This document shows, piece by piece, positions 1 to 64,000 of a stretch of 64,000 bases of DNA. The stretch lies in the IMG/VR virus record IMGVR_UViG_3300039008_000243, positions 1 through 64,000 of that record; one strand, 5' to 3'. Under the pieces are notes generated by a model. That model worked only from the letters and a program-made list of their open reading frames with translations. It ran no database searches and was not told the DNA's origin. Source of the stretch: a virus. Positions within the stretch are counted from its first letter, which is position 1. The number at the start of each line of letters is the position of its first letter. The position numbers and the translations under genes were made by a program.

Positions 1-9
1 AATGAACTA

Positions 10-36
10 CCCCATCTTACTTCGTTGAAGATGGGG
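10..36 (-). other. Perfect 9-bp hairpin overlapping the tnpB stop codon. Candidate IS subterminal hairpin or 3' part of the omega/reRNA scaffold
   Basis: ccccatctt (10-18) pairs with aagatgggg (28-36) around a 9-nt loop. In IS200/IS605 elements the tnpB 3' end and downstream end encode the guide RNA scaffold. Any guide would lie outside the window. Confidence 0.4.
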
Positions 37-1396
37 TTTCTACATCCCCATCAGTAAGTTGAGATTTTTGACGTTTCACGCGACCTAGTTGCTTCATACT
101 TCCAGCATTCTTGCGTTTACTGGTGCTTGAAGTAGAGCTAGAATCATCTACGTCTAAGAGGCTAGTTCCTAACCCCTGTAGATTGTTGAAATACCAAAGC
201 AACATTACTTCTGCGGCTGCGATATCACGCTGTTGAGTATATCCGCAGTTGTTACAAACGTGAGTTCTTTGGTCTAAACTTTTCTTTTCTTGATGTCCAC
301 ATTTAGGACAAGTTTGTGATGGTTTAACCTTACAAGTAGGAACCTCAGCAAAAAAACCGCCAATGTCTGATAATTTAGCTTTTAGAGCATCTTTTATCAT
401 GCCCATACCAACATCAAGAATTGATTTATTTAGACCGGACTTTTGCTTTTTACGTCTACCTTCTTGACGCAGTTGTTCATGGGGGAAACCCCCAAGACCA
501 CACTGCGTCGCTTTTTTTGCTTTGGCACTCATGTTTTTGACTTCTAGTTTTTCAGTTACTACCGTGCTGTTACCGCGAATTATCCGTGTAGTTTCCTGGT
601 GAACAAAATTCTGTCGTTGGTTAGAAACTTTACGATTCAACTTACCAACTAACTTTTGAGTTTTTTTCCACCTTCTAGAAGCTTTTATTTTCTTTTTGAA
701 ATTACCTGCGCGTTTACGACGTTTAGCTTTACCCAATTGTTGATTTCTTTTTTCTGCTTTCCTAAAAAATCTAGGAGCAGGAATTAACCCATTATCGTCT
801 CCGTTCGTCCAAGCAATAGCATCATTACAACCTAAATCAATTGCAACTGTTCCACCTTCAGATGGACGGCTATTCTTCAACAAAGTATCGTCAACTTCTA
901 AAATTATGGAAGCATACCATTCACCATTACGATGAACAACATCTAAAGCTTTAGGATGTCCCCAAAGTCTAACCTTTCCACGCATTTGAATTTGACCGAT
1001 TTTTGCTAATTCTAAATATCCATTATCACCAGTGCTATGAACTTTCCATCCAGTAAATGATGGATAAGTCCAACCTGAATAATGCTTGATTGATTTGAAT
1101 TTAGGATATGCCCCAAGTCCTTTGAAAAAGCGTTGAAAAGCAAAATCAACACGTTTCAAAGTTGCTTGTAATGTTTGGGAGTTACAAAGCTTGTATTCCG
1201 TCCAAACTTCTTTGAAATCTGGCAAACAGTTCTGTTGCTCAAAGTAAGATACGGATTTACCAAACTTTTTGTAAGAAGTAATCCTGTTAGATACTGCGGC
1301 GTTATATAGGTCTTTATGCAGCTTCCGGTGATAATGTAATTCTGCATTCACTTTCTTAGTTGGATATAGCTTGAAAGTCCCTCTACGTAACGCCAT
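17..1396 (-). CDS. tnpB: TnpB (OrfB_IS605) RNA-guided nuclease-like transposon protein
   Basis: 459 aa. RuvC-like triad contexts AIDLG, TEKLEV and RDIAAA are present, with a CPKCG...CNNCG zinc finger between them and a basic linker (KRRKRAGNFKKK). Full length and apparently intact. Confidence 0.9.
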   Translation of the reverse strand: MALRRGTFKLYPTKKVNAELHYHRKLHKDLYNAAVSNRITSYKKFGKSVSYFEQQNCLPDFKEVWTEYKLCNSQTLQATLKRVDFAFQRFFKGLGAYPKFKSIKHYSGWTYPSFTGWKVHSTGDNGYLELAKIGQIQMRGKVRLWGHPKALDVVHRNGEWYASIILEVDDTLLKNSRPSEGGTVAIDLGCNDAIAWTNGDDNGLIPAPRFFRKAEKRNQQLGKAKRRKRAGNFKKKIKASRRWKKTQKLVGKLNRKVSNQRQNFVHQETTRIIRGNSTVVTEKLEVKNMSAKAKKATQCGLGGFPHEQLRQEGRRKKQKSGLNKSILDVGMGMIKDALKAKLSDIGGFFAEVPTCKVKPSQTCPKCGHQEKKSLDQRTHVCNNCGYTQQRDIAAAEVMLLWYFNNLQGLGTSLLDVDDSSSTSSTSKRKNAGSMKQLGRVKRQKSQLTDGDVETPSSTK

Positions 1397-1463
1397 CAGT
1401 AATCACCTCCTTTTCAGTTGCTTAACTTATGTTATACTAGCACTGCACAATTCAGGTGTCAAC

Positions 1464-1886
1464 ATGAAAACTCAGCTAAGGAAAGGTGCTCATGCTGTTT
1501 TTAAGATTCAGTTTCACATAGTTTTTGTGACCAAATATAGAAAAAACGTTATCAATCAAACAATTCTCACTAAATTACAGGAAGTATTTAGTCGTGTTTG
1601 CGAAAAAAGAAAATGCGAATTGTTGGAATTTAATGGGGAAGAAAATCACGTACATTTATTGGTAGACGTTCACCCCGACAACAATACTTCGCAGTTGATT
1701 AGTTCCCTCAAATCAGCATCAAGTAGAATTATTAGGAGAGAATTTCAGGATTACCTAAAACAGTTCTACTGGAAGAAAGAAGACCCAAGTTTTTGGACTG
1801 ATGCATACTGCGTTATTTCTGCTGGTGGTGCGCCACTAGAAATAGTGAAAGAATATATAAAATCTCAAGAAACGCCTAAAACATAA
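1464..1886 (+). CDS. tnpA: IS200/IS605 family Y1 (HUH) transposase TnpA
   Basis: ATG at 1464 inside track ORF 1371..1886. HUH motif (HVHLLV) and a C-terminal Tyr region (AYCVISAGGAPLEIVKEYI) are present; about 140 aa, typical for TnpA. Confidence 0.9.
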   Translation: MKTQLRKGAHAVFKIQFHIVFVTKYRKNVINQTILTKLQEVFSRVCEKRKCELLEFNGEENHVHLLVDVHPDNNTSQLISSLKSASSRIIRREFQDYLKQFYWKKEDPSFWTDAYCVISAGGAPLEIVKEYIKSQETPKT

Positions 1887-1972
1887 TGTTGCCAAAAACT
1901 CAACTATCCTCAAAACTCTTTCACCTGTGGTGAAAAACATTTTAAGGACGTTTCGTTTTTGACTCGCTTACA

Positions 1973-1997
1973 TCCCCAGGCTGTAGAGCCGTGGGGA
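1973..1997. other. Imperfect subterminal hairpin of the IS (tnpA-side end)
   Basis: tccccaggc / gccgtgggga with one bulged G and a 6-nt loop, about 90 nt after the tnpA stop. This is the kind of imperfect palindrome bound by TnpA. Confidence 0.5.
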
Positions 1998-1998
1998 A

Positions 1999-2115
1999 TT
2001 ACGCGAAATTAGTTAAAGCCCTGATAATAGAAGTTGCACTCACAACTGGTTCGCCATTAGATGCTTTATAAAAATCTAATGGGGTATCCTCAAAATCAAA
2101 TTTAGCTAAAAACAT
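1999..2115 (-). pseudogene. N-terminal 38-codon remnant of a Bro-N/antirepressor-like gene truncated by the IS insertion
   Basis: Manual translation gives MFLAKFDFEDTPLDFYKASNGEPVVSATSIIRALTNFA*. This follows the Bro-N pattern F-x-F-x(n)-dGEP-x-x-x-a-x-x-i-x-x-aL. The frame runs into the IS hairpin and stops at 1999-2001. Confidence 0.45.
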
Positions 2116-2126
2116 TATTAGCAAAG

Positions 2127-2171
2127 CAATATTGTCTACCCAATATTGCTAGCACATTCATGACAATATTG
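2127..2171. promoter_or_regulatory. Three copies of the 8-bp palindrome CAATATTG upstream of the truncated Bro-N-like gene (operator-like array)
   Basis: CAATATTG at 2127-2134, 2141-2148 and 2164-2171, directly 5' of the remnant start codon at 2115 on the minus strand. Confidence 0.35.
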
Positions 2172-2285
2172 CAAAGGAAAGATTGATATAATTTAAATTC
2201 AATAAGCATTTTTACTCATCCTAACAAAACACCCTTTGGCTCTAATTTGACCAGGGGAGGCTTTTTATTGAGGCTCTAGGGGGAA

Positions 2286-2894
2286 TTAATTAAGGGGTCT
2301 TAAGCGTTTTTCTTGGCGCTTTAGACACTCTTCCCGACCCTTTTTAAGCTCAATTAACCAACATATATGTCTTAGGGTTTCTTCATCAGGAAATTCCCCT
2401 TCGCCATGCCAATCTACCCACGGATTTCTGGGATCTCTGGAATAGGCTTTGATTTTCTTTGGGGGTTCCTTCTTATTGGCTGGTTTAAGGGCTTGAACCT
2501 CCTCCCTGAGAGCTTTTAGCTGGTCTGTGATGTCTGAAGCAGTTAAATGTGTTTCTCCCGTTTCGACCAGGGTTCGGATATGTATGTTGCACCAAACCCC
2601 AAATTTAGGAGATAGCCATCTCGCTATCTCAATTGCTACTAAAGGATGCCCCCAAGTACTGGCATCACCCCCAATATTATTAGTGGTTGAAACAACCAAT
2701 CCATCAGGGGGGATAATAATCCCCCCCTGCTCTGTAAGGGTTTCAGCCAACGCTTTTAAATAGTCTTTTGACTGTGTAGTTTTTAACCAATCTTTTAATT
2801 TCTTTCCGTGAGTTCTACAAAGAGATCCAAGATTCACATACTGATCTGAATCGCGTTGTTCAACTGTTTGACCCTCATATGTTAAAATTGTCAT
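2286..2894 (-). CDS. KilA-N domain protein
   Basis: N-terminal pattern YVNLGSLCRTHGKKLKDWL...STWGHPLVAIEIARWLSPKFGVWCNIHI is typical of a KilA-N DNA-binding domain, followed by a charged C-terminal half. Confidence 0.7.
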   Translation of the reverse strand: MTILTYEGQTVEQRDSDQYVNLGSLCRTHGKKLKDWLKTTQSKDYLKALAETLTEQGGIIIPPDGLVVSTTNNIGGDASTWGHPLVAIEIARWLSPKFGVWCNIHIRTLVETGETHLTASDITDQLKALREEVQALKPANKKEPPKKIKAYSRDPRNPWVDWHGEGEFPDEETLRHICWLIELKKGREECLKRQEKRLRPLN

Positions 2895-3453
2895 GATTAT
2901 TAGCCTAATCCTACTAGGTGAACGTCTGGTAGCTGATAAGAGCCAAGTTATGAGCTTGGCTGCTACTCAATTCATTCTAACAAAAATCCCCCTTTGGCTC
3001 TAATTTGACCAGGGGGATTTTTCTTTTCTGTAATTCCAATATACCCACAAACATCCCTTTAGAGGCATCTGTGAGCCTCATGAAAGCTTTTCACCCTACT
3101 CCCATGCCCTATTCGATGGTTTGCCCAAACAAGAGCCTTTAAAGAGCCAAATAAGAGCCTCATGAAAATCCCCTGTAGCCTAACAAGTTTTCATAAGTAT
3201 TTGTACTCACTAAGAGGGATGTAACAGGAGCCGCCTTAGCGACAACCTGAAAAAGCTTTTATTTAATTACGTAGTTAATTCCTGTGTCCGCTCAATAATC
3301 CCCTGTGTGCAAAATATATGACCAGGGTACTTAGAACTTTTGGAAATTTTTCTAAATATCATAAAAGCTTTTAAAAGTCAATCCCCATTCTGTATCATAA
3401 CCTGATACATTTAGCCGCTTCTTAGTGACTGGATTTTGCTGTTTTAATCAATT

Positions 3454-3822
3454 TAGTGACTTTTTAGTGAGAATTTTAAGCCATTTTAAGCCCTCAAAAG
3501 CAGTCTGTGACCAGGGTTTGGAATTTTTTAGTGAAAAAACGGTTTTCACACATGAAAAAAGTTGAAGAAATCGGACAATACGGAATATACCATAGATATA
3601 TATCTATGTATATATCATATATAATAAATATATATATATATACTTATATAATTTCTATTTCCTTCTATACTTACCTCTTACTTAGAATCTTCTCTTTCAA
3701 ATCCGTAAAATGGGCTTTTTTGGTAAAAAGGCTTTGTTCAAATTTGCAAACCCTGGTCAGGTCTACTTTTGAGGCTATTTTAGGGGTCTTCAAGTGGCTT
3801 AAAATTCTCACTAAAAAGTCAA
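3454..3822. repeat. Long imperfect inverted repeat (arms about 3454-3520 and 3748-3822) flanking about 230 bp of (TA)-rich DNA. Origin-like or partition-site-like structure, copy 1
   Basis: There is a perfect 26-bp arm core, tgactttttagtgagaattttaagcc (3457-3482), versus its reverse complement (3796-3821). An inner 13-bp pair tgaccagggtttg / caaaccctggtca lies at 3508-3520 and 3748-3760. An 18-bp palindrome catagatatatatctatg sits at 3591-3608, with runs of atatatatat. TAGTGA boxes occur at about 3423, 3454, 3465 and 3528. The arms are about 28/30 identical to those of the 31.6-kb locus. Confidence 0.6.
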
Positions 3823-4079
3823 TAAATTCGTTAAAATTATGGGTAAATACGTAGAGTTTTTTAGGTTTTTTTAGAAAAATATACCAAATTTTTTTAAGCA
3901 ATATTACTTGTAAGTATGCTACAAGACTTAAAGAGCTTTAATGAGCTTTTATTTAGGCTGTTAAAAGGCTCTTATTAGCTGTTTAATAGCTTGATAATAA
4001 TTATTTAACTAATTTTAGGTTCTCACGCGCGCGACCTTTTTGAATTACGTAGTTAATTAGATAAACTTATATAAGGCTA

Positions 4080-4108
4080 TTGACAGAATCTTGTTTTTGT
4101 TGTATTAT
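4080..4108 (+). promoter_or_regulatory. Sigma70-type promoter for the RHH gene
   Basis: TTGACA (4080-4085), 17-bp spacer, TATTAT (4103-4108). The AATTACGTAGTTAATT site lies just upstream at 4043-4058. Confidence 0.6.
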
Positions 4109-4156
4109 GTACTTAATGAATTTTTTACGTGAGAGCTTTTTTAAAGTTTTATAAAA

Positions 4157-4381
4157 ATGCCCAAAAACACCCAAGAATTAGAACAGCAACCCAAAGCAAA
4201 GCCAGGGAAAAAACCTTTTACTGATCGCAGCCTAATTAAGACCTCTGTGTCAGTCGCTTTATCCCCTGCTATCAGAGAAAAATTAGACGAGTTGGCATTA
4301 TTAGATAATTGTTCTCGTTCTCAAATAATCACAAATATTATCGAAAACTTTTTTGAAAAACGTAGCAACACCGGTCGATAA
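4157..4381 (+). CDS. Ribbon-helix-helix (CopG/Arc/MetJ-like) DNA-binding protein
   Basis: 74 aa. A basic N-terminal tail is followed by beta-strand TSVSVALSP, helix AIREKLDELALLDN and helix CSRSQIITNIIENFF. Confidence 0.65.
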   Translation: MPKNTQELEQQPKAKPGKKPFTDRSLIKTSVSVALSPAIREKLDELALLDNCSRSQIITNIIENFFEKRSNTGR

Positions 4382-4445
4382 TTTTTTGTGTTATACTTAA
4401 AGCAACTAAAAATTATTTGAAATTTTTATTTGAAATTTTTTAAAA

Positions 4446-4829
4446 ATGGCTACAAAAGATTTTCAAAGGCGTGAGGCAGATTTTGTACAGACAGAAGCAG
4501 TGACTGTTACTTGGCAAGCAAATGAAGTAGGTACTGATTTATGGCTAGATGCTACAACCACTATTGCAACAGTAGATTACACCCTGGTCAGGTATGTTAT
4601 TCCTTTGGCAGTATCTAATCAGGAATTGTTGCCTGATGGTAACTACACTCAGGCATACCAGACTGGAGGAGTTTCTGTTTATGTTTTTGATGGTACAGAG
4701 ACTGCTTATGCAGCCGGGACAGCTCCTACCTTATCTGAAGGCACAAAGCTTTCTGAAGCTCCATCATCCTCTAAAACTTTGTTTGATATCGATGCTTACC
4801 TTTTAGCTAGGGGTGTTGCCAGAAGTTAA
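4446..4829 (+). CDS. Hypothetical protein (early cassette)
   Basis: 127-aa ORF with non-junk composition, followed by a strong terminator at 4868-4912. Confidence 0.55.
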   Translation: MATKDFQRREADFVQTEAVTVTWQANEVGTDLWLDATTTIATVDYTLVRYVIPLAVSNQELLPDGNYTQAYQTGGVSVYVFDGTETAYAAGTAPTLSEGTKLSEAPSSSKTLFDIDAYLLARGVARS

Positions 4830-4867
4830 TCCCCTGGTCTCTTAAGCTTTTTTGTAGATTAATTTGA

Positions 4868-4912
4868 GCTTACAAAACTGTTCTAAAGGTTTTGTAAGCT
4901 TTTTGGTTTTTT
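4868..4912 (+). terminator. Rho-independent terminator
   Basis: 11-bp stem gcttacaaaac / gttttgtaagc, 10-nt loop, then tttttggtttttt. Confidence 0.75.
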
Positions 4913-4949
4913 ATAAGAATATTGGGTGAAAACTTTTTTTGGAAATCTA

Positions 4950-5015
4950 TTGACAATTAATTAACTAGTTAATAAGATAGGTACATAAGATAAAAAACAA
5001 ACAGGGAATACTAAA
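4950..5015 (+). promoter_or_regulatory. Early promoter-operator-leader cassette P1
   Basis: TTGACA 4950-4955, 17-bp spacer containing the palindrome ATTAACTAGTTAAT (4960-4973), TAAGAT 4973-4978. The conserved leader is gtacataagataaaaaacaaacagggaatactaaaATG. Confidence 0.75.
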
Positions 5016-5462
5016 ATGACTTTAGATTTTAATTCAATCGGCTGTAATGATTTTAAACATGAAGAGTTTGGTAGATTACAAGTTGTAGGCTCTTGTGATT
5101 GGGTAACTGAATGCCAAAATTGTGGCAGAAAAAATCTTAAAAAGGCAATTGTAATGCAGGATTCCGAGGGTAATTATAGTTTTTATGGTTCTGAGTGCGC
5201 CCATGAAGCTTCTAAAGCTTATTCTAGAGGGCAAAGAGGACCAAAAAACTTTAAATCTTATCAATTTACTTTGAAAGGGCGTACTATTCGTATTACCCGT
5301 CATGCAAATGCTGAGAGAAAAACTCCCGATGGATGGGTATTTCAACCTATCGGAGGTTTGTGCAATCTTTTAGATGATACAAAAGACCAATGGAAAGATA
5401 TTCCAAACATTAATGAAATTTTAGCTATTCTTGAAGAGTACGCGGGTTATCAAAGTTTTTAA
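5016..5462 (+). CDS. Hypothetical protein with CxxC...C-x-H zinc-ribbon-like motif
   Basis: 148 aa containing CQNCGRKN...YGSECAH. It has its own promoter cassette. Confidence 0.55.
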   Translation: MTLDFNSIGCNDFKHEEFGRLQVVGSCDWVTECQNCGRKNLKKAIVMQDSEGNYSFYGSECAHEASKAYSRGQRGPKNFKSYQFTLKGRTIRITRHANAERKTPDGWVFQPIGGLCNLLDDTKDQWKDIPNINEILAILEEYAGYQSF

Positions 5463-5517
5463 TCTCTGCCCTCTATTTTTGAATAGGGGGCATTTGTTCT
5501 TCATTCTCTTTTTCATA

Positions 5518-5700
5518 ATGTCTCAAATAGTTATTGATGAGTTTTTTGCTGGTTATGGTACAGGTAGATATGGTAATGTAGTACCTTTAGAAGCTAGTTG
5601 TCAAGGTTGTTCTAGTTTACAAGGGTGGTATACTTTGGAGCTTCCTAACAAACCTCTTAAAAGGCTTTGTAGAACTTGTATCAAAAAACAGACAGGGTAG
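5518..5700 (+). CDS. Small zinc-ribbon protein (60 aa)
   Basis: ATG at 5518 inside track ORF 5431..5700; contains CQGC...CRTC. The upstream part of the track ORF looks like junk. Confidence 0.4.
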   Translation: MSQIVIDEFFAGYGTGRYGNVVPLEASCQGCSSLQGWYTLELPNKPLKRLCRTCIKKQTG

Positions 5701-5765
5701 ATCCTTTAGGTAAAACAAAGCCTTTATACATAAACAAACCTGGTCAAATCTAAATATACTAAGAG

Positions 5766-5792
5766 TTCCAAGGAGACTTGGGATTTTTTTTT
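5766..5792 (+). terminator. Rho-independent terminator
   Basis: ttccaag-gaga-cttggga followed by T9. Same element as at 7433-7458. Confidence 0.7.
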
Positions 5793-5822
5793 AAATGTGT
5801 AAAAACTTTTTTTGGAAATCTA

Positions 5823-5887
5823 TTGACAATTAATTAACTAGTTAATAAGATAGGTACATAAGCAAAAAACAAACAGGGAATACTAAA
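5823..5887 (+). promoter_or_regulatory. Early promoter-operator-leader cassette P2
   Basis: TTGACA 5823-5828, palindrome ATTAACTAGTTAAT 5833-5846, TAAGAT 5846-5851. The leader is near identical to that of P1. Confidence 0.75.
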
Positions 5888-6340
5888 ATGACTTACTTAA
5901 CTATCTATGAAGCACCTGTAACACCATACTACACTTCTGAGACTAATTTTGAACAAATCGAATTACCTTTAGATGTGGATGCTTACTTCGACTCTTATGT
6001 CGAATCTCACCCCGAACAAACTCTGATTGGCGCCAAAAAGGCTCAGGAAGAGCCTTTAACAATCTCTTCCAAGGGTTTAGACCAGCCAGCAAGAGCTCTT
6101 GTTTTAGAGCTTGTGAGTAGCCTTACAAAGTCTTCCAGTAATCCTAAACACTATTATCTGGAACAGCCTCACTGTTATCCCCACAACAAGGTAATGAAGC
6201 TCTTCTGTACCTTACCTAAAACCCCTGGCAAAATCAAAATCACCTGGTCAATTAAAGCTCAAAGTACGGAGTTAATAATAGATTTCCGTCTAGGTGGCTT
6301 ATCTTTCAAAAGTGTCGAAATGGTTGTTACACCTTTTTAA
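5888..6340 (+). CDS. Hypothetical protein (early cassette)
   Basis: 150-aa ORF directly behind P2. Confidence 0.55.
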   Translation: MTYLTIYEAPVTPYYTSETNFEQIELPLDVDAYFDSYVESHPEQTLIGAKKAQEEPLTISSKGLDQPARALVLELVSSLTKSSSNPKHYYLEQPHCYPHNKVMKLFCTLPKTPGKIKITWSIKAQSTELIIDFRLGGLSFKSVEMVVTPF

Positions 6341-6422
6341 TGCAGACATCTAATCTTTAATAAATAGTTTAATTCCTGACATACACACTTTAATGCAGAC
6401 ATTTAATATCCATTGCAGACAT
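6341..6422 (+). promoter_or_regulatory. Triple direct repeat TGCAGACAT in the 95-bp gap before the next gene
   Basis: TGCAGACAT at 6341-6349, 6394-6402 and 6414-6422. Two copies sit in the longer context ttaatgcagacatYtaat. Confidence 0.4.
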
Positions 6423-6435
6423 ATAGGTAGTACAA

Positions 6436-6651
6436 ATGAACTATTATCAAAATCTCCGTCTAAGAATTAATAATATGCAGGTAGCTACAATGCTTGTCAG
6501 ACGTTTAACTGAAGCTAGTTGCAATACTTACGATGAGATTTGGGATCTATTTAATCTGATTTGTGAGAATCAGCAAGAAGAAGATACAAGAGTTTTAGAA
6601 TCAGAGTTATATGATCTTTTAGCTGCTGATCTAGCTTCTTGTTTGGGTTAA
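6436..6651 (+). CDS. Hypothetical acidic 71-aa protein
   Basis: ORF followed by the terminator at 6703-6735. Confidence 0.45.
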   Translation: MNYYQNLRLRINNMQVATMLVRRLTEASCNTYDEIWDLFNLICENQQEEDTRVLESELYDLLAADLASCLG

Positions 6652-6702
6652 TCCTAACTATTTGTATCAAAATTACACTAATAATAATTTAAAAATTTTT
6701 AT

Positions 6703-6735
6703 AAAAGCCTTCTAAATGTCTAGAAGGCTTTTGTT
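6703..6735 (+). terminator. Rho-independent terminator
   Basis: 12-bp stem aaaagccttcta / tagaaggctttt, 6-nt loop, T-rich tail. Confidence 0.7.
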
Positions 6736-6765
6736 ATTCTTATTAAGTAGTTAATCTATTGTTTT

Positions 6766-7398
6766 ATGAGAACTTTTGAGTATCAAGGTAAATCTTTTTC
6801 CCAACGAGATGAAGATGGCTTTTTTAACGCTAATGAGATGTGTGAAATTTTTGGGGAATTTTTAGATGATATTTTTAACCAAGACTTCATTTGTGGGTAT
6901 TTACATTCCTTAAAGTCTAAAGTCTTGTTTACGTATTCTCCTTATGATTCATTAACTTGTTGGGTACACCCTCGTTTAGCTCTTAGGATAGCCCAGGGAC
7001 TTTCTGATGAGTTTGCTATTTGGTTTGAGGATGAAGTACTAAATCTTTGGCAAAAGTCTCAGAAAAATTCTTTAGATGTTCATATGAAAGATATTAAAGT
7101 GTCCCTAGATGAGATTAAAAAAACTTTAGAGAGTTTTCCTGAACGGAAGTTGACCAGGGATGAAAAGTATGCTTTCAAAGCTGTTACAAATAAGATTTTT
7201 GAATATATAAAAACGAGTAGTGATGGTTTTGTTAGTATAACTTTCTTGCAACAAACCTCTTTAAACAAGAAACAGTGCCTTTTGAAGTATTTTAATATTA
7301 ATTCTATGCGAGTAGAACATTGGAAAGCCTTTGGGGGGATTGTGTCTGATCTAGGGTGGCTTAACTTTGACCAAGGGAAAGGTGTTTTCACAGCTTAA
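6766..7398 (+). CDS. KilA-N domain protein (second copy)
   Basis: FNANEMCEIFGE...CWVHPRLALRIAQGLSDEFAIWFEDEV parallels the 2286..2894 protein. Confidence 0.65.
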   Translation: MRTFEYQGKSFSQRDEDGFFNANEMCEIFGEFLDDIFNQDFICGYLHSLKSKVLFTYSPYDSLTCWVHPRLALRIAQGLSDEFAIWFEDEVLNLWQKSQKNSLDVHMKDIKVSLDEIKKTLESFPERKLTRDEKYAFKAVTNKIFEYIKTSSDGFVSITFLQQTSLNKKQCLLKYFNINSMRVEHWKAFGGIVSDLGWLNFDQGKGVFTA

Positions 7399-7432
7399 TC
7401 CCCCCCCTGGTCAAATCTAGATATACAAAGAG

Positions 7433-7458
7433 TTCCAAGGAGACTTGGGATTTTTTTT
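7433..7458 (+). terminator. Rho-independent terminator
   Basis: ttccaag-gaga-cttggga followed by T8. Confidence 0.7.
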
Positions 7459-7478
7459 GTAAATGTATAAAAAATCTA

Positions 7479-7543
7479 TTGACAATTAATTAACTAGTTA
7501 ATAGAATAAGTACATAAGACAAAAACAAACAGGAAATACGGAA
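7479..7543 (+). promoter_or_regulatory. Early promoter-operator-leader cassette P3
   Basis: TTGACA 7479-7484, palindrome 7489-7502, TAGAAT 7502-7507, conserved leader gtacataagacaaaaacaaacaggaaatacggaaATG. Confidence 0.75.
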
Positions 7544-8050
7544 ATGCTTTATACATTAACTACCCAAGCCCAAGATTTCTTATTTCAAAATGCTGAATTA
7601 TCTGGAGACTACCGAGGTATGGTGAAAGTTCTTAAAGTGTTAAGAGATAATTACGGAGTGATTATAGATATTTCTTTAAATTCTAAAAAAAGTGAGATTA
7701 TGCGGGTTTTTGAGGACTTATTAAATAGTGCACACTCACATATACAACATATTGATGAATTAAATCAGTTTAAGCCTAAAGACTTAACTACAGCTCATCA
7801 AGAGCCAGAAGAGCTTAAGGGTAAAAACTCTATAAATAGTTCTCCTTATAACCTGGGAACTAGCTTATATATTTTACTCAGAGAAGGTGCTTATATAACA
7901 GCTTACAATTTTTATCAAAGTATATCCGAGATAAGTCTATCCCAAGTTCTCTCTTACCTTAGTCAGAAAACAGACAGTTTATTTAGTTTTTGTAATTCTT
8001 TTAAACAAATGTTTCAATTACGTAAAACTTTAGATAAAATGTTTTCTTAA
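7544..8050 (+). CDS. Hypothetical protein (early cassette)
   Basis: 168-aa ORF behind P3. Confidence 0.55.
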   Translation: MLYTLTTQAQDFLFQNAELSGDYRGMVKVLKVLRDNYGVIIDISLNSKKSEIMRVFEDLLNSAHSHIQHIDELNQFKPKDLTTAHQEPEELKGKNSINSSPYNLGTSLYILLREGAYITAYNFYQSISEISLSQVLSYLSQKTDSLFSFCNSFKQMFQLRKTLDKMFS

Positions 8051-8098
8051 CTTTATTTCATAATCTAAGCTCTCCTTTTACACCTTATCTTTTTTGTT

Positions 8099-8416
8099 AT
8101 GTACTTTTCAAGACTTTCACTAAATTCTTTTTCTCTAGCAAATATCCCTTTTGAGTATGATACTTACGTAAGAATCTCTAGCTTTTTCACAGACTTTTTT
8201 GTTGCTACAAAGCTAAACTACATCACTACACAAGAACTTTTATCTAAAGATTTAATTTATAGACAGAGCTTAGGTATTATACTGGAACGTGAGAAGGTTT
8301 GTCATCAGCAATTGCTAAATGTTTCTGTTCTCAATACAATGGGTGTTAGACTCAATAGATATAAATTAGTTCATTTTAGTCCCCATCGTCAAACTTTTTC
8401 TCGCATTCTTTACTAG
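8099..8416 (+). CDS. Hypothetical protein
   Basis: 105-aa ORF, co-oriented with its neighbours and followed by a 14-bp-stem terminator. Confidence 0.4.
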   Translation: MYFSRLSLNSFSLANIPFEYDTYVRISSFFTDFFVATKLNYITTQELLSKDLIYRQSLGIILEREKVCHQQLLNVSVLNTMGVRLNRYKLVHFSPHRQTFSRILY

Positions 8417-8424
8417 ATATTAAT

Positions 8425-8458
8425 AAACCTTACGATTAATTCTGTAATCGTAAGGTTT
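8425..8458 (+). terminator. Rho-independent terminator-like hairpin
   Basis: aaaccttacgatta / taatcgtaaggttt, a 14-bp stem with a 6-nt loop. Confidence 0.6.
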
Positions 8459-8538
8459 CTTTACTTATAAAAATTTTTCCAAGGCTTTTATCTAACCTTT
8501 TATCTTTATAACAAATCTTTAAATATTTGTCAAGTTGC

Positions 8539-8563
8539 AGCCCTTATATTTTTTATAAGGGCT
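8539..8563. terminator. Hairpin downstream of the dCMP deaminase operon (convergent gene junction)
   Basis: agcccttata / tataagggct, a 10-bp stem with a T5 loop, 11 nt beyond the minus-strand stop at 8574. Confidence 0.45.
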
Positions 8564-8573
8564 ACTAAAGCGA

Positions 8574-9119
8574 TCATAATATTTTGATCTTTCTGAATTT
8601 TATTTCTTTATGGGTTGTTTCTAATAACTTAAGGTTTACAATTTTGAGTTTTTTTAGTCTTTCATATTCTGAAAGAATAGGGTTATTTTCCCTAATATCA
8701 AAGGTTATAATAAATTTAATCCCGAAGGCTTTTAAAGTCTTAAAACAAGCCATACAAGGCATATGGGTACAAAATAACACTAACCTATTTTGAGCATTCG
8801 GGATAGTCCAGTAAGGGTAGTAAAAACTTATACCAGATAAAAAAATGTTTCTTAACGCCATTATTTCTGCATGAATAGCTCTAGAAGAGACTTCAATTTC
8901 CATACAATGATTATCCCTATCTAAAACCTGGTCACACTTCTTAGTCATGGTACAAGGATTTCCAAAAACGGTGTTTACTCCTGTACTGATAAAGGTACCA
9001 TCGGTTAAATAAATACTAGCTGCCACTTGTTGTCCCAAACAAAAACTTTCTTGGGCATACTCTTCTAGTTGAGTTTTTATTTGGGTTATTTTTAGATTTA
9101 ATTCTGTGCTTATATTCAT
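8574..9119 (-). CDS. dCMP (deoxycytidylate) deaminase
   Basis: Zinc-binding motifs HAEIMAL and PCMAC (H-A-E ... P-C-x-x-C). Size is typical for a phage dCMP deaminase. Confidence 0.85.
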   Translation of the reverse strand: MNISTELNLKITQIKTQLEEYAQESFCLGQQVAASIYLTDGTFISTGVNTVFGNPCTMTKKCDQVLDRDNHCMEIEVSSRAIHAEIMALRNIFLSGISFYYPYWTIPNAQNRLVLFCTHMPCMACFKTLKAFGIKFIITFDIRENNPILSEYERLKKLKIVNLKLLETTHKEIKFRKIKIL

Positions 9120-9430
9120 TAATACCTTATCTCTCTTACTTTGATAATTTTACCTGAATTTATCTTGATGATTTTTAGATTTTGACCAGGTAATCTTTGC
9201 ATAATTGCTTTTATACTTCTTTTTAAGCTATTTGAATGATAGAAATCCTCTATCAAAGAGTTATCTGAAGCTTTTTGAACTGCATAGGTACTTAAAAGTC
9301 CTTTGGCGATCGCCATATTTCTTTCAAATACACTAAAATTTTTTATAACGGATTCCTCAACCTGATCAGGTATATCCTTATCTGCAATTAAACTACTTTC
9401 AAAGGTATATTTTTGCATTAAAAAACTCAT
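9119..9430 (-). CDS. Hypothetical protein
   Basis: ATG at 9430 (the track start at 9433 is a TTG). Stop overlaps the deaminase start. Driven by promoter P5. Confidence 0.5.
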   Translation of the reverse strand: MSFLMQKYTFESSLIADKDIPDQVEESVIKNFSVFERNMAIAKGLLSTYAVQKASDNSLIEDFYHSNSLKRSIKAIMQRLPGQNLKIIKINSGKIIKVREIRY

Positions 9431-9481
9431 CAAGTATAATCTTAATGAGTAATTGTATTATATTAACTAGTTAATTGTCAA
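9431..9481 (-). promoter_or_regulatory. Promoter-operator P5 (minus strand) for the deaminase operon
   Basis: TTGACA (complement of 9476-9481) followed by the palindrome ATTAACTAGTTAAT (9462-9475). It is 4 bp shorter than P1-P4, so the -10 assignment (TATAAT / TAATAC) is ambiguous. Confidence 0.5.
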
Positions 9482-9482
9482 T

Positions 9483-9581
9483 TTATAAGAATATTGGGTG
9501 AAAACCCCGTGTCTTTAGACCGGGGAGTGCCAAAAACTGTAGGTATTTGACACTCCCCGTGTCTTTAGATCGGGGAGTGTC
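9483..9581 (+). repeat. Hairpin-repeat element, two tandem units
   Basis: Unit A is ttataagaatattgggtgaaaaccccgtgtctttagaccggggagtgcc (9483-9531). Unit B is gacactccccg-tgtctttagat-cggggagtgtc (9549-9581), a perfect 11-bp stem. Segments can pair alternatively (A3'/B5'). Unit A recurs inverted at 63801-63848. Confidence 0.7.
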
Positions 9582-9785
9582 AAAGTGGATTTCTTTGATT
9601 GCTGAATTAATTTTGCCCTTGATTTCAGTTAAAAGGTTCAGTTTAATTACTGAACTTTTCTTTGGACTTTTCAGATATGCATTTTGCTTACTGCTATTGT
9701 GGATATTGGGCATCTACAGGAAAAACTCTTCTGTACGTCAAATACTAACTCCAATTACCTTTTACTATAGGTTGAAAATCATCCC

Positions 9786-11171
9786 ATGAAAATTACAGCA
9801 CTTGACCCAAAGATGAATGAAGTTGTTAAGGGTACTCTCTTTAGCCGTTACAGTCGCTCTAATCTCAGTTTAGATGAATTATATGAAAGAGACTTTCAAG
9901 GTTTAGAAGGACAAGAGAAGGCTGAGGATTTTTATGAAAGGATTTTAGTTGGCTATGGTGATGAATCTATAGCAGAGCTAGGTTTTTGTCATGTAGCTAT
10001 CGAAGGTGTTTCTTTGCTGGCAGCTAAAGTTATCGAGGATAGCCGCCTTGGATTAAGTTTTATAGAGCGTTCTACCCGATACAATGACTACACACAAGCA
10101 GGTTATTACATTCCAAAAAACTTAAACCCTGGTCAAAAAACAGTGTACTGCCATTACATGAACTCTCATTTTGAGTTTTATCAAGAACTTAAAGGCGTTC
10201 TATCTAAAGCTTTTGATGATGAAGGGTTAGATAATCAATCCCCTAAGCGAACAAGAGAAGCAAGAGTTTTTGATGCTGTTCGGGGGTTATTACCAATATC
10301 TTCTTTGACCAGTTTAGGAGTTGCAGGTAATGGTAGAGCTTTTGAATTGTTGATTAATAAACTCTTGTCTCATCCTTTGCCCGAATGTAATTTAATTGGT
10401 GAGGAGATTTTACGAGAAGTTGAGAAAGTTTTACCTAATTTTGTGAAAAGAATTTCTACTAAAAAAGGGGCTGGATTCAGAGATTATTTAAGAAGTCTTC
10501 ATGAATTAAAAGAAACTTCAAAAAAAGCTTTTTATAATCATGAAAATTATGATAAAGATGATTTTAAGTTTGAACCAAATCAAAAACTTCATCTAGAGTT
10601 TTTTAATGATTTTTATAAATCAATTGGTTTAGAGTTTCTGGATATCCCTGATTTTTCAAATGATATACCCAAAGTTTTTTATGAAAATATTGTTTTAAAG
10701 ATTTTAGATTCCAGGAAATCACGTTTTGATAAGCTCCCTAGATGCTTTGAGACTGTATCTGTGGTGTTAGATGTAGCGAGTATATCTTTGGGTTGTTGGA
10801 GAGATTTACAAAGACATCGTATAGGACATCAAACATTTGATTGGAGTTTTGGTCAAGAAGCTAGAAAAAATCTCACTTTTGATATTCCAAAAGATTTTGA
10901 GTGTCTGGATAATAAGGATTTTTTCTATTATTACTCTAGATATACAAAATGTATGCAAAATGTCCTAGAGACTCCTTACAGCCTTTGTCTAGGACATAAA
11001 GTACCCTGGTCATGGTCTACAAATCTTAGGAGTTTAATTTATATGTTAGAACTTCGGAGCCAAAAACAAGGCTATTATGAATATAGACAGCTTGCCATTG
11101 ACATTTATCAAGAGTTAATTGAATTTTTTCCTAATTTTGAAGGGAAACTTTTTGTAGATACAGAGATTTAG
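9786..11171 (+). CDS. thyX: FAD-dependent thymidylate synthase ThyX, long form (461 aa)
   Basis: ThyX signature RHR-x8-S (LQRHRIGHQTFDWS) and N-terminal YGDESIAELGFCHVAIEGVS resembling the ThyX H-x-S-x-x-E-H block. About twice the usual length. Confidence 0.8.
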   Translation: MKITALDPKMNEVVKGTLFSRYSRSNLSLDELYERDFQGLEGQEKAEDFYERILVGYGDESIAELGFCHVAIEGVSLLAAKVIEDSRLGLSFIERSTRYNDYTQAGYYIPKNLNPGQKTVYCHYMNSHFEFYQELKGVLSKAFDDEGLDNQSPKRTREARVFDAVRGLLPISSLTSLGVAGNGRAFELLINKLLSHPLPECNLIGEEILREVEKVLPNFVKRISTKKGAGFRDYLRSLHELKETSKKAFYNHENYDKDDFKFEPNQKLHLEFFNDFYKSIGLEFLDIPDFSNDIPKVFYENIVLKILDSRKSRFDKLPRCFETVSVVLDVASISLGCWRDLQRHRIGHQTFDWSFGQEARKNLTFDIPKDFECLDNKDFFYYYSRYTKCMQNVLETPYSLCLGHKVPWSWSTNLRSLIYMLELRSQKQGYYEYRQLAIDIYQELIEFFPNFEGKLFVDTEI

Positions 11172-11257
11172 ATTTATGTTATAATTGGTATAAGTTTTTA
11201 AATTTATAATTTTTTTTCAGGGGTTATGAACTTTCTTGGATGTTTGTTTGGGTACAC

Positions 11258-11773
11258 TTACAAATTTCCTGGAGGACTTAAAGGGACTTCAGGTACAGTC
11301 CCAATCAGTACAGGTTCTCCTTGTCTAATTGTTGTATAAGTTAGTCGGGGAACTTCCCCATTTATGGCATTAAAAGGGGCTTGGCATATCAAGACTAACC
11401 CTCCTGTATCTTGGCTATCCACAAGCTGGTAAGATGTGATTACAAGCTTATCCTGAGCTATTACAGGGGTTACAGGGAAATCTTGGGAGATTATGAAAGC
11501 CTCCAAGATACTATACCTAAAGTAATTGTTGGCTATTAAAAGATTGACCAGGGTAGGTGATAGAGGTAGCGCCAGCTCAGTATCTTGATTATTTCCTGTA
11601 ATGTTTCTCTGTGGAGGATCATAAGTTACAGGTAAGTATTGATAATCCTCAGAGTTAAATACAAAAACCCCATTATTATCACTCCAGAAGTTCTGTATAC
11701 GATATGTTGCACCTTCTGAGGTAGTTAATTTGAATAGGTGCCCTATTATATAATCACTACGTGTAAAAACCAT
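11258..11773 (-). CDS. Hypothetical protein, last gene of the tail/fibre block
   Basis: 171-aa ORF co-oriented with the tail genes. No motif recognised. Confidence 0.5.
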   Translation of the reverse strand: MVFTRSDYIIGHLFKLTTSEGATYRIQNFWSDNNGVFVFNSEDYQYLPVTYDPPQRNITGNNQDTELALPLSPTLVNLLIANNYFRYSILEAFIISQDFPVTPVIAQDKLVITSYQLVDSQDTGGLVLICQAPFNAINGEVPRLTYTTIRQGEPVLIGTVPEVPLSPPGNL

Positions 11774-12524
11774 AATTTTTTTTAAATTTTTTTAAAAGTT
11801 TGAAAAAACTTTTATGCCCCCTGGTCACATAGATATTTATCCATTTTTCTAAGTCTTTTATTTCTTTTTGATTTTCCTTATTTAGGTAGGTGTCATTGGC
11901 TTTTTCTCTGTAATGTATTTGAATTACTCCATAAGAACCTTTTTTATCTTCAAGCATTTTCATTTTAACTATTTTAGCTTCTATAGATTCCATGTATAAT
12001 CTGCAAAGTTGATTACATTTATCTATAGAAAAAGTTATAAAATTATTTTTTTTCGCTTGGCTAGCTTTTATTTCTTCTTGTATAATATCTCTGTCAATAC
12101 AAGGATATTGTTTTTTTAATGAACTTAATAGCTTATCATGAGCTTCAAATAATACAATTAGCTCTTGCTTTTCTATTTGTTCTAATTTTATCCCCCCTTT
12201 GATAATACCAATAACTACTCTATCAGCCTTTAACTTTATTCTTATGTCTTCTAAGTAGTTGTTGATAACTTCTATAGCTTCTAAATCTTTGTAATTTATA
12301 TATTTTTTGGCTGTTTGGTAATAGTTTTCGAAAAGTTTCTTATTAGTTAAAATAAGTGCAATTAAGGCTATTAAAGCAGAGCTTACATTAGACCCTGCAT
12401 CAATAAGATCTGTGTTTTTTACACAGATTTCTATTTTTTCTTTTTCTATTGTTTCTATATATCTACAATTAATTCGGGTAGTCCCCAAAAAGTTGGTCAA
12501 GATTATTGATAACAGTAGCTGCAT
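11757..12524 (-). CDS. Hypothetical Lys/Ile-rich protein
   Basis: 255-aa ORF. The 5' 56 nt overlap the upstream gene, so the true start may be internal. Confidence 0.45.
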   Translation of the reverse strand: MQLLLSIILTNFLGTTRINCRYIETIEKEKIEICVKNTDLIDAGSNVSSALIALIALILTNKKLFENYYQTAKKYINYKDLEAIEVINNYLEDIRIKLKADRVVIGIIKGGIKLEQIEKQELIVLFEAHDKLLSSLKKQYPCIDRDIIQEEIKASQAKKNNFITFSIDKCNQLCRLYMESIEAKIVKMKMLEDKKGSYGVIQIHYREKANDTYLNKENQKEIKDLEKWINIYVTRGHKSFFKLLKKFKKNYGFYT

Positions 12525-12921
12525 TAGGGTTTAATAAAAAGAAGTTTGAGTAATTTTTTTCGTATTTTATAGGAATTCTTTGTGTTTCTGTTAATGTTTG
12601 CATAATTTGATTAAAATACCCTCTATTTATTTTTTTAACATATTTTACTAGGTATGAAGATAAGTCTAAATTTTGTGCTGTATCCGTAATTCTTTCTAAT
12701 AATGCCCCTGTTAATGGGGTCAATAGCATTTGTTTTTGTCTTGTTTGTCCTTCTATTTTTGGATATTTTACTTCAATGACTGCTATGACTTCGTATGGGG
12801 TGGCATAGAGATCTCCATCGGAATCTAGGCAAAGAGCATAATTATCTGTTTCTGGCACTATTTGAAGGACTCTGAATATAAAACCATCAGGGGTAAAAAT
12901 CTCAGTTATAAATTCTGCCAT
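12469..12921 (-). CDS. Hypothetical protein
   Basis: 150-aa ORF tightly packed after the fibre-like gene. Confidence 0.5.
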   Translation of the reverse strand: MAEFITEIFTPDGFIFRVLQIVPETDNYALCLDSDGDLYATPYEVIAVIEVKYPKIEGQTRQKQMLLTPLTGALLERITDTAQNLDLSSYLVKYVKKINRGYFNQIMQTLTETQRIPIKYEKNYSNFFLLNPNAATVINNLDQLFGDYPN

Positions 12922-12922
12922 T

Positions 12923-14215
<1,293 letters not shown>

Positions 14216-17200
14216 TTATATATCTCCAGCATTAATAGTTACAACCTGGTTAACAAACCAGTTAAAGGGTGTGAATGTTAGGGGCTCGCCTGTAAAAGTT
14301 AATAAGCCTGGATCAGAACTTATTAGATTTATATTAACATTTTCTAAAGGTTGTCTAGACAGTCTCACAGACAGAATAGTTTGGCTGTTTTCTGTCATAA
14401 CAATAGATGATGGGTTGATAATTACACTTATGTCTGAGTTATTCTCAGTATTTACTAAAATTCTATCTAAAGAAGCCAAGACCAGGGGATTAAATTCTCT
14501 TATCTCCCCTGAAATGTTAAAAATACCATATTCACTTGTGCTTACCACGGTCTCTATGTTTGGTACAGAATCAAAAACCCAAATACCCTCATATTCTGGA
14601 TAATTGAATAGTGTGGTATCAAAAGTAAAAGGAGTATTTAGTCCTTTGATATTATTATAAAATCTTATAAATTCTTTTGTTTTTTCACTACATAGGTTAT
14701 TATATCTGAAAGTAATTTTTCTATTCTTGGGTGATCTTTGCAAAGATAATCTTTGTTCGTTACCATCTGCATAACTTTGATATATATCAGGTATTTTTAC
14801 CTCCTCAATAGATTCTGAATAGTGGAAAGGCTGATTTTGATATGGAGGCACTAAAATAGGATATATAGGTAAATCGTCAATAGTATTTGGTTGTTGAATT
14901 AGAGCCTCGTTTATGATTATTTGGCTATAGAATTGAATAATCCAACCGTGCCAGATAGGAAAATATTCATTTTCACTCCCTACAGTGGGTTGTAAGCCTG
15001 CCCATGAGCCTTCCATAATCCCTGTATCTACAAAATTAGATGTAATGTAATCAAAACATCTATTGAGAGTACTTAAAGAGCTCTCCGGAAGTACCCCTGC
15101 AATATTACAATTAAGAGCTGTTAATCCTATGAGAGCTGAGTAACCAGGGTTTTCCGACTCTATTACAACTGCATCCCCAAACCTGGTCGGTGGTTGTAAA
15201 TTAGGTAGATTATTATCAAAAAAGTCTTTAATAAAATTCAAAAAGTTTTGTAAAATGCCTAACACTGAACCATCCTGAGTTTTTTGGTAGTATATGGCTA
15301 TTTCTAAATATGATTTATATATTATTTCTGCATCATTTTGGTTGTTTAATCTAAAATTATTCCAATCAAATCCATTTACTTTTTCAACATTTATAAAAGA
15401 TAGGATTAAGAATAAGCTAGGAGTATTTAAAACTTTAGAATTACTTCCATTTATTCTTGAATTTTCAGGGTTATAAGGATAAAATTCTCCATATAATAAG
15501 TTATTTGTAAAGTCTATATTATACCTTTGATTAGATAATTGTAATAATTGTTTTAAATTATTTGAAGCTGTTCCATCCGATAATCCTTGATGGGATAAAT
15601 TATACTTAATGTTTTCACTTACATCAGTGGAATTAAGTTCAGGAATAACCCCTGGGGCAAAATTTAGAGTATTTAAAGAGTTATTTGGGCTTTTTATATA
15701 CTCAATCTCCCAAATATAACTAACATTATTATTCAAATTAGATATTTTAAAATCTTTTATCCCTAACCCTATACTTAAAATTTCTAAAGGCTTTCCAATT
15801 GCGAATATATGAAGTTCTGTGTTATCTTCTAGTGCAGTTATTTTTATTTTCCTTAACTTTTGGTTATTTATTCCAAAAGAAATCCCCCAAGAGCTTGAAA
15901 ACGTTGTGTAGGTTATTGGAGATTGTACCAAGTTTAATGTGTATGTATCATACCCCACTGTCTCAAAAGAAACTAATATTGACTCATTAGTTTTATAAGT
16001 AATTTCAGGTAAAAGATAATCAAAAGCAATTTTGGTAAATTCAAAACTTTCTTCCTGATTAAAATTAATTACAAAAATTCCTGTATTGATTGTAAAAGAC
16101 TTGTAGTTAACGGTTTCATTAATTTTAGTTACGATTCCATCGCTAATAAAATCATTTTTTACTGAGAATGTATCTTGTTTGATATTAGTAAAATCTGAGG
16201 AAGAATATGAATAATCAGATAGGGTATTATTTATAATTTTATAACTTTTCCATTTATTTTCTAAACAAACTTCAATTACAGTCTCCCCCTGGTCACAACG
16301 ATGTCTGCATACAAAATTTGTGTTAAAATTTAATTCATAAACTTGATTAATTAAGGTAGCTTTGGCTTGGGGATTATTAGGGGTTAAATCTAATTCAATT
16401 GAATTAGTTTGGGGGTTTATTGAGTTTAATGTGCTGTTTATTAGGTTTAGTCTACAATAATTTAAAATTCTATCATTTTTTTTCTCAAAAATAGGGGTTA
16501 CTGGAATAGTATAAATATTTAGCCGATTTCTTAAAAGATTTACAAGGTTTTGAAAATTTGTATTTGTATTTGTATTATTCTGTAAATATAATTCATAAGC
16601 TTTTATTATAGACCAATAAATACCCAAAGGACTTTCCGATTTATCCGTTAAAATAGGATTTAGACTAAACCAACCCTCTAAATTGTTAACCAGGGTAGGG
16701 GCATTGATGTTAGTTATATCTTCTAGGGTATATATGATGTTCAAATCCCCTGTAAAGGTGGTATTTTTCAGAATTATTGTGCCATTAGCTTCTAGGGTGG
16801 TTTCTAACTCACTATAGATGCCAATTGTTCTCATGCGAAAACCATTAGTAACCCAATAATCTATCTCAAAGATTTCCCCATCTACAGAGGTTAGAGTATT
16901 TTTATATAGAAAATCTCCATCAAAAACGCAAAATACTCTACTAAGATTTGCAGGTAGATTAGCGACTCCATTTACAAAACTTACAGTTGCATACTCCCCG
17001 GATGCAAAGGTATCTCCAACCAAGGTTTCTTCCCTGGTCAGATTGTTTAAAGCTATTATCTGGTTCTGTAATTGGAAATTATTATCAGCCGGGTTCGCAG
17101 GTACTAAAGTGTTGGCAAAGTAGTTTATAATAGAGTTTAATTTGTTCAAAGATAGGGTTTCCCAGTCTACCTCTGTAGTGGCTAAAAAAGCTAAAAAATA

Positions 17201-17389
17201 AGCATAAGCAAGCTCTGCTTCATATTCAATTAAACTTACATTTGCATATTTTAATCTATTGTTTAAGAAAGCTAAAGGGCTTATAAAGTTAGTTGTTTGA
17301 TAAGAAGGGAAATTATTACTTGTAAAATTATTAATAAAAATGAGAGCTTTCTCTAATTCTATTTTTATTGTATTTGTATCAAAAGTCAT
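14216..17389 (-). CDS. Large tail fibre / baseplate-associated structural protein (1057 aa)
   Basis: Asn-rich repetitive composition. The C-terminus (LLTFTGEPLTFTPFNWFVNQVVTI) carries the same beta-sandwich repeat motif as the 22795..24258 protein. Start and stop are coupled to neighbouring genes. Confidence 0.55.
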   Translation of the reverse strand: MTFDTNTIKIELEKALIFINNFTSNNFPSYQTTNFISPLAFLNNRLKYANVSLIEYEAELAYAYFLAFLATTEVDWETLSLNKLNSIINYFANTLVPANPADNNFQLQNQIIALNNLTREETLVGDTFASGEYATVSFVNGVANLPANLSRVFCVFDGDFLYKNTLTSVDGEIFEIDYWVTNGFRMRTIGIYSELETTLEANGTIILKNTTFTGDLNIIYTLEDITNINAPTLVNNLEGWFSLNPILTDKSESPLGIYWSIIKAYELYLQNNTNTNTNFQNLVNLLRNRLNIYTIPVTPIFEKKNDRILNYCRLNLINSTLNSINPQTNSIELDLTPNNPQAKATLINQVYELNFNTNFVCRHRCDQGETVIEVCLENKWKSYKIINNTLSDYSYSSSDFTNIKQDTFSVKNDFISDGIVTKINETVNYKSFTINTGIFVINFNQEESFEFTKIAFDYLLPEITYKTNESILVSFETVGYDTYTLNLVQSPITYTTFSSSWGISFGINNQKLRKIKITALEDNTELHIFAIGKPLEILSIGLGIKDFKISNLNNNVSYIWEIEYIKSPNNSLNTLNFAPGVIPELNSTDVSENIKYNLSHQGLSDGTASNNLKQLLQLSNQRYNIDFTNNLLYGEFYPYNPENSRINGSNSKVLNTPSLFLILSFINVEKVNGFDWNNFRLNNQNDAEIIYKSYLEIAIYYQKTQDGSVLGILQNFLNFIKDFFDNNLPNLQPPTRFGDAVVIESENPGYSALIGLTALNCNIAGVLPESSLSTLNRCFDYITSNFVDTGIMEGSWAGLQPTVGSENEYFPIWHGWIIQFYSQIIINEALIQQPNTIDDLPIYPILVPPYQNQPFHYSESIEEVKIPDIYQSYADGNEQRLSLQRSPKNRKITFRYNNLCSEKTKEFIRFYNNIKGLNTPFTFDTTLFNYPEYEGIWVFDSVPNIETVVSTSEYGIFNISGEIREFNPLVLASLDRILVNTENNSDISVIINPSSIVMTENSQTILSVRLSRQPLENVNINLISSDPGLLTFTGEPLTFTPFNWFVNQVVTINAGDI

Positions 17390-17820
17390 TAGATTATACT
17401 AGGTTTTATAATTAAAGATGCTCCCACATCAACAGGGGTTCTTAATATCACAAATATATTGGTGAATCCCCCTTTTTTATTGTCTAACTTAAAAAACTCT
17501 TGTCTGTCGTTTGACCAGGTTATATCATTGTTTAAAAAATCTCTATAGGTGCCCCCACCATCATTAGAAATTCTGAAATTAAAACTTAATGATGTTGTAA
17601 CATTTTGAGATTCTATTGAATAGTTTAATAAAGATTTATCTCCAATACCTAAAGGAGTGCTTTCTAAATCTCCTAAATTAAGGGTCTCTTGAGCTTGTGA
17701 AATATCTACAGAGAAGTTTTCAGTGTTTTCAATCTTGAATCGGAAAACACCAGCAGGATTTTCATTAAAATCAAAATTTCTAGGATCTCCATTGCCATCT
17801 AAAAAGGTTAGTAAAGTCAT
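17389..17820 (-). CDS. Hypothetical structural protein
   Basis: 143-aa ORF whose stop overlaps the start of the 1057-aa gene. Confidence 0.5.
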   Translation of the reverse strand: MTLLTFLDGNGDPRNFDFNENPAGVFRFKIENTENFSVDISQAQETLNLGDLESTPLGIGDKSLLNYSIESQNVTTSLSFNFRISNDGGGTYRDFLNNDITWSNDRQEFFKLDNKKGGFTNIFVILRTPVDVGASLIIKPSII

Positions 17821-17826
17821 TTTAGT

Positions 17827-18225
17827 TTAGGAAATAACAGCTCTTAAAATAAAATTTAAGTCGAAACTAGGGTTTTCTAAATTTATAAATCTAGGGGTAA
17901 TATCAATTTTATTTTGGTCAAAAACCCAAAATTCATTTTCAATTAAAGCTTGATTTATTAAATTATTTTCAAAATTTTTTAAAATAATTGAAGGGAGCCT
18001 GAACACCCTGGTCGTCATTAGTTGTAAATCTACATAAAAATTTCTAATAAGATCAATATCTTCCTTACACTTGTTTATATATTCAAATCTTAATTTATTG
18101 TTTGTATTATACCATTGAGTGGGGTATCTAAATATATCTGTATTTTTATAATCTTCTCTAGTTCCATTGTAATCTGAAAGCTCTATCTGTATTTTATTTG
18201 GAATTAAAGGGGGTAAAACTGCCAT
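17827..18225 (-). CDS. Hypothetical structural protein
   Basis: 132-aa ORF in the tail block. Confidence 0.5.
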   Translation of the reverse strand: MAVLPPLIPNKIQIELSDYNGTREDYKNTDIFRYPTQWYNTNNKLRFEYINKCKEDIDLIRNFYVDLQLMTTRVFRLPSIILKNFENNLINQALIENEFWVFDQNKIDITPRFINLENPSFDLNFILRAVIS

Positions 18226-18266
18226 AACAATACTCTATAATAGATGTGTAGTTTGTATATAAAAAG

Positions 18267-18878
18267 ATGCCCCTATTTATTTTTGAAGGGATGGATTGTG
18301 TAGGTAAATCTACTATACAAAAAGAGGTTTCTGCTTTTTTTAAAAAAACTTTAAGAACCTCTATATCTACAAAACAGCCTTATTCTGAGAACCTTAGAAA
18401 GTTTGTCTTAGAAGAGTGCCAGGAAGGTATTTCTAGGCATCTAGCTTTTTCTGCTGATAGCATAAATCATATAAACAGCTTAATTTTTCCATCTTTGAAA
18501 GAAAAACAAACTGTTTTTTGTGATCGTTGGTATCCTATATCTGAATACATTTATAGAGAATTTACCTTAGATTCTGATTTAAAATTTTTAGATATATCTA
18601 CTTGTGGTCTAATTGCAGACATAATTTTTATTTTATCACCTCCTAAATCAGTAGTTAAAAATAGACTAATACGAAAATTCCAAAAAGACGGGCATTTAAA
18701 TAGTATTGAAACACGTTTATACTATGATCAGGGTTACTTTGACCATGTGTATAACTCTTATCTAAATGCTGATACACATCCTTTTTTAAATAAATTAGGT
18801 AAAGAAATTTTTGTACTAAAAGAAGAAAACTATAATACTAATTTGAATACTATTTTTACACTGCTTTTAACTTCTTAA
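18267..18878 (+). CDS. tmk: Thymidylate kinase
   Basis: P-loop FEGMDCVGKST and DRWYPISEYIY (the DR-x-x-x-S-x-x-aY motif of dTMP kinases). A lone plus-strand gene inside the minus-strand tail block. Confidence 0.8.
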   Translation: MPLFIFEGMDCVGKSTIQKEVSAFFKKTLRTSISTKQPYSENLRKFVLEECQEGISRHLAFSADSINHINSLIFPSLKEKQTVFCDRWYPISEYIYREFTLDSDLKFLDISTCGLIADIIFILSPPKSVVKNRLIRKFQKDGHLNSIETRLYYDQGYFDHVYNSYLNADTHPFLNKLGKEIFVLKEENYNTNLNTIFTLLLTS

Positions 18879-21607
18879 GTTATTATAGTCAAGCCATCTT
18901 GAGTCAATATTTCAGGCTTCCAAAGTATTGCTGTAATATTGACTTGGAGATCTCTAGGTTCTATTGAAGTGATTCTATAAATTTTTTCATTTATGTTTGT
19001 GTTGATTATTAAGATATCCCCTGAAAAACCTTCTCGACGTGGTTGTATGGTTTCTTGAAGTCCTGAGACTGTAATTGTATTATTCCCCCCTAAACTATAA
19101 TCTAATTCAGTCTCTATAGGAGTATTACTTGCAGGATCTAAGTGATAAACATTCACTTTACTATTTACAGGATTTATATAGGGTTTTAAAGGTTTTGATA
19201 ATGCTATAGTTTGAACCCCTAAAGCTAAGTTACCTGCTATTATGCAGAAACCACTGTATTCGGCATTAGTTTCCATAGGAGCATACTGAATAATAATGAG
19301 GTTACCCGCTTTTTCTGAAAAGCCCTGGATACCTGTAGAAAACTTTATACTTCTATCCTGGATTCTTCTGGATTTAAGATATCTAGATGCTACTGTAATA
19401 GCTTGTGCTTCGTTAGTGATGCTCTTATAATTCAAAGATTCTACGACCAGGGGATCTATACCTTGTGCAGCTTCATTAGTCAATACTGTAATAGTTGTAT
19501 CGACCCTGGTCGAATCATCTTCGAGTGCTGAATAAGTGAGGTTAACTTGGTTAATTGTTCTGGGGTCTGGGTTACTTTGTTCAAAACTTCCCGGTATAAT
19601 GTTACTAACAGAATAAATACCCGTTGGTAAAGTCTCTTGTTCGGGAATCAACCCAAAATTTCCACTAAATTTCGTAGGAAATAAAGTGGAAGCTAAGGAC
19701 TCTTGGGTGACAAAAGAATCAAATTGTATTTTATCTGTAATAACATTATCCCAAAAAAAGTTGTTTGCTTTGACAAAAGCTCTTGAACTTACAATTGAAG
19801 GAAAATCAATAAAATCTTCTTGAATATAATTACCTAGTCCCGTTTCTTTATTCAATAAAAGGTAAACATATAAATCTGGAAAGTAATTAATAGAATCTAT
19901 AAAAAAGACTAAATATCTATCACCAACACCCCAGCCTAGATTATTTGAAGTTATAGTGGTTGTTGTAAAATTTGTGATATTTGCTTCAATTTTTTTACTA
20001 ATATTTCTTATAATGATTGTGAAAGAACTTTCATAAGAGTCAAAACTAAAATTAGCACTAGGATCTATCAAGCTTCCTGAAGTGCTCCCAGAGCCGGCTA
20101 ACCCTGTAAAAAGATGTTGTCTACCTTTTATACCTTTTTCAACCTTATCACTACGTGTAATGCTGCCTGATAAGGCAGGATCAGCTTTGATTTCATCATA
20201 AGCTAAGACCAGGTTTTTATAGTTGGTTACTCTTGATTGACCTATTGCATCTGGAGTGACAATTTCATTCACACTTGTCAAAGTGATGGGGGGTGTGTTT
20301 GTGGTTGAAATTGTTTGAAAATCCTTTCCATTCGTTCTAGATATCCACCCTGTGATAAGTCCATTTCTTGATTCATAGACAATAGTTACACCAGCTATTA
20401 TAGATGTCTGCAAAATACCACTATCATCTAACTCAATTGCTTCCCTTGAATTTAATACCCCTTCTTCATTGCCTTCTGCATAAGGTATAAGTTCTATTTT
20501 ATGTTTGCTTAAGGATAATCCTTGGATAGTTAAGGATCTACGAAAAACATTTTGTTCTTCATGTTGAATTACAAAGTTTTGCAAATAAATACCATCGATA
20601 AACAATTGGAAAACAGTCGCCGCTTTAGCAGATTCCCCTTCATCGTCAATTGCAAACAGTTGACATCTAAAATTTAAATCAATTCTATTACAACGTTTTG
20701 TTGTTGTGTATGTAGCCTTAATAATTCTGTAAAATACATCACCACCTGTTGTAGGTAAGAAAGTATTTGTTGTGACCAGGTTATTATCTCTGTCAATACT
20801 TGTTATTCTGAATCTAGTATTATTGACTATATACTCAGATCCAAAAGTAAAACGATCTGTCACATCTTCATCAGTTTCAAACCCATTCCCATTAAAAATA
20901 TCATTAGAGCCTGAATCCCATAGCCATTGTGCTGCACAAACATTGAGAGAACGTGGTGAGATTACTTGAGAATAATTTAAAATTTGGGGGTAAGGGGTTT
21001 GTGTTGATGTCCCTAATTTATATTCAGTAAAAATATTATCAGTGGGGTAGTTTTCTTTTAATTGTCCATTTATAAAGCTTTCATCCGAATTTATAGAAAG
21101 AAATTCCCCTAAACCTAATGATCTTAACAAGTAAAGGGTTTGTTCTCCATTAAAAGTTGCAATTCGGCTATATATTACGTCACCGGGGATAGCTAAAGAT
21201 CCTTGGTTATTTGTATCCGTATTAGTGAATACTAAAGGGATTACCCCACCTAACCTAGGGGGTGCTGGTGCAGAATCAAAACCTGGTACGTTTGATGCTG
21301 TATCAGAATCTTCAGTATTTTTCTTTCTATTACCTCCAAATAAGCGCCAACCTATGGAACCCCCTATTAAAGCTCCCATAAAAGAAGACACACCAATTAG
21401 ACCAGGGGCAAAAAAGAACCCTAAAGCAGCAAAACCTACAAAACCCAGAACTCGTCCATTTTCAACAGGACAATAATAAACATTTAAGCACCATAGTTGC
21501 CTATTTTGGAATTGCTGATTTTGATACTGAACAAGTAAAATATATTGTAAATCCCCCTGGTCGAATGAAGTTAATTCCTCTAGCTTTTGTATTGATGTTT
21601 TATTCAT
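18875..21607 (-). CDS. Putative central tail tip / host-specificity (gpJ-like) protein, 910 aa
   Basis: Call rests on size and its position next to fibre genes. The N-terminal glycine-zipper hydrophobic segment GFVGFAALGFFFAPGLIGVSSFMGALIGGSIGWRLFGG is unusual. Confidence 0.45.
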   Translation of the reverse strand: MNKTSIQKLEELTSFDQGDLQYILLVQYQNQQFQNRQLWCLNVYYCPVENGRVLGFVGFAALGFFFAPGLIGVSSFMGALIGGSIGWRLFGGNRKKNTEDSDTASNVPGFDSAPAPPRLGGVIPLVFTNTDTNNQGSLAIPGDVIYSRIATFNGEQTLYLLRSLGLGEFLSINSDESFINGQLKENYPTDNIFTEYKLGTSTQTPYPQILNYSQVISPRSLNVCAAQWLWDSGSNDIFNGNGFETDEDVTDRFTFGSEYIVNNTRFRITSIDRDNNLVTTNTFLPTTGGDVFYRIIKATYTTTKRCNRIDLNFRCQLFAIDDEGESAKAATVFQLFIDGIYLQNFVIQHEEQNVFRRSLTIQGLSLSKHKIELIPYAEGNEEGVLNSREAIELDDSGILQTSIIAGVTIVYESRNGLITGWISRTNGKDFQTISTTNTPPITLTSVNEIVTPDAIGQSRVTNYKNLVLAYDEIKADPALSGSITRSDKVEKGIKGRQHLFTGLAGSGSTSGSLIDPSANFSFDSYESSFTIIIRNISKKIEANITNFTTTTITSNNLGWGVGDRYLVFFIDSINYFPDLYVYLLLNKETGLGNYIQEDFIDFPSIVSSRAFVKANNFFWDNVITDKIQFDSFVTQESLASTLFPTKFSGNFGLIPEQETLPTGIYSVSNIIPGSFEQSNPDPRTINQVNLTYSALEDDSTRVDTTITVLTNEAAQGIDPLVVESLNYKSITNEAQAITVASRYLKSRRIQDRSIKFSTGIQGFSEKAGNLIIIQYAPMETNAEYSGFCIIAGNLALGVQTIALSKPLKPYINPVNSKVNVYHLDPASNTPIETELDYSLGGNNTITVSGLQETIQPRREGFSGDILIINTNINEKIYRITSIEPRDLQVNITAILWKPEILTQDGLTIIT

Positions 21608-21968
21608 GCCTGTAATAACTATCTATAAGCAAATTTTCTAATTTTTCTATTTTAGCTTTATCTGCAATGTATAAAATCCCTTCTAAATCCCCAAAATTCA
21701 AATAAGTTCCTATATTATATTGTTTATTATTGCCTGGTTCATTAGGATTTACTAAACAAACAATATCTAAATGTTTAGGGATTTCAACTTTTTTTAATAA
21801 TGTTTGCAGTTGAGTCTTAACACATTTTCTATAGTTACCTTTAGGTAATCTTTTTTTGTTGTAGTAATTTCTGACCCATTGGGCTAATAAAAAGCAATCC
21901 CATTTACCTAATTTGAAAGGATCTTGCGGGATTGCTTGATAAAATTTTAAGTATTTAGGCACACTCAT
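21600..21968 (-). CDS. Hypothetical protein, possibly a degenerate NlpC/P60-like protein
   Basis: WDCFLLAQWV resembles the NlpC/P60 Cys motif, but the His region is not conserved (QYNIGTYL). Overlaps both neighbours by 4-8 nt. Confidence 0.35.
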   Translation of the reverse strand: MSVPKYLKFYQAIPQDPFKLGKWDCFLLAQWVRNYYNKKRLPKGNYRKCVKTQLQTLLKKVEIPKHLDIVCLVNPNEPGNNKQYNIGTYLNFGDLEGILYIADKAKIEKLENLLIDSYYRHE

Positions 21969-22792
21969 TCAGGAATCCAATCGACAAATTCCTTATCATT
22001 ATAAACCCACCTATAAATTCCTTTATAAATCTCTGATTTCCTTATTTTTAATTCCGGAAAAAGAATTAATTTATGGTTCTCTTCATTACAAACTAGAAAT
22101 AATTCTGGGTACTCTCCTTTAGGAATTACAATTATTTGCTTTTTTTCTAAGGAAGTATATTGATTGAATTGATCTGTGTTAGGTTTAAGGATTACTCCAT
22201 TTTGTAAAATTTTAAGAGTTCCCTGTTCTATTGTGTCACTTAAATCAGGTTCTTTTGGTGGGGGTACTACCTCAATGTTTTCAATAATACCTTCAAAAAT
22301 GGCTTTACCAAAATCTTTAGAAGAGAATTTTTGCATATCGCTTTGGTTGGTTACAAAGCCACATTCAACCAGGATAGCAGGCATTTTAGTACGTCTAAGT
22401 ACAGATAAATCTCGTCTAACTTTAATCCCCCGATCAGCATAGCCTAAGCTAGCCATTTTTCTTTGAATTGAGGCAGCGAAGGGCATTACTTTGTGGGATT
22501 TAGCATAGACCAGGGTTTCTACTCCGTGTGCTTTGAAACTAGCCGCATTTAGATGGATGGAGACAAATAAGTCAGCATTCCAGTTATTGGCTTTTCTTGA
22601 ACGTTGTAAAAGACTATCTCCAAGACTTTTTGCACTTTTTGGAGTGACATTCAAACATGTAATGTTATGTTTTGTTAAACGTTCAATTAAATCCTCCCCG
22701 ATAGCTTTAGCTAAAGGATCTTCACTTTTATAGCCAACAGCACCTGTATCTACCCCTGGCTGATTGTGCCCAATATCGATTGCTATTAACAT
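21965..22792 (-). CDS. N-acetylmuramoyl-L-alanine amidase (Amidase_3 type endolysin) with C-terminal extra domain
   Basis: IAIDIGHN...GAVG, FVSIHLNA, VETLVY and ILVECGFVTN are the conserved blocks of AmiA/B/C-type zinc amidases. Confidence 0.9.
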   Translation of the reverse strand: MLIAIDIGHNQPGVDTGAVGYKSEDPLAKAIGEDLIERLTKHNITCLNVTPKSAKSLGDSLLQRSRKANNWNADLFVSIHLNAASFKAHGVETLVYAKSHKVMPFAASIQRKMASLGYADRGIKVRRDLSVLRRTKMPAILVECGFVTNQSDMQKFSSKDFGKAIFEGIIENIEVVPPPKEPDLSDTIEQGTLKILQNGVILKPNTDQFNQYTSLEKKQIIVIPKGEYPELFLVCNEENHKLILFPELKIRKSEIYKGIYRWVYNDKEFVDWIPE

Positions 22793-22794
22793 AT

Positions 22795-24258
22795 TTATAC
22801 ATTATTTATTGTAACTGTACTAAAATTTTCTAGAGAATGACAGGTGTCAACAATGGTTTCACCTAACCTAGCCAGGGTTGTCAAGTTTTCTGCATATATC
22901 CTCCATTGAGGAACAATAGAACATACAGGGTTTGTATCCCCAGATATTTCCCACCGACCTATCCAGTTAGAATCAGGAACAGAGATAATATCAGTGAGCC
23001 TAGGTAGAGGATTGCCAGCTGAAGGGGTACCAGGCACAGGTGTTGGATCATAAGAAATTTGCACTTCCCAATTATCTGGAATTGAATTTAAAATTTCAAC
23101 AGGTACATCTGGAACTACTACCCCATCCCAATTAGGATCACTGCTACTTACATTAAAGCTTATATCTACATTTTCATTCATTGTAATATCTTGAGAATTT
23201 AATGTGAGAGTTTGTGGAGTACTAAAATTCTCTGAAGTAAATGTTAAAGGAGTACCTGATAGAGTTAGTACATCTGTATCAGAAGAGATTGCAGATATCA
23301 CAACATCTTCAGTAGGAGCTTGACTTAGAGATATCTGCAATGGAGTGCTATCCTGTTCATCAAACTGGATAGGTAATGACTCTACATAAGTTAATGGGGT
23401 TACATTTACATTTACATCATAATCAGGTTGGATGACATTGTTCCAATCACTGTTGACACTGGAAACCGTGATAGAGATTGTGGTAGTACCATCAGCATTT
23501 TGACCAGGGGTGATTGACACATTAGTCACCTGGTCAGTCGTATAGTTTTCTGGGGAAAATACTAGGGTTTTGCTAGTTCCCCCATCTACTTGCACTACCG
23601 CAGGATCGTTGCTTGTAATTGTGATTGTCACATCATCGAAAGGATTTTCAGACAGATGTATAGCTAAATCAGTATCTGGATTTGACACGATATCTAAGTT
23701 TAAAGGACTTGTGAGTTCTATTTCTAATGTACCATTAAAACCCGCATTAAACCCTGAATCAGAGAATTCTAAGGGCTGAATAGCCCCTGTATTGCCTATC
23801 CATCTTAGACCAGGTACTGGGGTTACATCATCACCATCAACATTAGTAATAGATCCCTGAATACCATTTTGGAATCTCACATATACCTGGTCAAAAGGTT
23901 GTGTAACATCGAAAGTATTGTCAAGTAAGGGCTGGACATCTTCATAATTCCTTACATAAATAGGTACTGTAGTGTTTTGAGAATAACCTAATACCACTTG
24001 AGCTCCATCTGTACTTTCAAAGTAATCAGATAAAAACTCATCGATTAAGACAATACCACATATAGGGGCATTTTCTGTATCGGGTACACTAACCCCTGAA
24101 CCCATTTTTTGCACCAGCATTCCGAATAAAATAGGCTCAGCCCCTTTATTAACCAGTTTTCTAAGTGAGCCTCTTATAAGACTTCCTGCGTGTTTAGATA
24201 TGAAAGTGCCAGGGTTTAGAGACTTACCTCCAAAAAAAACTATCTCATTTTGTGTCAT
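22795..24258 (-). CDS. Structural protein: decoration-protein-like N-domain plus Ig-like beta-sandwich repeats
   Basis: The N-terminus (MTQ..PGTFISKHAGSLIRGSL) is paralogous to the 55660..56208 protein (MTQ..PGTFASSNGSRVIRGSL). It is followed by repeats with LVFSPENYTTDQV / LTFTSENFSTPQTLTL motifs. Confidence 0.55.
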   Translation of the reverse strand: MTQNEIVFFGGKSLNPGTFISKHAGSLIRGSLRKLVNKGAEPILFGMLVQKMGSGVSVPDTENAPICGIVLIDEFLSDYFESTDGAQVVLGYSQNTTVPIYVRNYEDVQPLLDNTFDVTQPFDQVYVRFQNGIQGSITNVDGDDVTPVPGLRWIGNTGAIQPLEFSDSGFNAGFNGTLEIELTSPLNLDIVSNPDTDLAIHLSENPFDDVTITITSNDPAVVQVDGGTSKTLVFSPENYTTDQVTNVSITPGQNADGTTTISITVSSVNSDWNNVIQPDYDVNVNVTPLTYVESLPIQFDEQDSTPLQISLSQAPTEDVVISAISSDTDVLTLSGTPLTFTSENFSTPQTLTLNSQDITMNENVDISFNVSSSDPNWDGVVVPDVPVEILNSIPDNWEVQISYDPTPVPGTPSAGNPLPRLTDIISVPDSNWIGRWEISGDTNPVCSIVPQWRIYAENLTTLARLGETIVDTCHSLENFSTVTINNV

Positions 24259-24259
24259 A

Positions 24260-24298
24260 AAAATACTCTGTGTAAGCTTTTATTACACAGAGTATTTT
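24260..24298 (-). terminator. 16-bp-stem hairpin between the replication genes and the late/structural genes
   Basis: aaaatactctgtgtaa (24260-24275) pairs with ttacacagagtatttt (24283-24298). On the minus strand it ends in a T-run 1 nt before the ATG at 24258. Confidence 0.6.
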
Positions 24299-24365
24299 AA
24301 CATTTTTTAATATTTTAGATGATGTGTTTTTGTAAATTTAATTTTGAAGTTGTTAGGCTATAAAT

Positions 24366-24860
24366 CTATATATTAGGGGGACAATCTCTAATTTTGTCAA
24401 ATAAATTAAGCCCATAAGTGGCTAAACCTAAAGCTTGCCATAAATCATCTTTAAACCCATAAGTAACCCCTGGACTAGTTTTAGTTCCGGGTCTACCATA
24501 AATTTCAATCATTTTAGCTCTTATATCTTTATCATTAGCTTGTGAAAATTTGCATAAAGCTGATACATAAGTTTTTCTGGGTATTAAGAAAGTTTTTATA
24601 TTCATAGACTCTGAGATTTCTACAAAACGCCCTATAGCTATTGCAGTTTGGATTATTGAATCTCCTTGGACATTTCCATAAGATTTTATAGTTTCTATGA
24701 AAATTATATTATATTGTGGGGAGCTATTATTTAAAGACCTTTTAAGAAATGTTCTTATTTCCTTATTGTTTTCCAATTTTTTGTTTAAAATTTTACCTTT
24801 CTTCAAAACAACTAAAGCGGATTTTTTATTACCAGGGTCAATCCCAATAATCTTAGTCAT
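24366..24860 (-). CDS. RuvC-like Holliday junction resolvase
   Basis: N-terminal IIGIDPGNKKSALVV (catalytic Asp), IFIET (Glu) and C-terminal KDDLWQALGLA (D-x-x-D-A-l-a-l-A). Confidence 0.7.
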   Translation of the reverse strand: MTKIIGIDPGNKKSALVVLKKGKILNKKLENNKEIRTFLKRSLNNSSPQYNIIFIETIKSYGNVQGDSIIQTAIAIGRFVEISESMNIKTFLIPRKTYVSALCKFSQANDKDIRAKMIEIYGRPGTKTSPGVTYGFKDDLWQALGLATYGLNLFDKIRDCPPNI

Positions 24861-25149
24861 TTATTTCTCCTTTTTTAAGTACTTGGTAGATAAATTCTAT
24901 ATGATTTTTTTGTTCATCAAAACCTATTAGTTTCACCCAAATATAACTAAAACTTTCTATAAATTTTTTCTCTTTGTTATTGAAGACAACATATGTCTTT
25001 AGGGTTAAGTGGTTTATTAAATTTTGGGTATTCTTATTTTTATTTAACCCAAAAATAACATAAGGATTATCTGGATTATAAAACCAAAAACTAGAAAATA
25101 GTTGGTTATTTAATGTTAAATTGAGTACTTGCATTACTTTTCCGCCCAA
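24853..25149 (-). CDS. Hypothetical protein
   Basis: 98-aa ORF overlapping both neighbours by a few codons (translational coupling). Confidence 0.45.
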   Translation of the reverse strand: MGGKVMQVLNLTLNNQLFSSFWFYNPDNPYVIFGLNKNKNTQNLINHLTLKTYVVFNNKEKKFIESFSYIWVKLIGFDEQKNHIEFIYQVLKKGEIND

Positions 25150-27659
25150 TTATTCACTAAACAACTTTCGGGTTCCCAAGAATCTGGCTGATATGAGGGT
25201 ACCCACTCTATAAAACATTCTGCCATAGTTCTATTAACAAACTCGGCAACTATTAATTCATACCTTTTAGAGCATTCACAACCCACCTCATCATGAGTCA
25301 TTTGCCAAATCATAGCTTTCCATTCAGGGTGTTTTAAGAATTCTGCATGGATTAATCCAAGAGCTTTTTTAATGATAGTACCTTCCAACCTAAGCCAATT
25401 AAAACTCACAATATCGGTAGCCTTACCTTCCCAAATACCAGTATAATTGTTGGGGAATTTTTCTACAAATAATCTACCTCCATCTATGGATTTAGACATA
25501 GCATATAATTTAGCCCCAGAAACCCCTATATTTTGAAATCCCTTACTAGTATTCAAATTAAACTTTAAATTATGTTCATTGGCTTTTCTTATAGCTTCAA
25601 GTTGAAATTTATAACCCACGGCATAACGAGATCGCCAACCTTTTATATATTTTTTACAGGTAGAAATCTCTTCTAACTGGTCAGCTTCTTTTAGGAAAGT
25701 GCTTTGTAACGTTGTCCCACCGTTCAGATTTAAACACCCATAATAAGTGACTTTACTAGCCTTATAAACTTCATCGACCAAGGGTTGGAGTTCATGAGTA
25801 AGGTCTTTGTGTATTTTTTTGATTTCCCAAGGATCCATGGGTTTCCCCATAGCATCAAAAATTCCACTAGCTGTTATATAGTGCTCCTTGAGTCCTTGCT
25901 CTTTAGCTTTTTTAAGTTCAGGTTCTCCACTAACTTCACCAAAAATTTGACTATGGCTCCCATTAAAATCAACAATAATCATGCTTTTGTTATATGGAAT
26001 CATCCACAAAAAAGCTAAATAATCTATTTTTAGAAGAGCAAAAAGAAAGTAACTACTGGTCAAGTAACTGTGTGAGAAAGCTTTTCTAATATTTTCTAAG
26101 CCTAATTGTTGTTTTTTACGTGAAAGTTTAGGTATATTTTGAGCATTAGGTTTACCTGAAGTAGTACGACCGGATGCTTGATCACCATTTTGGTTGTAGA
26201 AAGTAAAAATTCTCCCTTGTTTATAAAATTTTAAATAAGATTCTATATATTCTAAATCTTTTTTTACTGATCTATAAAGCAAAAGATTTTTTAACATTTT
26301 TAATAAATGTTGATGATAAAATATTTGACTTTGGTAAACATATTGGTTTGTAGATTTCGTTGTTCTTAAAATAAACTCAGTGACTGATGGGTTATCTGTT
26401 GCAGGCTCTCCGTCTTTATTCTCAATTATTACTTTAATATTAGATAAAAAATTAAGTAACTGTTTTGGACTATTTATGTTTATATTAGAATCTAGGTCTG
26501 ACCAGGGTTTTTTAAGAACTTTTAAAGCTTCTTTTCTCTGTTTAGCTAGTTTTTCTAAAGTTTTTTTGTCCGTAGGCAGCCCTGTTGTGTTGAGATTATT
26601 AAAAGCAGGAATAGATGATAATTCCGCTTTTACTACAGCTTCCATACCTTCTGCAAGGCACTTATTTAAAAGAACTATACTTGCTAAGAATGTGTATTTG
26701 GGATCGTTAGCCGCATAATTTATCTGATTGTTTGTCAAAGGTAAGAACCAATCAAAAGATTGATTTTCTTTATCTAGAAAGATACCTAATTCCCTTGCAA
26801 CTATTTCTTTTAAGGTATGAGGAAATCTCACCCCACTAGAGTTAAACCCCCTGCTTAAACCTGCATAATAAATTTGGCTGAGTATCCGGGTATCCACTAT
26901 ATTATTCATGAAGATTCCAAATTTATTTTTAAACCATTTACCCTCAAAAGAGGCATTTTGTACAAAGATCCTACAATGAGGATCTGATAATTTCTCTACT
27001 ACTTTTATAAAAGATTCATTTTCCTCCCAACTAGAATAAAAATCATATACTCGGATCTTATCTATTTGGGGCAAGTAGACTTGAACAAGTCTAATCTCCC
27101 CTGTCTGGGGGTTAAAAGCACCTTCTTGATAATTATGACCATACGTTTCAATGTCAATTGATAGATCAAGGGTGCTTTCTAAAACTTTTACATATTCTTC
27201 AGTATCTTCTAGCAAAATGTCTTTATTGAGGATTTCTTGGTTCGCATAATCAGGTTGATAAGAATCTCTTAAAATCTTTGTCTTCTCTATATCTTTCTGT
27301 ATAGCAGACACTTTTTTAGTGGCTTTTCTCAATCCAACCTGGTCAAATGAAATTAGCTCTACAACATCATTAAGGATTAAACCAAAATCATCACATTCAT
27401 TTACCACATAATGAAAATTTTGATAAGCTTGAATTAGAAATTTATAACCATTAAATGCGAATAAAGACCCTATAGGATATTTTGGATTAGTTATTGTTTT
27501 AATTTTTCTTAAACCTTTAGTTGACCAGGGGATTCTGATTTCTTTGTTTTCACATTGGCAAACATAGCTAAATGCAACCATATCTAAATCTATGACTAGA
27601 CATTTAAACCCATCAGGATGTTTAAAGGAATCCTTTACTTGATATCTTGGTTTAGGCAT
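25134..27659 (-). CDS. Family A (Pol I / T7-like) DNA polymerase with 3'-5' exonuclease domain
   Basis: Exonuclease motifs DIETYG, NASFEGKW and YAANDPKY. Polymerase motif A VDFNGSHSQIF, motif B KASKVTYYGCLNLNGG, motif C QMTHDEV. Confidence 0.9.
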   Translation of the reverse strand: MPKPRYQVKDSFKHPDGFKCLVIDLDMVAFSYVCQCENKEIRIPWSTKGLRKIKTITNPKYPIGSLFAFNGYKFLIQAYQNFHYVVNECDDFGLILNDVVELISFDQVGLRKATKKVSAIQKDIEKTKILRDSYQPDYANQEILNKDILLEDTEEYVKVLESTLDLSIDIETYGHNYQEGAFNPQTGEIRLVQVYLPQIDKIRVYDFYSSWEENESFIKVVEKLSDPHCRIFVQNASFEGKWFKNKFGIFMNNIVDTRILSQIYYAGLSRGFNSSGVRFPHTLKEIVARELGIFLDKENQSFDWFLPLTNNQINYAANDPKYTFLASIVLLNKCLAEGMEAVVKAELSSIPAFNNLNTTGLPTDKKTLEKLAKQRKEALKVLKKPWSDLDSNININSPKQLLNFLSNIKVIIENKDGEPATDNPSVTEFILRTTKSTNQYVYQSQIFYHQHLLKMLKNLLLYRSVKKDLEYIESYLKFYKQGRIFTFYNQNGDQASGRTTSGKPNAQNIPKLSRKKQQLGLENIRKAFSHSYLTSSYFLFALLKIDYLAFLWMIPYNKSMIIVDFNGSHSQIFGEVSGEPELKKAKEQGLKEHYITASGIFDAMGKPMDPWEIKKIHKDLTHELQPLVDEVYKASKVTYYGCLNLNGGTTLQSTFLKEADQLEEISTCKKYIKGWRSRYAVGYKFQLEAIRKANEHNLKFNLNTSKGFQNIGVSGAKLYAMSKSIDGGRLFVEKFPNNYTGIWEGKATDIVSFNWLRLEGTIIKKALGLIHAEFLKHPEWKAMIWQMTHDEVGCECSKRYELIVAEFVNRTMAECFIEWVPSYQPDSWEPESCLVNNWAEK

Positions 27660-29169
27660 TATAGATTCTCCTCAGTGAATAATTTATCTCAGTTTCTTGT
27701 GCAGACCATTTAGCTAATTTAGCAACTTTTTGATAATCTGTAAATAATAAGTTAGGTAATGCTGCAAGCATATGTCTAAATTTTTTGTGCTTACTATATT
27801 TTTCATAGAAAAAGTATAAATTTATATCTTTTTTATTATTTAAATCTAAAAACCCTTCTGCTCTTATTTTTTCGGGTATATAAGTTTTTGTATTTGTGCC
27901 AGGGGAGTAAGGACTATCTTTATCAGGTTCTTTAGCAGGTAAACAATTAAAAAAACCACATTCAGAACATTCTTCTATGTGGGGGACACTCCTATTTAAT
28001 TTTCTGATGTCTTTTTTAATAGTACTTCCACATTGCTCACAATTCCATTTGTAATTTTTTCCTTCTTTACCTTTAAGTGTGTAAAATCGATATCTGCAAG
28101 GTAAGCCATGATACCCAATCATTCCTACATGATCTAATATAATTTGAGTCTTTCCAGGTTTGTATCTGTTACCTCGCCCGTTACCCTGGTCGCATAAAAC
28201 TTCTGAAGCGGTTAACCTAAGCCATTGGACACATTCTACGTCAGGAATATCTAAACCTTCAGAAATAATATTTACATTGGTTAGAATTAAAAATTTTGGA
28301 TCTTCCCTAAATTGCTGTAAGATATTCTCACGGGCTTTTTTGGGTACAGATATTATTTCATTATTGACATATCTTTTTGTAGCAAGAGACTTCGCAATTT
28401 CTCTACCATAAATTTTTTGACCTAATTTGTTATATTCTGCTTCAATTTTTTGAGCATGGTGGATAGAAGTACAAAAAACTATGGTTTTTTTACCTTTAGA
28501 ATATTTTAACCAGTTTTCTACAATTTCTTTATTAATTTTTGGTTTTTTTAGATAATCTTCTTGTTGTTGTAAATCAAAATCTCCCATTTTCATATCAAGT
28601 CGCATGGTATAAGAATTAATAGGGGGTATTTCATAGGGAGCTAAGTAATTATTGTCTATATACCATCTGTAATCACCTCCAGGTAAAATTCTATCAAAAA
28701 GATTATCAAAACCTTTACCATCCAATCTGACAGGGGTAGCGCTCCAACCTAAAATCCTAACACTCTTATCTTTGTAAAATTTAACTACTTCTTCAAAAGT
28801 AGAGGCTTTTAAATTGTGGCACTCATCAAATAAGCATAATTTGGGAATAGTTTCTAACTTTTCTTTTCGTCTATACAAAGTTTGTATTGTACATAAAATA
28901 ATGGGTTTTTCTAAATTAGTTTTCTTATTAGCGGATACAAAGGAAACTTGACCGGGATATTCTTTTTCAAAAGTTTTATAAAAAGATTCAACAAGATAGT
29001 CTTTAGGACAAATAATAAACACTTGTTTACCCTGGTCAACGTAATACTTAGCTACATAAAAAATCTCTAAGCTTTTTCCTGTACCTGTAAAGTTCTGTCT
29101 AATTACATTATCGAAAGATTTGACCAGGTTATTTATAGCTTTTTGCTGGTATTTTCTAGGTTCATACAT
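27652..29169 (-). CDS. SF2 DEAD/DEAH-box helicase with C-terminal zinc ribbon
   Basis: Motif I FTGTGKS, motif II LFDECHN, motif III WSATP, motif VI QGNGRGNR. C-terminal CEQCGS...CSECG. Confidence 0.85.
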   Translation of the reverse strand: MYEPRKYQQKAINNLVKSFDNVIRQNFTGTGKSLEIFYVAKYYVDQGKQVFIICPKDYLVESFYKTFEKEYPGQVSFVSANKKTNLEKPIILCTIQTLYRRKEKLETIPKLCLFDECHNLKASTFEEVVKFYKDKSVRILGWSATPVRLDGKGFDNLFDRILPGGDYRWYIDNNYLAPYEIPPINSYTMRLDMKMGDFDLQQQEDYLKKPKINKEIVENWLKYSKGKKTIVFCTSIHHAQKIEAEYNKLGQKIYGREIAKSLATKRYVNNEIISVPKKARENILQQFREDPKFLILTNVNIISEGLDIPDVECVQWLRLTASEVLCDQGNGRGNRYKPGKTQIILDHVGMIGYHGLPCRYRFYTLKGKEGKNYKWNCEQCGSTIKKDIRKLNRSVPHIEECSECGFFNCLPAKEPDKDSPYSPGTNTKTYIPEKIRAEGFLDLNNKKDINLYFFYEKYSKHKKFRHMLAALPNLLFTDYQKVAKLAKWSAQETEINYSLRRIYNA

Positions 29170-29200
29170 ATAATTACGTAGTTAATTTTTATATCAAAAT

Positions 29201-29227
29201 AAAAACACCTAAGATATAGGTGTTTTT
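29201..29227 (-). terminator. Rho-independent terminator (usable on both strands)
   Basis: aaaaacacct / aggtgttttt around a 7-nt loop, flanked by A/T runs, between the 379-aa gene and the helicase gene. Confidence 0.6.
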
Positions 29228-29247
29228 ATTTAACTTTTTAATTAAGG

Positions 29248-30387
29248 CTAGAAAACTTCCATAAAGTCTTCCTCGACAGAATCATCAAAAGTACTTAAGG
29301 ATTCTAATAGCTCTTTTTTATTTATTTTTTCATTTTGAGATTCTAGTACAGAAGGATCTCTATAAACGCTTTGTTGGGGCTCAATCAACATCAAACTATG
29401 TAAAGGATTCCATTTATCAGGATTACCATTATTAAACTCTGTAACAGTTAATAAAAGTTTTCCACCGTTATCTATGCATTGCCTAACCCTGGTTAGATAA
29501 GGGGGTATTTCTTGTCCTTCATAATTTATATAACCAGGTGCAGATAATTTTTTAGCAGCTAATAAGTTCTCTCTTATTTGAATTTTATCAGGTATAGTTG
29601 TGTTACCTTTTTTATCTAGAGCTTGAAGAGTATTATCTTTGAGATATAAAACATAAAAAAAACCAAATTGATCCGAAGCTCTATCAATAGCTATAACATC
29701 GAAAATAAGAGGATTAGGTAAGTTTTTATGCCCTGTTTCTCTGAAAGGCCTAACAAAATCTATCAGTTGGGCTGGAAAATTTCCTGTAGGCTTTTTGAAA
29801 AAATCATTTAAATCTTCAAGGGTTTTTGCTTGAGATATTTCGTTATAATTATAAAGTTTTTGAGAATCCCTTTTTGATGGGTTTAATGAACCTCTGACAG
29901 CAAACCTAAAAACACCCTGTGATGTCTTAGCTATTAATTGAAACTTACAAAAAGCCTCTTGTTTTTCTGAGGAAGGAGTAACTTTTATTTTAAGTTTTTC
30001 ATCAATTATGAAAAACTTACCATCATCTTCCTCTAAAGGTTTAATATCTTTTATAGGTAATTTTTCTTCTCCAAAAATTAACCCTACACGTTCAGTATTA
30101 CTATTTTCTTTAAATTTTTGTAAATTAAATGTGTAAAAACCATCAACTTGATATTGGAAATGTCCAGGGATAATTTGTATTTTTTTAACTCTTATCTTCG
30201 CAATAGGGGATTCTAAACTTATTCCAAAGCATTCCTCACAAACTATTTTAAGGGCATCCCCTGTCTCTTTTGAAGAACTTCTTATTATGTCTAAAGTGCT
30301 TACAGGGTGATATTTTTGATAAATTTGTGTTGAGTCTAATATTTTGGAAAAATCGAAATTCTCTAATTCTAATGAAACAAAACTCAT
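29248..30387 (-). CDS. Hypothetical protein in the replication module (379 aa)
   Basis: Long ORF between the parB-like and helicase genes. No motif recognised. Confidence 0.6.
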   Translation of the reverse strand: MSFVSLELENFDFSKILDSTQIYQKYHPVSTLDIIRSSSKETGDALKIVCEECFGISLESPIAKIRVKKIQIIPGHFQYQVDGFYTFNLQKFKENSNTERVGLIFGEEKLPIKDIKPLEEDDGKFFIIDEKLKIKVTPSSEKQEAFCKFQLIAKTSQGVFRFAVRGSLNPSKRDSQKLYNYNEISQAKTLEDLNDFFKKPTGNFPAQLIDFVRPFRETGHKNLPNPLIFDVIAIDRASDQFGFFYVLYLKDNTLQALDKKGNTTIPDKIQIRENLLAAKKLSAPGYINYEGQEIPPYLTRVRQCIDNGGKLLLTVTEFNNGNPDKWNPLHSLMLIEPQQSVYRDPSVLESQNEKINKKELLESLSTFDDSVEEDFMEVF

Positions 30388-30469
30388 TGGATTAAATCTC
30401 TAAACTTTACAAAAAAACTAGCTAAAAAGAATATTTTTATATAATACCTTTTTAGCTCTAAAAAATCAA

Positions 30470-31546
30470 CTAATTAACTTTTTTTTTCTCAGCTACTTTT
30501 GCTTTTGCAGCTCTTGTTTGAATTTTACTTGATTGCTTAACTATATTGGTCAATAAAGCGACCAGGGTGTTAGGTGCATTAGCCTCTGATTCGGCATCTA
30601 AGATAAAACTCACTACAATATCTAAATCTTCATGTACATTTGCAGCTAAACCTTTAAGCTCCCCAAAAGTCCTGGTTTCTTTTTCTTCTTGTGTTGATGA
30701 ACTATCAGAAATTGCCTGATCAGTGTCGAGGGAATTTTCTACTAGAGATTCTGTGGGAGTTGTGGTTAATCTTTCAACAGCCTTCCTCACATCATGGGAT
30801 TTTACAGTAATTCTACCCTCATCCATAGCAAAGTCTGCTGATTCTTCTAACAATTGTGTAACAGAAATATTAGCTAACTCTTTGTTATTCTTCAAAGCTT
30901 TAACAACTTCTCCAGCAGCCGTCACATTCAATTCTTCATTATCTACCCATTTAACAATTTCGGGGTAATCACACTCAAAAACAGCTCTTAATTGATAAAA
31001 CCGGGTTGGACTAATTCCATAAGCTTCCGCAATTAAGAGCTTTGCTTTATCTTCTGCCTTATCTTTTTTATTAGCATCTAGAAGTTTTTTAACTTTTTCA
31101 AAGCGAGGATCCTCGTTTTGAGCTAATTTGATAGCATAAGGCAAAGAATCAATAATACCTTGCCATTTTTCACGTAAAGAAATTCTTTTATCAAGATTAC
31201 CAAAACTTATCTGCAAAGAATTTAAGGTTAAAGGGTCATTTGCAAGCTTCTCTGTTAATAGAATAAAGGGAATCTCTGAATTGATTTCAGAGCCATCTTT
31301 GACTAGATTCTCTAAATTGTAGTGACGGCGGTTTCCTTCAATAATTTTGTACAAAACTTGGGGGTTTTCTGGGTTTGTATGGGGAATACATAAAAGAGGA
31401 TCAATAATACCCCCAAGTTTTTCTATAGAATCTTTTAGTTCTGGATAATCTAAATTCTGTCTAAAGTTTTCAGTATTTCTTTCAAACTGTTGATAATCGG
31501 CAAAAGAAATAGGGGACTCTCCAATAGTGTTTAAGAGGTTACTCAT
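30470..31546 (-). CDS. ParB/Srx-fold N-terminal domain protein (ParB-like)
   Basis: IIEGNRRHYNL matches the ParB GxxRxxA/arginine-patch box. A helix-rich middle is followed by an acidic/lysine-rich tail. No ParA-like ATPase nearby. Confidence 0.7.
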   Translation of the reverse strand: MSNLLNTIGESPISFADYQQFERNTENFRQNLDYPELKDSIEKLGGIIDPLLCIPHTNPENPQVLYKIIEGNRRHYNLENLVKDGSEINSEIPFILLTEKLANDPLTLNSLQISFGNLDKRISLREKWQGIIDSLPYAIKLAQNEDPRFEKVKKLLDANKKDKAEDKAKLLIAEAYGISPTRFYQLRAVFECDYPEIVKWVDNEELNVTAAGEVVKALKNNKELANISVTQLLEESADFAMDEGRITVKSHDVRKAVERLTTTPTESLVENSLDTDQAISDSSSTQEEKETRTFGELKGLAANVHEDLDIVVSFILDAESEANAPNTLVALLTNIVKQSSKIQTRAAKAKVAEKKKVN

Positions 31547-31579
31547 AAATAAATGAAAAATTTTTAATTACTCATAATA

Positions 31580-31608
31580 ATTATCCATAGAAAATTTAAA
31601 ATTGTCAA
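31580..31608 (-). promoter_or_regulatory. Sigma70-type promoter for the parB-like/replication operon
   Basis: On the minus strand: TTGACA (31603-31608), 17-bp spacer, GATAAT (31580-31585). The -35 box is the outermost part of the left inverted-repeat arm. Confidence 0.55.
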
Positions 31609-31982
31609 CTAAAAAACCTAATTTTCCTCTTTTTTAACTTTTTTAGTGACTTTTTAGTGAGAATTTTAATCCTTTGAAACTCTTGTAACTAAGAACTGAC
31701 CAGGGTTTCAGAGTTTTTTAGCCGAAAAATACTATTTACATATTTCCCAAAAAGTAAAAAGACTATTCTATATATATACATATTTTTATATAACTATATA
31801 TTCATATAAAAATATGTATATATAATAAACTAAATTTTTAGAAATCCATATGGTAAGATTTGGTAAGAAAATCATTGAAATTCTTGCTATATAAAGGTTT
31901 CAGCGAATAAAATACCTTAAAATTCTCACTAAAAAGTCCCTAAAAAAGTTAAAAAAGAGGAAAATTAGGTTTTTTAGTTGAC
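31604..31982. repeat. 66-bp near-perfect inverted repeat flanking 247 bp of (TA)-rich DNA. Origin-like or parS-like structure, copy 2
   Basis: Arms at 31604-31669 and 31917-31982 have one mismatch (tagtgac vs tagggac). A nested perfect 21-bp inverted repeat lies at 31771-31791 and 31804-31824. Tandem TAGTGA boxes are present in the arms. The structure lies between divergent replication operons. Confidence 0.7.
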
Positions 31983-32007
31983 AAAACCCTGGTCAATTCT
32001 CTATAAA
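31978..32007 (+). promoter_or_regulatory. Sigma70-type promoter for the primase/helicase operon
   Basis: TTGACA 31978-31983 (end of the right repeat arm), 18-bp spacer containing CCTGGTC, TATAAA 32002-32007. An operator-like site ATTAACTAGTCAAT follows at 32011-32024. Confidence 0.55.
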
Positions 32008-32033
32008 ATTATTAACTAGTCAATCAAATACAT

Positions 32034-34694
32034 ATGGATCACCAAGATTTTGAGCTCATTCCTGCAAAGAGTATGGATATACTTTCTTTGTTTGGTCATA
32101 AGTCTATATATATCCCCTGCAAGGCTATAGAAGGTAAGAAAGCGGCTATCCTTCAAAACTGGTCACAAAAAGCTTTGAAGCCCGAAGAATTGCCTCCTAA
32201 CTCTGAGATGATAGCCTTACGCTTAGATGACTATGTAGCTATTGATTGCGATGGTGAATCAGCTTTAAATTACTTTATAGAATCTTTTGACCCTGGACAA
32301 ATCAAGACTTTTTATATATCCTCCATAGAGGCTAGAGGATGTTACATATTTAAAAAGCCTGAAAATTGGGAGTATAAGCTCTTTACAGTTCAAATTAATG
32401 AGGAATTATTAGAGATCCGCTCAGGTTCCGGTTGTTATCAAGTTATCCAAGGTATACACCCTGAAACCAAAGACTATTACTGGACAAATAATCTACCCCC
32501 TATAGAACTTAATTCTGAGGTTCTTCAATGGATTTCTCAACTTAAAAGACTCAAAGCTTTCCCAGAAAAAATTAAAAAATCTTATGAAACTATCTATTTA
32601 GATAAAAAAAACTTACCTGAAGACTTTAAAGTAAATTTACTTGATTTTGTTTCAAATGAAAACGCGAAGAATTATAAAAAGGGTGTAAAAACTTTTCGGA
32701 ATAACTCTGCATTTAACTTAGCTTGTGATTTGTTAGGATGTGAAGAGATATTCGATAATGCAGATATACCTATACAAACACCCCCAGAACAACTATTCCA
32801 AGAGTTTTGTGATAAATGTCCACAAACAGATTTTACAGCCACAGAAATTATTCAAACCTGGTCAAGTGCTAAGTCTCAACATAGGGAACCTTCTATATCT
32901 GCACAGACTTTTAATTATAAATGGCAAACACTTAGAAACCAATTAGGTTTAGATATAAAAAAACCTGTGGAAGAAAAGCCACAGGAAATAAAAACAACTA
33001 GCAATCAAAAAAACATTATGATCAGGTTGTATCAGATTATCAAAGATTTTGATACAAGTCAACTGCAAGAATTTTTTGATTTAGATGTTATTGTCAAAGA
33101 GCTCGCTATCAAGAATGAGTTATATGAGTTTGAATTCATTCAATACCTAAAAAAAGAGCTTCATATAAAAATACAGAAAGAGTCTGAACTGATTTTTCTA
33201 GGTACTGGCCTCCAAAATGTCAACTCTTTTAAGATAAAATCATTCTCAAAAACAAGATTTTATGAAGATTTTCAACTACATAAAAGTCTCAATGCATACC
33301 CTTTTGAGTTTTTATTTATCAACTTATTAACAGCCGTTTCTAGTCTTATTCCTCATAATCACAGATTATTTTGGAATAGTTCTGGCTCAGTCAACTCAAA
33401 TATTTTCACTATTCTCATTGGATCTGTGGCTTCAGGTAAGTCTAGGTTGATGGAGGATTTTTTAGATACCTGGTCAGAGCGGACTTTGATAGATAATAAT
33501 GCTTTTCATGATAACTACAAAAAATGGGAAGATAATTACAAAAAGTTCAAGAAAAAGTCTGTAGCAGCTCAGATAGAGTACTTTGAAGAACAAGGGGATG
33601 ATGTTCCTACAGGGGATACTACTCCAGAAGACAAATGGTTAGAAATTAATCCAGAACCCCAAGAGATATTACCTTTAAGCATTCGAGACAGCACTTTAGA
33701 GGGCATTCGGGATAATTGTTCAAAATTTGATAAGACCGACAGGGGTTTGCTTTGGGCGGTTGATGAATTATCTACAGCTCTGTCTACCTTGAGAGTACAT
33801 AGTAAGCAAAATAATGACCCCCTATCTAGTTTGCTTCCTATTTATAACGGAGATGTCACAAATCATTCCCGTGTATCTGACCAGGGTAAACGATTTGGTT
33901 ATTATAATGTCTCTTTGCTAACAACGACTCAATCTACTAGATTACTCAAGTTCTTTGATATTTCAGACCCCTCTGGTATTTTATCACGATTTTTATTCAT
34001 GCACCTAAAAGAAGACATAGAAACACCTTTATGCCATTCTATGTCTATTACAAGAGCACCCAAGCTAAAAGAGTTGCTGAGTGAGTATATTGATAGTTTT
34101 CAGTTAAAAATTCATGCAAATAATCAAGATGAAGCTTATTATCATTTATCTAAAGAGGCTTTTTATATCTTTTCGCAATTATATGACAGAATCAATGCAG
34201 TAGCTACTGAGATGCGACAACATGAAGTTGCCCCTGGAATTTCTCAATGGTTAAAAAGACTTCCTACTCATTTTGCTAAGCTAATTTTTGTGTGGCACCT
34301 TATTAAGTATGCAGAGGGGATAGAACCTAATAAGAATATAGTAAGCTCTGAAACAGTTAGTGAGATTGTACCAGTAATACTTTGGTTAAAAAATCAAACT
34401 GAGAGTGTACTTAAGCAAGTTATCCAATTATCCTTAAATAATTTAAAACCTGATGTACAAGAAGCTACTTTGGCTTTTAGAGATTTGCTGTATAAAAGCA
34501 ATAATGTTATCACAATGGATAGTTTTAGAAAATCAGGTTTACCTAAAAAACTTTGCTTTAGAGAGATTTATATACCTAGAAGCACACAAAGAGCTACTTT
34601 AAACGCGGCTGAAATCCAAGAAGTTTTTAGAGATATGGAAAGATACGGCTTGGGACACCATAATAAAGAGAAGAAAATTTTTACAGGGATTTAA
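32034..34694 (+). CDS. Bifunctional primase-polymerase / DUF3987-type (D5-like) helicase
   Basis: N-terminal prim-pol motifs VAIDCDGES and IQGIHPET. Walker A GSVASGKS, Walker B LLWAVDELS. 886 aa. Confidence 0.8.
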   Translation: MDHQDFELIPAKSMDILSLFGHKSIYIPCKAIEGKKAAILQNWSQKALKPEELPPNSEMIALRLDDYVAIDCDGESALNYFIESFDPGQIKTFYISSIEARGCYIFKKPENWEYKLFTVQINEELLEIRSGSGCYQVIQGIHPETKDYYWTNNLPPIELNSEVLQWISQLKRLKAFPEKIKKSYETIYLDKKNLPEDFKVNLLDFVSNENAKNYKKGVKTFRNNSAFNLACDLLGCEEIFDNADIPIQTPPEQLFQEFCDKCPQTDFTATEIIQTWSSAKSQHREPSISAQTFNYKWQTLRNQLGLDIKKPVEEKPQEIKTTSNQKNIMIRLYQIIKDFDTSQLQEFFDLDVIVKELAIKNELYEFEFIQYLKKELHIKIQKESELIFLGTGLQNVNSFKIKSFSKTRFYEDFQLHKSLNAYPFEFLFINLLTAVSSLIPHNHRLFWNSSGSVNSNIFTILIGSVASGKSRLMEDFLDTWSERTLIDNNAFHDNYKKWEDNYKKFKKKSVAAQIEYFEEQGDDVPTGDTTPEDKWLEINPEPQEILPLSIRDSTLEGIRDNCSKFDKTDRGLLWAVDELSTALSTLRVHSKQNNDPLSSLLPIYNGDVTNHSRVSDQGKRFGYYNVSLLTTTQSTRLLKFFDISDPSGILSRFLFMHLKEDIETPLCHSMSITRAPKLKELLSEYIDSFQLKIHANNQDEAYYHLSKEAFYIFSQLYDRINAVATEMRQHEVAPGISQWLKRLPTHFAKLIFVWHLIKYAEGIEPNKNIVSSETVSEIVPVILWLKNQTESVLKQVIQLSLNNLKPDVQEATLAFRDLLYKSNNVITMDSFRKSGLPKKLCFREIYIPRSTQRATLNAAEIQEVFRDMERYGLGHHNKEKKIFTGI

Positions 34695-34696
34695 AA

Positions 34697-35680
34697 ATGG
34701 TTAATGCAATTTTTTTTCATGGAATGGAAACGAGCAATCCTAAAGTTCCTTTGTTCCCTTGTCCTGATGGTATTGCAGGTGCTTGGGTATGTAAACAAAA
34801 ATACCCTAATGCGAAAGTTTTACCCTTGTCTTATGAGATGGTAAAAAATAACCCAAACGAATTCTTAAACCTGGTCAAAAAGACCAAAAGAGTTCTTTTT
34901 GTAGACATATCAATTCCCCCTGAAGTTCAGAAAGTGATGCAATCTTTCGGGGTTAAGTATAAAATTTTAGATCATCATGAAGCTTATTTAAAGAAATTAG
35001 CTGATTGTTTAATTTTTTCAGGATCTATAAAAGACAGACTTGAGAAATCTCATACTTACTATGATGTTAGGGAAAGTGGAGCAACTTTAGCTTGGAAACA
35101 TTTATTTCCGGATAAAAGTATGCCAGTTTTCCTCGAATATATAAGAGATAGAGACTTGTTTACTCAAGAGTTTGTTGACAATACTAAATTTCAACAAGAA
35201 GTACATTTAGCTATGGCTAATTTAAGAAGGTCTTTTGAACTTTTTGACATGTTAGCCCCTATGTGTAAAGAGGAATTACTATCCTTTTTACTACCTTATG
35301 GAACTCCAGCTTTGCAAAAAAGAAAAGAAAAAATATATAAAATTTTAGCAAAGAAAGTCAACAAAAAAGGACATATAGCTTACATAAAACTCCCAAAAAG
35401 CTATGTTTACCTTAAAGCAGACATGGCAATGTATCTATTACAAGACAACGCTGAGTTAGAACTGGTATTAATAGAGACTCCTGGTAACCCTAGAGTAAGT
35501 ATAAAAAGTAGAAAGTATTTAAATTTACTAAGTATATTTTATTACTTAGAAGAACTAGGAGGTCATCCTTCTGCAATCAATTTTCGCCCTAACCAGGGTT
35601 ATTTGAAATTGATTGAGGAGACACCTTTATTCTGTAACCTAAATTCAGATAATTTTTTGAAAGTCAGTCGTATCAATTGA
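34697..35680 (+). CDS. DHH-family phosphoesterase (RecJ/NrnA-like)
   Basis: Motifs PCPDGIAGA, LFVDIS, ILDHHEA (DHH) and IRDRDLFT. The first Asp-x-Asp motif is partly degenerate. Confidence 0.7.
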   Translation: MVNAIFFHGMETSNPKVPLFPCPDGIAGAWVCKQKYPNAKVLPLSYEMVKNNPNEFLNLVKKTKRVLFVDISIPPEVQKVMQSFGVKYKILDHHEAYLKKLADCLIFSGSIKDRLEKSHTYYDVRESGATLAWKHLFPDKSMPVFLEYIRDRDLFTQEFVDNTKFQQEVHLAMANLRRSFELFDMLAPMCKEELLSFLLPYGTPALQKRKEKIYKILAKKVNKKGHIAYIKLPKSYVYLKADMAMYLLQDNAELELVLIETPGNPRVSIKSRKYLNLLSIFYYLEELGGHPSAINFRPNQGYLKLIEETPLFCNLNSDNFLKVSRIN

Positions 35681-35731
35681 TTTAGTTTTTAACTATCATT
35701 TAACCCTGGTCACTTAAGTAAAAAAATTACG

Positions 35732-35778
35732 ATGAGTCACTGTTGTTTAATATATATTGCCAAACAACAGTGACTCAT
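35732..35778. terminator. 17-bp-stem bidirectional terminator
   Basis: atgagtcactgttgttt pairs with aaacaacagtgactcat around a 13-nt loop. On the minus strand a T7 run follows, 8 nt after the small RHH gene stop. Confidence 0.7.
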
Positions 35779-35785
35779 TGATTTA

Positions 35786-35953
35786 TCAGTATATATCTTT
35801 GATTTCTATACTGAAATATTTACATAGAGCTTCTATGAATACTTGTGTTCTAGATAACCCAGCATCTTTACATTTTTTTTCTAGCTTGTTGAAGAGTTGA
35901 TATGGTAAGTTTACAGAAGTCTTTTTTCTACGTTGTTTGTTATTGTTTGACAT
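35786..35953 (-). CDS. Small ribbon-helix-helix protein (55 aa, below the ORF-track cutoff)
   Basis: Manual translation gives MSNNNKQRRKKTSVNLPYQLFNKLEKKCKDAGLSRTQVFIEALCKYFSIEIKDIY. The layout (basic tail, beta-strand, two helices) is classic CopG/Arc. Followed by a strong terminator. Confidence 0.55.
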   Translation of the reverse strand: MSNNNKQRRKKTSVNLPYQLFNKLEKKCKDAGLSRTQVFIEALCKYFSIEIKDIY

Positions 35954-36000
35954 ATGCAAAATGAATATGGTAATGTGTTTACAGTTGAGTTAAAAGGATA

Positions 36001-36387
36001 GTGAACTTAGATAAGTTTGATTTAAAAGAAATTCCTGAGAATATTTCTAAAAGAAGGTTATTCAAATTGCTTGAATGTAGCTCTCAGACTTTAAGAGAGT
36101 ATCATGATATTGCTATGAATATTCCTGATTTTGAAAACGAATATCCTAGGGTTACTTCTAAGTCTACACCAATAACTAAAGTAGCCTTAACCAAATACCA
36201 AGTTTGGGTTATCTTTTCGCTTATAAAAGTCTCTCAAAGGCTTACTAAAAAGGAGGTAAGTAACGCAATTATTTATGAAGAAAACTTAGAATTCACCAAG
36301 AAATTTTCCAAAGCTTATTACTATGAAAATCACGGAATTTGCCAAGAAGCACAACCTAGATGTACAACAATTGAAGTCTTTGTGTAA
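36001..36387 (+). CDS. Hypothetical protein, possible HTH
   Basis: 128-aa ORF with a GTG start. RRLFKLLECSSQTLREYHDI is HTH-like. Confidence 0.4.
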   Translation: MNLDKFDLKEIPENISKRRLFKLLECSSQTLREYHDIAMNIPDFENEYPRVTSKSTPITKVALTKYQVWVIFSLIKVSQRLTKKEVSNAIIYEENLEFTKKFSKAYYYENHGICQEAQPRCTTIEVFV

Positions 36388-36808
36388 AGATAAGTTAGGT
36401 TATATTCCTTCGGAAACCGAACTTAATGATGCTTTATCAGAGCAGTTATTTCTTACTTCTAAAGATAATCCCAAATTGCTAGTCAGTGACCAGGGTAATC
36501 AACCCTCAAAGGAAATTCATTTAACTCTTTCTGAAGGGCAAAAAACTATTCTTACAGATTTAGTGACAGCAGCCCAACAAACTGAAAGGGAGTATATAGA
36601 ATGGCTTTTTAATATAGAACAGCAAATCTATAATAAATTAAACTCTAAATGTACACAACATCGCTTAGAAATGGTAAATAGAGTTAAGACAAATATGAAT
36701 CATTTCATGAAGGGGGAACTTCAAAAATCTTCTCTCCAAATACAAGATGAACAAGACCCTGGGCTAGTTAAAGCTTTAGGAGAGTATCTAGATTATGTCA
36801 ACAGTTGA
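36323..36808 (+). CDS. Hypothetical protein
   Basis: 161-aa ORF that overlaps the previous ORF by 65 nt. Confidence 0.45.
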   Translation: MKITEFAKKHNLDVQQLKSLCKDKLGYIPSETELNDALSEQLFLTSKDNPKLLVSDQGNQPSKEIHLTLSEGQKTILTDLVTAAQQTEREYIEWLFNIEQQIYNKLNSKCTQHRLEMVNRVKTNMNHFMKGELQKSSLQIQDEQDPGLVKALGEYLDYVNS

Positions 36809-36911
36809 AATAATTGCAAACATAATTCATAAAAGTTTAATCGTAAGCTTTTGGGTTTTCTTTTTTTATGTCATTTTTCTTCAAATTAAGCATCATTTAA
36901 GAGGTTAGGGA

Positions 36912-37628
36912 ATGAGAATTAATCAACAAAAAAAAGACACAAACTTAATTAAAATTGATTTTCAAGACGTAAAGACACAGAAAACACCTTTAAAAAGAAG
37001 AGTTAAACCTTCTAATTCAGAGTCAAAACTTACTCAAAATACCCATGCGACAGCTAAAAGTCTTTTACCCCCAATTATTGCGAGTAAACTAACTCAATTT
37101 TCACAAGCTTATGGGTTGAATTTTGATCTAGGTAATTTAAATTTTGATTCCATTAATCCTGAAGAGGTAAAGGCTTATCGCACCCTGGTTGAAATAATTC
37201 AAAATAAAGCAGAATTACTACCTGAAATTTTGAAGCTTTCTAAGCAAGTTATGAAAGCAGACCTAAAAATGGCTGATGCCCAATCTCAGCTAGCTAATGC
37301 AGCCATGCAACATCAAGTTAAACTTGATGAAAAAACAGCCGAGATTTTATTAAATTTTCAAAAATTTGAACATAAATCTAAAGCCCTTGCAAGTCGTTTA
37401 GCTAGAATTCAAAAATTAAGAGAAAGAGAATTTGAAGCACGCCAAGAGTTTTATGAAAATTCTGTATTAGGGGATGCTTTAGAGAGAGTTGATATCAAAA
37501 TAGAGCAAAGACAATTAGTTCAGAATCAGCTTCAAGGTCAGAAAGTTAAAACTTTAAAGAATAAAACTCAAAGAAAATTGGATACAAATGAACAAAGACA
37601 AACTTATATTGACTCTGCTCTGTACTAA
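36912..37628 (+). CDS. Hypothetical coiled-coil protein
   Basis: 238 aa, Gln/Lys/Glu-rich with heptad-like composition. Confidence 0.5.
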   Translation: MRINQQKKDTNLIKIDFQDVKTQKTPLKRRVKPSNSESKLTQNTHATAKSLLPPIIASKLTQFSQAYGLNFDLGNLNFDSINPEEVKAYRTLVEIIQNKAELLPEILKLSKQVMKADLKMADAQSQLANAAMQHQVKLDEKTAEILLNFQKFEHKSKALASRLARIQKLREREFEARQEFYENSVLGDALERVDIKIEQRQLVQNQLQGQKVKTLKNKTQRKLDTNEQRQTYIDSALY

Positions 37629-37700
37629 CATCCTAACATTAGCTTTCTCAGTTACTTTTCTTATATTTTTTCTGGTTTCCATAAGTTCTTAGTAACAGTT

Positions 37701-37725
37701 AACGTGGGTAAAGCCCACGTTTTTA
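37701..37725 (+). terminator. Rho-independent terminator 7 nt before the next start codon
   Basis: aacgtggg-taaag-cccacgtt followed by ttttattt. Confidence 0.65.
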
Positions 37726-37731
37726 TTTACC

Positions 37732-38115
37732 ATGGTAAGGCATTTAAAAAACATTCACGAGCTTTGCTTTTTTTCTAGCTTAAGCTGTGCGGCAACTTTT
37801 GTGACCAGGTTATTTCCAAATACTTTAATACCTATTTGCATTATTTTTTGTGGTATTATTTCTTATTTAATTTATGTGATTCAAGAAATTGAAGGAAATA
37901 AATCTTTAGCTAAGTTAATATTAGCTTCAATTCTTATAGGGTTTTTAGGGGGTAGTTGGGATTACTTTTATGTACAATCTATTATTAACCAACAATTAAT
38001 TGCTCAAATGTTTATTGGTTTTTTGGTAATAATTTCTTTAGTTTTTTTGTTCAAAATTTTTATAAACTCTTCCCCTCAAAATTTAAACAAACAGAAGGAA
38101 CATCATGAAAATTAA
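37732..38115 (+). CDS. Small integral membrane protein (3-4 predicted TM segments)
   Basis: Hydrophobic stretches LIPICIIFCGIISYLIYVI, LILASILIGFLGG and MFIGFLVIISLVFLFKIF. Confidence 0.5.
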   Translation: MVRHLKNIHELCFFSSLSCAATFVTRLFPNTLIPICIIFCGIISYLIYVIQEIEGNKSLAKLILASILIGFLGGSWDYFYVQSIINQQLIAQMFIGFLVIISLVFLFKIFINSSPQNLNKQKEHHEN

Positions 38116-38779
38116 AGAGAAATACACATTAATCTTCACTACAAGCTCTTTATTTTCTTTTTTCTTTCTTGTGTTAGCTTTTTGTGGAGATCTTCTCAAT
38201 TATTCTATCTATACATATAAGGAAAAAAATATATGGGGTAATTACCAAGAAAGATTAATACAGATTAATGAAAATGACAGAGTTTTTAAACAAACTCTAA
38301 ACGAACAAAATCTTACCCTGGTTGGTATTAGTTCTAGTAACCAAATGGTTTTAAAGCTAATTAGTTTAATTTGCACAATTCTTTGTTCGGGGTTTATACT
38401 GGTTTTTGGTGATAATCATCTAAATGAATTAAGTATTCAATCATCTGTAGATGAATTCACAGTACAAGCTCAAACAGAGATTAGGATGGATCAGGTTAAG
38501 AATAAATTTGCATTAGCTAGCAAAGCTTTACAGCAACAATTAATAGAAGAATTACAAGCTTTAGCTGATTTAGGTCAAGAAAGTTTTAATGAAGAGTTAG
38601 AAGCAGATGAAATTTCAGAAAGTAAGAATTTTAAGGTTGCTTTAATGCTTAAAGAAGACTATACTTTAGAAGAAGCTGTTTCTATTACATGGGAAGTTGA
38701 CCAGGGTACTGAAAAGCACCAAGAATTAATTGAAAGGTTTCTTAAGTCAAAATATAGTTATAATTCAATTGAGGAATAA
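38105..38779 (+). CDS. Membrane-anchored protein with acidic C-terminal domain
   Basis: TM-like segments LFSFFFLVLAFCG and LISLICTILCSGFILVF. Overlaps the previous gene by 11 nt. Confidence 0.5.
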   Translation: MKIKEKYTLIFTTSSLFSFFFLVLAFCGDLLNYSIYTYKEKNIWGNYQERLIQINENDRVFKQTLNEQNLTLVGISSSNQMVLKLISLICTILCSGFILVFGDNHLNELSIQSSVDEFTVQAQTEIRMDQVKNKFALASKALQQQLIEELQALADLGQESFNEELEADEISESKNFKVALMLKEDYTLEEAVSITWEVDQGTEKHQELIERFLKSKYSYNSIEE

Positions 38780-38782
38780 GCT

Positions 38783-39190
38783 ATGAAAAAGATTTTTAAG
38801 TATATGAAGAATTGCTTTAAAATTTTATTACATCTTGATGGTTGTGACAACGAAAGTATTATTGTTGATTCAAAAGAGTTTGAAAAGCTTTTAAGTAAAG
38901 TTAGCCGTCTAAAAACACAAAATTTACATATGACGGGTAGGTATAAAGAAATTGTTTTAGAGAATCAAAACCTAGAGAAATTAAAAGATTTTTATCAGGA
39001 TGCAGTTGAAAGATGGATGCAAGAATGCGTAAAGTTAAAAAATACTTTAGATATCTTTGAAGACTCTATAAAGGAGGATAAAAACTTAAGAGAGAAGCTT
39101 AGGAATAATCATAGAGATTTAATCAATTATTATGCAGATATTTTAAATGAATATACTAGACTCAAACAAAGAGAAACTTTAAAAGAATAA
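38783..39190 (+). CDS. Hypothetical coiled-coil protein
   Basis: 135-aa charged helical composition. Confidence 0.45.
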   Translation: MKKIFKYMKNCFKILLHLDGCDNESIIVDSKEFEKLLSKVSRLKTQNLHMTGRYKEIVLENQNLEKLKDFYQDAVERWMQECVKLKNTLDIFEDSIKEDKNLREKLRNNHRDLINYYADILNEYTRLKQRETLKE

Positions 39191-39216
39191 ATCTAAACTT
39201 CTGTATTGCTAAAAAT

Positions 39217-39247
39217 AAAACGCTTAGATGCTATGTCTAAGCGTTTT
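39217..39247. terminator. Bidirectional terminator between convergent genes
   Basis: aaaacgcttaga pairs with tctaagcgtttt around a 7-nt loop, with A-runs and T-runs on either side. Confidence 0.75.
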
Positions 39248-39251
39248 ATTT

Positions 39252-42200
39252 TTATCCCTGTAAGCCTACATTACGTCTGAAATTAACATCGTTTCTTAAT
39301 TGGTTTGCCACCTTGTTATAACCCCCTTCAGCTCCGTTTCTCGAAGCTTGTTGTATCCCCTGGTCGAATTGTTCTTTAGTCACATAATCCATTTCACCGA
39401 TGCTAACATATTCCACTGTCATATTTGTTTGCTGATTTCGACCAGGTATTGAAGTTGTTGATACTAAACCACCATTAGCATAACTAGGTAGGTTTCCTAG
39501 TAGTTGTTCAGGGGTTAACCCGGCTCTCATAAGCTCTTCAGTTCTATCTGCGGGGATAATTAACTCACCTTCATGTACGATAGCTAATCTAGGATCTCTA
39601 CCTGATTCCGACCGTTCTTTTCTAAGTCCGTCCATAAGTCCTTGGGAGTACCTTGGGTAAGTTCCCCCTTCTGCATAGTAAGGAATTTTTCCCCCCATTG
39701 GGTAATATGGAATTCTACCCCCCATAGGATATCTTCCAACCATTCCCCCCTCATAGAATAAGCCTCCAAAAAGCCCTCCAAAAATACTAGTGAGTCCTGT
39801 ATTCAATACTTGGGACAAAATAGAATTGAAAAAGTTATCAAGAACATTTTCTAAGGATGAAGTACCCATTATAATGTCAGTAATACCTGTTGCAAGATTT
39901 TGCATGGCATTAGCCCCGACTTCATTGAGAGTGTCTCCAAAAGTTTTGAATTTTTGATTGATGCTTTCTAGATTCATTTGATTAATGATTGCTAGATCTT
40001 CTTTCATCTTTGCAAAAACGTTATCAGGGATGGCATTATTAGCCTCAATAAGCTTTCTTTGGTTTAATTCTAGATCCTCTAGTTCTCGTTTATATCTAAG
40101 ATTTTCTTGCTCTCTTTCGAGTTCTCTGGACATTCTATTTTTGATAAAAGGATTACCCCTATACTGGTCAATTTCTAGCTGTCTTCTTTGAAAAGCAGGA
40201 TTATTTGCAAGGTCTTCAATTTCTCTAACCCTGGTCAACTTATCTTCATCATCTTGAATTGCTGCTTGGCGTTGATTAAACTTTCCGATAAGATTTAGCC
40301 GTTCTTTTGTCAACTCATTAACCTTAGATAACCCACTGGCTTCTTTTAAGTATTGTTCTATGGAATAATTAGGATCATTTATTCTCTTTTCTTGTAGACT
40401 ATTCAGTTGTTCTTGATAAGATACCCTTTGTTGCTCTAACTCATTTCTATTTTGAACTTTTACAAGATCTTTTTGAGAAAGAGTAGGATCTATCTGTTTT
40501 TTAGCTTCTAGTAATGATTGATTTGCTTGCTGAATAGATAACCTTCTCTTATCATTTTCCACAGCTTGCTTAGATAGTTCAAGCTCTTCCCTAGCTGTAA
40601 ACAAAGACCTGAGTTTCTCTTTAGTTTGTGATTGAATTAAGGGTAACTGATCAATTAATTGTTGAGTATTTTCTTTCTCAAATTTAAGGTTTTGAACACC
40701 TATTTTTAATTTTTCAGCTAACAAAGGTTTTTGCTTATCTAAGGCTATTTGAATTAATTCTTGACCCGCTATTATGTTTTGGTCAAGATTCTTAATTTCC
40801 TCTTTCTTTTCTTGGATGATTCCTAAGAATTTTTCGTCAATATTTAAAATTTGTTGATTAAACTCACCTAAACGCGTCTTCAAAGGATCTATCTCTTGGG
40901 ATAAACTTTTTTGTAACCCAAATAAATCATTTAATTTTTTAATTCTTTGCTTTTCTTCTTTAACTTCAGCTAAATTAGCTTTTTTTCTATTCTGAATTAA
41001 CTTAACCTGTTCAGAATAATTAAGATTTTGTTTTTGTATTTCTGCTGTTTGATTTTTAATTTGTTGAGCTTCTTTAGCTAACTCTGTAGCGTTTTTGATA
41101 GTTGTTTGAGCTTTTTGAAAAGCAGGAATATTACCTCTTTCACCTGCTTTTTGTTTTCTATCGGCTATTATAAAATCTTGAAGTTTTTTAGTATGCTCTT
41201 CTAGATTAATCTCCCCTGGTTTTGATTTGACTTGACCAGGTTTTTTGTATTTTGATATAAATTCTAGGAGTTGTTTTTTATGTGCTTCTAGAGACTCTTC
41301 GGTGAGTTTAGTTGGTTTTTCTAGAACGCTTAAAGCTGATTCAGCCCGTTTTACTCCAGGTTCTTTCTGTCTTGCTGCAAGCCTTTTTCGGGTAAATGTC
41401 TGAATATTTTTAAATTGTCCTTCAGGGGTACCTTGCCCCCCATAATAACTTTTTCTGCCTTTGTATTGTATAGATGCCCAATGAGGAGCTATTTTATTAA
41501 AAGTCCCCTGGTCAAAATTCCCTTTTAATACTTTATCAAGTACCCCCCGCTTATGCAGAGATGCGATAAAATACAAATCTTGAAGACCGGGGCTAAAGGA
41601 TTTTGGAGTGTCCTGACCTTGATAATTAATGATGCTTTCTAAATCTGTCCTAGCATTTTTACCAAACTGCCTTTTAACTCTTGAACGAGAGTAATTAAAG
41701 TCCATCATCTGGTATCGACCAGATGCACTAGAATTATACCTGTAAGGCCTACCCCCTTCAACAAAAGGATGTCCAGAGAAGTCTGATATGTTTTCGTTAC
41801 CTATTAACATCCCATAACCAAAGTTCTTAGTCCATTTGCGGAAATCAGTGCCTTCAGCACGAGCTACCGCATCGGATAAGGCTAGTATGTTAGGGTTATT
41901 TCTTAAACCATATAAACGTTTACCTAGGCTAGTTAAACGTTTGATTTCATTTTCAGATAAATCATTGCCTCCTCGACGTATTTCAGGCATTAAATTTGGG
42001 TTGCCCCCTGTAGGGGCTTTTTGTTGAGGAAACGGAGGGAGTTTTTTTCTGAATTTGTCTAAATAGTTTTCTGTGGTATTTTTACCCGGTTTTTTAAATT
42101 TTGTGGTTGCGTTCTCTATTAAGTTTGTTGAGGCTTTTTTTCCTATAGCATCCGCTTGTTTCTTATACCATTTCATGAACTGTTTAACATCTACATAACT

Positions 42201-45200
42201 ATAACCTTGACCAGCACTTAGAGTATCTTTAAACAAAGATTTTATATCATTAGGAATCCTAATCTTTAAATCAAGATGCCCTCCTGATGACCATTTATCA
42301 TTGACTGATAATTTTCCTAACCTTTTTCCTGCACCTATCTGCTGACCAGGTTTCAAATCTTTAAGGGTAGTCATATCCATATGACCATAGTCAGTATAGA
42401 ATTGCCCTTTACGACCAGGTAATTGAGAAACTACTCTTATAGCATTACTAGGTCTTCCTGTCACCTTGTCAGTAGTACCTCGCCCCCAACCCTTAAGTGT
42501 TTTAATTACACCAGGAAACATGGCTTGGACAACATCTCTAGACGTTAACCCTTCTGTGCTATCAAAGTCTATACCACTATGTATCCTAGTTCTCTTACCT
42601 GTTCTCCTGTTTAATCTCTTAGCCCAGAAAGCTTGACCAGGGGATACAGAACCTTTGAGAACCTGGTCAAAAGATTGTTTGGCACTAGGGGAAGCATAAA
42701 GTTTTTCTTTATCTTTTTTGACAACCTGGTTAAATAAATTTTGTACCCCATCAACAAAAGTTTTAGTTTTATTATCTAGATTTTCTTTAATTTTTTGAGA
42801 TTTATTCCCTGAAAGTTTATTAACTGCATCAAAGAATTTTTGAGCTGAATTTTTTTCACTTAAGAGTTTATTTGAATTTTCTTTACCAAAATTAGGTTCA
42901 AAATTTAATTTAAAAGTTTCTTTAATCTCTTTTTGTGTTTTGACAATTTTACCTACCAGGGTATCAAATTGATTATTTATACCTGATGCGACGTTTTCTA
43001 AATTTTTGAAACCTTTTTCTAAGTTTTCTGTTTCAGTGACAGATCCTTTTAGTGAGCTTTCAGTCTCTTCTAATTGGTTGTTTACATCCTTATATAAAGT
43101 TTTAGATTTATTAATCAAATCATTTAGATCTTTAGCTTTATATTTAATAGCTTCTTTTATTTCTTTAGCTTTATCAAAACCTAGAATCATTTTATCTATA
43201 TTTTGGTAGTCTAAAGTAATTTCAATAACCCCAGGTATAGATTTTGATAAATCTTGAGCAGATTTTAGAATACTATCAAATTCTCGACTAGATGCTATAT
43301 TAGAACTAACCTTATCTAGCTGGGCTTGTGCTAGGTTATTAGCACTTTCTATTTCTGCAATTAATAAGTCAGCATAAGCACTAATTAACTCATCATCGGA
43401 ACCAATCAAAGCTGTGGCGATTTTATCTGTAGCTTTTGATTGTTTGAGAGTCAGTAAAGCTTTTTTGTATTCTTGCTTTGCATCTACTAGAGATTTTTCT
43501 TGCTCTTTATAGAAATCTAAAACCTGGTTTAATTGATCTTTTATTGTATCTTGAAGAGCCTTTCTCAATTCTAAGACACTAATACGAGTCTCTGCTAATG
43601 CATCTTGTTCATCTCTAAAATCGGCATATTGTTCCAACAAATATTTAGATTGCTCACTTTCAGTTCTTTCAGCTATCTCCCTTATCTTAGCTACACCTGT
43701 CTCAGCTCCAACACCGAATGCTTTTAAAGTTCTTTGGGCTACTTCATTAAAATTAAACAGATTCTCCTTTAAATCTACTGTGGATATTTGTGCTTGCAAT
43801 TCGCCTTCAATTTTAACAAGTTCAGATAATTCTTTAGAAAAATTTAAATCACCACTTGTTAGATTCCTAGATGCTAGAGATATCTTTGTGGCATTACTAA
43901 TATCTGTTATCTGACCCAAAGTATCTTCTAAGGCTATATTTGAGTCTATTATTTGTCTTTTTAACAAATCAAAGGCAGTTGCAGCTAAACCTAGTTTCTT
44001 TAGTATGTTTTCTAAAATCTCTTCTAAGGATTTTGTTACGGACTCTACCTCTTTACTTTGTTGTATAAATTCCTTAGAAGAGATTAAACCTTCATTTCTT
44101 TGCTTTTCTAAAATCTTACTGGTTTTTTTAAGTTGATCAATTCTAGTACTAAGTTGACTCTGTAAAGCTGCTGATGGTTTTAAAGCTTCATATCTTTTCT
44201 TAACTATCTCAGATTCTATTTTAAATAATTCCTTAATTTTTTTAGTGTTATTAGGTTCTAAAACAACTAAAGCTTTTTTATCTTCTTGAATCTGAGTTAA
44301 TTTCTTATCGATGGAAATTACCTGGTCAACTGAATTATTGAATCGAGTGTTTTTAGATATCTTTTCTAAGTTCTTAGCTAAGTTTATTAGTTTGGCTAGT
44401 TCTAATCTAGAATCTTTTAGTCTCTTAACCTTTTCCTCAAAAGAATTGTCAAAGGGGTTTAAAAAGCCTTTTTTATTTTTTTTATATAGTCTATCTAAAT
44501 CTTTATCATTTAAAGATTCTTCACCTAAAAGCTCTCTAAAAACTACACCGGGGTCAAAACCTCTAATTGTTCTAACCCACCATCTTTCTAAAGAAGAGAC
44601 TGTTGTATTTTGAGATGTTTTTTCATTATTTTTGGTAAGTTTACTCAACTCTTCCTGGGCTAATTTAGCTTGTTGTGTGAAATTTTTTAAATCTCCTGAC
44701 ATATTTTTAAATGCCATGGACATTCTGTTAGCAACCTCTACTACTGTGTTAATTAGTAGAAATTGCTTAACAAAAGTTTTTAAACCTGAAATAACTGCAT
44801 TGTTAGTCCAAGATTTTATTTGGGTTCCAATACCTCTAATTCCCTGATCTTTGCCAATTTTAATGAGTTCTGTACCAAATAACTTTATAAGTGTAATAGA
44901 CCTCATTAGACCAGGGGCGGCTAAAGTAGCAATTAAAGAAGTTGAAAGTTTTACAATGTTGCTTAAATTGTTGTCAATAAAGTCAAATCCTATAGTTTTA
45001 ATTTTATTAACTATCTTTTCAATCTCTAAACCTACCCCACCTATTGAATTCTGTAATCTTAAGAAAGAATTTTCTGCTCTATTAGCAATAGCAGAAGCAG
45101 ATTCTAATCTTTTAGGTAAATCACTTGATGTTTCAATTGCTGCTTGTTGAGCGAAACCTATTAAAGCTTCACTACCTACACCACCTTGCCTCATTCTATT

Positions 45201-48200
45201 AAGAAAACTTGGGATATCTTGACCTTGAGATCTAGCAAATATACCAACAGCACCAGGGGCTGCTTCAGCTAATTGTCCTATAATTTCTTCAGCATATATC
45301 TGCCCTTTAGAAGCAGATTGTATTATAGCAGCAAATGCTCTTTGTGTAGCATCCCGGGAAGTAGAACGAACTGCAAAAAATTCTTGTAAATTATTTAGAG
45401 TATCTATGGCTCCTTGCCCTTCTAGAGGTGTTCCTAATGTAGCAGGTAAGAATTGACTGGCACCCTCTAGAGCGGATTGCATCGATAGTCCTAATTTATC
45501 AGCTTTTTCAGTAAAATCGTCAAAGAAATTATTACCAATCTCTCCTCCACCTAAAGCAAAGCTAAATGTTCTCTTGAATCCATTGAATTCCCTGGTAACT
45601 TCTTTAGCACTATCAACAAGATCAAATAGTTGACCTGAAAAAGTAGTAACGATTGTACCCGCTATAGCTAAACCCGCAAAATCACCTAAAACTGATGTCA
45701 AATCAAAACCAATACTATCTGTAAAACCTTTAATCCCTGCTTGAGCTTCTTCAAATAATTCGTAGAGGATATCACCAAATGGAAGATTCTTCATAAATTC
45801 TTTTAAGAGATCAAAACCTTGTATGAAGCCTTCCGCAACTGCTTCACCTATATGGTAAGTTATCCTAGACGGTGACCTTATTTCAAAATCATCCTTCATT
45901 TTTTGAATTATTGCTTGATTGATTTTAGATAATTCTTCTTCTCCTACAGATAATTTATCTTTAATGCCTTCTATTAAGCCTGAAAAAATATCTTGACCTA
46001 ACTGGTTTATTTCTGTATCACTATCTTCACTAAAGGATTCAATAGTAGCCTTTAAAGCAGCACCAAAAGCTTTTTCATCTATTTCCCCTGGAGTGATTTC
46101 AAAGAATACATTATATTTCTTTAAACGATTTTCTAAATTTTTAGTCAGTTCTTGTAAAGTTGTATCATCTAAGTCATTAAAATTAATAGTTGCTTTTAAA
46201 GGTGTTCCAGCGAGTTTACTACTTAAGTCTGTCTTAGCTCTTCTTAAATCCGTTTGCATCACAGATTCAAGTATTTTAGCTACATAACTACTACCTAAAT
46301 CTACAGGAACTTTTTCTGAAATCTTCTCTTTTAGTTTATCTTCAGGTAAATCAAAAGCTAACTTACCTGTAACTCGCATTTTATCTAATTTATCAATTAC
46401 CTGTGAAATTTGCCCTAGAGTTTGAGCTATTTGGCTTCCCCATCTAGTCGCAAAGTCAGAACCTTCTAGAGCTTTATAAGTCTCCTTAATTGCTATTTGA
46501 GCATTTTTAGCTGTTTCATACAAACTGGTCGCTTGTTTATTAGCTTCATCTATATTATTCTTTAGTTCGGCTTTAACATTTTTAAAAGATTCTCTTACTA
46601 ATTCAGATGTTTTTTGAGCATCCCTAACTTCAGGAGGTGTGAAATTTTTCTGAGCATATTCTTGAAAATATTTTTGAGATTTTGCCTCGGGTTTTTTATA
46701 TCTATTGATATCTAAAGAATCCAGGTTGCTTTGAGCTTCTAAAACTTTTTTAAAAATATCATCAGGGATTTTAGAACCATTTTCTATATAATCATTTAAA
46801 GCTGCTTTAAACTCTTCAATTATCAAATAAAAAGGTTCTAGTTTTTTATTGAATTCATCCGTTATTTTATCGAATTGAATCTTATTTCCCTGTGATATAA
46901 TAAATTTTTCTAAATTAACGGATATTTCCTGTGCTTTTTGATTGTTTAGCTCTTTTTCAGAAAACTGGGCTATATATTTAAGAAATTTGATAGCATTAGG
47001 CTTAAACTCTTTTATTATTTGATTCTCTAATTCATCTTCACGAGGTGTCAATTTTAATGAGGATATCTGTTTTTGAACTTTAATAGAATCTTTAAGTAAT
47101 TCTTTAGGAATTTCTGTTCCTAATTTTATATTATTATTCAATGCTATATGAAAATCATCCATCAGCTTTTCAAAATCTTTTAATTGGGATGAAAATTCTT
47201 CTGTCTGATCGGATAAATTTATTAAATTTTTTGTATTTTCCATCCAGAGACCATAATCAACTAATTTTGAAGCTTTTTCTTCATTATTTTTAGAATAAAA
47301 AGCAGGGTCTTTTATATTAGATTGACCAGTGGCGGCTAAAATAGATTTTAATAAAGTAGAAAATTCTGAAGGTAACCTTTTTTTAATATCAATCTCTTCT
47401 CTTCTATTAACTTTTAAACTAGTCTTACCAAAAATATGTAGAGCTTCAGACAACTCTAATAATGCCTTTGGAACTTCGGTGTCTTTATCTACATTTTCTT
47501 TTAAAACTTTCTCAAAATCATTTAAAACTTTCTCAAAAGTTTTTAAATGATTTTGAATTATATCAGGTAAGCCCCCCCAGTTCAGATCTTTTTTAAGATA
47601 CTTCAAAAGTCCTTGAAAATCTTCTAATCTTTTTTGTCTTTGTCCAGATTGGCTAGTAAAAAAGCTATATACACCTTCTTCCTCTGGAATTACTTTAGAT
47701 CCTACTCTTATACTTTTTTGTAATTGTGGGATTTCTTGATAAGCTTTGCTAATGAATCGAATAGTAGAAGATAAATCTTCTGGAGATAATTGAGTAAGAA
47801 TTTCTTCAGGTATTTGTAATTTTTTGCCTAAGAATTTCCCTAGGATATCCAAATATTCTGCATTTTTTTCATAAACAGCATTTGCAACCAATACTGATTG
47901 ATCTCCTGCACCAGCCGCCGATAATAAAGCATTCAAGTTACTATCATCAATAGGATTAGAAAGGGATGCTTTTCTTTGCTTTTGATAAGCATCTGCAACC
48001 TCATTAAAAGCATCCAATAAGTTATTTGTACGTACAGAATCTGGATCAGCAAAAAACTTATCAATAGTTCCTTGCATCCTAGTAAGTTTATTTATTCTGT
48101 TAGACAAGGCTAGTGTAGGTGCTAAATACTCCGGAGCTAAGGTAGACCCTACATACCCTGGCATTTGTCTTTCCATTTCAGATCTTACGGTAGGATCGGA

Positions 48201-50033
48201 GTAGTAAAGCTTAGGGTCATGAACAGCCATACTTGGCGCTGTAGCAAAACCAGGTATTACCGTTGTATTTGCTGTAGGAGAGACAAACTGAAAAGGGAAG
48301 GTTAAAGGGTCTTCTTTACCTATCAAAGCGGTATAATTAGGGTTATACCAACCAGATTGGCCATATAAACCAGCACCTACCCCTACCCCAGTCATTGGTA
48401 CCCCCAACTGGTTAGCTAGTTGTACCCCTTGTTCCATAGGATATACTCCCCCAGAAAAGGCTGTACCAGATATTTTGATATCTGGATACTTTTCTTGAAT
48501 AGCCGCAGCTATAGAAGCTATTCTGACTGAGTCGGGATTAAAACCTTTGAAGGAAGTTCCTAAAAGTTTTTCAAAGTTTTGAATAGTAAATACCATGTCC
48601 TTAGAGATCTTTCCCCCAGTAAGATCCACAAGTAGATTCAAAAGTTCAGATTCAGTGTCGTTAGGAGATCTATCGGTATATGTATTAGGTACTGGGATGA
48701 CCGCAGTTTTTTCATTAAAAAGTGGGGACATCACATTAGCTATATCAGCACCCCCCTTACCCTTTAATTGTTGAAAACCTCCCATGGTTAGAACAACATT
48801 CTCTTTACCTTCTAAATTAGGCATTCCACCAGGTAATTTGACTCCCCTGGTCGCTACTTGCTCTCTAGCTAGATCTAAGGCTTCTCTTTGTATGACTTTA
48901 TTTTTGAATCTCAAAGGGTGCCCTAGTGCTTTGACTAATAAACCTATTAATTGCAATTCTCTTTTAGGTACTACCCCTCGCTGTTCTAGGAATTCATTAA
49001 AATCTGGGATACCCCCTTTAGATTTAGTATCCTTCATATATTGAATAAAAGCTTTTTTTAGTTCTTTGGGTTGCTTACTCATCTCTGTAGAGGCAATTGT
49101 TTGAAAAGCTTCTAAACGTTTCAAACTTTTTTGTAAGATGTTATCTACTGGATCTTTTAAGTTATCGCTAAAAATTTGTTTGAATACATTATTAGATACC
49201 TCTGTTTGAGTTCCATCTTTATTAGTAATAATCTCTTTATCAGTAAATTTTTGAGCATTTTTAAGCATATAGACCAGGTTGGCTAACCAATCTTCAGCGA
49301 TTAAAGATACTGCTCTCATTTTCCTAGCATCAAAAGTTGTATCAAAGAAATCAAACATTAATGCCTGTGCTTTTGTAATATCCGCTTTAAAATCTGATAT
49401 CTTTTTGTAATTTAAAGCATTAGATAACTCTTCAAAAGCAATTTTACCTTTTTCTTTGAAAAACTCAAAAGATTTTATAGTAAAATTATCAACTTTTTGA
49501 GAAAGATTGAGAGATTTTACGTTTAAAATTTTATTAAAAGATTTCTGAAACTGTCCTGAGATTGTTTCACCTATATTCAAGAATACACCTGAAAAGAGAG
49601 CTTTGAAAGGACTTGAGATAATGGAGGTAATTCTACTTAAAAAGCCTGTTTTTTGACTTTTAATTAGCTCTTTAATCCCTGCTTTAAAAGAAGATTGTAT
49701 AATATTACCTAAAAACTTATCAGACCTGTTAGATTGTTTTAAAAAGTCTGAGGTCTTTAATAAATCTAATCTTTTATTATTAGATACAGGTTTAGATGCC
49801 AAAGATTTTTTAGAATCTTGATAGGTGTTTAATTTATTCTCAAACCTAGCCAGGTTTCTATTTAGGCTTTGTAAATTACTGTTTAAAGTTGTAGTTTGAG
49901 GTGATCGAGTTGAAATAGAATTTAAGGAAGGTTGAAGATTTAAGAAAAAAGTTTGTCGATTTAATGCCGAAATATCTTTTTTTAATTTTCGGGTATTTAA
50001 GAAAGCATCAACACTTATAGAGGCTACTTGCAT
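39252..50033 (-). CDS. Tail tape measure protein, 3593 aa, with embedded M23 peptidase and lambda-R-like lytic transglycosylase domains
   Basis: A giant, mostly coiled-coil/helical ORF located downstream of the putative major tail and chaperone genes. See the domain features below. The C-terminus carries GG(R/K)IPYYPMGG repeats. Confidence 0.85.
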   Translation of the reverse strand: MQVASISVDAFLNTRKLKKDISALNRQTFFLNLQPSLNSISTRSPQTTTLNSNLQSLNRNLARFENKLNTYQDSKKSLASKPVSNNKRLDLLKTSDFLKQSNRSDKFLGNIIQSSFKAGIKELIKSQKTGFLSRITSIISSPFKALFSGVFLNIGETISGQFQKSFNKILNVKSLNLSQKVDNFTIKSFEFFKEKGKIAFEELSNALNYKKISDFKADITKAQALMFDFFDTTFDARKMRAVSLIAEDWLANLVYMLKNAQKFTDKEIITNKDGTQTEVSNNVFKQIFSDNLKDPVDNILQKSLKRLEAFQTIASTEMSKQPKELKKAFIQYMKDTKSKGGIPDFNEFLEQRGVVPKRELQLIGLLVKALGHPLRFKNKVIQREALDLAREQVATRGVKLPGGMPNLEGKENVVLTMGGFQQLKGKGGADIANVMSPLFNEKTAVIPVPNTYTDRSPNDTESELLNLLVDLTGGKISKDMVFTIQNFEKLLGTSFKGFNPDSVRIASIAAAIQEKYPDIKISGTAFSGGVYPMEQGVQLANQLGVPMTGVGVGAGLYGQSGWYNPNYTALIGKEDPLTFPFQFVSPTANTTVIPGFATAPSMAVHDPKLYYSDPTVRSEMERQMPGYVGSTLAPEYLAPTLALSNRINKLTRMQGTIDKFFADPDSVRTNNLLDAFNEVADAYQKQRKASLSNPIDDSNLNALLSAAGAGDQSVLVANAVYEKNAEYLDILGKFLGKKLQIPEEILTQLSPEDLSSTIRFISKAYQEIPQLQKSIRVGSKVIPEEEGVYSFFTSQSGQRQKRLEDFQGLLKYLKKDLNWGGLPDIIQNHLKTFEKVLNDFEKVLKENVDKDTEVPKALLELSEALHIFGKTSLKVNRREEIDIKKRLPSEFSTLLKSILAATGQSNIKDPAFYSKNNEEKASKLVDYGLWMENTKNLINLSDQTEEFSSQLKDFEKLMDDFHIALNNNIKLGTEIPKELLKDSIKVQKQISSLKLTPREDELENQIIKEFKPNAIKFLKYIAQFSEKELNNQKAQEISVNLEKFIISQGNKIQFDKITDEFNKKLEPFYLIIEEFKAALNDYIENGSKIPDDIFKKVLEAQSNLDSLDINRYKKPEAKSQKYFQEYAQKNFTPPEVRDAQKTSELVRESFKNVKAELKNNIDEANKQATSLYETAKNAQIAIKETYKALEGSDFATRWGSQIAQTLGQISQVIDKLDKMRVTGKLAFDLPEDKLKEKISEKVPVDLGSSYVAKILESVMQTDLRRAKTDLSSKLAGTPLKATINFNDLDDTTLQELTKNLENRLKKYNVFFEITPGEIDEKAFGAALKATIESFSEDSDTEINQLGQDIFSGLIEGIKDKLSVGEEELSKINQAIIQKMKDDFEIRSPSRITYHIGEAVAEGFIQGFDLLKEFMKNLPFGDILYELFEEAQAGIKGFTDSIGFDLTSVLGDFAGLAIAGTIVTTFSGQLFDLVDSAKEVTREFNGFKRTFSFALGGGEIGNNFFDDFTEKADKLGLSMQSALEGASQFLPATLGTPLEGQGAIDTLNNLQEFFAVRSTSRDATQRAFAAIIQSASKGQIYAEEIIGQLAEAAPGAVGIFARSQGQDIPSFLNRMRQGGVGSEALIGFAQQAAIETSSDLPKRLESASAIANRAENSFLRLQNSIGGVGLEIEKIVNKIKTIGFDFIDNNLSNIVKLSTSLIATLAAPGLMRSITLIKLFGTELIKIGKDQGIRGIGTQIKSWTNNAVISGLKTFVKQFLLINTVVEVANRMSMAFKNMSGDLKNFTQQAKLAQEELSKLTKNNEKTSQNTTVSSLERWWVRTIRGFDPGVVFRELLGEESLNDKDLDRLYKKNKKGFLNPFDNSFEEKVKRLKDSRLELAKLINLAKNLEKISKNTRFNNSVDQVISIDKKLTQIQEDKKALVVLEPNNTKKIKELFKIESEIVKKRYEALKPSAALQSQLSTRIDQLKKTSKILEKQRNEGLISSKEFIQQSKEVESVTKSLEEILENILKKLGLAATAFDLLKRQIIDSNIALEDTLGQITDISNATKISLASRNLTSGDLNFSKELSELVKIEGELQAQISTVDLKENLFNFNEVAQRTLKAFGVGAETGVAKIREIAERTESEQSKYLLEQYADFRDEQDALAETRISVLELRKALQDTIKDQLNQVLDFYKEQEKSLVDAKQEYKKALLTLKQSKATDKIATALIGSDDELISAYADLLIAEIESANNLAQAQLDKVSSNIASSREFDSILKSAQDLSKSIPGVIEITLDYQNIDKMILGFDKAKEIKEAIKYKAKDLNDLINKSKTLYKDVNNQLEETESSLKGSVTETENLEKGFKNLENVASGINNQFDTLVGKIVKTQKEIKETFKLNFEPNFGKENSNKLLSEKNSAQKFFDAVNKLSGNKSQKIKENLDNKTKTFVDGVQNLFNQVVKKDKEKLYASPSAKQSFDQVLKGSVSPGQAFWAKRLNRRTGKRTRIHSGIDFDSTEGLTSRDVVQAMFPGVIKTLKGWGRGTTDKVTGRPSNAIRVVSQLPGRKGQFYTDYGHMDMTTLKDLKPGQQIGAGKRLGKLSVNDKWSSGGHLDLKIRIPNDIKSLFKDTLSAGQGYSYVDVKQFMKWYKKQADAIGKKASTNLIENATTKFKKPGKNTTENYLDKFRKKLPPFPQQKAPTGGNPNLMPEIRRGGNDLSENEIKRLTSLGKRLYGLRNNPNILALSDAVARAEGTDFRKWTKNFGYGMLIGNENISDFSGHPFVEGGRPYRYNSSASGRYQMMDFNYSRSRVKRQFGKNARTDLESIINYQGQDTPKSFSPGLQDLYFIASLHKRGVLDKVLKGNFDQGTFNKIAPHWASIQYKGRKSYYGGQGTPEGQFKNIQTFTRKRLAARQKEPGVKRAESALSVLEKPTKLTEESLEAHKKQLLEFISKYKKPGQVKSKPGEINLEEHTKKLQDFIIADRKQKAGERGNIPAFQKAQTTIKNATELAKEAQQIKNQTAEIQKQNLNYSEQVKLIQNRKKANLAEVKEEKQRIKKLNDLFGLQKSLSQEIDPLKTRLGEFNQQILNIDEKFLGIIQEKKEEIKNLDQNIIAGQELIQIALDKQKPLLAEKLKIGVQNLKFEKENTQQLIDQLPLIQSQTKEKLRSLFTAREELELSKQAVENDKRRLSIQQANQSLLEAKKQIDPTLSQKDLVKVQNRNELEQQRVSYQEQLNSLQEKRINDPNYSIEQYLKEASGLSKVNELTKERLNLIGKFNQRQAAIQDDEDKLTRVREIEDLANNPAFQRRQLEIDQYRGNPFIKNRMSRELEREQENLRYKRELEDLELNQRKLIEANNAIPDNVFAKMKEDLAIINQMNLESINQKFKTFGDTLNEVGANAMQNLATGITDIIMGTSSLENVLDNFFNSILSQVLNTGLTSIFGGLFGGLFYEGGMVGRYPMGGRIPYYPMGGKIPYYAEGGTYPRYSQGLMDGLRKERSESGRDPRLAIVHEGELIIPADRTEELMRAGLTPEQLLGNLPSYANGGLVSTTSIPGRNQQTNMTVEYVSIGEMDYVTKEQFDQGIQQASRNGAEGGYNKVANQLRNDVNFRRNVGLQG
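41480..41900 (-). other. Lambda lysozyme (gpR, GH104-like lytic transglycosylase) domain inside the tape measure protein
   Basis: AVARAEGTDF...GYGMLIGNENISDFSGHP...SSASGRYQMM parallels lambda R: LAWSEGTD...GYDVIVGG..FTDYSDHP...STGAGRYQLL. Confidence 0.75.
42255..42640 (-). other. Peptidase M23 (LytM-type) domain inside the tape measure protein
   Basis: RIHSGIDFD (the H-x-x-x-D motif) and GGHLDLKI, at the position of the usual H-x-H motif, with the second His replaced by Asp. Confidence 0.7.
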
Positions 50034-50035
50034 AA

Positions 50036-50070
50036 AAATAAAGTCATAAATTTAATTTATGACTTTATTT
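50036..50070 (-). other. 35-bp palindrome (17-bp arms) ending 2 nt before the tape measure start codon
   Basis: aaataaagtcataaatt-t-aatttatgactttattt. Confidence 0.6.
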
Positions 50071-50084
50071 TAACATTATAATTT

Positions 50085-50342
50085 TTACTTATCTCTTAGG
50101 GGTGGTATAAGAGAGTCTAAATCTAATACGTCTTTTAGATTAGGTATATGATCAACATCAAAGCCTTTATTCACTCTCTTAGCTAAGGCATTCATATACT
50201 GACTAGCATATTCTCCACCAGAAAACCCGGATTGTACTACATAGACTGCCTGTATATTCTCTTTAGATTTAATCCTTTCTATTTCTTCTAATAAAGACAC
50301 CCATTCCCAATGAGGCAAATTAAGTGCATCAAACCTGGTCAA
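50085..50342 (-). CDS. Hypothetical protein, candidate tail assembly chaperone by position
   Basis: 85-aa ORF just upstream of the tape measure gene. The track start is a TTG embedded in a TTGACCAGG motif, so the start is uncertain. Confidence 0.4.
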   Translation of the reverse strand: MTRFDALNLPHWEWVSLLEEIERIKSKENIQAVYVVQSGFSGGEYASQYMNALAKRVNKGFDVDHIPNLKDVLDLDSLIPPLRDK

Positions 50343-50428
50343 ATTATAATAGTATCTTAAAACAGCTAATTCAGTTAGAATTTTTAAGTGGTACTTTTCT
50401 AGTATTTGACCAGGGTCTTCCCTTTTTT

Positions 50429-50911
50429 CTATTTCCCCTTTTTTATTTTCTCATTTTCTTCTTTATCATATTCGGCTAAGCCTTCACTAATAAAGCTAAA
50501 TAATTCATTAAGAACCACCAAAGGGCTAATACTTAAATTATTTTTAGATAAGTATTCTTCGATGATTTCGTCAAGCTCTTCTACAGAGTTTAATTTAGCT
50601 AGCTTATAAACATAAGTACTAATATGACTACCAGCTAAAGTTTGTTTTTCTTGTATTTTAGTAAATAACGTTTTTCTCTTTTTCCAATTTTCTTCATTTA
50701 TAAGATCTTCTGCGCTGAGAGCATCTAATTCATCTTGTAACTTAGTTGTTTGATCTATGACAAAATTAGAATAAAGACGACTTTCTGATATTTCTATACT
50801 TACAATTTCAGGTAGATATCTTGGGTGATAAAATTTTAGATTTAATTCGGGAAAAGATAGAAAAGGTTTTACTTTATCTCTTAAAATATCCGTCAGTTTT
50901 ATGTTTTTCAT
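50429..50911 (-). CDS. Hypothetical acidic protein, candidate tail assembly chaperone by position
   Basis: 160-aa acidic ORF between the major-tail candidate and the tape measure gene. Confidence 0.45.
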   Translation of the reverse strand: MKNIKLTDILRDKVKPFLSFPELNLKFYHPRYLPEIVSIEISESRLYSNFVIDQTTKLQDELDALSAEDLINEENWKKRKTLFTKIQEKQTLAGSHISTYVYKLAKLNSVEELDEIIEEYLSKNNLSISPLVVLNELFSFISEGLAEYDKEENEKIKKGK

Positions 50912-50950
50912 TTATAATTAGCATTGTGGCTTATATTCATTATAAATATA

Positions 50951-51004
50951 CCATAAATAAAAGCTTGCATAATTTTTATTAGTCATGCAAGCTTTTATTT
51001 ATGG
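50951..51004 (-). terminator. 20-bp perfect-stem hairpin after the putative major tail protein gene
   Basis: ccataaataaaagcttgcat (50951-50970) pairs with atgcaagcttttatttatgg (50985-51004) around a 14-nt loop. Confidence 0.65.
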
Positions 51005-51021
51005 TAATTATTAAGAGATAA

Positions 51022-51657
51022 TTAAGGGTCAGGGTATTCTGCAATAGGAAGTAAAGATAAATCCCCACGTAGGAGACGATCCTTGCCTGTATCAGGGTTA
51101 GGAAATGCGGTACCTGTTAAAGTCCAACTAAATTGCTGCTGTAGCCCAAAATTAGGTGTTGCATCTGCCTTAATGTTAACCCAAGGCATTACGTACCAAT
51201 TTTCTTTGTCAGTATCAATTTCGTCTCCACAAGCAAAAGGACGAATTACTACTACTTTATAGGGGAGCTCATCACAGTTCCCTACAGTTAATCCCCCTTT
51301 ATCTGAAAAGCGATGTAGACCAGGGTCTGTACCTGGAACAGCACCCGGAGTGTAAACGGTATTAAAGGCTCTTTCCACTAGGTCTGTGGACTCTTGAGCA
51401 ATACTTGCTGTGAACATTACCTCAAGACCCGTGAAAGTCTCTGAAGTTGGTTGTTCGGACACTTGGGTGTTATTTCCTTGAGTCACGTCTCGGATCGTAA
51501 TAACTAAAGGCTCTAGTTGGTCAATTTTGGTTAAAACCAAAGTAGAATCCAGTGATTGCCAAGTAGGGAAAAATACATCATCTACCAGAGTTTTTAAGTC
51601 TGCTGGGTAAAGACCTATGGAGACTTCCGCAGGAAATCTTCCTGGAGATTTAGTCAT
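51022..51657 (-). CDS. Putative major tail protein
   Basis: 211 aa. The position (head-tail genes, this gene, strong hairpin, chaperone candidates, tape measure gene) matches the canonical siphovirus order. No motif recognised. Confidence 0.5.
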   Translation of the reverse strand: MTKSPGRFPAEVSIGLYPADLKTLVDDVFFPTWQSLDSTLVLTKIDQLEPLVITIRDVTQGNNTQVSEQPTSETFTGLEVMFTASIAQESTDLVERAFNTVYTPGAVPGTDPGLHRFSDKGGLTVGNCDELPYKVVVIRPFACGDEIDTDKENWYVMPWVNIKADATPNFGLQQQFSWTLTGTAFPNPDTGKDRLLRGDLSLLPIAEYPDP

Positions 51658-51764
51658 AAGTTAAATTAATGTAATTTCTTATATGGGATTTAAAACAATT
51701 ATACCATAACAAGATTTGCAAGAATATTTAGAAAAAGATAAGATTTACTTATATAAAAATTCTA

Positions 51765-51827
51765 TTGACAATTAATTAACTAGTTAATATAATAGGTACA
51801 TAAGACAAAAACAACTGGTTACTCAAA
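51765..51827 (+). promoter_or_regulatory. Early promoter-operator-leader cassette P4 (inside the late structural region)
   Basis: TTGACA 51765-51770, palindrome ATTAACTAGTTAAT 51775-51788, TATAAT 51788-51793, leader gtacataagacaaaaacaac.... Confidence 0.75.
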
Positions 51828-52199
51828 ATGGAACACTATATCAATAAAGCAGCCGCCAAAAGAATTTTAAACACCCCCCACATTTATTCTATAAAAGAAG
51901 TTAATGGATCTATTCTAGTAGTTTACAGAAAAAATTATGGTAAAGCTTCAACTTTCCTTAGCAAAAAAGTTTTTAAAAGAGATCATGAAGAATTGATGGA
52001 AAAAGGATCCAAAAGTATTAGAGTTCTTTCAATTAATACTAAAAATTATACAGCCCAAGTAGTAAATATAGAAAATGGTTGTGTATATCATGTGGATATT
52101 CATAATAAAACTTGTACTTGCAAACACCACGAAAACACGGGAGCTTTTTGTAAACACTTAAAAGCTGTTGATAATGAAATTATGTCAATACCTTTTTAA
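51828..52199 (+). CDS. SWIM zinc-finger protein
   Basis: C-terminal CTCKHHENTGAFCKH matches C-x-C-x(n)-C-x-H. Confidence 0.6.
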   Translation: MEHYINKAAAKRILNTPHIYSIKEVNGSILVVYRKNYGKASTFLSKKVFKRDHEELMEKGSKSIRVLSINTKNYTAQVVNIENGCVYHVDIHNKTCTCKHHENTGAFCKHLKAVDNEIMSIPF

Positions 52200-52248
52200 A
52201 TTAATTTGACCAGGTTATAAGAATTTAAAATAATTTAGGGAAATAGAA

Positions 52249-52893
52249 ATGGACAAAAAAGAAACTTTAAAACTAATCAACAAAATTCAAAATGGCCAGG
52301 TGACTTTACAAGATACTTTAGAGATTTTAAAAGAATCTTTAGAATACAAACCCCCAAGTGTTGAATACTACACACCTATGGTAATTATACACCTGATTGA
52401 GAAAGTTTTTGTAGATTCTATAGATCTTGATCCTGCTAGTTGTGAATTAGCTAATAAGTTCGTACAAGCTAAAAAATATTATTCTAAAGAGGATAATGGC
52501 TTTATTAAACCCTGGTCAGGTAAAGTCTACTTAAATCCTCCTTATGGGTATGTGAGTAAAGAAGAGAAAATCTCTCAAATGTATAAGGGTAATTTAAAAA
52601 GGAATAGAACAGAAATATGGTTAGAAAAAGCTTTAAATGAGTATAAAAAAAGTTCTATAAAAGAATGTATCTGTTTAGTGAATAGGACAGGGGCACAATG
52701 GTATCGAGATGAGGTTAGAAATAAATTTAATGCCATTTGTGAGGTTAGCAAGAGGATACCCTTTATAGAACCTAAAACTGGCTTACCAGCAAAACAACCT
52801 AGATACTATAATGATGTTTTATATTTAGGGTTTAATATAGATAGATTTATTTCTATATTTGAGGAAATAGGGGAAACTAGACAAATAAACTAG
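52249..52893 (+). CDS. Phage Dam-family DNA N6-adenine methyltransferase
   Basis: YYTP...IDLDPAS...KPWSGKVYLNPPYG...CLVNRTGAQWY...ICEVSKRIPF matches the layout of the phage Dam (T1/P1-type) family, with the NPPY catalytic motif. Confidence 0.85.
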   Translation: MDKKETLKLINKIQNGQVTLQDTLEILKESLEYKPPSVEYYTPMVIIHLIEKVFVDSIDLDPASCELANKFVQAKKYYSKEDNGFIKPWSGKVYLNPPYGYVSKEEKISQMYKGNLKRNRTEIWLEKALNEYKKSSIKECICLVNRTGAQWYRDEVRNKFNAICEVSKRIPFIEPKTGLPAKQPRYYNDVLYLGFNIDRFISIFEEIGETRQIN

Positions 52894-53270
52894 TAAAATG
52901 TGTAGCACAAAAAAGCAAAATATTGCAAAGTATCTTGTAAATATTTGCAATCCATATTACTAGACAATTGAAAATTAGTCTTGGGTTCAGGGCAAAAAGC
53001 TAACATAAGTTCCTGAACTCTCCTGATTAAACCTTGTGGTTTTGTCAAAATCAAATCTTTATTGGCATAAAGAGTGATTTTAATCTTAGGTTGTTCAATA
53101 ATAGGATTAAAGTACAACCCTGCTGATGAATCACTAATAGTCTCAACAACTACCTTGGGTTTGTCTGTAGATAAACCTGAAGGATGTTCAGGTAATATCT
53201 CGACATCAGTTAAATTGTTTTTTAGATAATCAAAGATTTGTTTACGGTACTCAAAACGTATGCCTAACAT
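52890..53270 (-). CDS. Hypothetical protein, candidate tail completion/head-tail protein by position
   Basis: 126-aa ORF at the end of the head-tail gene string. Confidence 0.45.
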   Translation of the reverse strand: MLGIRFEYRKQIFDYLKNNLTDVEILPEHPSGLSTDKPKVVVETISDSSAGLYFNPIIEQPKIKITLYANKDLILTKPQGLIRRVQELMLAFCPEPKTNFQLSSNMDCKYLQDTLQYFAFLCYTFY

Positions 53271-53556
53271 AGATATGGCCAGGGAAATTATAGAGTATGG
53301 AACAGAGATTCAAAGTTTTGGAGGCAGTTTTAGATATAAAGTCTTAGGAGCTGTTTGTTTATTATATGATAAGTCCCAATTATCATGGTTTAATCCTGAA
53401 AAAGAGCAAAGATTTGTTTGTGATTTAGCCACAAAAAATAGGGCAAGTTATGTAGTTGAACTACTAGATTACCCTAAAATTGATGATAAAATTAAATTTT
53501 TGACTTCGCCTAAAAATTTGAAAAAAGACTTGAAAAATTGGTGGTATAACTCCTAA
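53260..53556 (+). CDS. Hypothetical protein (single plus-strand gene wedged between minus-strand head-tail genes)
   Basis: 98-aa ORF that exactly fills the gap between 53270 and 53553. Confidence 0.4.
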   Translation: MPNIDMAREIIEYGTEIQSFGGSFRYKVLGAVCLLYDKSQLSWFNPEKEQRFVCDLATKNRASYVVELLDYPKIDDKIKFLTSPKNLKKDLKNWWYNS

Positions 53557-53885
53557 GAAAGCTCATTTAAGATGTTATTCCTAATAGTATCTACATGACG
53601 AGACAAAATTGAATATCTAGCTTCTAACTGGAGTACATAATCAGTTGGTTTATGTACTCCAGTTTCTTTTATGATACCTGGAGCAATGACCCCTCCAACA
53701 ATTAAGCTATGTCTTTGAAAATCTTCATCAGATTCTACTCTGATAGTAGAATAAGCTCTTTGGGTATCAATATTGATAGTCTCTTGAACAGCCGGGACAG
53801 AGTTTTCTAAACCTTGCCTAATTTTTTGACCTAAAAATTTTTCTAGGTCTTCAACTCTTTGGAAAATTTTCATATTTATTCCCAA
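53553..53885 (-). CDS. Head-tail joining protein, HK97 gp10-like (tentative)
   Basis: 110 aa. The N-terminal pattern VEDLEKFLGQKIRQGLENSVPAVQE is reminiscent of the gp10 family, and the position fits. Confidence 0.45.
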   Translation of the reverse strand: MGINMKIFQRVEDLEKFLGQKIRQGLENSVPAVQETINIDTQRAYSTIRVESDEDFQRHSLIVGGVIAPGIIKETGVHKPTDYVLQLEARYSILSRHVDTIRNNILNELS

Positions 53886-54307
53886 TCATCCTCATTGATT
53901 TCTTCAACATTTTCACTATCCAACAAAGGATCTATAAAAGCATTAGTATTACGTCTGGGGATGATATAACCCTCAAATCTTTGACCAATAGTACATTCAA
54001 TTTCTTTCCACCTAGTTCTATGCCATTCATCTAGGATAAAATCTCCCACAATAGAGCCATCATCCCCTGGTCGAACAGAGGAAAAATCTGAATTACCTGG
54101 ATCTACTACTATAGGGGCTCTTAGGGGTGCTTGGATTGTTAAAGGAAATTTATAGGGTTTTACACAATTCCCTTGCAAACGAAATCGCTGCCCATAAGTC
54201 CCAGCCTCACGAACAGCTAAATTACGTTCATCTTTTTTTCTTAAACAGACCAGGTACTCAACACCCTCTATAAAAAGTTTTGCATTAGGTTTGTATAAAT
54301 CAGACAT
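53876..54307 (-). CDS. Hypothetical head-tail adaptor candidate
   Basis: 143-aa ORF overlapping its neighbours by 8-10 nt. Confidence 0.45.
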   Translation of the reverse strand: MSDLYKPNAKLFIEGVEYLVCLRKKDERNLAVREAGTYGQRFRLQGNCVKPYKFPLTIQAPLRAPIVVDPGNSDFSSVRPGDDGSIVGDFILDEWHRTRWKEIECTIGQRFEGYIIPRRNTNAFIDPLLDSENVEEINEDDWE

Positions 54308-54566
54308 CTACAACTTTTTCAGTGTTTATTTTAGCCTTGGCTGTACTTCTTTTTACAGTTTTATTTGCAGATTCTTCATTATCTAAAATTATTAGGATAT
54401 GATTATCAACTAATTGATTAAAGCTTTCATGAGTTTTTAGTCTCTCTAATTGACCAGGGGTGATTTCATTAAAACCCTGGACTAATTTAATTACACTTGC
54501 AGAGCCATTGCGAAAAGTTCTAGGTGTTTTTTTAGTATTTTTGATTACAACTTTATTAGCATTCAT
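54300..54566 (-). CDS. Hypothetical protein downstream of the capsid gene
   Basis: 88-aa ORF. Confidence 0.45.
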   Translation of the reverse strand: MNANKVVIKNTKKTPRTFRNGSASVIKLVQGFNEITPGQLERLKTHESFNQLVDNHILIILDNEESANKTVKRSTAKAKINTEKVVDV

Positions 54567-54617
54567 AAGTTTTCCCAGATTTTTACATATTAAGAGCTAA
54601 AGTTTCGGCTCATTTCA

Positions 54618-55619
54618 TTAAGATTTTTGAGCAAAAGTATAGTAAGAATTCATAATAGGTTGATTGAAAATCATTTCTGACACACCAATAAAGCCTACTG
54701 TCCTCCATGTAATACCATCATCTTTAACTCTTGGGGGTGTTCTAAAAGTATCCGACATTAATTTAAGGCGATTTTCAGGTTCACCTTCTTGGGGGACATT
54801 AAACAAACAGAACATATCCCGATTAGTGCCTTCAGGGAGCACCCCATATTGTTCTAATTTAGATGCAGAAAGCTCATTTAGTTCGGAGATGCGGGCTAAC
54901 CTATTTCCCCTTAAAGGATCAATCAAAAGATTATATGGAGTCTCATTAAGATCAATACCTGCCGTATTAACTTTTAAAAGTTGATTCAGCAAATCGGATG
55001 GAACTAATAATTCCATATCTGCACTAGTTAACTCAGTCTCTTTTTTCTTCTCATTAATAACATCAAGAAAGAAGTCATAAAGCTGTACAGGGGTTAAGGA
55101 GTAAAGATCTGTAGCTTCGGTGACTACATTCACTTCAGAGCCTGTTAGAAGCCCATCAAACTCTGTAGGGTCATTGGGGTTAAAATTTCCAAAAACTGTT
55201 TTGAGATGCACCCATTCTCTAAGAGCTTTTTCCATAGCAGCTTGGTAGTTAGCTACGATATCAACCACAGGGGCAGAATAGAGTGTCTGGGAACTCTGGG
55301 CTTCTCTTTGTTTGAGTAGTTCTAGAGAAGTCCATTCAGCCGCTATAGCTGCCACTGCAACATTATAGGAATCCGTCTCAATACCAAAATTAGCCAGGGG
55401 TATGTCAGTAGCGGTGCCACCATAGTCTGTAGCAACCCCTACATGATCTAAACGCAAAGTATGAATTTTATCAGTAGCAATCGAAATACCCCCTGGACGG
55501 GAGGTATGATGCATACCCTCGTAACCCCATGTACGAGGGTAAATTGTCTCATAAATTTTAGGTAAAACTCTTTCTGTCTGTTCTCTTAAAAATTTTCCAG
55601 CGCCAACAACATCAACCAT
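54618..55619 (-). CDS. Major capsid protein (HK97-fold, DUF2184-like)
   Basis: 333 aa. Call rests on its position after the portal, scaffold and decoration genes, and on composition and length typical of a major capsid protein. Confidence 0.7.
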   Translation of the reverse strand: MVDVVGAGKFLREQTERVLPKIYETIYPRTWGYEGMHHTSRPGGISIATDKIHTLRLDHVGVATDYGGTATDIPLANFGIETDSYNVAVAAIAAEWTSLELLKQREAQSSQTLYSAPVVDIVANYQAAMEKALREWVHLKTVFGNFNPNDPTEFDGLLTGSEVNVVTEATDLYSLTPVQLYDFFLDVINEKKKETELTSADMELLVPSDLLNQLLKVNTAGIDLNETPYNLLIDPLRGNRLARISELNELSASKLEQYGVLPEGTNRDMFCLFNVPQEGEPENRLKLMSDTFRTPPRVKDDGITWRTVGFIGVSEMIFNQPIMNSYYTFAQKS

Positions 55620-55659
55620 TAGAATAGCCTCAAAAAAAAATAATTTTTATAGATTTAAC

Positions 55660-56208
55660 TTAAACCATTGCAGAATCAGAAATATTAATTGCTGCAATTT
55701 TAAGTTGACCAGCACCGGTACCTAAAGTTAAATCAGGTGTAATGAAATTAACTCCTGACCATAGTCCATGATTAGCACTATCAGCATTAGTAAACCATCC
55801 AATCTCTTCAGAGCCTGGGGCTGTATGCCGATAATAAACAACATCCCCTGGTGCTATTGTTACTCCGGGCTCTAATTCCACCCAAATATCATCAAGACCC
55901 TCCGTGAAAATATTCATTAACTCTTCATTAGGATAGCCTTGCTGGGTATCGTCATCAATAGGAAAACCAGCAATACTAAAAGAAGCATAACTAGCAATTC
56001 CTATGGGTGTCCGAGTATCATCATTAGGTAATTCAACCTGGTTAGTCTGTCCAGCAATCTTAACCACTGGTCTACCAAATTTAATAAGACCCCCAGAAAG
56101 ATTGTAATAAGGTAATAAACTACCTCTGATAACTCGACTACCATTAGAAGATGCAAAGGTACCAGGGTAACCCGCGTCCATTACAAATTTAACTGATGTT
56201 TGTGTCAT
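55660..56208 (-). CDS. Head decoration/cement-like protein (DUF2190-like), paralogous to the N-terminus of 22795..24258
   Basis: 182 aa, immediately upstream of the capsid gene. Shares MTQ..PGTF.S...GS.IRGSL with the 487-aa protein. Confidence 0.5.
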   Translation of the reverse strand: MTQTSVKFVMDAGYPGTFASSNGSRVIRGSLLPYYNLSGGLIKFGRPVVKIAGQTNQVELPNDDTRTPIGIASYASFSIAGFPIDDDTQQGYPNEELMNIFTEGLDDIWVELEPGVTIAPGDVVYYRHTAPGSEEIGWFTNADSANHGLWSGVNFITPDLTLGTGAGQLKIAAINISDSAMV

Positions 56209-56218
56209 TTAAAACCTC

Positions 56219-56392
56219 TTATTTTTTATTACTGAAAAACCCAATTAAAGTTATAGTGACTAAACTTATTAAATCTTCAGTGTCAAAATTCTGAATATCA
56301 AAATGAGTAACTAAAGCCGTTGCAATAAGACCCAAAATTGATATTAAAGTTGTAAGAAAATCCGTGTTGATGTTAAAATTTTTAATTCTCAT
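56219..56392 (-). CDS. Small hydrophobic protein (57 aa, below the track cutoff)
   Basis: Manual translation gives MRIKNFNINTDFLTTLISILGLIATALVTHFDIQNFDTEDLISLVTITLIGFFSNKK. It fills the 207-bp gap. Confidence 0.3.
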   Translation of the reverse strand: MRIKNFNINTDFLTTLISILGLIATALVTHFDIQNFDTEDLISLVTITLIGFFSNKK

Positions 56393-56415
56393 AAAAATTT
56401 TTTAGAATTTTGGGC

Positions 56416-57738
56416 TTATTTTACTAAGCCATTCTTAGAAATTCGATCTTTAACTTTTTGTTGAGATTCATTCATTCTATCTTCAAAATCATTAGTAATT
56501 TCTGAAGAAGAAGAAGTGGAGGATTGCAAAGAATCTAATTGTTGTCGGATTTTATCATTAGAATCTTTTGGTTTTACACTAGTAGATAAAGCAGCCCAAA
56601 CACCATCTACATAACCTGTTAACTGATCGCCTGAGTAGGAATCAATTTTATTCGTTGGTAATTGATTCTTAATAAATAAAATTTTAATCTCTTCCGGGGT
56701 GAGTGAATAATCGGGTTGAAAACTTTTATTATCCGCACGAAACACAGGCAAAACTTTTTCCCATAATTGCATAGAATCTGCCATCATTTGAGAAAATTGT
56801 TCCACACTATATTTATTTTGGGAATCGTTAACACTTGATTGTAAAACTTCAATCTGACCAGTGAGTTTGGCGACTTCGGCTGATTGGTTATCAACAAGCT
56901 TTTGAGATTTATTTACAATGTTTTTAACATCCTCAGTTAAATGATATTTTTTACCTTCAATTTCAATCTCTTTACAATCAATTGTATTATTTCCAATAGT
57001 ATATGTAGTCATAGTTTCGTAAATTTTTCTAATATTTGTTTCAGTCTTTTCTATTGTACCATCATCATACTCATAAGTGGAAATTATATTTTCCTCAATT
57101 TCCATAAAAGTACTTGATTTATTATCTATTTTTGGTTCTACGCCTTTAAAAGTAAAAATTATTCTATCTTTGCAATCTTTTTCATCTGTTCTTACAGTGC
57201 TTTCCTGTCCTGCACGTCCTTCACCTATTTTTAAAATAGCAACATGATCATAAATTCTGGGAGATTGTACCCAACTATTAAGAGTTTTATCGTAATCTTC
57301 AAGATATCTGCGATAACCAGGGGAAATCTCAGCCTGTAAACCAGATCCTTCTGATAAAATATCATCAATAATAGCAATGGCTCTTTTATCTAAAATAGAA
57401 CTAGCTATAGAAAGTTTAGAGTCATTTTCTTTGACAATTTCAGAAAGAGTAGACCCAACCAGAATGTTCTCATCATTCTGGTCAAATGTTCTAGTCTGTG
57501 GGTGGCCTACGGTAACCGCCATACCTACAGCACTAGCTAAAGAGTCAGGGTGAAACAAGTTACCTTTAGTTTGGTGTTCATAATGAAAGGAATCTGTCTC
57601 AGGGTTGTAGTATTGTAGTTTCTGGTCTACAGTTCCTATAGTCATATAGACTCGATAAGTACCATCAGATTTTTTTTGCCACTGTAAATCAGTTTTTTCA
57701 GAACCAATTTTATCAAAAACAATATCGTAATTTTTCAT
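56416..57738 (-). CDS. Putative scaffolding / prohead protease-like protein (DUF2213-like)
   Basis: 440 aa directly after the portal gene, with a helical Ser/Gln-rich C-terminal half as in scaffolds. Confidence 0.5.
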   Translation of the reverse strand: MKNYDIVFDKIGSEKTDLQWQKKSDGTYRVYMTIGTVDQKLQYYNPETDSFHYEHQTKGNLFHPDSLASAVGMAVTVGHPQTRTFDQNDENILVGSTLSEIVKENDSKLSIASSILDKRAIAIIDDILSEGSGLQAEISPGYRRYLEDYDKTLNSWVQSPRIYDHVAILKIGEGRAGQESTVRTDEKDCKDRIIFTFKGVEPKIDNKSSTFMEIEENIISTYEYDDGTIEKTETNIRKIYETMTTYTIGNNTIDCKEIEIEGKKYHLTEDVKNIVNKSQKLVDNQSAEVAKLTGQIEVLQSSVNDSQNKYSVEQFSQMMADSMQLWEKVLPVFRADNKSFQPDYSLTPEEIKILFIKNQLPTNKIDSYSGDQLTGYVDGVWAALSTSVKPKDSNDKIRQQLDSLQSSTSSSSEITNDFEDRMNESQQKVKDRISKNGLVK

Positions 57739-57743
57739 AAAAT

Positions 57744-59084
57744 TTATAATAATTCAAGAACAAAAGAAAAGTCGTTATCTTTAAAAATTTCTTTTAAATC
57801 ATCCTCAGTCCTCACACCTAAGTCAAGTAACTTTTGATAATATTCAGTTAACTTCAAACCAAACTCAATATTTTCTGTATCTGACATTTTGAGCCCAAAA
57901 GGAAATATTATTTGTTTGTTGTTATAGGTTTCAGGGATTGAAAAAGAAGGGGATCTAACTAAATTATAAAGGATAAAATCTATATAAAATGACCATTTAG
58001 ATTTTGCATACTTATGTACTTGACATAACCATTCAAAATTTAGCATTCTAGCGGATTCGATATTATTACTTAGACCTGAAGTAGAGCCAAACTCAGATAA
58101 TAGTTTCCATCTGGGTATATCTACATTAGCCGCCAGGAATCCTTTCATCTCTGCAAGGACATCAGTCAAATTAGCTAAGTTTCTTTCTAAAGTACCTAAG
58201 ACCTCTTTATCTAAATCATAAATCCACATTTCTGAAATACTTTTATGTTGACTTAGATAATTAGCTCTAGCTTGGATAGCACTTTGATTAGTAGTTGTAC
58301 CTGAATCTTTATCTTGCTGCATTTTCAAACCTAGTCCTTTAATACCTAAAGTAAGCATTGAAGTGCTCTCTAAAAGTGAAGAGGTATTCTTTAAAGAAGC
58401 AGAAAAGATGGAAAAAGACTCTAGTAAAGAAGTTATTACTGAATCATGATGATAACCATTATAAAGATAGGACTCATAGCTCAAGATCTCTATCCCTGGC
58501 ACCTCTAAAACTCTAGAATGATGTACACGTATGCCTTGACTAGTGTATGCATAATCATCCACACCATAAGAAAAGCGATCTTGCTCATACACATATAAAA
58601 ATTCTATACCTTCGATTTGACCAAAGTTCAAAGGTGCATCTAAATTTTCATTATCTTTAAAACCAAAGACTATATAGGCTGTTCCATATTGTCGGGCAAG
58701 GATGTCTGCAAGTCTAAATGCCGAATAAATACCTCTGCATTTAATATTTGAGGAAAATTCTGTATAAACAGGTATAGCATCTAAATATTCTTTTAAGCCC
58801 TGGTTATTATAATCAGGAATATTAAATTTATAATCATTAGAATAAACACTTTCAGGATAAATAGAGCAGATACGAGATAATATGCCTGATTTACGTATCA
58901 AACCCGAAATTTCTCTACAGGTCAGCTTAGGAACTCTAGAGTCTATTCCAATTTCTTGAGTTTTTACTTTACCTGAAAATAAAGCAGCTAACTGAACAAG
59001 TTCATACTTAGCATCATTAGATATATCTAAAATATTAAAATCTTCAGTAGAAGTCTTTTTATCTGAGTTTATTATAGGTATCAT
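57744..59084 (-). CDS. Portal protein (DUF1073-like)
   Basis: 446 aa. LARQYGTAYIVFGFKDNE resembles the conserved aR-x-yGGA-l-l-l-G-x-dDG block of HI1409/DUF1073 portals. The position fits. Confidence 0.7.
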   Translation of the reverse strand: MIPIINSDKKTSTEDFNILDISNDAKYELVQLAALFSGKVKTQEIGIDSRVPKLTCREISGLIRKSGILSRICSIYPESVYSNDYKFNIPDYNNQGLKEYLDAIPVYTEFSSNIKCRGIYSAFRLADILARQYGTAYIVFGFKDNENLDAPLNFGQIEGIEFLYVYEQDRFSYGVDDYAYTSQGIRVHHSRVLEVPGIEILSYESYLYNGYHHDSVITSLLESFSIFSASLKNTSSLLESTSMLTLGIKGLGLKMQQDKDSGTTTNQSAIQARANYLSQHKSISEMWIYDLDKEVLGTLERNLANLTDVLAEMKGFLAANVDIPRWKLLSEFGSTSGLSNNIESARMLNFEWLCQVHKYAKSKWSFYIDFILYNLVRSPSFSIPETYNNKQIIFPFGLKMSDTENIEFGLKLTEYYQKLLDLGVRTEDDLKEIFKDNDFSFVLELL

Positions 59085-59090
59085 ATTTAA

Positions 59091-59468
59091 TTAAGCTAAT
59101 AAGACTGAAAAACAATGTTGATCTACATTGAGAAACCGATCTGCTGAATAACAATCTGGAATGCATGAGAGTTGACAATCTTCTAATTTTTGAAGTTCGG
59201 CTAAACGTTTAATTTGATTATTGATTGCTTCCCATTCCACCCCATCAGTCCCCTGAGCTTTGATAATACCTCCTCTAGGTACAAAAGCTTTTAGGTAAAA
59301 GGCTGCTGAGAAATAAGGTCTATAAATAGCAATACTATTATCTGACTTTAAACAACCTTTAGTGTTTTCTAAAATTTTAATTAACTCATTTTCATTTTCT
59401 TCTGAGTAGCAACTACCTATAAGTTTTTGACAAATAGTTAAAGCTTCTGTTATATTATCAATAAACAT
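59091..59468 (-). CDS. Hypothetical protein (first gene of the head operon)
   Basis: ATG at 59468. The longer track ORF to 59696 has a junk-like N-terminus antisense to the TerS-like gene. Confidence 0.45.
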   Translation of the reverse strand: MFIDNITEALTICQKLIGSCYSEENENELIKILENTKGCLKSDNSIAIYRPYFSAAFYLKAFVPRGGIIKAQGTDGVEWEAINNQIKRLAELQKLEDCQLSCIPDCYSADRFLNVDQHCFSVLLA

Positions 59469-59487
59469 GATAAATTTTTTATAGATT

Positions 59488-59928
59488 ATGACTATTTTAA
59501 CAGATTTAGAAAAAGAAGCTTTACTACATTTAAAAGAAATTCTTGACCAGGGGGGAGTGTTTGATAACCTGGTCGAAACTGTTACAACTACCGAAGAGAT
59601 TTTCCATGCTTGTACAAAACACAAGGTAATGAACTCCAAACCTAGCAGAAAAGTAGTAACAACAGTAGAAAGAAAAGTAACCAACAAAAAACACATTCCT
59701 GATTACATTTTAAGGTTTTTTCTAAATAAACAAGAGGTTAATCATGCTCTTTCTGTTTTAGAAAGAAATGGTTATCAAGCTATCATTGATGATAAAAATA
59801 AACAAAGTTTAGAAACTTTAAGAGAACAATTAGATGATATTTTAAAAGATGCTGACAATTCCCCAATTAACCAAGGTGACTATCAGGACTTCATCGAGGA
59901 CACACAAAGAGAATTCCTCGGAATTTAA
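59488..59928 (+). CDS. Putative small terminase subunit
   Basis: 146-aa charged protein immediately upstream of TerL. Called by position only. Confidence 0.4.
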   Translation: MTILTDLEKEALLHLKEILDQGGVFDNLVETVTTTEEIFHACTKHKVMNSKPSRKVVTTVERKVTNKKHIPDYILRFFLNKQEVNHALSVLERNGYQAIIDDKNKQSLETLREQLDDILKDADNSPINQGDYQDFIEDTQREFLGI

Positions 59929-61225
59929 GAAAAAGTTGCCTAAAGGGGGGATACTTTTACCTTACCAAAAAGAATGGTTGTTAAATTCTAAAAAATATCC
60001 AGTTTCTATTTGGGAGAAATCTAGGCGTATTGGAGCTTCTTGGGTAGTAGCCTGTGAAGCTGTTATGAATGCTAGCAAAAAAAACCATCCTGTAAATACT
60101 TATTACATATCTTATGAAAAAGATATGACAATGCAATTTATAAAAGATTGTACTTTTTTTGCTAAATTTTTTCAATCTTTGATAAAAGAAATCTACAAAG
60201 AAAAGATTATAGATGATTTTGGTAAAGATGCTTTAATTTTCAGAATCAGATTTAGTAATGGTTGTGAGATAGCCTCTTTATCTAGTAATAGTCGAAACTT
60301 AAGAAGTAAAAAAGGTAACGTAGTTATAGATGAGGCTGCTTTTGTGGATGATTTAGAAGAGGTCTTAAAAGCAGCTATAGCCCTTACCATATGGGGGGGA
60401 CAGATTAAAATTTTAAGCACACATCAAGGCAAAAATAATAGATTTAATAAATTAGTTTTTGAAGGTAGAGAGAATACTGATAACTACGTTCAAAAAACTT
60501 CTTTTATGGATGCAATCGACCAGGGTTTATATGAAAGATTATGCCTTTCAGGCACTTACCAAAATATAAAAGAAGAAAAACAAAAATTTATAAATAAAAT
60601 TTATAATATTTACAAAGATAATGCAGATGAAGAATTAGATGTTAAACCTAGAGAAGAGAGTGCCTTATCAGTATTCAGATCCACTTGGTTTATTATTTCG
60701 TCGGAGATACCAACTACATTTGATTACCTTATAAGAGCTTGGGATACAGCAGCTACTGACAAAGATGATAGCTGCTATACTGTGGGGACTCTTTTAGGGC
60801 TTAAAGGGCAGCAGATATACATTCTAGAATGGGATTACATTAAAGCTAGTGCGAGTGAAACACAGGAAAAAATAATTCAAGTTGCACGTATGGATGGCAC
60901 CGAAGTCGTCATCTATGTAGAACTTGAAGGGGGCAGCCAACCTATATTATGGCTTGAAAATAGCCTACAAAGTGTTTTAAAGGGGTATGAAATAATTGGA
61001 CAGAAAGTTATAGCCTCCAAGACTATGAGGGCTGTTTTAGCCGCCCGTGAGGCTCGTACACAGCCTTTTATAGTAGCAGAAACTGAATGGGCAAAAACTT
61101 ATATTGAAACTATATGTGAGTTTACGGGTTTAAAAAAGAAAGAGCCACTGATTAATGATTCAGTAGACTCTTTAAGTTTAGGTGTTAATGCTCTAATTGA
61201 AGGGTATAATCCTTTACTGGTCTAA
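59849..61225 (+). CDS. Terminase large subunit
   Basis: KSRRIGASWVVACEAV (KsRQ-G-s/t ATPase block), Walker B VVIDEAAFV, and nuclease-domain Asp block AWDTAATDKDD. An in-frame TTG at 59936, just after the upstream stop, is an alternative start. Confidence 0.8.
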   Translation: MLTIPQLTKVTIRTSSRTHKENSSEFKKKLPKGGILLPYQKEWLLNSKKYPVSIWEKSRRIGASWVVACEAVMNASKKNHPVNTYYISYEKDMTMQFIKDCTFFAKFFQSLIKEIYKEKIIDDFGKDALIFRIRFSNGCEIASLSSNSRNLRSKKGNVVIDEAAFVDDLEEVLKAAIALTIWGGQIKILSTHQGKNNRFNKLVFEGRENTDNYVQKTSFMDAIDQGLYERLCLSGTYQNIKEEKQKFINKIYNIYKDNADEELDVKPREESALSVFRSTWFIISSEIPTTFDYLIRAWDTAATDKDDSCYTVGTLLGLKGQQIYILEWDYIKASASETQEKIIQVARMDGTEVVIYVELEGGSQPILWLENSLQSVLKGYEIIGQKVIASKTMRAVLAAREARTQPFIVAETEWAKTYIETICEFTGLKKKEPLINDSVDSLSLGVNALIEGYNPLLV

Positions 61226-61278
61226 TAAGCAAAGAATTATTAGAATTATTAAAAGGTATAAAATCTGTTGAATTAATA

Positions 61279-61575
61279 TTATAACCATAATTGATTTTTA
61301 GCCTCAATAGATTTTAATTCCAAAGTCTTTACATCATAATGAATAAGGTAAGCAATATCCTTAAACACATAAATGAAAGAATGAACATAATTATCACAAG
61401 CAGGAAAGGGAATAGAAGGAGGATCTGAATAAAAATGGATTCTAGTCTTAATTTTATCCCATAGAGATAGAACTTCATCATCTATTTGATTAAGAAGTTC
61501 AAACTCTTTAAGAAGATAAAAAAGTTCTTTTTTTAGTTCAGCACACTTAAAAGACAATTTTAAATCTTTAAACAT
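61279..61575 (-). CDS. Hypothetical protein, tandem paralog A
   Basis: Shares EFEL-N-ID-E-L--WD-IK--IH-Y--P ... AY---Y---TL-L--IE-KN with 61581..61901. Confidence 0.5.
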   Translation of the reverse strand: MFKDLKLSFKCAELKKELFYLLKEFELLNQIDDEVLSLWDKIKTRIHFYSDPPSIPFPACDNYVHSFIYVFKDIAYLIHYDVKTLELKSIEAKNQLWL

Positions 61576-61580
61576 TTTAT

Positions 61581-61901
61581 TTAACCTACTAAATTTTTAC
61601 GTTCAATCCTTAACAAATCCAATGTGACCAGGTTATAAGTAAGGATGTAAGCTCTTTTCTTATAAAGTGTCACAAAAGAACATTTAGGTTTTTTCAAGGA
61701 AGCTAAGTCAGGAATGGGTTCAGCATAGTGATGTATGTTTGACTTAATTTGATCCCAAATGAATAAAATTTCAGCATCAATACAATTAGAAAGCTCAAAC
61801 TCCTCGATCAAATGGTTTAAATACCCTTGCAAAGAAGACACAATCATAAGATTTTTAGCTTGCAAAAGATTTTTCTGTATGTTAAACATGGGTAGTTGCA
61901 T
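61581..61901 (-). CDS. Hypothetical protein, tandem paralog B
   Basis: See paralog A. The two genes are 5 nt apart. Confidence 0.5.
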   Translation of the reverse strand: MQLPMFNIQKNLLQAKNLMIVSSLQGYLNHLIEEFELSNCIDAEILFIWDQIKSNIHHYAEPIPDLASLKKPKCSFVTLYKKRAYILTYNLVTLDLLRIERKNLVG

Positions 61902-61913
61902 TGAAAAATTTAG

Positions 61914-62432
61914 TTAAACTCCAGTAGACCCAAAACCTTGTTGTTGACGACCCGATACTTCCCTATACTTTTTAGAAAAAGAGTAAGAAAAACTAAATGT
62001 CTCAGGGATAAAAACTGGGCAACAAACTATTTGGGCTATCCTATCCCCTTGATAAATTGTATGAGCTTTATTTGAGACATTGGAAAGGATAATTTTAATT
62101 TCACCGGTATAGCCATAATCTATTGTTCCAGGAGAGTTAGAAACTACAAGCCCTTTTATTGATAAACTGCTACGACTCCTTACTTGAGCTTCTGTATACA
62201 TTTGAGTAAGCCCAATGTGACCCTCAAAATTAAAGAAAATAGGCTCGGGTAATTCTACACCCCATCCAGTCGGAATAATTTCAATCTGACCAGGGGATAA
62301 TGTTAGCTCTGCATTATCTTTACCATCATCTAAGAGAGCTCTCAAATCAAACCCAGAATCTGTACTATGCTTTCGAATAGGTGCTTGGGCTTTTGGATGT
62401 AATCTTACAAAATACATTAAATGTCTTCTCAT
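61914..62432 (-). CDS. dut: dUTP diphosphatase (trimeric dUTPase)
   Basis: Motifs DSGFDL, RSRSSL, GTIDYGYTGEI, GDRIAQIV and QGFGSTG. The true start may be the second Met (62417). Confidence 0.85.
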   Translation of the reverse strand: MRRHLMYFVRLHPKAQAPIRKHSTDSGFDLRALLDDGKDNAELTLSPGQIEIIPTGWGVELPEPIFFNFEGHIGLTQMYTEAQVRSRSSLSIKGLVVSNSPGTIDYGYTGEIKIILSNVSNKAHTIYQGDRIAQIVCCPVFIPETFSFSYSFSKKYREVSGRQQQGFGSTGV

Positions 62433-62482
62433 TTTAATAATTTAAGTGGATCTACAAAGGTTTCTAAGGCTAAAATTGAGGG

Positions 62483-62794
62483 TTATTTGAACTTTTTAGT
62501 ACATTTAGAAGACCTTCTAGTAAAGACTGTACTATAACAAACAAAAAGTACCTGGTGATCGTAAAGAGAAAAAGAGTCTATAGACTTAGGTTGAGGCTTA
62601 GGTTGGGGTTTTCTAGTGAATTTAAAAGGATTTCTAACCTCATCACAGTTATTTAAAAGGGAATCACCTAAAATTTCTTGACAAAGAGTTCTCTTATTTG
62701 AGTTAGCTCTTTCTTTAGCTTGACCAGGGGAGCAAAAAGATAGAACAATTAAAGAAGATAGGGCACAAGAAGAGAAAAGATTTTTAAGAGACAT
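62483..62794 (-). CDS. Small secreted Cys-containing basic protein (paralog 2)
   Basis: ATG at 62794 gives the signal peptide MSLKNLFSSCALSSLIVLSFCSPGQA. The C-[EQ]-x-[FI]-LG...C pattern is shared with 62854..63168. Confidence 0.5.
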   Translation of the reverse strand: MSLKNLFSSCALSSLIVLSFCSPGQAKERANSNKRTLCQEILGDSLLNNCDEVRNPFKFTRKPQPKPQPKSIDSFSLYDHQVLFVCYSTVFTRRSSKCTKKFK

Positions 62795-62853
62795 GATAAG
62801 AAACCAATAAGTATTTACAAGGTTTCTAAGGCTATTTATAAAACTTTGATTAT

Positions 62854-63168
62854 TTATTTCTTGCAACGGTTACGACGACCACCCAAACCATGACGATAAC
62901 CACGAATAGCTGCTACATCAGCTTCATAACCTCTAGGGGCTTTTTGTTGATTCTTACAAGTATTAGAAGGTTTTTTAGAAGGTTTTTGAGGACTTCTATT
63001 TATATTCTTACAAGAACCAGGGATAACAAAACCTAAAAATTTCTCACAACGAATAACGATCTTGTCAGATGTTTCAAAACGTCCTGAGCCTCTTTCGTTA
63101 GCAGAAACAGTTTGAGAAGGCAATAAAGAAGAGATCAACAACAAGGAAAGTAGCAATTTAGATTTCAT
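62854..63168 (-). CDS. Small secreted Cys-containing basic protein (paralog 1)
   Basis: Signal peptide MKSKLLLSLLLISSLLPSQTVSA, then a Lys/Arg/Pro-rich mature part. Confidence 0.55.
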   Translation of the reverse strand: MKSKLLLSLLLISSLLPSQTVSANERGSGRFETSDKIVIRCEKFLGFVIPGSCKNINRSPQKPSKKPSNTCKNQQKAPRGYEADVAAIRGYRHGLGGRRNRCKK

Positions 63169-63235
63169 GATTGTTAACTTAAGATGAAAGGAATAAAGTA
63201 GATGTACTAAATGAACTGGAAAGCTGTGTAAAAAC

Positions 63236-63385
63236 TTACTTAAGCTTATTTAAGTTTGTTTGTTGAATTTCTAATAGTAACTCCTGTTTGTCTACTTTTT
63301 TATCATATTCAGGGCGTTCAACAGGTTCTACGGGTTTAAAAGGAAAGGGAAAAGCCAGTGAAGGATTTTTGATTTCTTGTGACAT
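63236..63385 (-). CDS. Small ORF (49 aa, below the track cutoff)
   Basis: Manual translation gives MSQEIKNPSLAFPFPFKPVEPVERPEYDKKVDKQELLLEIQQTNLNKLK. Co-oriented in the operon. Confidence 0.3.
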   Translation of the reverse strand: MSQEIKNPSLAFPFPFKPVEPVERPEYDKKVDKQELLLEIQQTNLNKLK

Positions 63386-63440
63386 AAACTTTTAGATTTT
63401 TGGGGACTAAAAATTTTCTAAGGCTTTTTGATAAATTTTA

Positions 63441-63656
63441 TTAAAATCCAGGATAATTTCTTATACAAGAAGAGGATTTATTCTTCAAACTTCTCAAAAG
63501 TTTTGAGTTAGCTGTAGCATCGGTAGCGAGTTCAAGAAGATATTGGTGTAAATCTATTTGACGATATTGTCTATGGAATTTAATTATCTCTTGAAGTTCA
63601 TTAAAAACTTCTGTGGGAATTTCTAAGGCAATGGTTACGTGTTTGGGTTCTGTCAT
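63441..63656 (-). CDS. Ribbon-helix-helix-like small protein (71 aa), first gene behind P6
   Basis: HVTIALEIPTEVFNELQEIIKF has a beta-strand plus helix pattern. Weaker than the other two RHH calls. Confidence 0.5.
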   Translation of the reverse strand: MTEPKHVTIALEIPTEVFNELQEIIKFHRQYRQIDLHQYLLELATDATANSKLLRSLKNKSSSCIRNYPGF

Positions 63657-63717
63657 TTAGTATTCTCCGTGTTTTTCTTATGTAAACATAATAATTGATT
63701 AACTAGTTAATTGTCAA
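63657..63717 (-). promoter_or_regulatory. Early promoter-operator-leader cassette P6 (minus strand)
   Basis: TTGACA (complement of 63712-63717), palindrome ATTAACTAGTTAAT 63698-63711, TATTAT at 18 bp. The leader ttacataagaaaaacacggagaatactaaATG resembles P1-P4. Confidence 0.65.
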
Positions 63718-63763
63718 TAGATTCTAGAAAAAAAGTTTAAAAGCTTTAAAAGTTGATTCTTTG

Positions 63764-63792
63764 TTGACAATTAATTAATTAATTAATAGACT
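63764..63792 (+). promoter_or_regulatory. Divergent sigma70-type promoter P7 with (TTAA)n spacer
   Basis: TTGACA 63764-63769, 17-bp spacer attaattaattaattaa, TAGACT 63787-63792. It points into the hairpin-repeat element and out of the window. Confidence 0.5.
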
Positions 63793-63800
63793 AGGGACTT

Positions 63801-63848
63801 GACACTCCCCGGTCTAAAGACACAGGGTTTTCACCCAATATTCTTATA
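63801..63848 (-). repeat. Inverted copy of hairpin-repeat unit A
   Basis: The reverse complement, ttataagaatattgggtgaaaaccctgtgtctttagaccggggagtgtc, differs at 2 positions from 9483-9531. Confidence 0.7.
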
Positions 63849-63855
63849 AAAAAAA

Positions 63856-63879
63856 ATTCCTAGAAACATCTCTAGGAAT
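63856..63879 (-). terminator. Rho-independent terminator for minus-strand transcription entering from the right
   Basis: attcctaga-aacatc-tctaggaat, followed on the minus strand by T9. Confidence 0.65.
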
Positions 63880-64000
63880 CAATTAAGCTCTAATTTGACC
63901 AGGTTGATTATTCTCTAAAACATTTATTAGAGTCACAGGACATGGGAGCTTGCTCCTTACCCTGGTCATATTTAGCTAATAATTGTCCGAAATCTTCTGA

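Follow-up and report, generated by a model that had tools for sequence, protein, structure and literature searches.

An uncultivated phage of approximately 69 kb, known from a contig of 69,015 nt, of which a 64-kb stretch of DNA (the window) was analysed, carries a large palindromic element just upstream of its primase-helicase gene, in the divergent promoter region that separates this gene from a leftward gene for a 358-aa protein. The rightward gene (32034..34694, + strand) encodes 886 aa, with a PrimPol domain followed by a DUF3987/MCM-like AAA+ helicase, and its product is proposed here as the initiator that recognises the element. The label of primase that had been given to it on first reading is borne out by the profile matches, which are to DUF3987 (E 5e-21, 75.8 bits) and, below the cut-off of 22.8 bits, to Prim-Pol (E 1e-3, 20 bits).

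There is no match by sequence between the primase-helicase and the solved structures. Its structure model is confident (pLDDT 84), and a Foldseek search with this model gives a probability of 1.0 to both pRN1 ORF904 and NrS-1 PrimPol, the N-terminal fold matching the pRN1 ORF904 structures 9aam, 3m1m, and 1rni. The helicase part matches MCM (0.98-1.0), with ORC/Cdc6 also matched, while the SCCmec Cch helicase is found weakly by the fold search and PriRep5 is absent from the matches listed. The protein is a PrimPol-helicase of the pRN1 ORF904 / SaPI PriRep kind, and as such a putative self-loading initiator. In the model a small C-terminal helix/beta-hairpin domain follows the ATPase, and residues 806-885 run in the order helix-strand-helix-helix-helix-strand-strand, which is compatible with a winged helix; a profile of this domain has no significant match in the PDB or Pfam, such that a winged helix is not identified by sequence.

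The inverted repeat, its boxes and its promoters

The two arms of the element (31602..31669 and 31917..31984) are 68 nt each and 99% complementary, being the longest inverted repeat of the window, with 247 nt between them. The 66-bp near-perfect inverted repeat of the original prediction is therefore present, each arm being in fact 2 bases longer, and the sole mismatch is a T at 31647 against a G in the opposite arm (blastn E 1.4e-31). From the outside to the inside, the left arm is made up of the -35 hexamer of a leftward promoter, an A/T-rich tract, and a 28-nt module containing two boxes. The right arm mirrors this, with a degenerate outer box (TAGGGA), and stops 50 nt short of the start codon of the PrimPol-DUF3987 gene.

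Within the core there is a (TA)-rich palindrome of 54 nt (31771..31824), proposed as a DNA-unwinding or cruciform centre, in which 31771-31791 pairs perfectly with 31804-31824 to give a 21-bp stem with a 12-nt loop; the stem can be extended to 27-nt arms at 93%. The G+C content of the centre is 6.7-11.7%, and both the pairing and the composition agree with the AT-rich 247-nt core and nested perfect 21-bp repeat that had been described. The axis of the central palindrome (31797.5) is 4.5 nt from that of the outer repeat (31793). As computed, the fold of the element has a free energy of -91 kcal/mol and a z of -17, which marks it as a large stem-loop-forming sequence beside a replicase gene. Rfam and tRNA scans gave no matches.

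Two Logan contigs stop inside the arms, at 31631 and 31955, in both cases after exactly 30 nt (k-1) of the arm. Short-read assemblies of such phages are interrupted in this way by inverted repeats of such length. The contig ends were considered as evidence of inversion of the core and rejected, since an artefact of k=31 is to be expected at any inverted repeat and breaks located 30 nt into the arms are thus no evidence of two orientations.

The 28-nt module of the left arm (TTTAGTGACTTTTTAGTGAGAATTTTAA, 31642..31669, + strand) carries two TTTTTAGTGA boxes 11 nt apart that face the centre and are the proposed initiator-binding repeats; the right-hand copy (31917..31944, - strand) has 1 mismatch. 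The boxes are non-palindromic direct repeats with a period of 11, so that the members of each pair are one helical turn apart, and the pairs lie approximately 100 nt either side of the 54-nt (TA)-rich palindrome. Two TAGTGA boxes had been predicted in each arm, which is the case on the left, where both TTTTTAGTGA boxes are exact, but not on the right, where the outer box reads TAGGGA. The AT-rich centre is accordingly flanked by two short repeats per side, in opposite orientation, one of the four boxes being mismatched. A TGACCAGGGTTT box (31697..31708, + strand) lies approximately 30 nt inside the left module, and a second box, GACCAGGGTT(T) (31985..31995, - strand), is found just beyond the right arm, within the spacer of the primase promoter. 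An exact 19-mer scan of IMG/VR for the box module found no match. The lone 19-mer match in a metagenome collection is within an HNH-type gene and was judged to be due to chance.

The product of the leftward gene (30470..31546, - strand) is a candidate alternative binder of these boxes and has a sub-threshold match to the ParB N-terminal domain. It had been predicted that a 'ParB-like' gene and a primase gene diverge from the element, and the divergence and the primase are both as described, but 'ParB-like' derives from sub-threshold matches at aa 24-76 with the motif IIEGNRRH, one from Pfam (E 0.12, 12.9 bits against a cut-off of 26.3) and one to TIGR00180 (E 0.01, 15.6 bits against a cut-off of 58.45). 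The protein has no homologues by word-indexed protein search and no PDB match, and its single-sequence AlphaFold model (pLDDT 38) is too low in confidence for use. A centromere-like partition site bound by the 358-aa protein would be in keeping with the overlap of two independent ParB models on one segment, in which there is a GxRR motif, and with the position of the repeats beside this gene. Against this, both matches fall far under the curated cut-offs, no ParA/ParM-type NTPase is present among the ORFs scanned, and the adjacent 379-aa protein is without a family match and, by eye, without a Walker A motif. There are also no integrase or plasmid-prophage functions among the ORFs scanned, the gene content looking lytic, and the boxes, as direct repeats spaced by 11 nt, are not parS-type palindromes. 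For these reasons the centromere-like site that had been put forward is not upheld, and partition is barely credible as the function of the element.

The outer end of each arm is the -35 hexamer, TTGACA, of an outward promoter. The leftward σ70-type promoter (TTGACA-17-GATAAT, 31580..31608, - strand) matches at 11/12 positions, 34 nt before the start codon, and would serve the 358-aa gene and the helicase/PolA operon. The rightward promoter (TTGACA-18-TATAAA, 31978..32007, + strand), also 11/12, is 27 nt before the ATG of the primase-helicase gene. The two outward promoters that had been predicted from the arm-end TTGACA are thus recovered as pattern matches, and the intergenic matches of at least 11/12 in the window, eight in number, are each either in the near-upstream region of a plausible gene start or part of a repeated promoter-operator family. 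Directly after the -10 hexamer of the primase promoter is the operator-like ATTAACTAGTCAAT (32011..32024, + strand), recognised in the original prediction, which has one mismatch to TTAACTAGTTAA and belongs to a phage-wide family of that sequence with 8 sites against 0.95 expected, all of them intergenic and marking early-type promoters of the phage.

Two other sites that had been pointed out at this locus do not have the significance that was suggested. The near DnaA box at the leftward promoter is a single 8/9 match at 31581, without any cluster of DnaA boxes at the element, and is at the level of chance, there being 25 one-mismatch matches in the window against 20 expected. The CCTGGTC copy is not specific to the locus, as it is part of a genome-wide octamer with 53 copies against 0.6 expected; a literature search on this octamer found nothing.

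A second element in the window, and the relatives

A paralogous second element, which is a diverged copy, is present approximately 28 kb from the first (3442..3836), in a 1262-nt non-coding gap between divergent genes, with a KilA-N gene (2286-2894, - strand) on one side and a small RHH-like ORF (4157-4381, + strand) on the other. Its arms (3442-3506 and 3772-3836) are 65 nt at 83%, and they contain an inverted pair of 28-nt modules (3452-3479 and 3799-3826). Inside these are TGACCAGGGTTT boxes (3508-3527 and 3740-3759), at a spacing from the module identical to that in the main element, and an (AT)n centre (3592-3658), all of the axes being at 3633.5-3639. The nested axes agree within 5 nt in both elements. 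The window has only two (TA)n tracts, which are the centres of the two elements, and these centres are also its 60-nt windows of lowest G+C. The 28-nt module has 4 copies in the window (at most 1 mismatch) against 0 expected, confined to the two elements and always as an inward-pointing pair. The boxes of the second element have no strong promoter nearer than approximately 250 nt, so that the unit shared by the two loci is the boxes with an AT-rich palindrome, rather than the boxes with a promoter.

The 99% identity of the arms of the main element over 68 nt suggests ongoing homogenisation, which could mean that the palindrome is maintained by recombination, either because its core is flipped in the manner of an inverton or as a by-product of template switching or gene conversion, in which case it would have no sequence-specific function. 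The core is moreover asymmetric, in that it has a TGACCAGGGTTT box on the left but none on the right, where the partner box lies beyond the arm, a possible trace of rearrangement, and assembly graphs break at the arms. There is, however, no serine or tyrosine recombinase among the approximately 46 ORFs scanned, the sole relevant matches being an IS200/IS605 TnpA/TnpB pair 30 kb away, and the core contains no strong promoter, only promoter-like matches of 9/12. The fact that the arms of the second element have diverged to 83% while its 28-nt modules are near intact points to selection on the sites, not to passive homogenisation. Maintenance by recombination is thus given a slight probability.

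Two further identities were considered for the elements and dropped. A hairpin telomere or protelomerase site is disfavoured in that no protelomerase was found, that only parts of the core are palindromic, and that the element occurs twice. For a MITE or IS-derived element, what the two copies share is their internal modules and not their termini, and the positions that flank the element (31600-31601 / 31985-31986) show no target duplication.

In the nearest relative, P0003, whose primase-helicase is 37% identical, a quasi-palindrome of approximately 700 nt lies directly upstream of the primase gene, between divergent genes. It has 247-nt arms at 83%, nested repeats of 33 nt and 38 nt, and a TA-rich centre, and as a single strand it has a computed folding energy of -204 kcal/mol (z -23). 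This palindrome and the element in the window occupy the same position and share no sequence. A further member of the lineage, carrying P0005 on a JGI contig of 27.9 kb, has a divergent gap of 1.35 kb ahead of its primase gene. Among the distant primase relatives that were inspected (25-30% identity; L004-L007, L009, L010) there is no convincing large palindrome beside the gene. Megablast and tblastn searches of 50,697 phage records with the locus and the primase found nothing, scans of IMG/VR with both flanking proteins, P0003, and a 7-sequence alignment found no relatives, and word-indexed protein searches with the primase and with P0003 returned only the query itself, both primases being singletons.

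Candidate origin and possible transcriptional control

The original prediction of a replication origin or a centromere is supported in part, the origin half being the best supported and the centromere half unsupported. An origin is favoured because there is a second element in the window, because the relative has a palindrome at the same position, and because the neighbouring PrimPol-helicase is of the self-loading kind. On this circumstantial support, the element is a candidate bidirectional replication origin located within the region of the divergent promoters of the replication genes, for which the chances are judged to be about even.

In such an origin, the C-terminal domain of the primase-helicase, or alternatively the 358-aa neighbour or another DNA-binding protein of the phage, would bind the boxes on both sides, and two helicase rings would then be assembled in opposite orientation. 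The (TA)n centre would melt or be extruded as a cruciform, perhaps aided by the negative supercoiling behind two outward-transcribing RNA polymerases (the twin-domain effect). The PrimPol domain would prime on the exposed strands and the phage PolA would carry replication in both directions. Since the outer ends of the arms are -35 hexamers, occupancy or extrusion of the element might also alter transcription of both operons. The same protein would use the second element either as another origin or as a partner site in cis.

There are also observations that do not favour an origin. A GC-skew regression has no replication signal at either element, the skew being accounted for by the direction of transcription, and the fit gains nothing from a strand switch at 32 kb (R2 of 0.383 before and 0.385 after). 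The 99% identity over 68 nt far exceeds what is needed for protein binding. In each arm, approximately 40 nt are promoter-proximal, and much of the repeat would thus be accounted for by a recent duplication-inversion of a promoter region.

The absence of an origin sign in the GC skew would equally be in keeping with a region for transcriptional control only, in which the TTTTTAGTGA boxes are the sites of a regulator, for which candidates include the ParB-like 358-aa protein, the RHH-like protein (4157-4381), and a KilA-N protein. Such a regulator would act on the divergent promoters as an activator or a repressor, perhaps with a loop formed over the bendable (TA)n centre, and the arms would owe their length and identity to duplication of the sequence upstream of a promoter. 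Both arms terminate in the -35 hexamers of strong promoter matches, the boxes are approximately 35-60 nt upstream of these hexamers, which is the usual place for an upstream regulator site, and the phage clearly has operator-controlled promoters; the second element is, in addition, in the main regulatory gap, beside the KilA-N and RHH-like genes. The 28-nt modules of the second element are, however, not beside any promoter of comparable quality, the features common to both elements and the palindrome of the relative are symmetry and a (TA)-rich centre, which a regulator site does not need, and the L003 palindrome stops approximately 100 nt short of the primase gene. Purely transcriptional control is an alternative of fairly low probability. 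It had also been suggested that whatever binds this structure would control both operons symmetrically, and the layout of the promoters is indeed symmetric, but control of both by one factor is weakened because the boxes of the second element are not beside promoters and the operator is in the primase promoter only.

It is conceivable, with a probability that is low, that replication and transcription are joined, and that the paralogous palindromes act as origin and promoter switch in one, in a phage lineage not described before, where one initiator binds inward-pointing box pairs at two loci. One locus might then be an early origin and the other a late one, or only one might be an origin and the other its distant cis partner, with the binding of the initiator or the extrusion of the (TA)n cruciform directly switching both divergent replication operons. 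The near-perfect identity of the arms would be kept because they must pair together.

If the element is an origin, it would provide a defined entry point to replication in a phage lineage without cultured or database relatives, through a fragment of 0.4 kb, a putative binding module of 28 nt, and a candidate initiator. The pair of elements in the window and the 700-nt palindrome of the relative would permit the contribution of the boxes to be tested against that of the palindromic structure.

Comparison with known replication origins

The self-loading helicases of the SaPI PriRep type bind repeats via a C-terminal winged helix, and in SaPI origins the repeats flank an AT-rich centre, with two or more per side and the two sides in opposite orientation (PMC9371898). 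In both the SaPIs and the phage described here, the gene for a fused primase-helicase initiator adjoins the origin, which in the phage is the candidate. Here, two TTTTTAGTGA boxes per side point inward around a (TA)n centre, and the protein ends with a small domain after the ATPase. The arrangement differs in the place of the candidate origin, which precedes the gene and coincides in part with divergent promoters, where the SaPI origin is downstream of rep, and in that the repeats are of 10-11 nt, within 68-nt identical arms and approximately 100 nt from the AT-rich centre.

Replication of pRN1 needs an intact 100-nt stem-loop beside orf904, and the authors of that work predicted such stem-loops beside the PrimPol-helicase genes of phages (PMC4234260). 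The domain order of ORF904 (PrimPol, SF3 helicase, winged helix) is that of the replicase here, in which the C-terminal domain is a candidate winged helix, and pRN1, the predicted equivalents in Bordetella phage BIP-1/BPP-1, and the phage described here all have a long stem-loop-forming repeat beside the replicase gene. In the window, the core enclosed by the 68-bp stem is 247 nt long and itself contains a palindrome, where pRN1 has a simple 100-nt hairpin, the element is upstream and not downstream of the gene, and there are two copies per genome. It also has iteron-like boxes, which pRN1 is said to be without.

Phage P4 has repeats both at ori and at crr, a second site acting in cis, and its alpha primase-helicase binds at the two of them. 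In SPP1, G38P binds both origins, oriL and oriR (PMC3485210). Two dispersed copies of a repeat module within one phage genome are therefore found in each of these phages, as they are here, although the initiators are unrelated in sequence to the one in the window, the sites in SPP1 and P4 are arrays of direct repeats where here there is a large palindrome, and origin firing here is putative.

The likeness to the core origins of SV40 and the papillomaviruses is in the logic of the mechanism only and does not extend to homology, the sizes and sequences being unrelated. In these core origins, which lie between divergent promoters, initiator sites of opposed orientation flank a palindrome and an AT tract and serve for the assembly of two helicase hexamers.

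Set among these systems, the element most likely belongs to a general type of origin that is already known, and is not so likely to be a centromere like those of plasmids. As an origin, it would be an example from a bacterial virus of PrimPol-helicase replicases that assemble on palindromic or stem-loop origins, an idea for which the tests to date concern the archaeal plasmid pRN1 and, in a related form, the SaPIs.

The inverted repeat and its promoters

The longest inverted repeat of the 64-kb window lies at 31602-31984, between the divergent genes for a 358-aa protein and an 886-aa primase-helicase. The original prediction of a large inverted repeat is borne out, with arms (31602-31669 and 31917-31984) that are slightly longer than noted, at 68 nt each with 1 mismatch (31647, T versus G) and 247 nt between them. 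The nested repeat is also real, 31771-31791 pairing perfectly with 31804-31824 (21 bp), and is extendable to 27-nt arms at 93%. The centre, at 6.7-11.7% G+C, includes the 60-nt window poorest in G+C of the entire 64 kb, and the 487-nt gap holding the element is, at 22%, second lowest among intergenic gaps of more than 150 nt; the window overall is 32.6% G+C. Folded as a single strand, the element gives -91 kcal/mol (z = -17). Two TAGTGA boxes were proposed for each arm, which does not hold for the right arm, where there is a single exact TAGTGA, and the proposed near DnaA box is about what chance would give (25 matches, with 20 expected).

At 99% identity, the arms are more alike than binding would need, which could reflect a recent duplication-inversion of a promoter-upstream region or, alternatively, homogenisation by recombination. 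An inversion switch, the 247-nt core flipping between the arms, is a less likely possibility; no integrase or any serine/tyrosine recombinase was found among the window ORFs scanned, and the contigs break, at 31631 and 31955, just where assembly with k=31 would end them.

As predicted, the outermost 6 bases of each arm are the TTGACA of an outward promoter, 17 or 18 nt from the -10 hexamers GATAAT (31580-31585, minus strand) and TATAAA (32002-32007, plus strand). There are 8 intergenic promoter matches scoring 11-12/12 in the window, and these calls are credible for this phage; all eight are close 5' of a plausible gene start or in a repeated promoter-operator family. The operator-like ATTAACTAGTCAAT 3' of the primase -10 hexamer does belong, with one mismatch, to an operator family, TTAACTAGTTAA, which has 8 sites in the window against 0.95 expected. 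Six of these sites, of which five are perfect and the sixth, at 63764, is more degenerate, occupy the spacer of a repeated promoter, with the -35 hexamer on one side and the -10 hexamer on the other. This near-identical promoter family, TTGACA-ATTAATTAACTAGTTAAT-TAnAAT, whose spacer carries the 12-bp palindrome TTAACTAGTTAA, is present at 4950-4991, 5823-5864, 7479-7520, 51765-51806 and 63764-63805, and on the minus strand at 9452-9481 and 63688-63717. It looks like one repressor-controlled, perhaps early, regulon. Adjoining promoters of the operator family is a CCCCGTGTCTTTAGACCGGGG hairpin contained in a 52-nt inverted repeat (9482-9533 and 63799-63850, 96%, separated by 54 kb), of which a further, partial copy lies at 4910-4933 (paired segments 4907-4933 and 63827-63853); the repeat may represent a common leader or terminator module. 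Shine-Dalgarno sequences are absent from most window genes, though the promoters follow the classical TTGACA/TATAAT pattern.

The CCTGGTC copy that had been singled out is part of an octamer, GACCAGGG (consensus T-G-ACCAGGG-G/T), with 53 copies in the window against 0.57 expected (for example 2249, 19445/19504, 31698 and 31987), and is not specific. Copies of the octamer lie on either strand and in every reading frame, whether sense or antisense, as well as between genes, and inverted pairs of it often form hairpins 3' of genes. Its ACCAGGG core is similarly dense (0.65-1.3 per kb) in contigs of distant relatives from other samples (L004-L007 and L010, primase 25-30% identical), with a single copy in that of the closest relative, L003. 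By analogy, it resembles a DNA-uptake-sequence-like or Chi-like genomic signature; a literature search for the octamer gave no match.

The phage and the flanking proteins

The window is included in a 69,015-nt metagenomic contig, and identical sequence is also present as Logan contigs from SRR21418661. Judged by its genes, the replicon is a tailed phage, with large terminase, portal, major capsid and cement proteins and a tape-measure-like protein of 3,593 aa. It also encodes ThyX, dCMP deaminase, thymidylate kinase and a Dam-type methylase, and, for replication, a family-A DNA polymerase, an SF2 helicase and the PrimPol-DUF3987 primase-helicase, plus a DHH phosphoesterase. No near relatives were found in 50,697 phage records (DNA and protein comparison) or in IMG/VR, and a 5.8-billion-protein index returned self-hits only. 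At the left edge of the contig is an IS200/IS605 pair (17-1886), a Y1 TnpA and a TnpB with OrfB_IS605 plus a Cas12f-like TNB domain; near it, a KilA-N gene is bracketed by the 32-nt direct repeat AAAxCxCCCTTTGGCTCTAATTTGACCAGGGG, at 2226 and 2984. A (TAT)10.7 microsatellite at 14128-14159, overlapping ORFs 12923-14215 and 14058-14603, coincides with the other end of the 17.5-kb Logan contig and is therefore another assembly-breaking repeat.

The 886-aa protein matches DUF3987 (E 5e-21), with a Prim-Pol match just under threshold, and has full-length matches to many phage PrimPol/DUF3987 proteins. In its confident model (pLDDT 84, built on 26 homologues), the N-terminal part matches the primase-polymerases of pRN1 ORF904 and phage NrS-1, and the ATPase part MCM, ORC/Cdc6 and the SCCmec Cch helicase. 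The last 80 residues are modelled in the order helix-strand-helix-helix-helix-strand-strand, which is compatible with a winged helix; profile searches of this C-terminal domain identified no family.

The 358-aa protein was described as ParB-like, but its matches are sub-threshold (Pfam PF02195, E 0.12; TIGR00180, E 0.01), both covering aa 24-76, IIEGNRRH included. It has no homologues and no PDB match, and no ParA-type partner was found in the window ORFs scanned. A centromere-like site bound by this protein, one half of the original prediction, is thus a weak alternative and unlikely.

A second element and the relatives of the primase-helicase

When the locus was compared at low stringency with all of the window, a paralogue came up at 3442-3836, in a 1,262-nt gap that has a KilA-N gene running leftward on one side and a small RHH-like ORF running rightward on the other. 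This element has 65-nt arms (83%), an (AT)n centre (3592-3658), symmetric TGACCAGGGTTT boxes (3508-3527 and 3740-3759) and the 28-nt module TTTAGTGACTTTTTAGTGAGAATTTTAA (3452-3479 and 3799-3826), which is also present in the main element. Within one mismatch, the module has 4 copies in the window, confined to the two elements and forming an inward-pointing pair in every case. The homology exceeds the module: the alignment of the left halves takes in the TGACCAGGGTTT box and also a third box, TTTTTTAG..AAAAA, which is partly degenerate, and the right flank of the second element aligns with the outer part of the main element's arm. The two elements contain the sole (TA)n tracts of the window, and their centres are two of its three lowest-G+C 60-nt windows, that at 60561 equalling the second element's (both 8.3%). 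Within each element the nested-repeat axes agree to about 5 nt.

The main rival explanation is that the boxes are purely regulatory, as the promoters at the arm ends might suggest. The strong promoter nearest the second element's modules is, however, about 250 nt or more away, so that what the loci have in common is boxes and a symmetric AT-rich centre, not boxes and a promoter.

An exhaustive HMMER search found 135 homologues of the primase-helicase. P0003, the nearest of them, has 37% identity along its full length and is a singleton with no close relatives of its own. On its 6.3-kb contig, L003, there is a quasi-palindrome of ~700 nt directly upstream of the primase gene (2162-4924), between divergent genes, with 247-nt arms (1356-1602 and 1813-2059, 83%) and a TA-rich centre enclosed by two nested repeats (33 and 38 nt); the folding energy of the palindrome is -204 kcal/mol (z = -23). 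Neither sequence similarity to the window element nor its boxes were found in this palindrome. Co-evolution of an origin with its initiator would give just this pattern, in which architecture and position are kept but sequence is lost. The divergent gene (392-1039) encodes a 215-aa protein, the last 130 residues of which match the primase C-terminus (38% identity, E 2e-18). This similarity points to a DNA-binding domain that both proteins may have in common and that would act on the intervening DNA; the 215-aa protein might be the putative origin-binding domain in free-standing form, with its gene on the far side of the palindrome. No paralogue of the primase C-terminus is encoded by the window phage.

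No convincing large palindrome was found in L004-L007 and L010 (25-30% identity), despite long gaps 5' of the gene. Another distant relative's contig, L009, begins at the contig break with four TACAACAAA repeats (14-61, spacing 10-13 nt), ~500 nt upstream of the primase gene and ~340 nt upstream of the small ORF preceding it. Downstream of this primase gene, at 3148-3689, is a 508-nt segment with a perfect 17-nt inverted repeat, CTTAAAAAGTCACTCGT, on either side; the repeat has the 11-mer AGTGACTTTTT in common with the window's box module, which may be chance.

Comparison with known origins

The other half of the original prediction, a replication origin, is plausible given the 28-nt box pairs, the AT-rich palindromic centre and the adjacent PrimPol-helicase. 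By analogy, the best-supported reading of the main element is an origin like those of self-loading primase-helicases. GC skew tracks gene orientation (R2 0.38), with nothing added by a strand switch at 32 kb (R2 0.385) and little by one at 4 kb (R2 0.408).

In SaPIs, fused or separate Pri/Rep proteins bind short repeats via a C-terminal winged helix, and the AT-rich centre of the origin is flanked left and right by two or more repeats, the two sets pointing in opposite directions; two hexamers are thought to load, one either side (PMC9371898). The main element is similar in its inward-pointing box pairs, one helical turn apart, and AT-rich palindromic centre. Plasmid pRN1 requires a 100-nt stem-loop, whose integrity matters, adjoining the ORF904 gene; the authors of that study propose bidirectional initiation and predict equivalent stem-loops beside the PrimPol-helicase genes of Bordetella phages (PMC4234260). 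The window primase-helicase resembles ORF904 in fold, and the long pairing arms beside an initiator-type gene are likewise pRN1-like. The second element elsewhere in the genome recalls SPP1, in which one origin-binding protein has two dispersed sites (PMC3485210).

The outward promoters at the arm ends suggest an added coupling to transcription, in which divergent transcription would under-wind the centre and arm occupancy would feed back on both operons. The main element is best classed as a new member, unrelated in sequence, of a known group, the palindromic or iteron-flanked origins of PrimPol-helicase initiators, for which the diverged second copy and the promoter hexamers built into the arms would be unusual.
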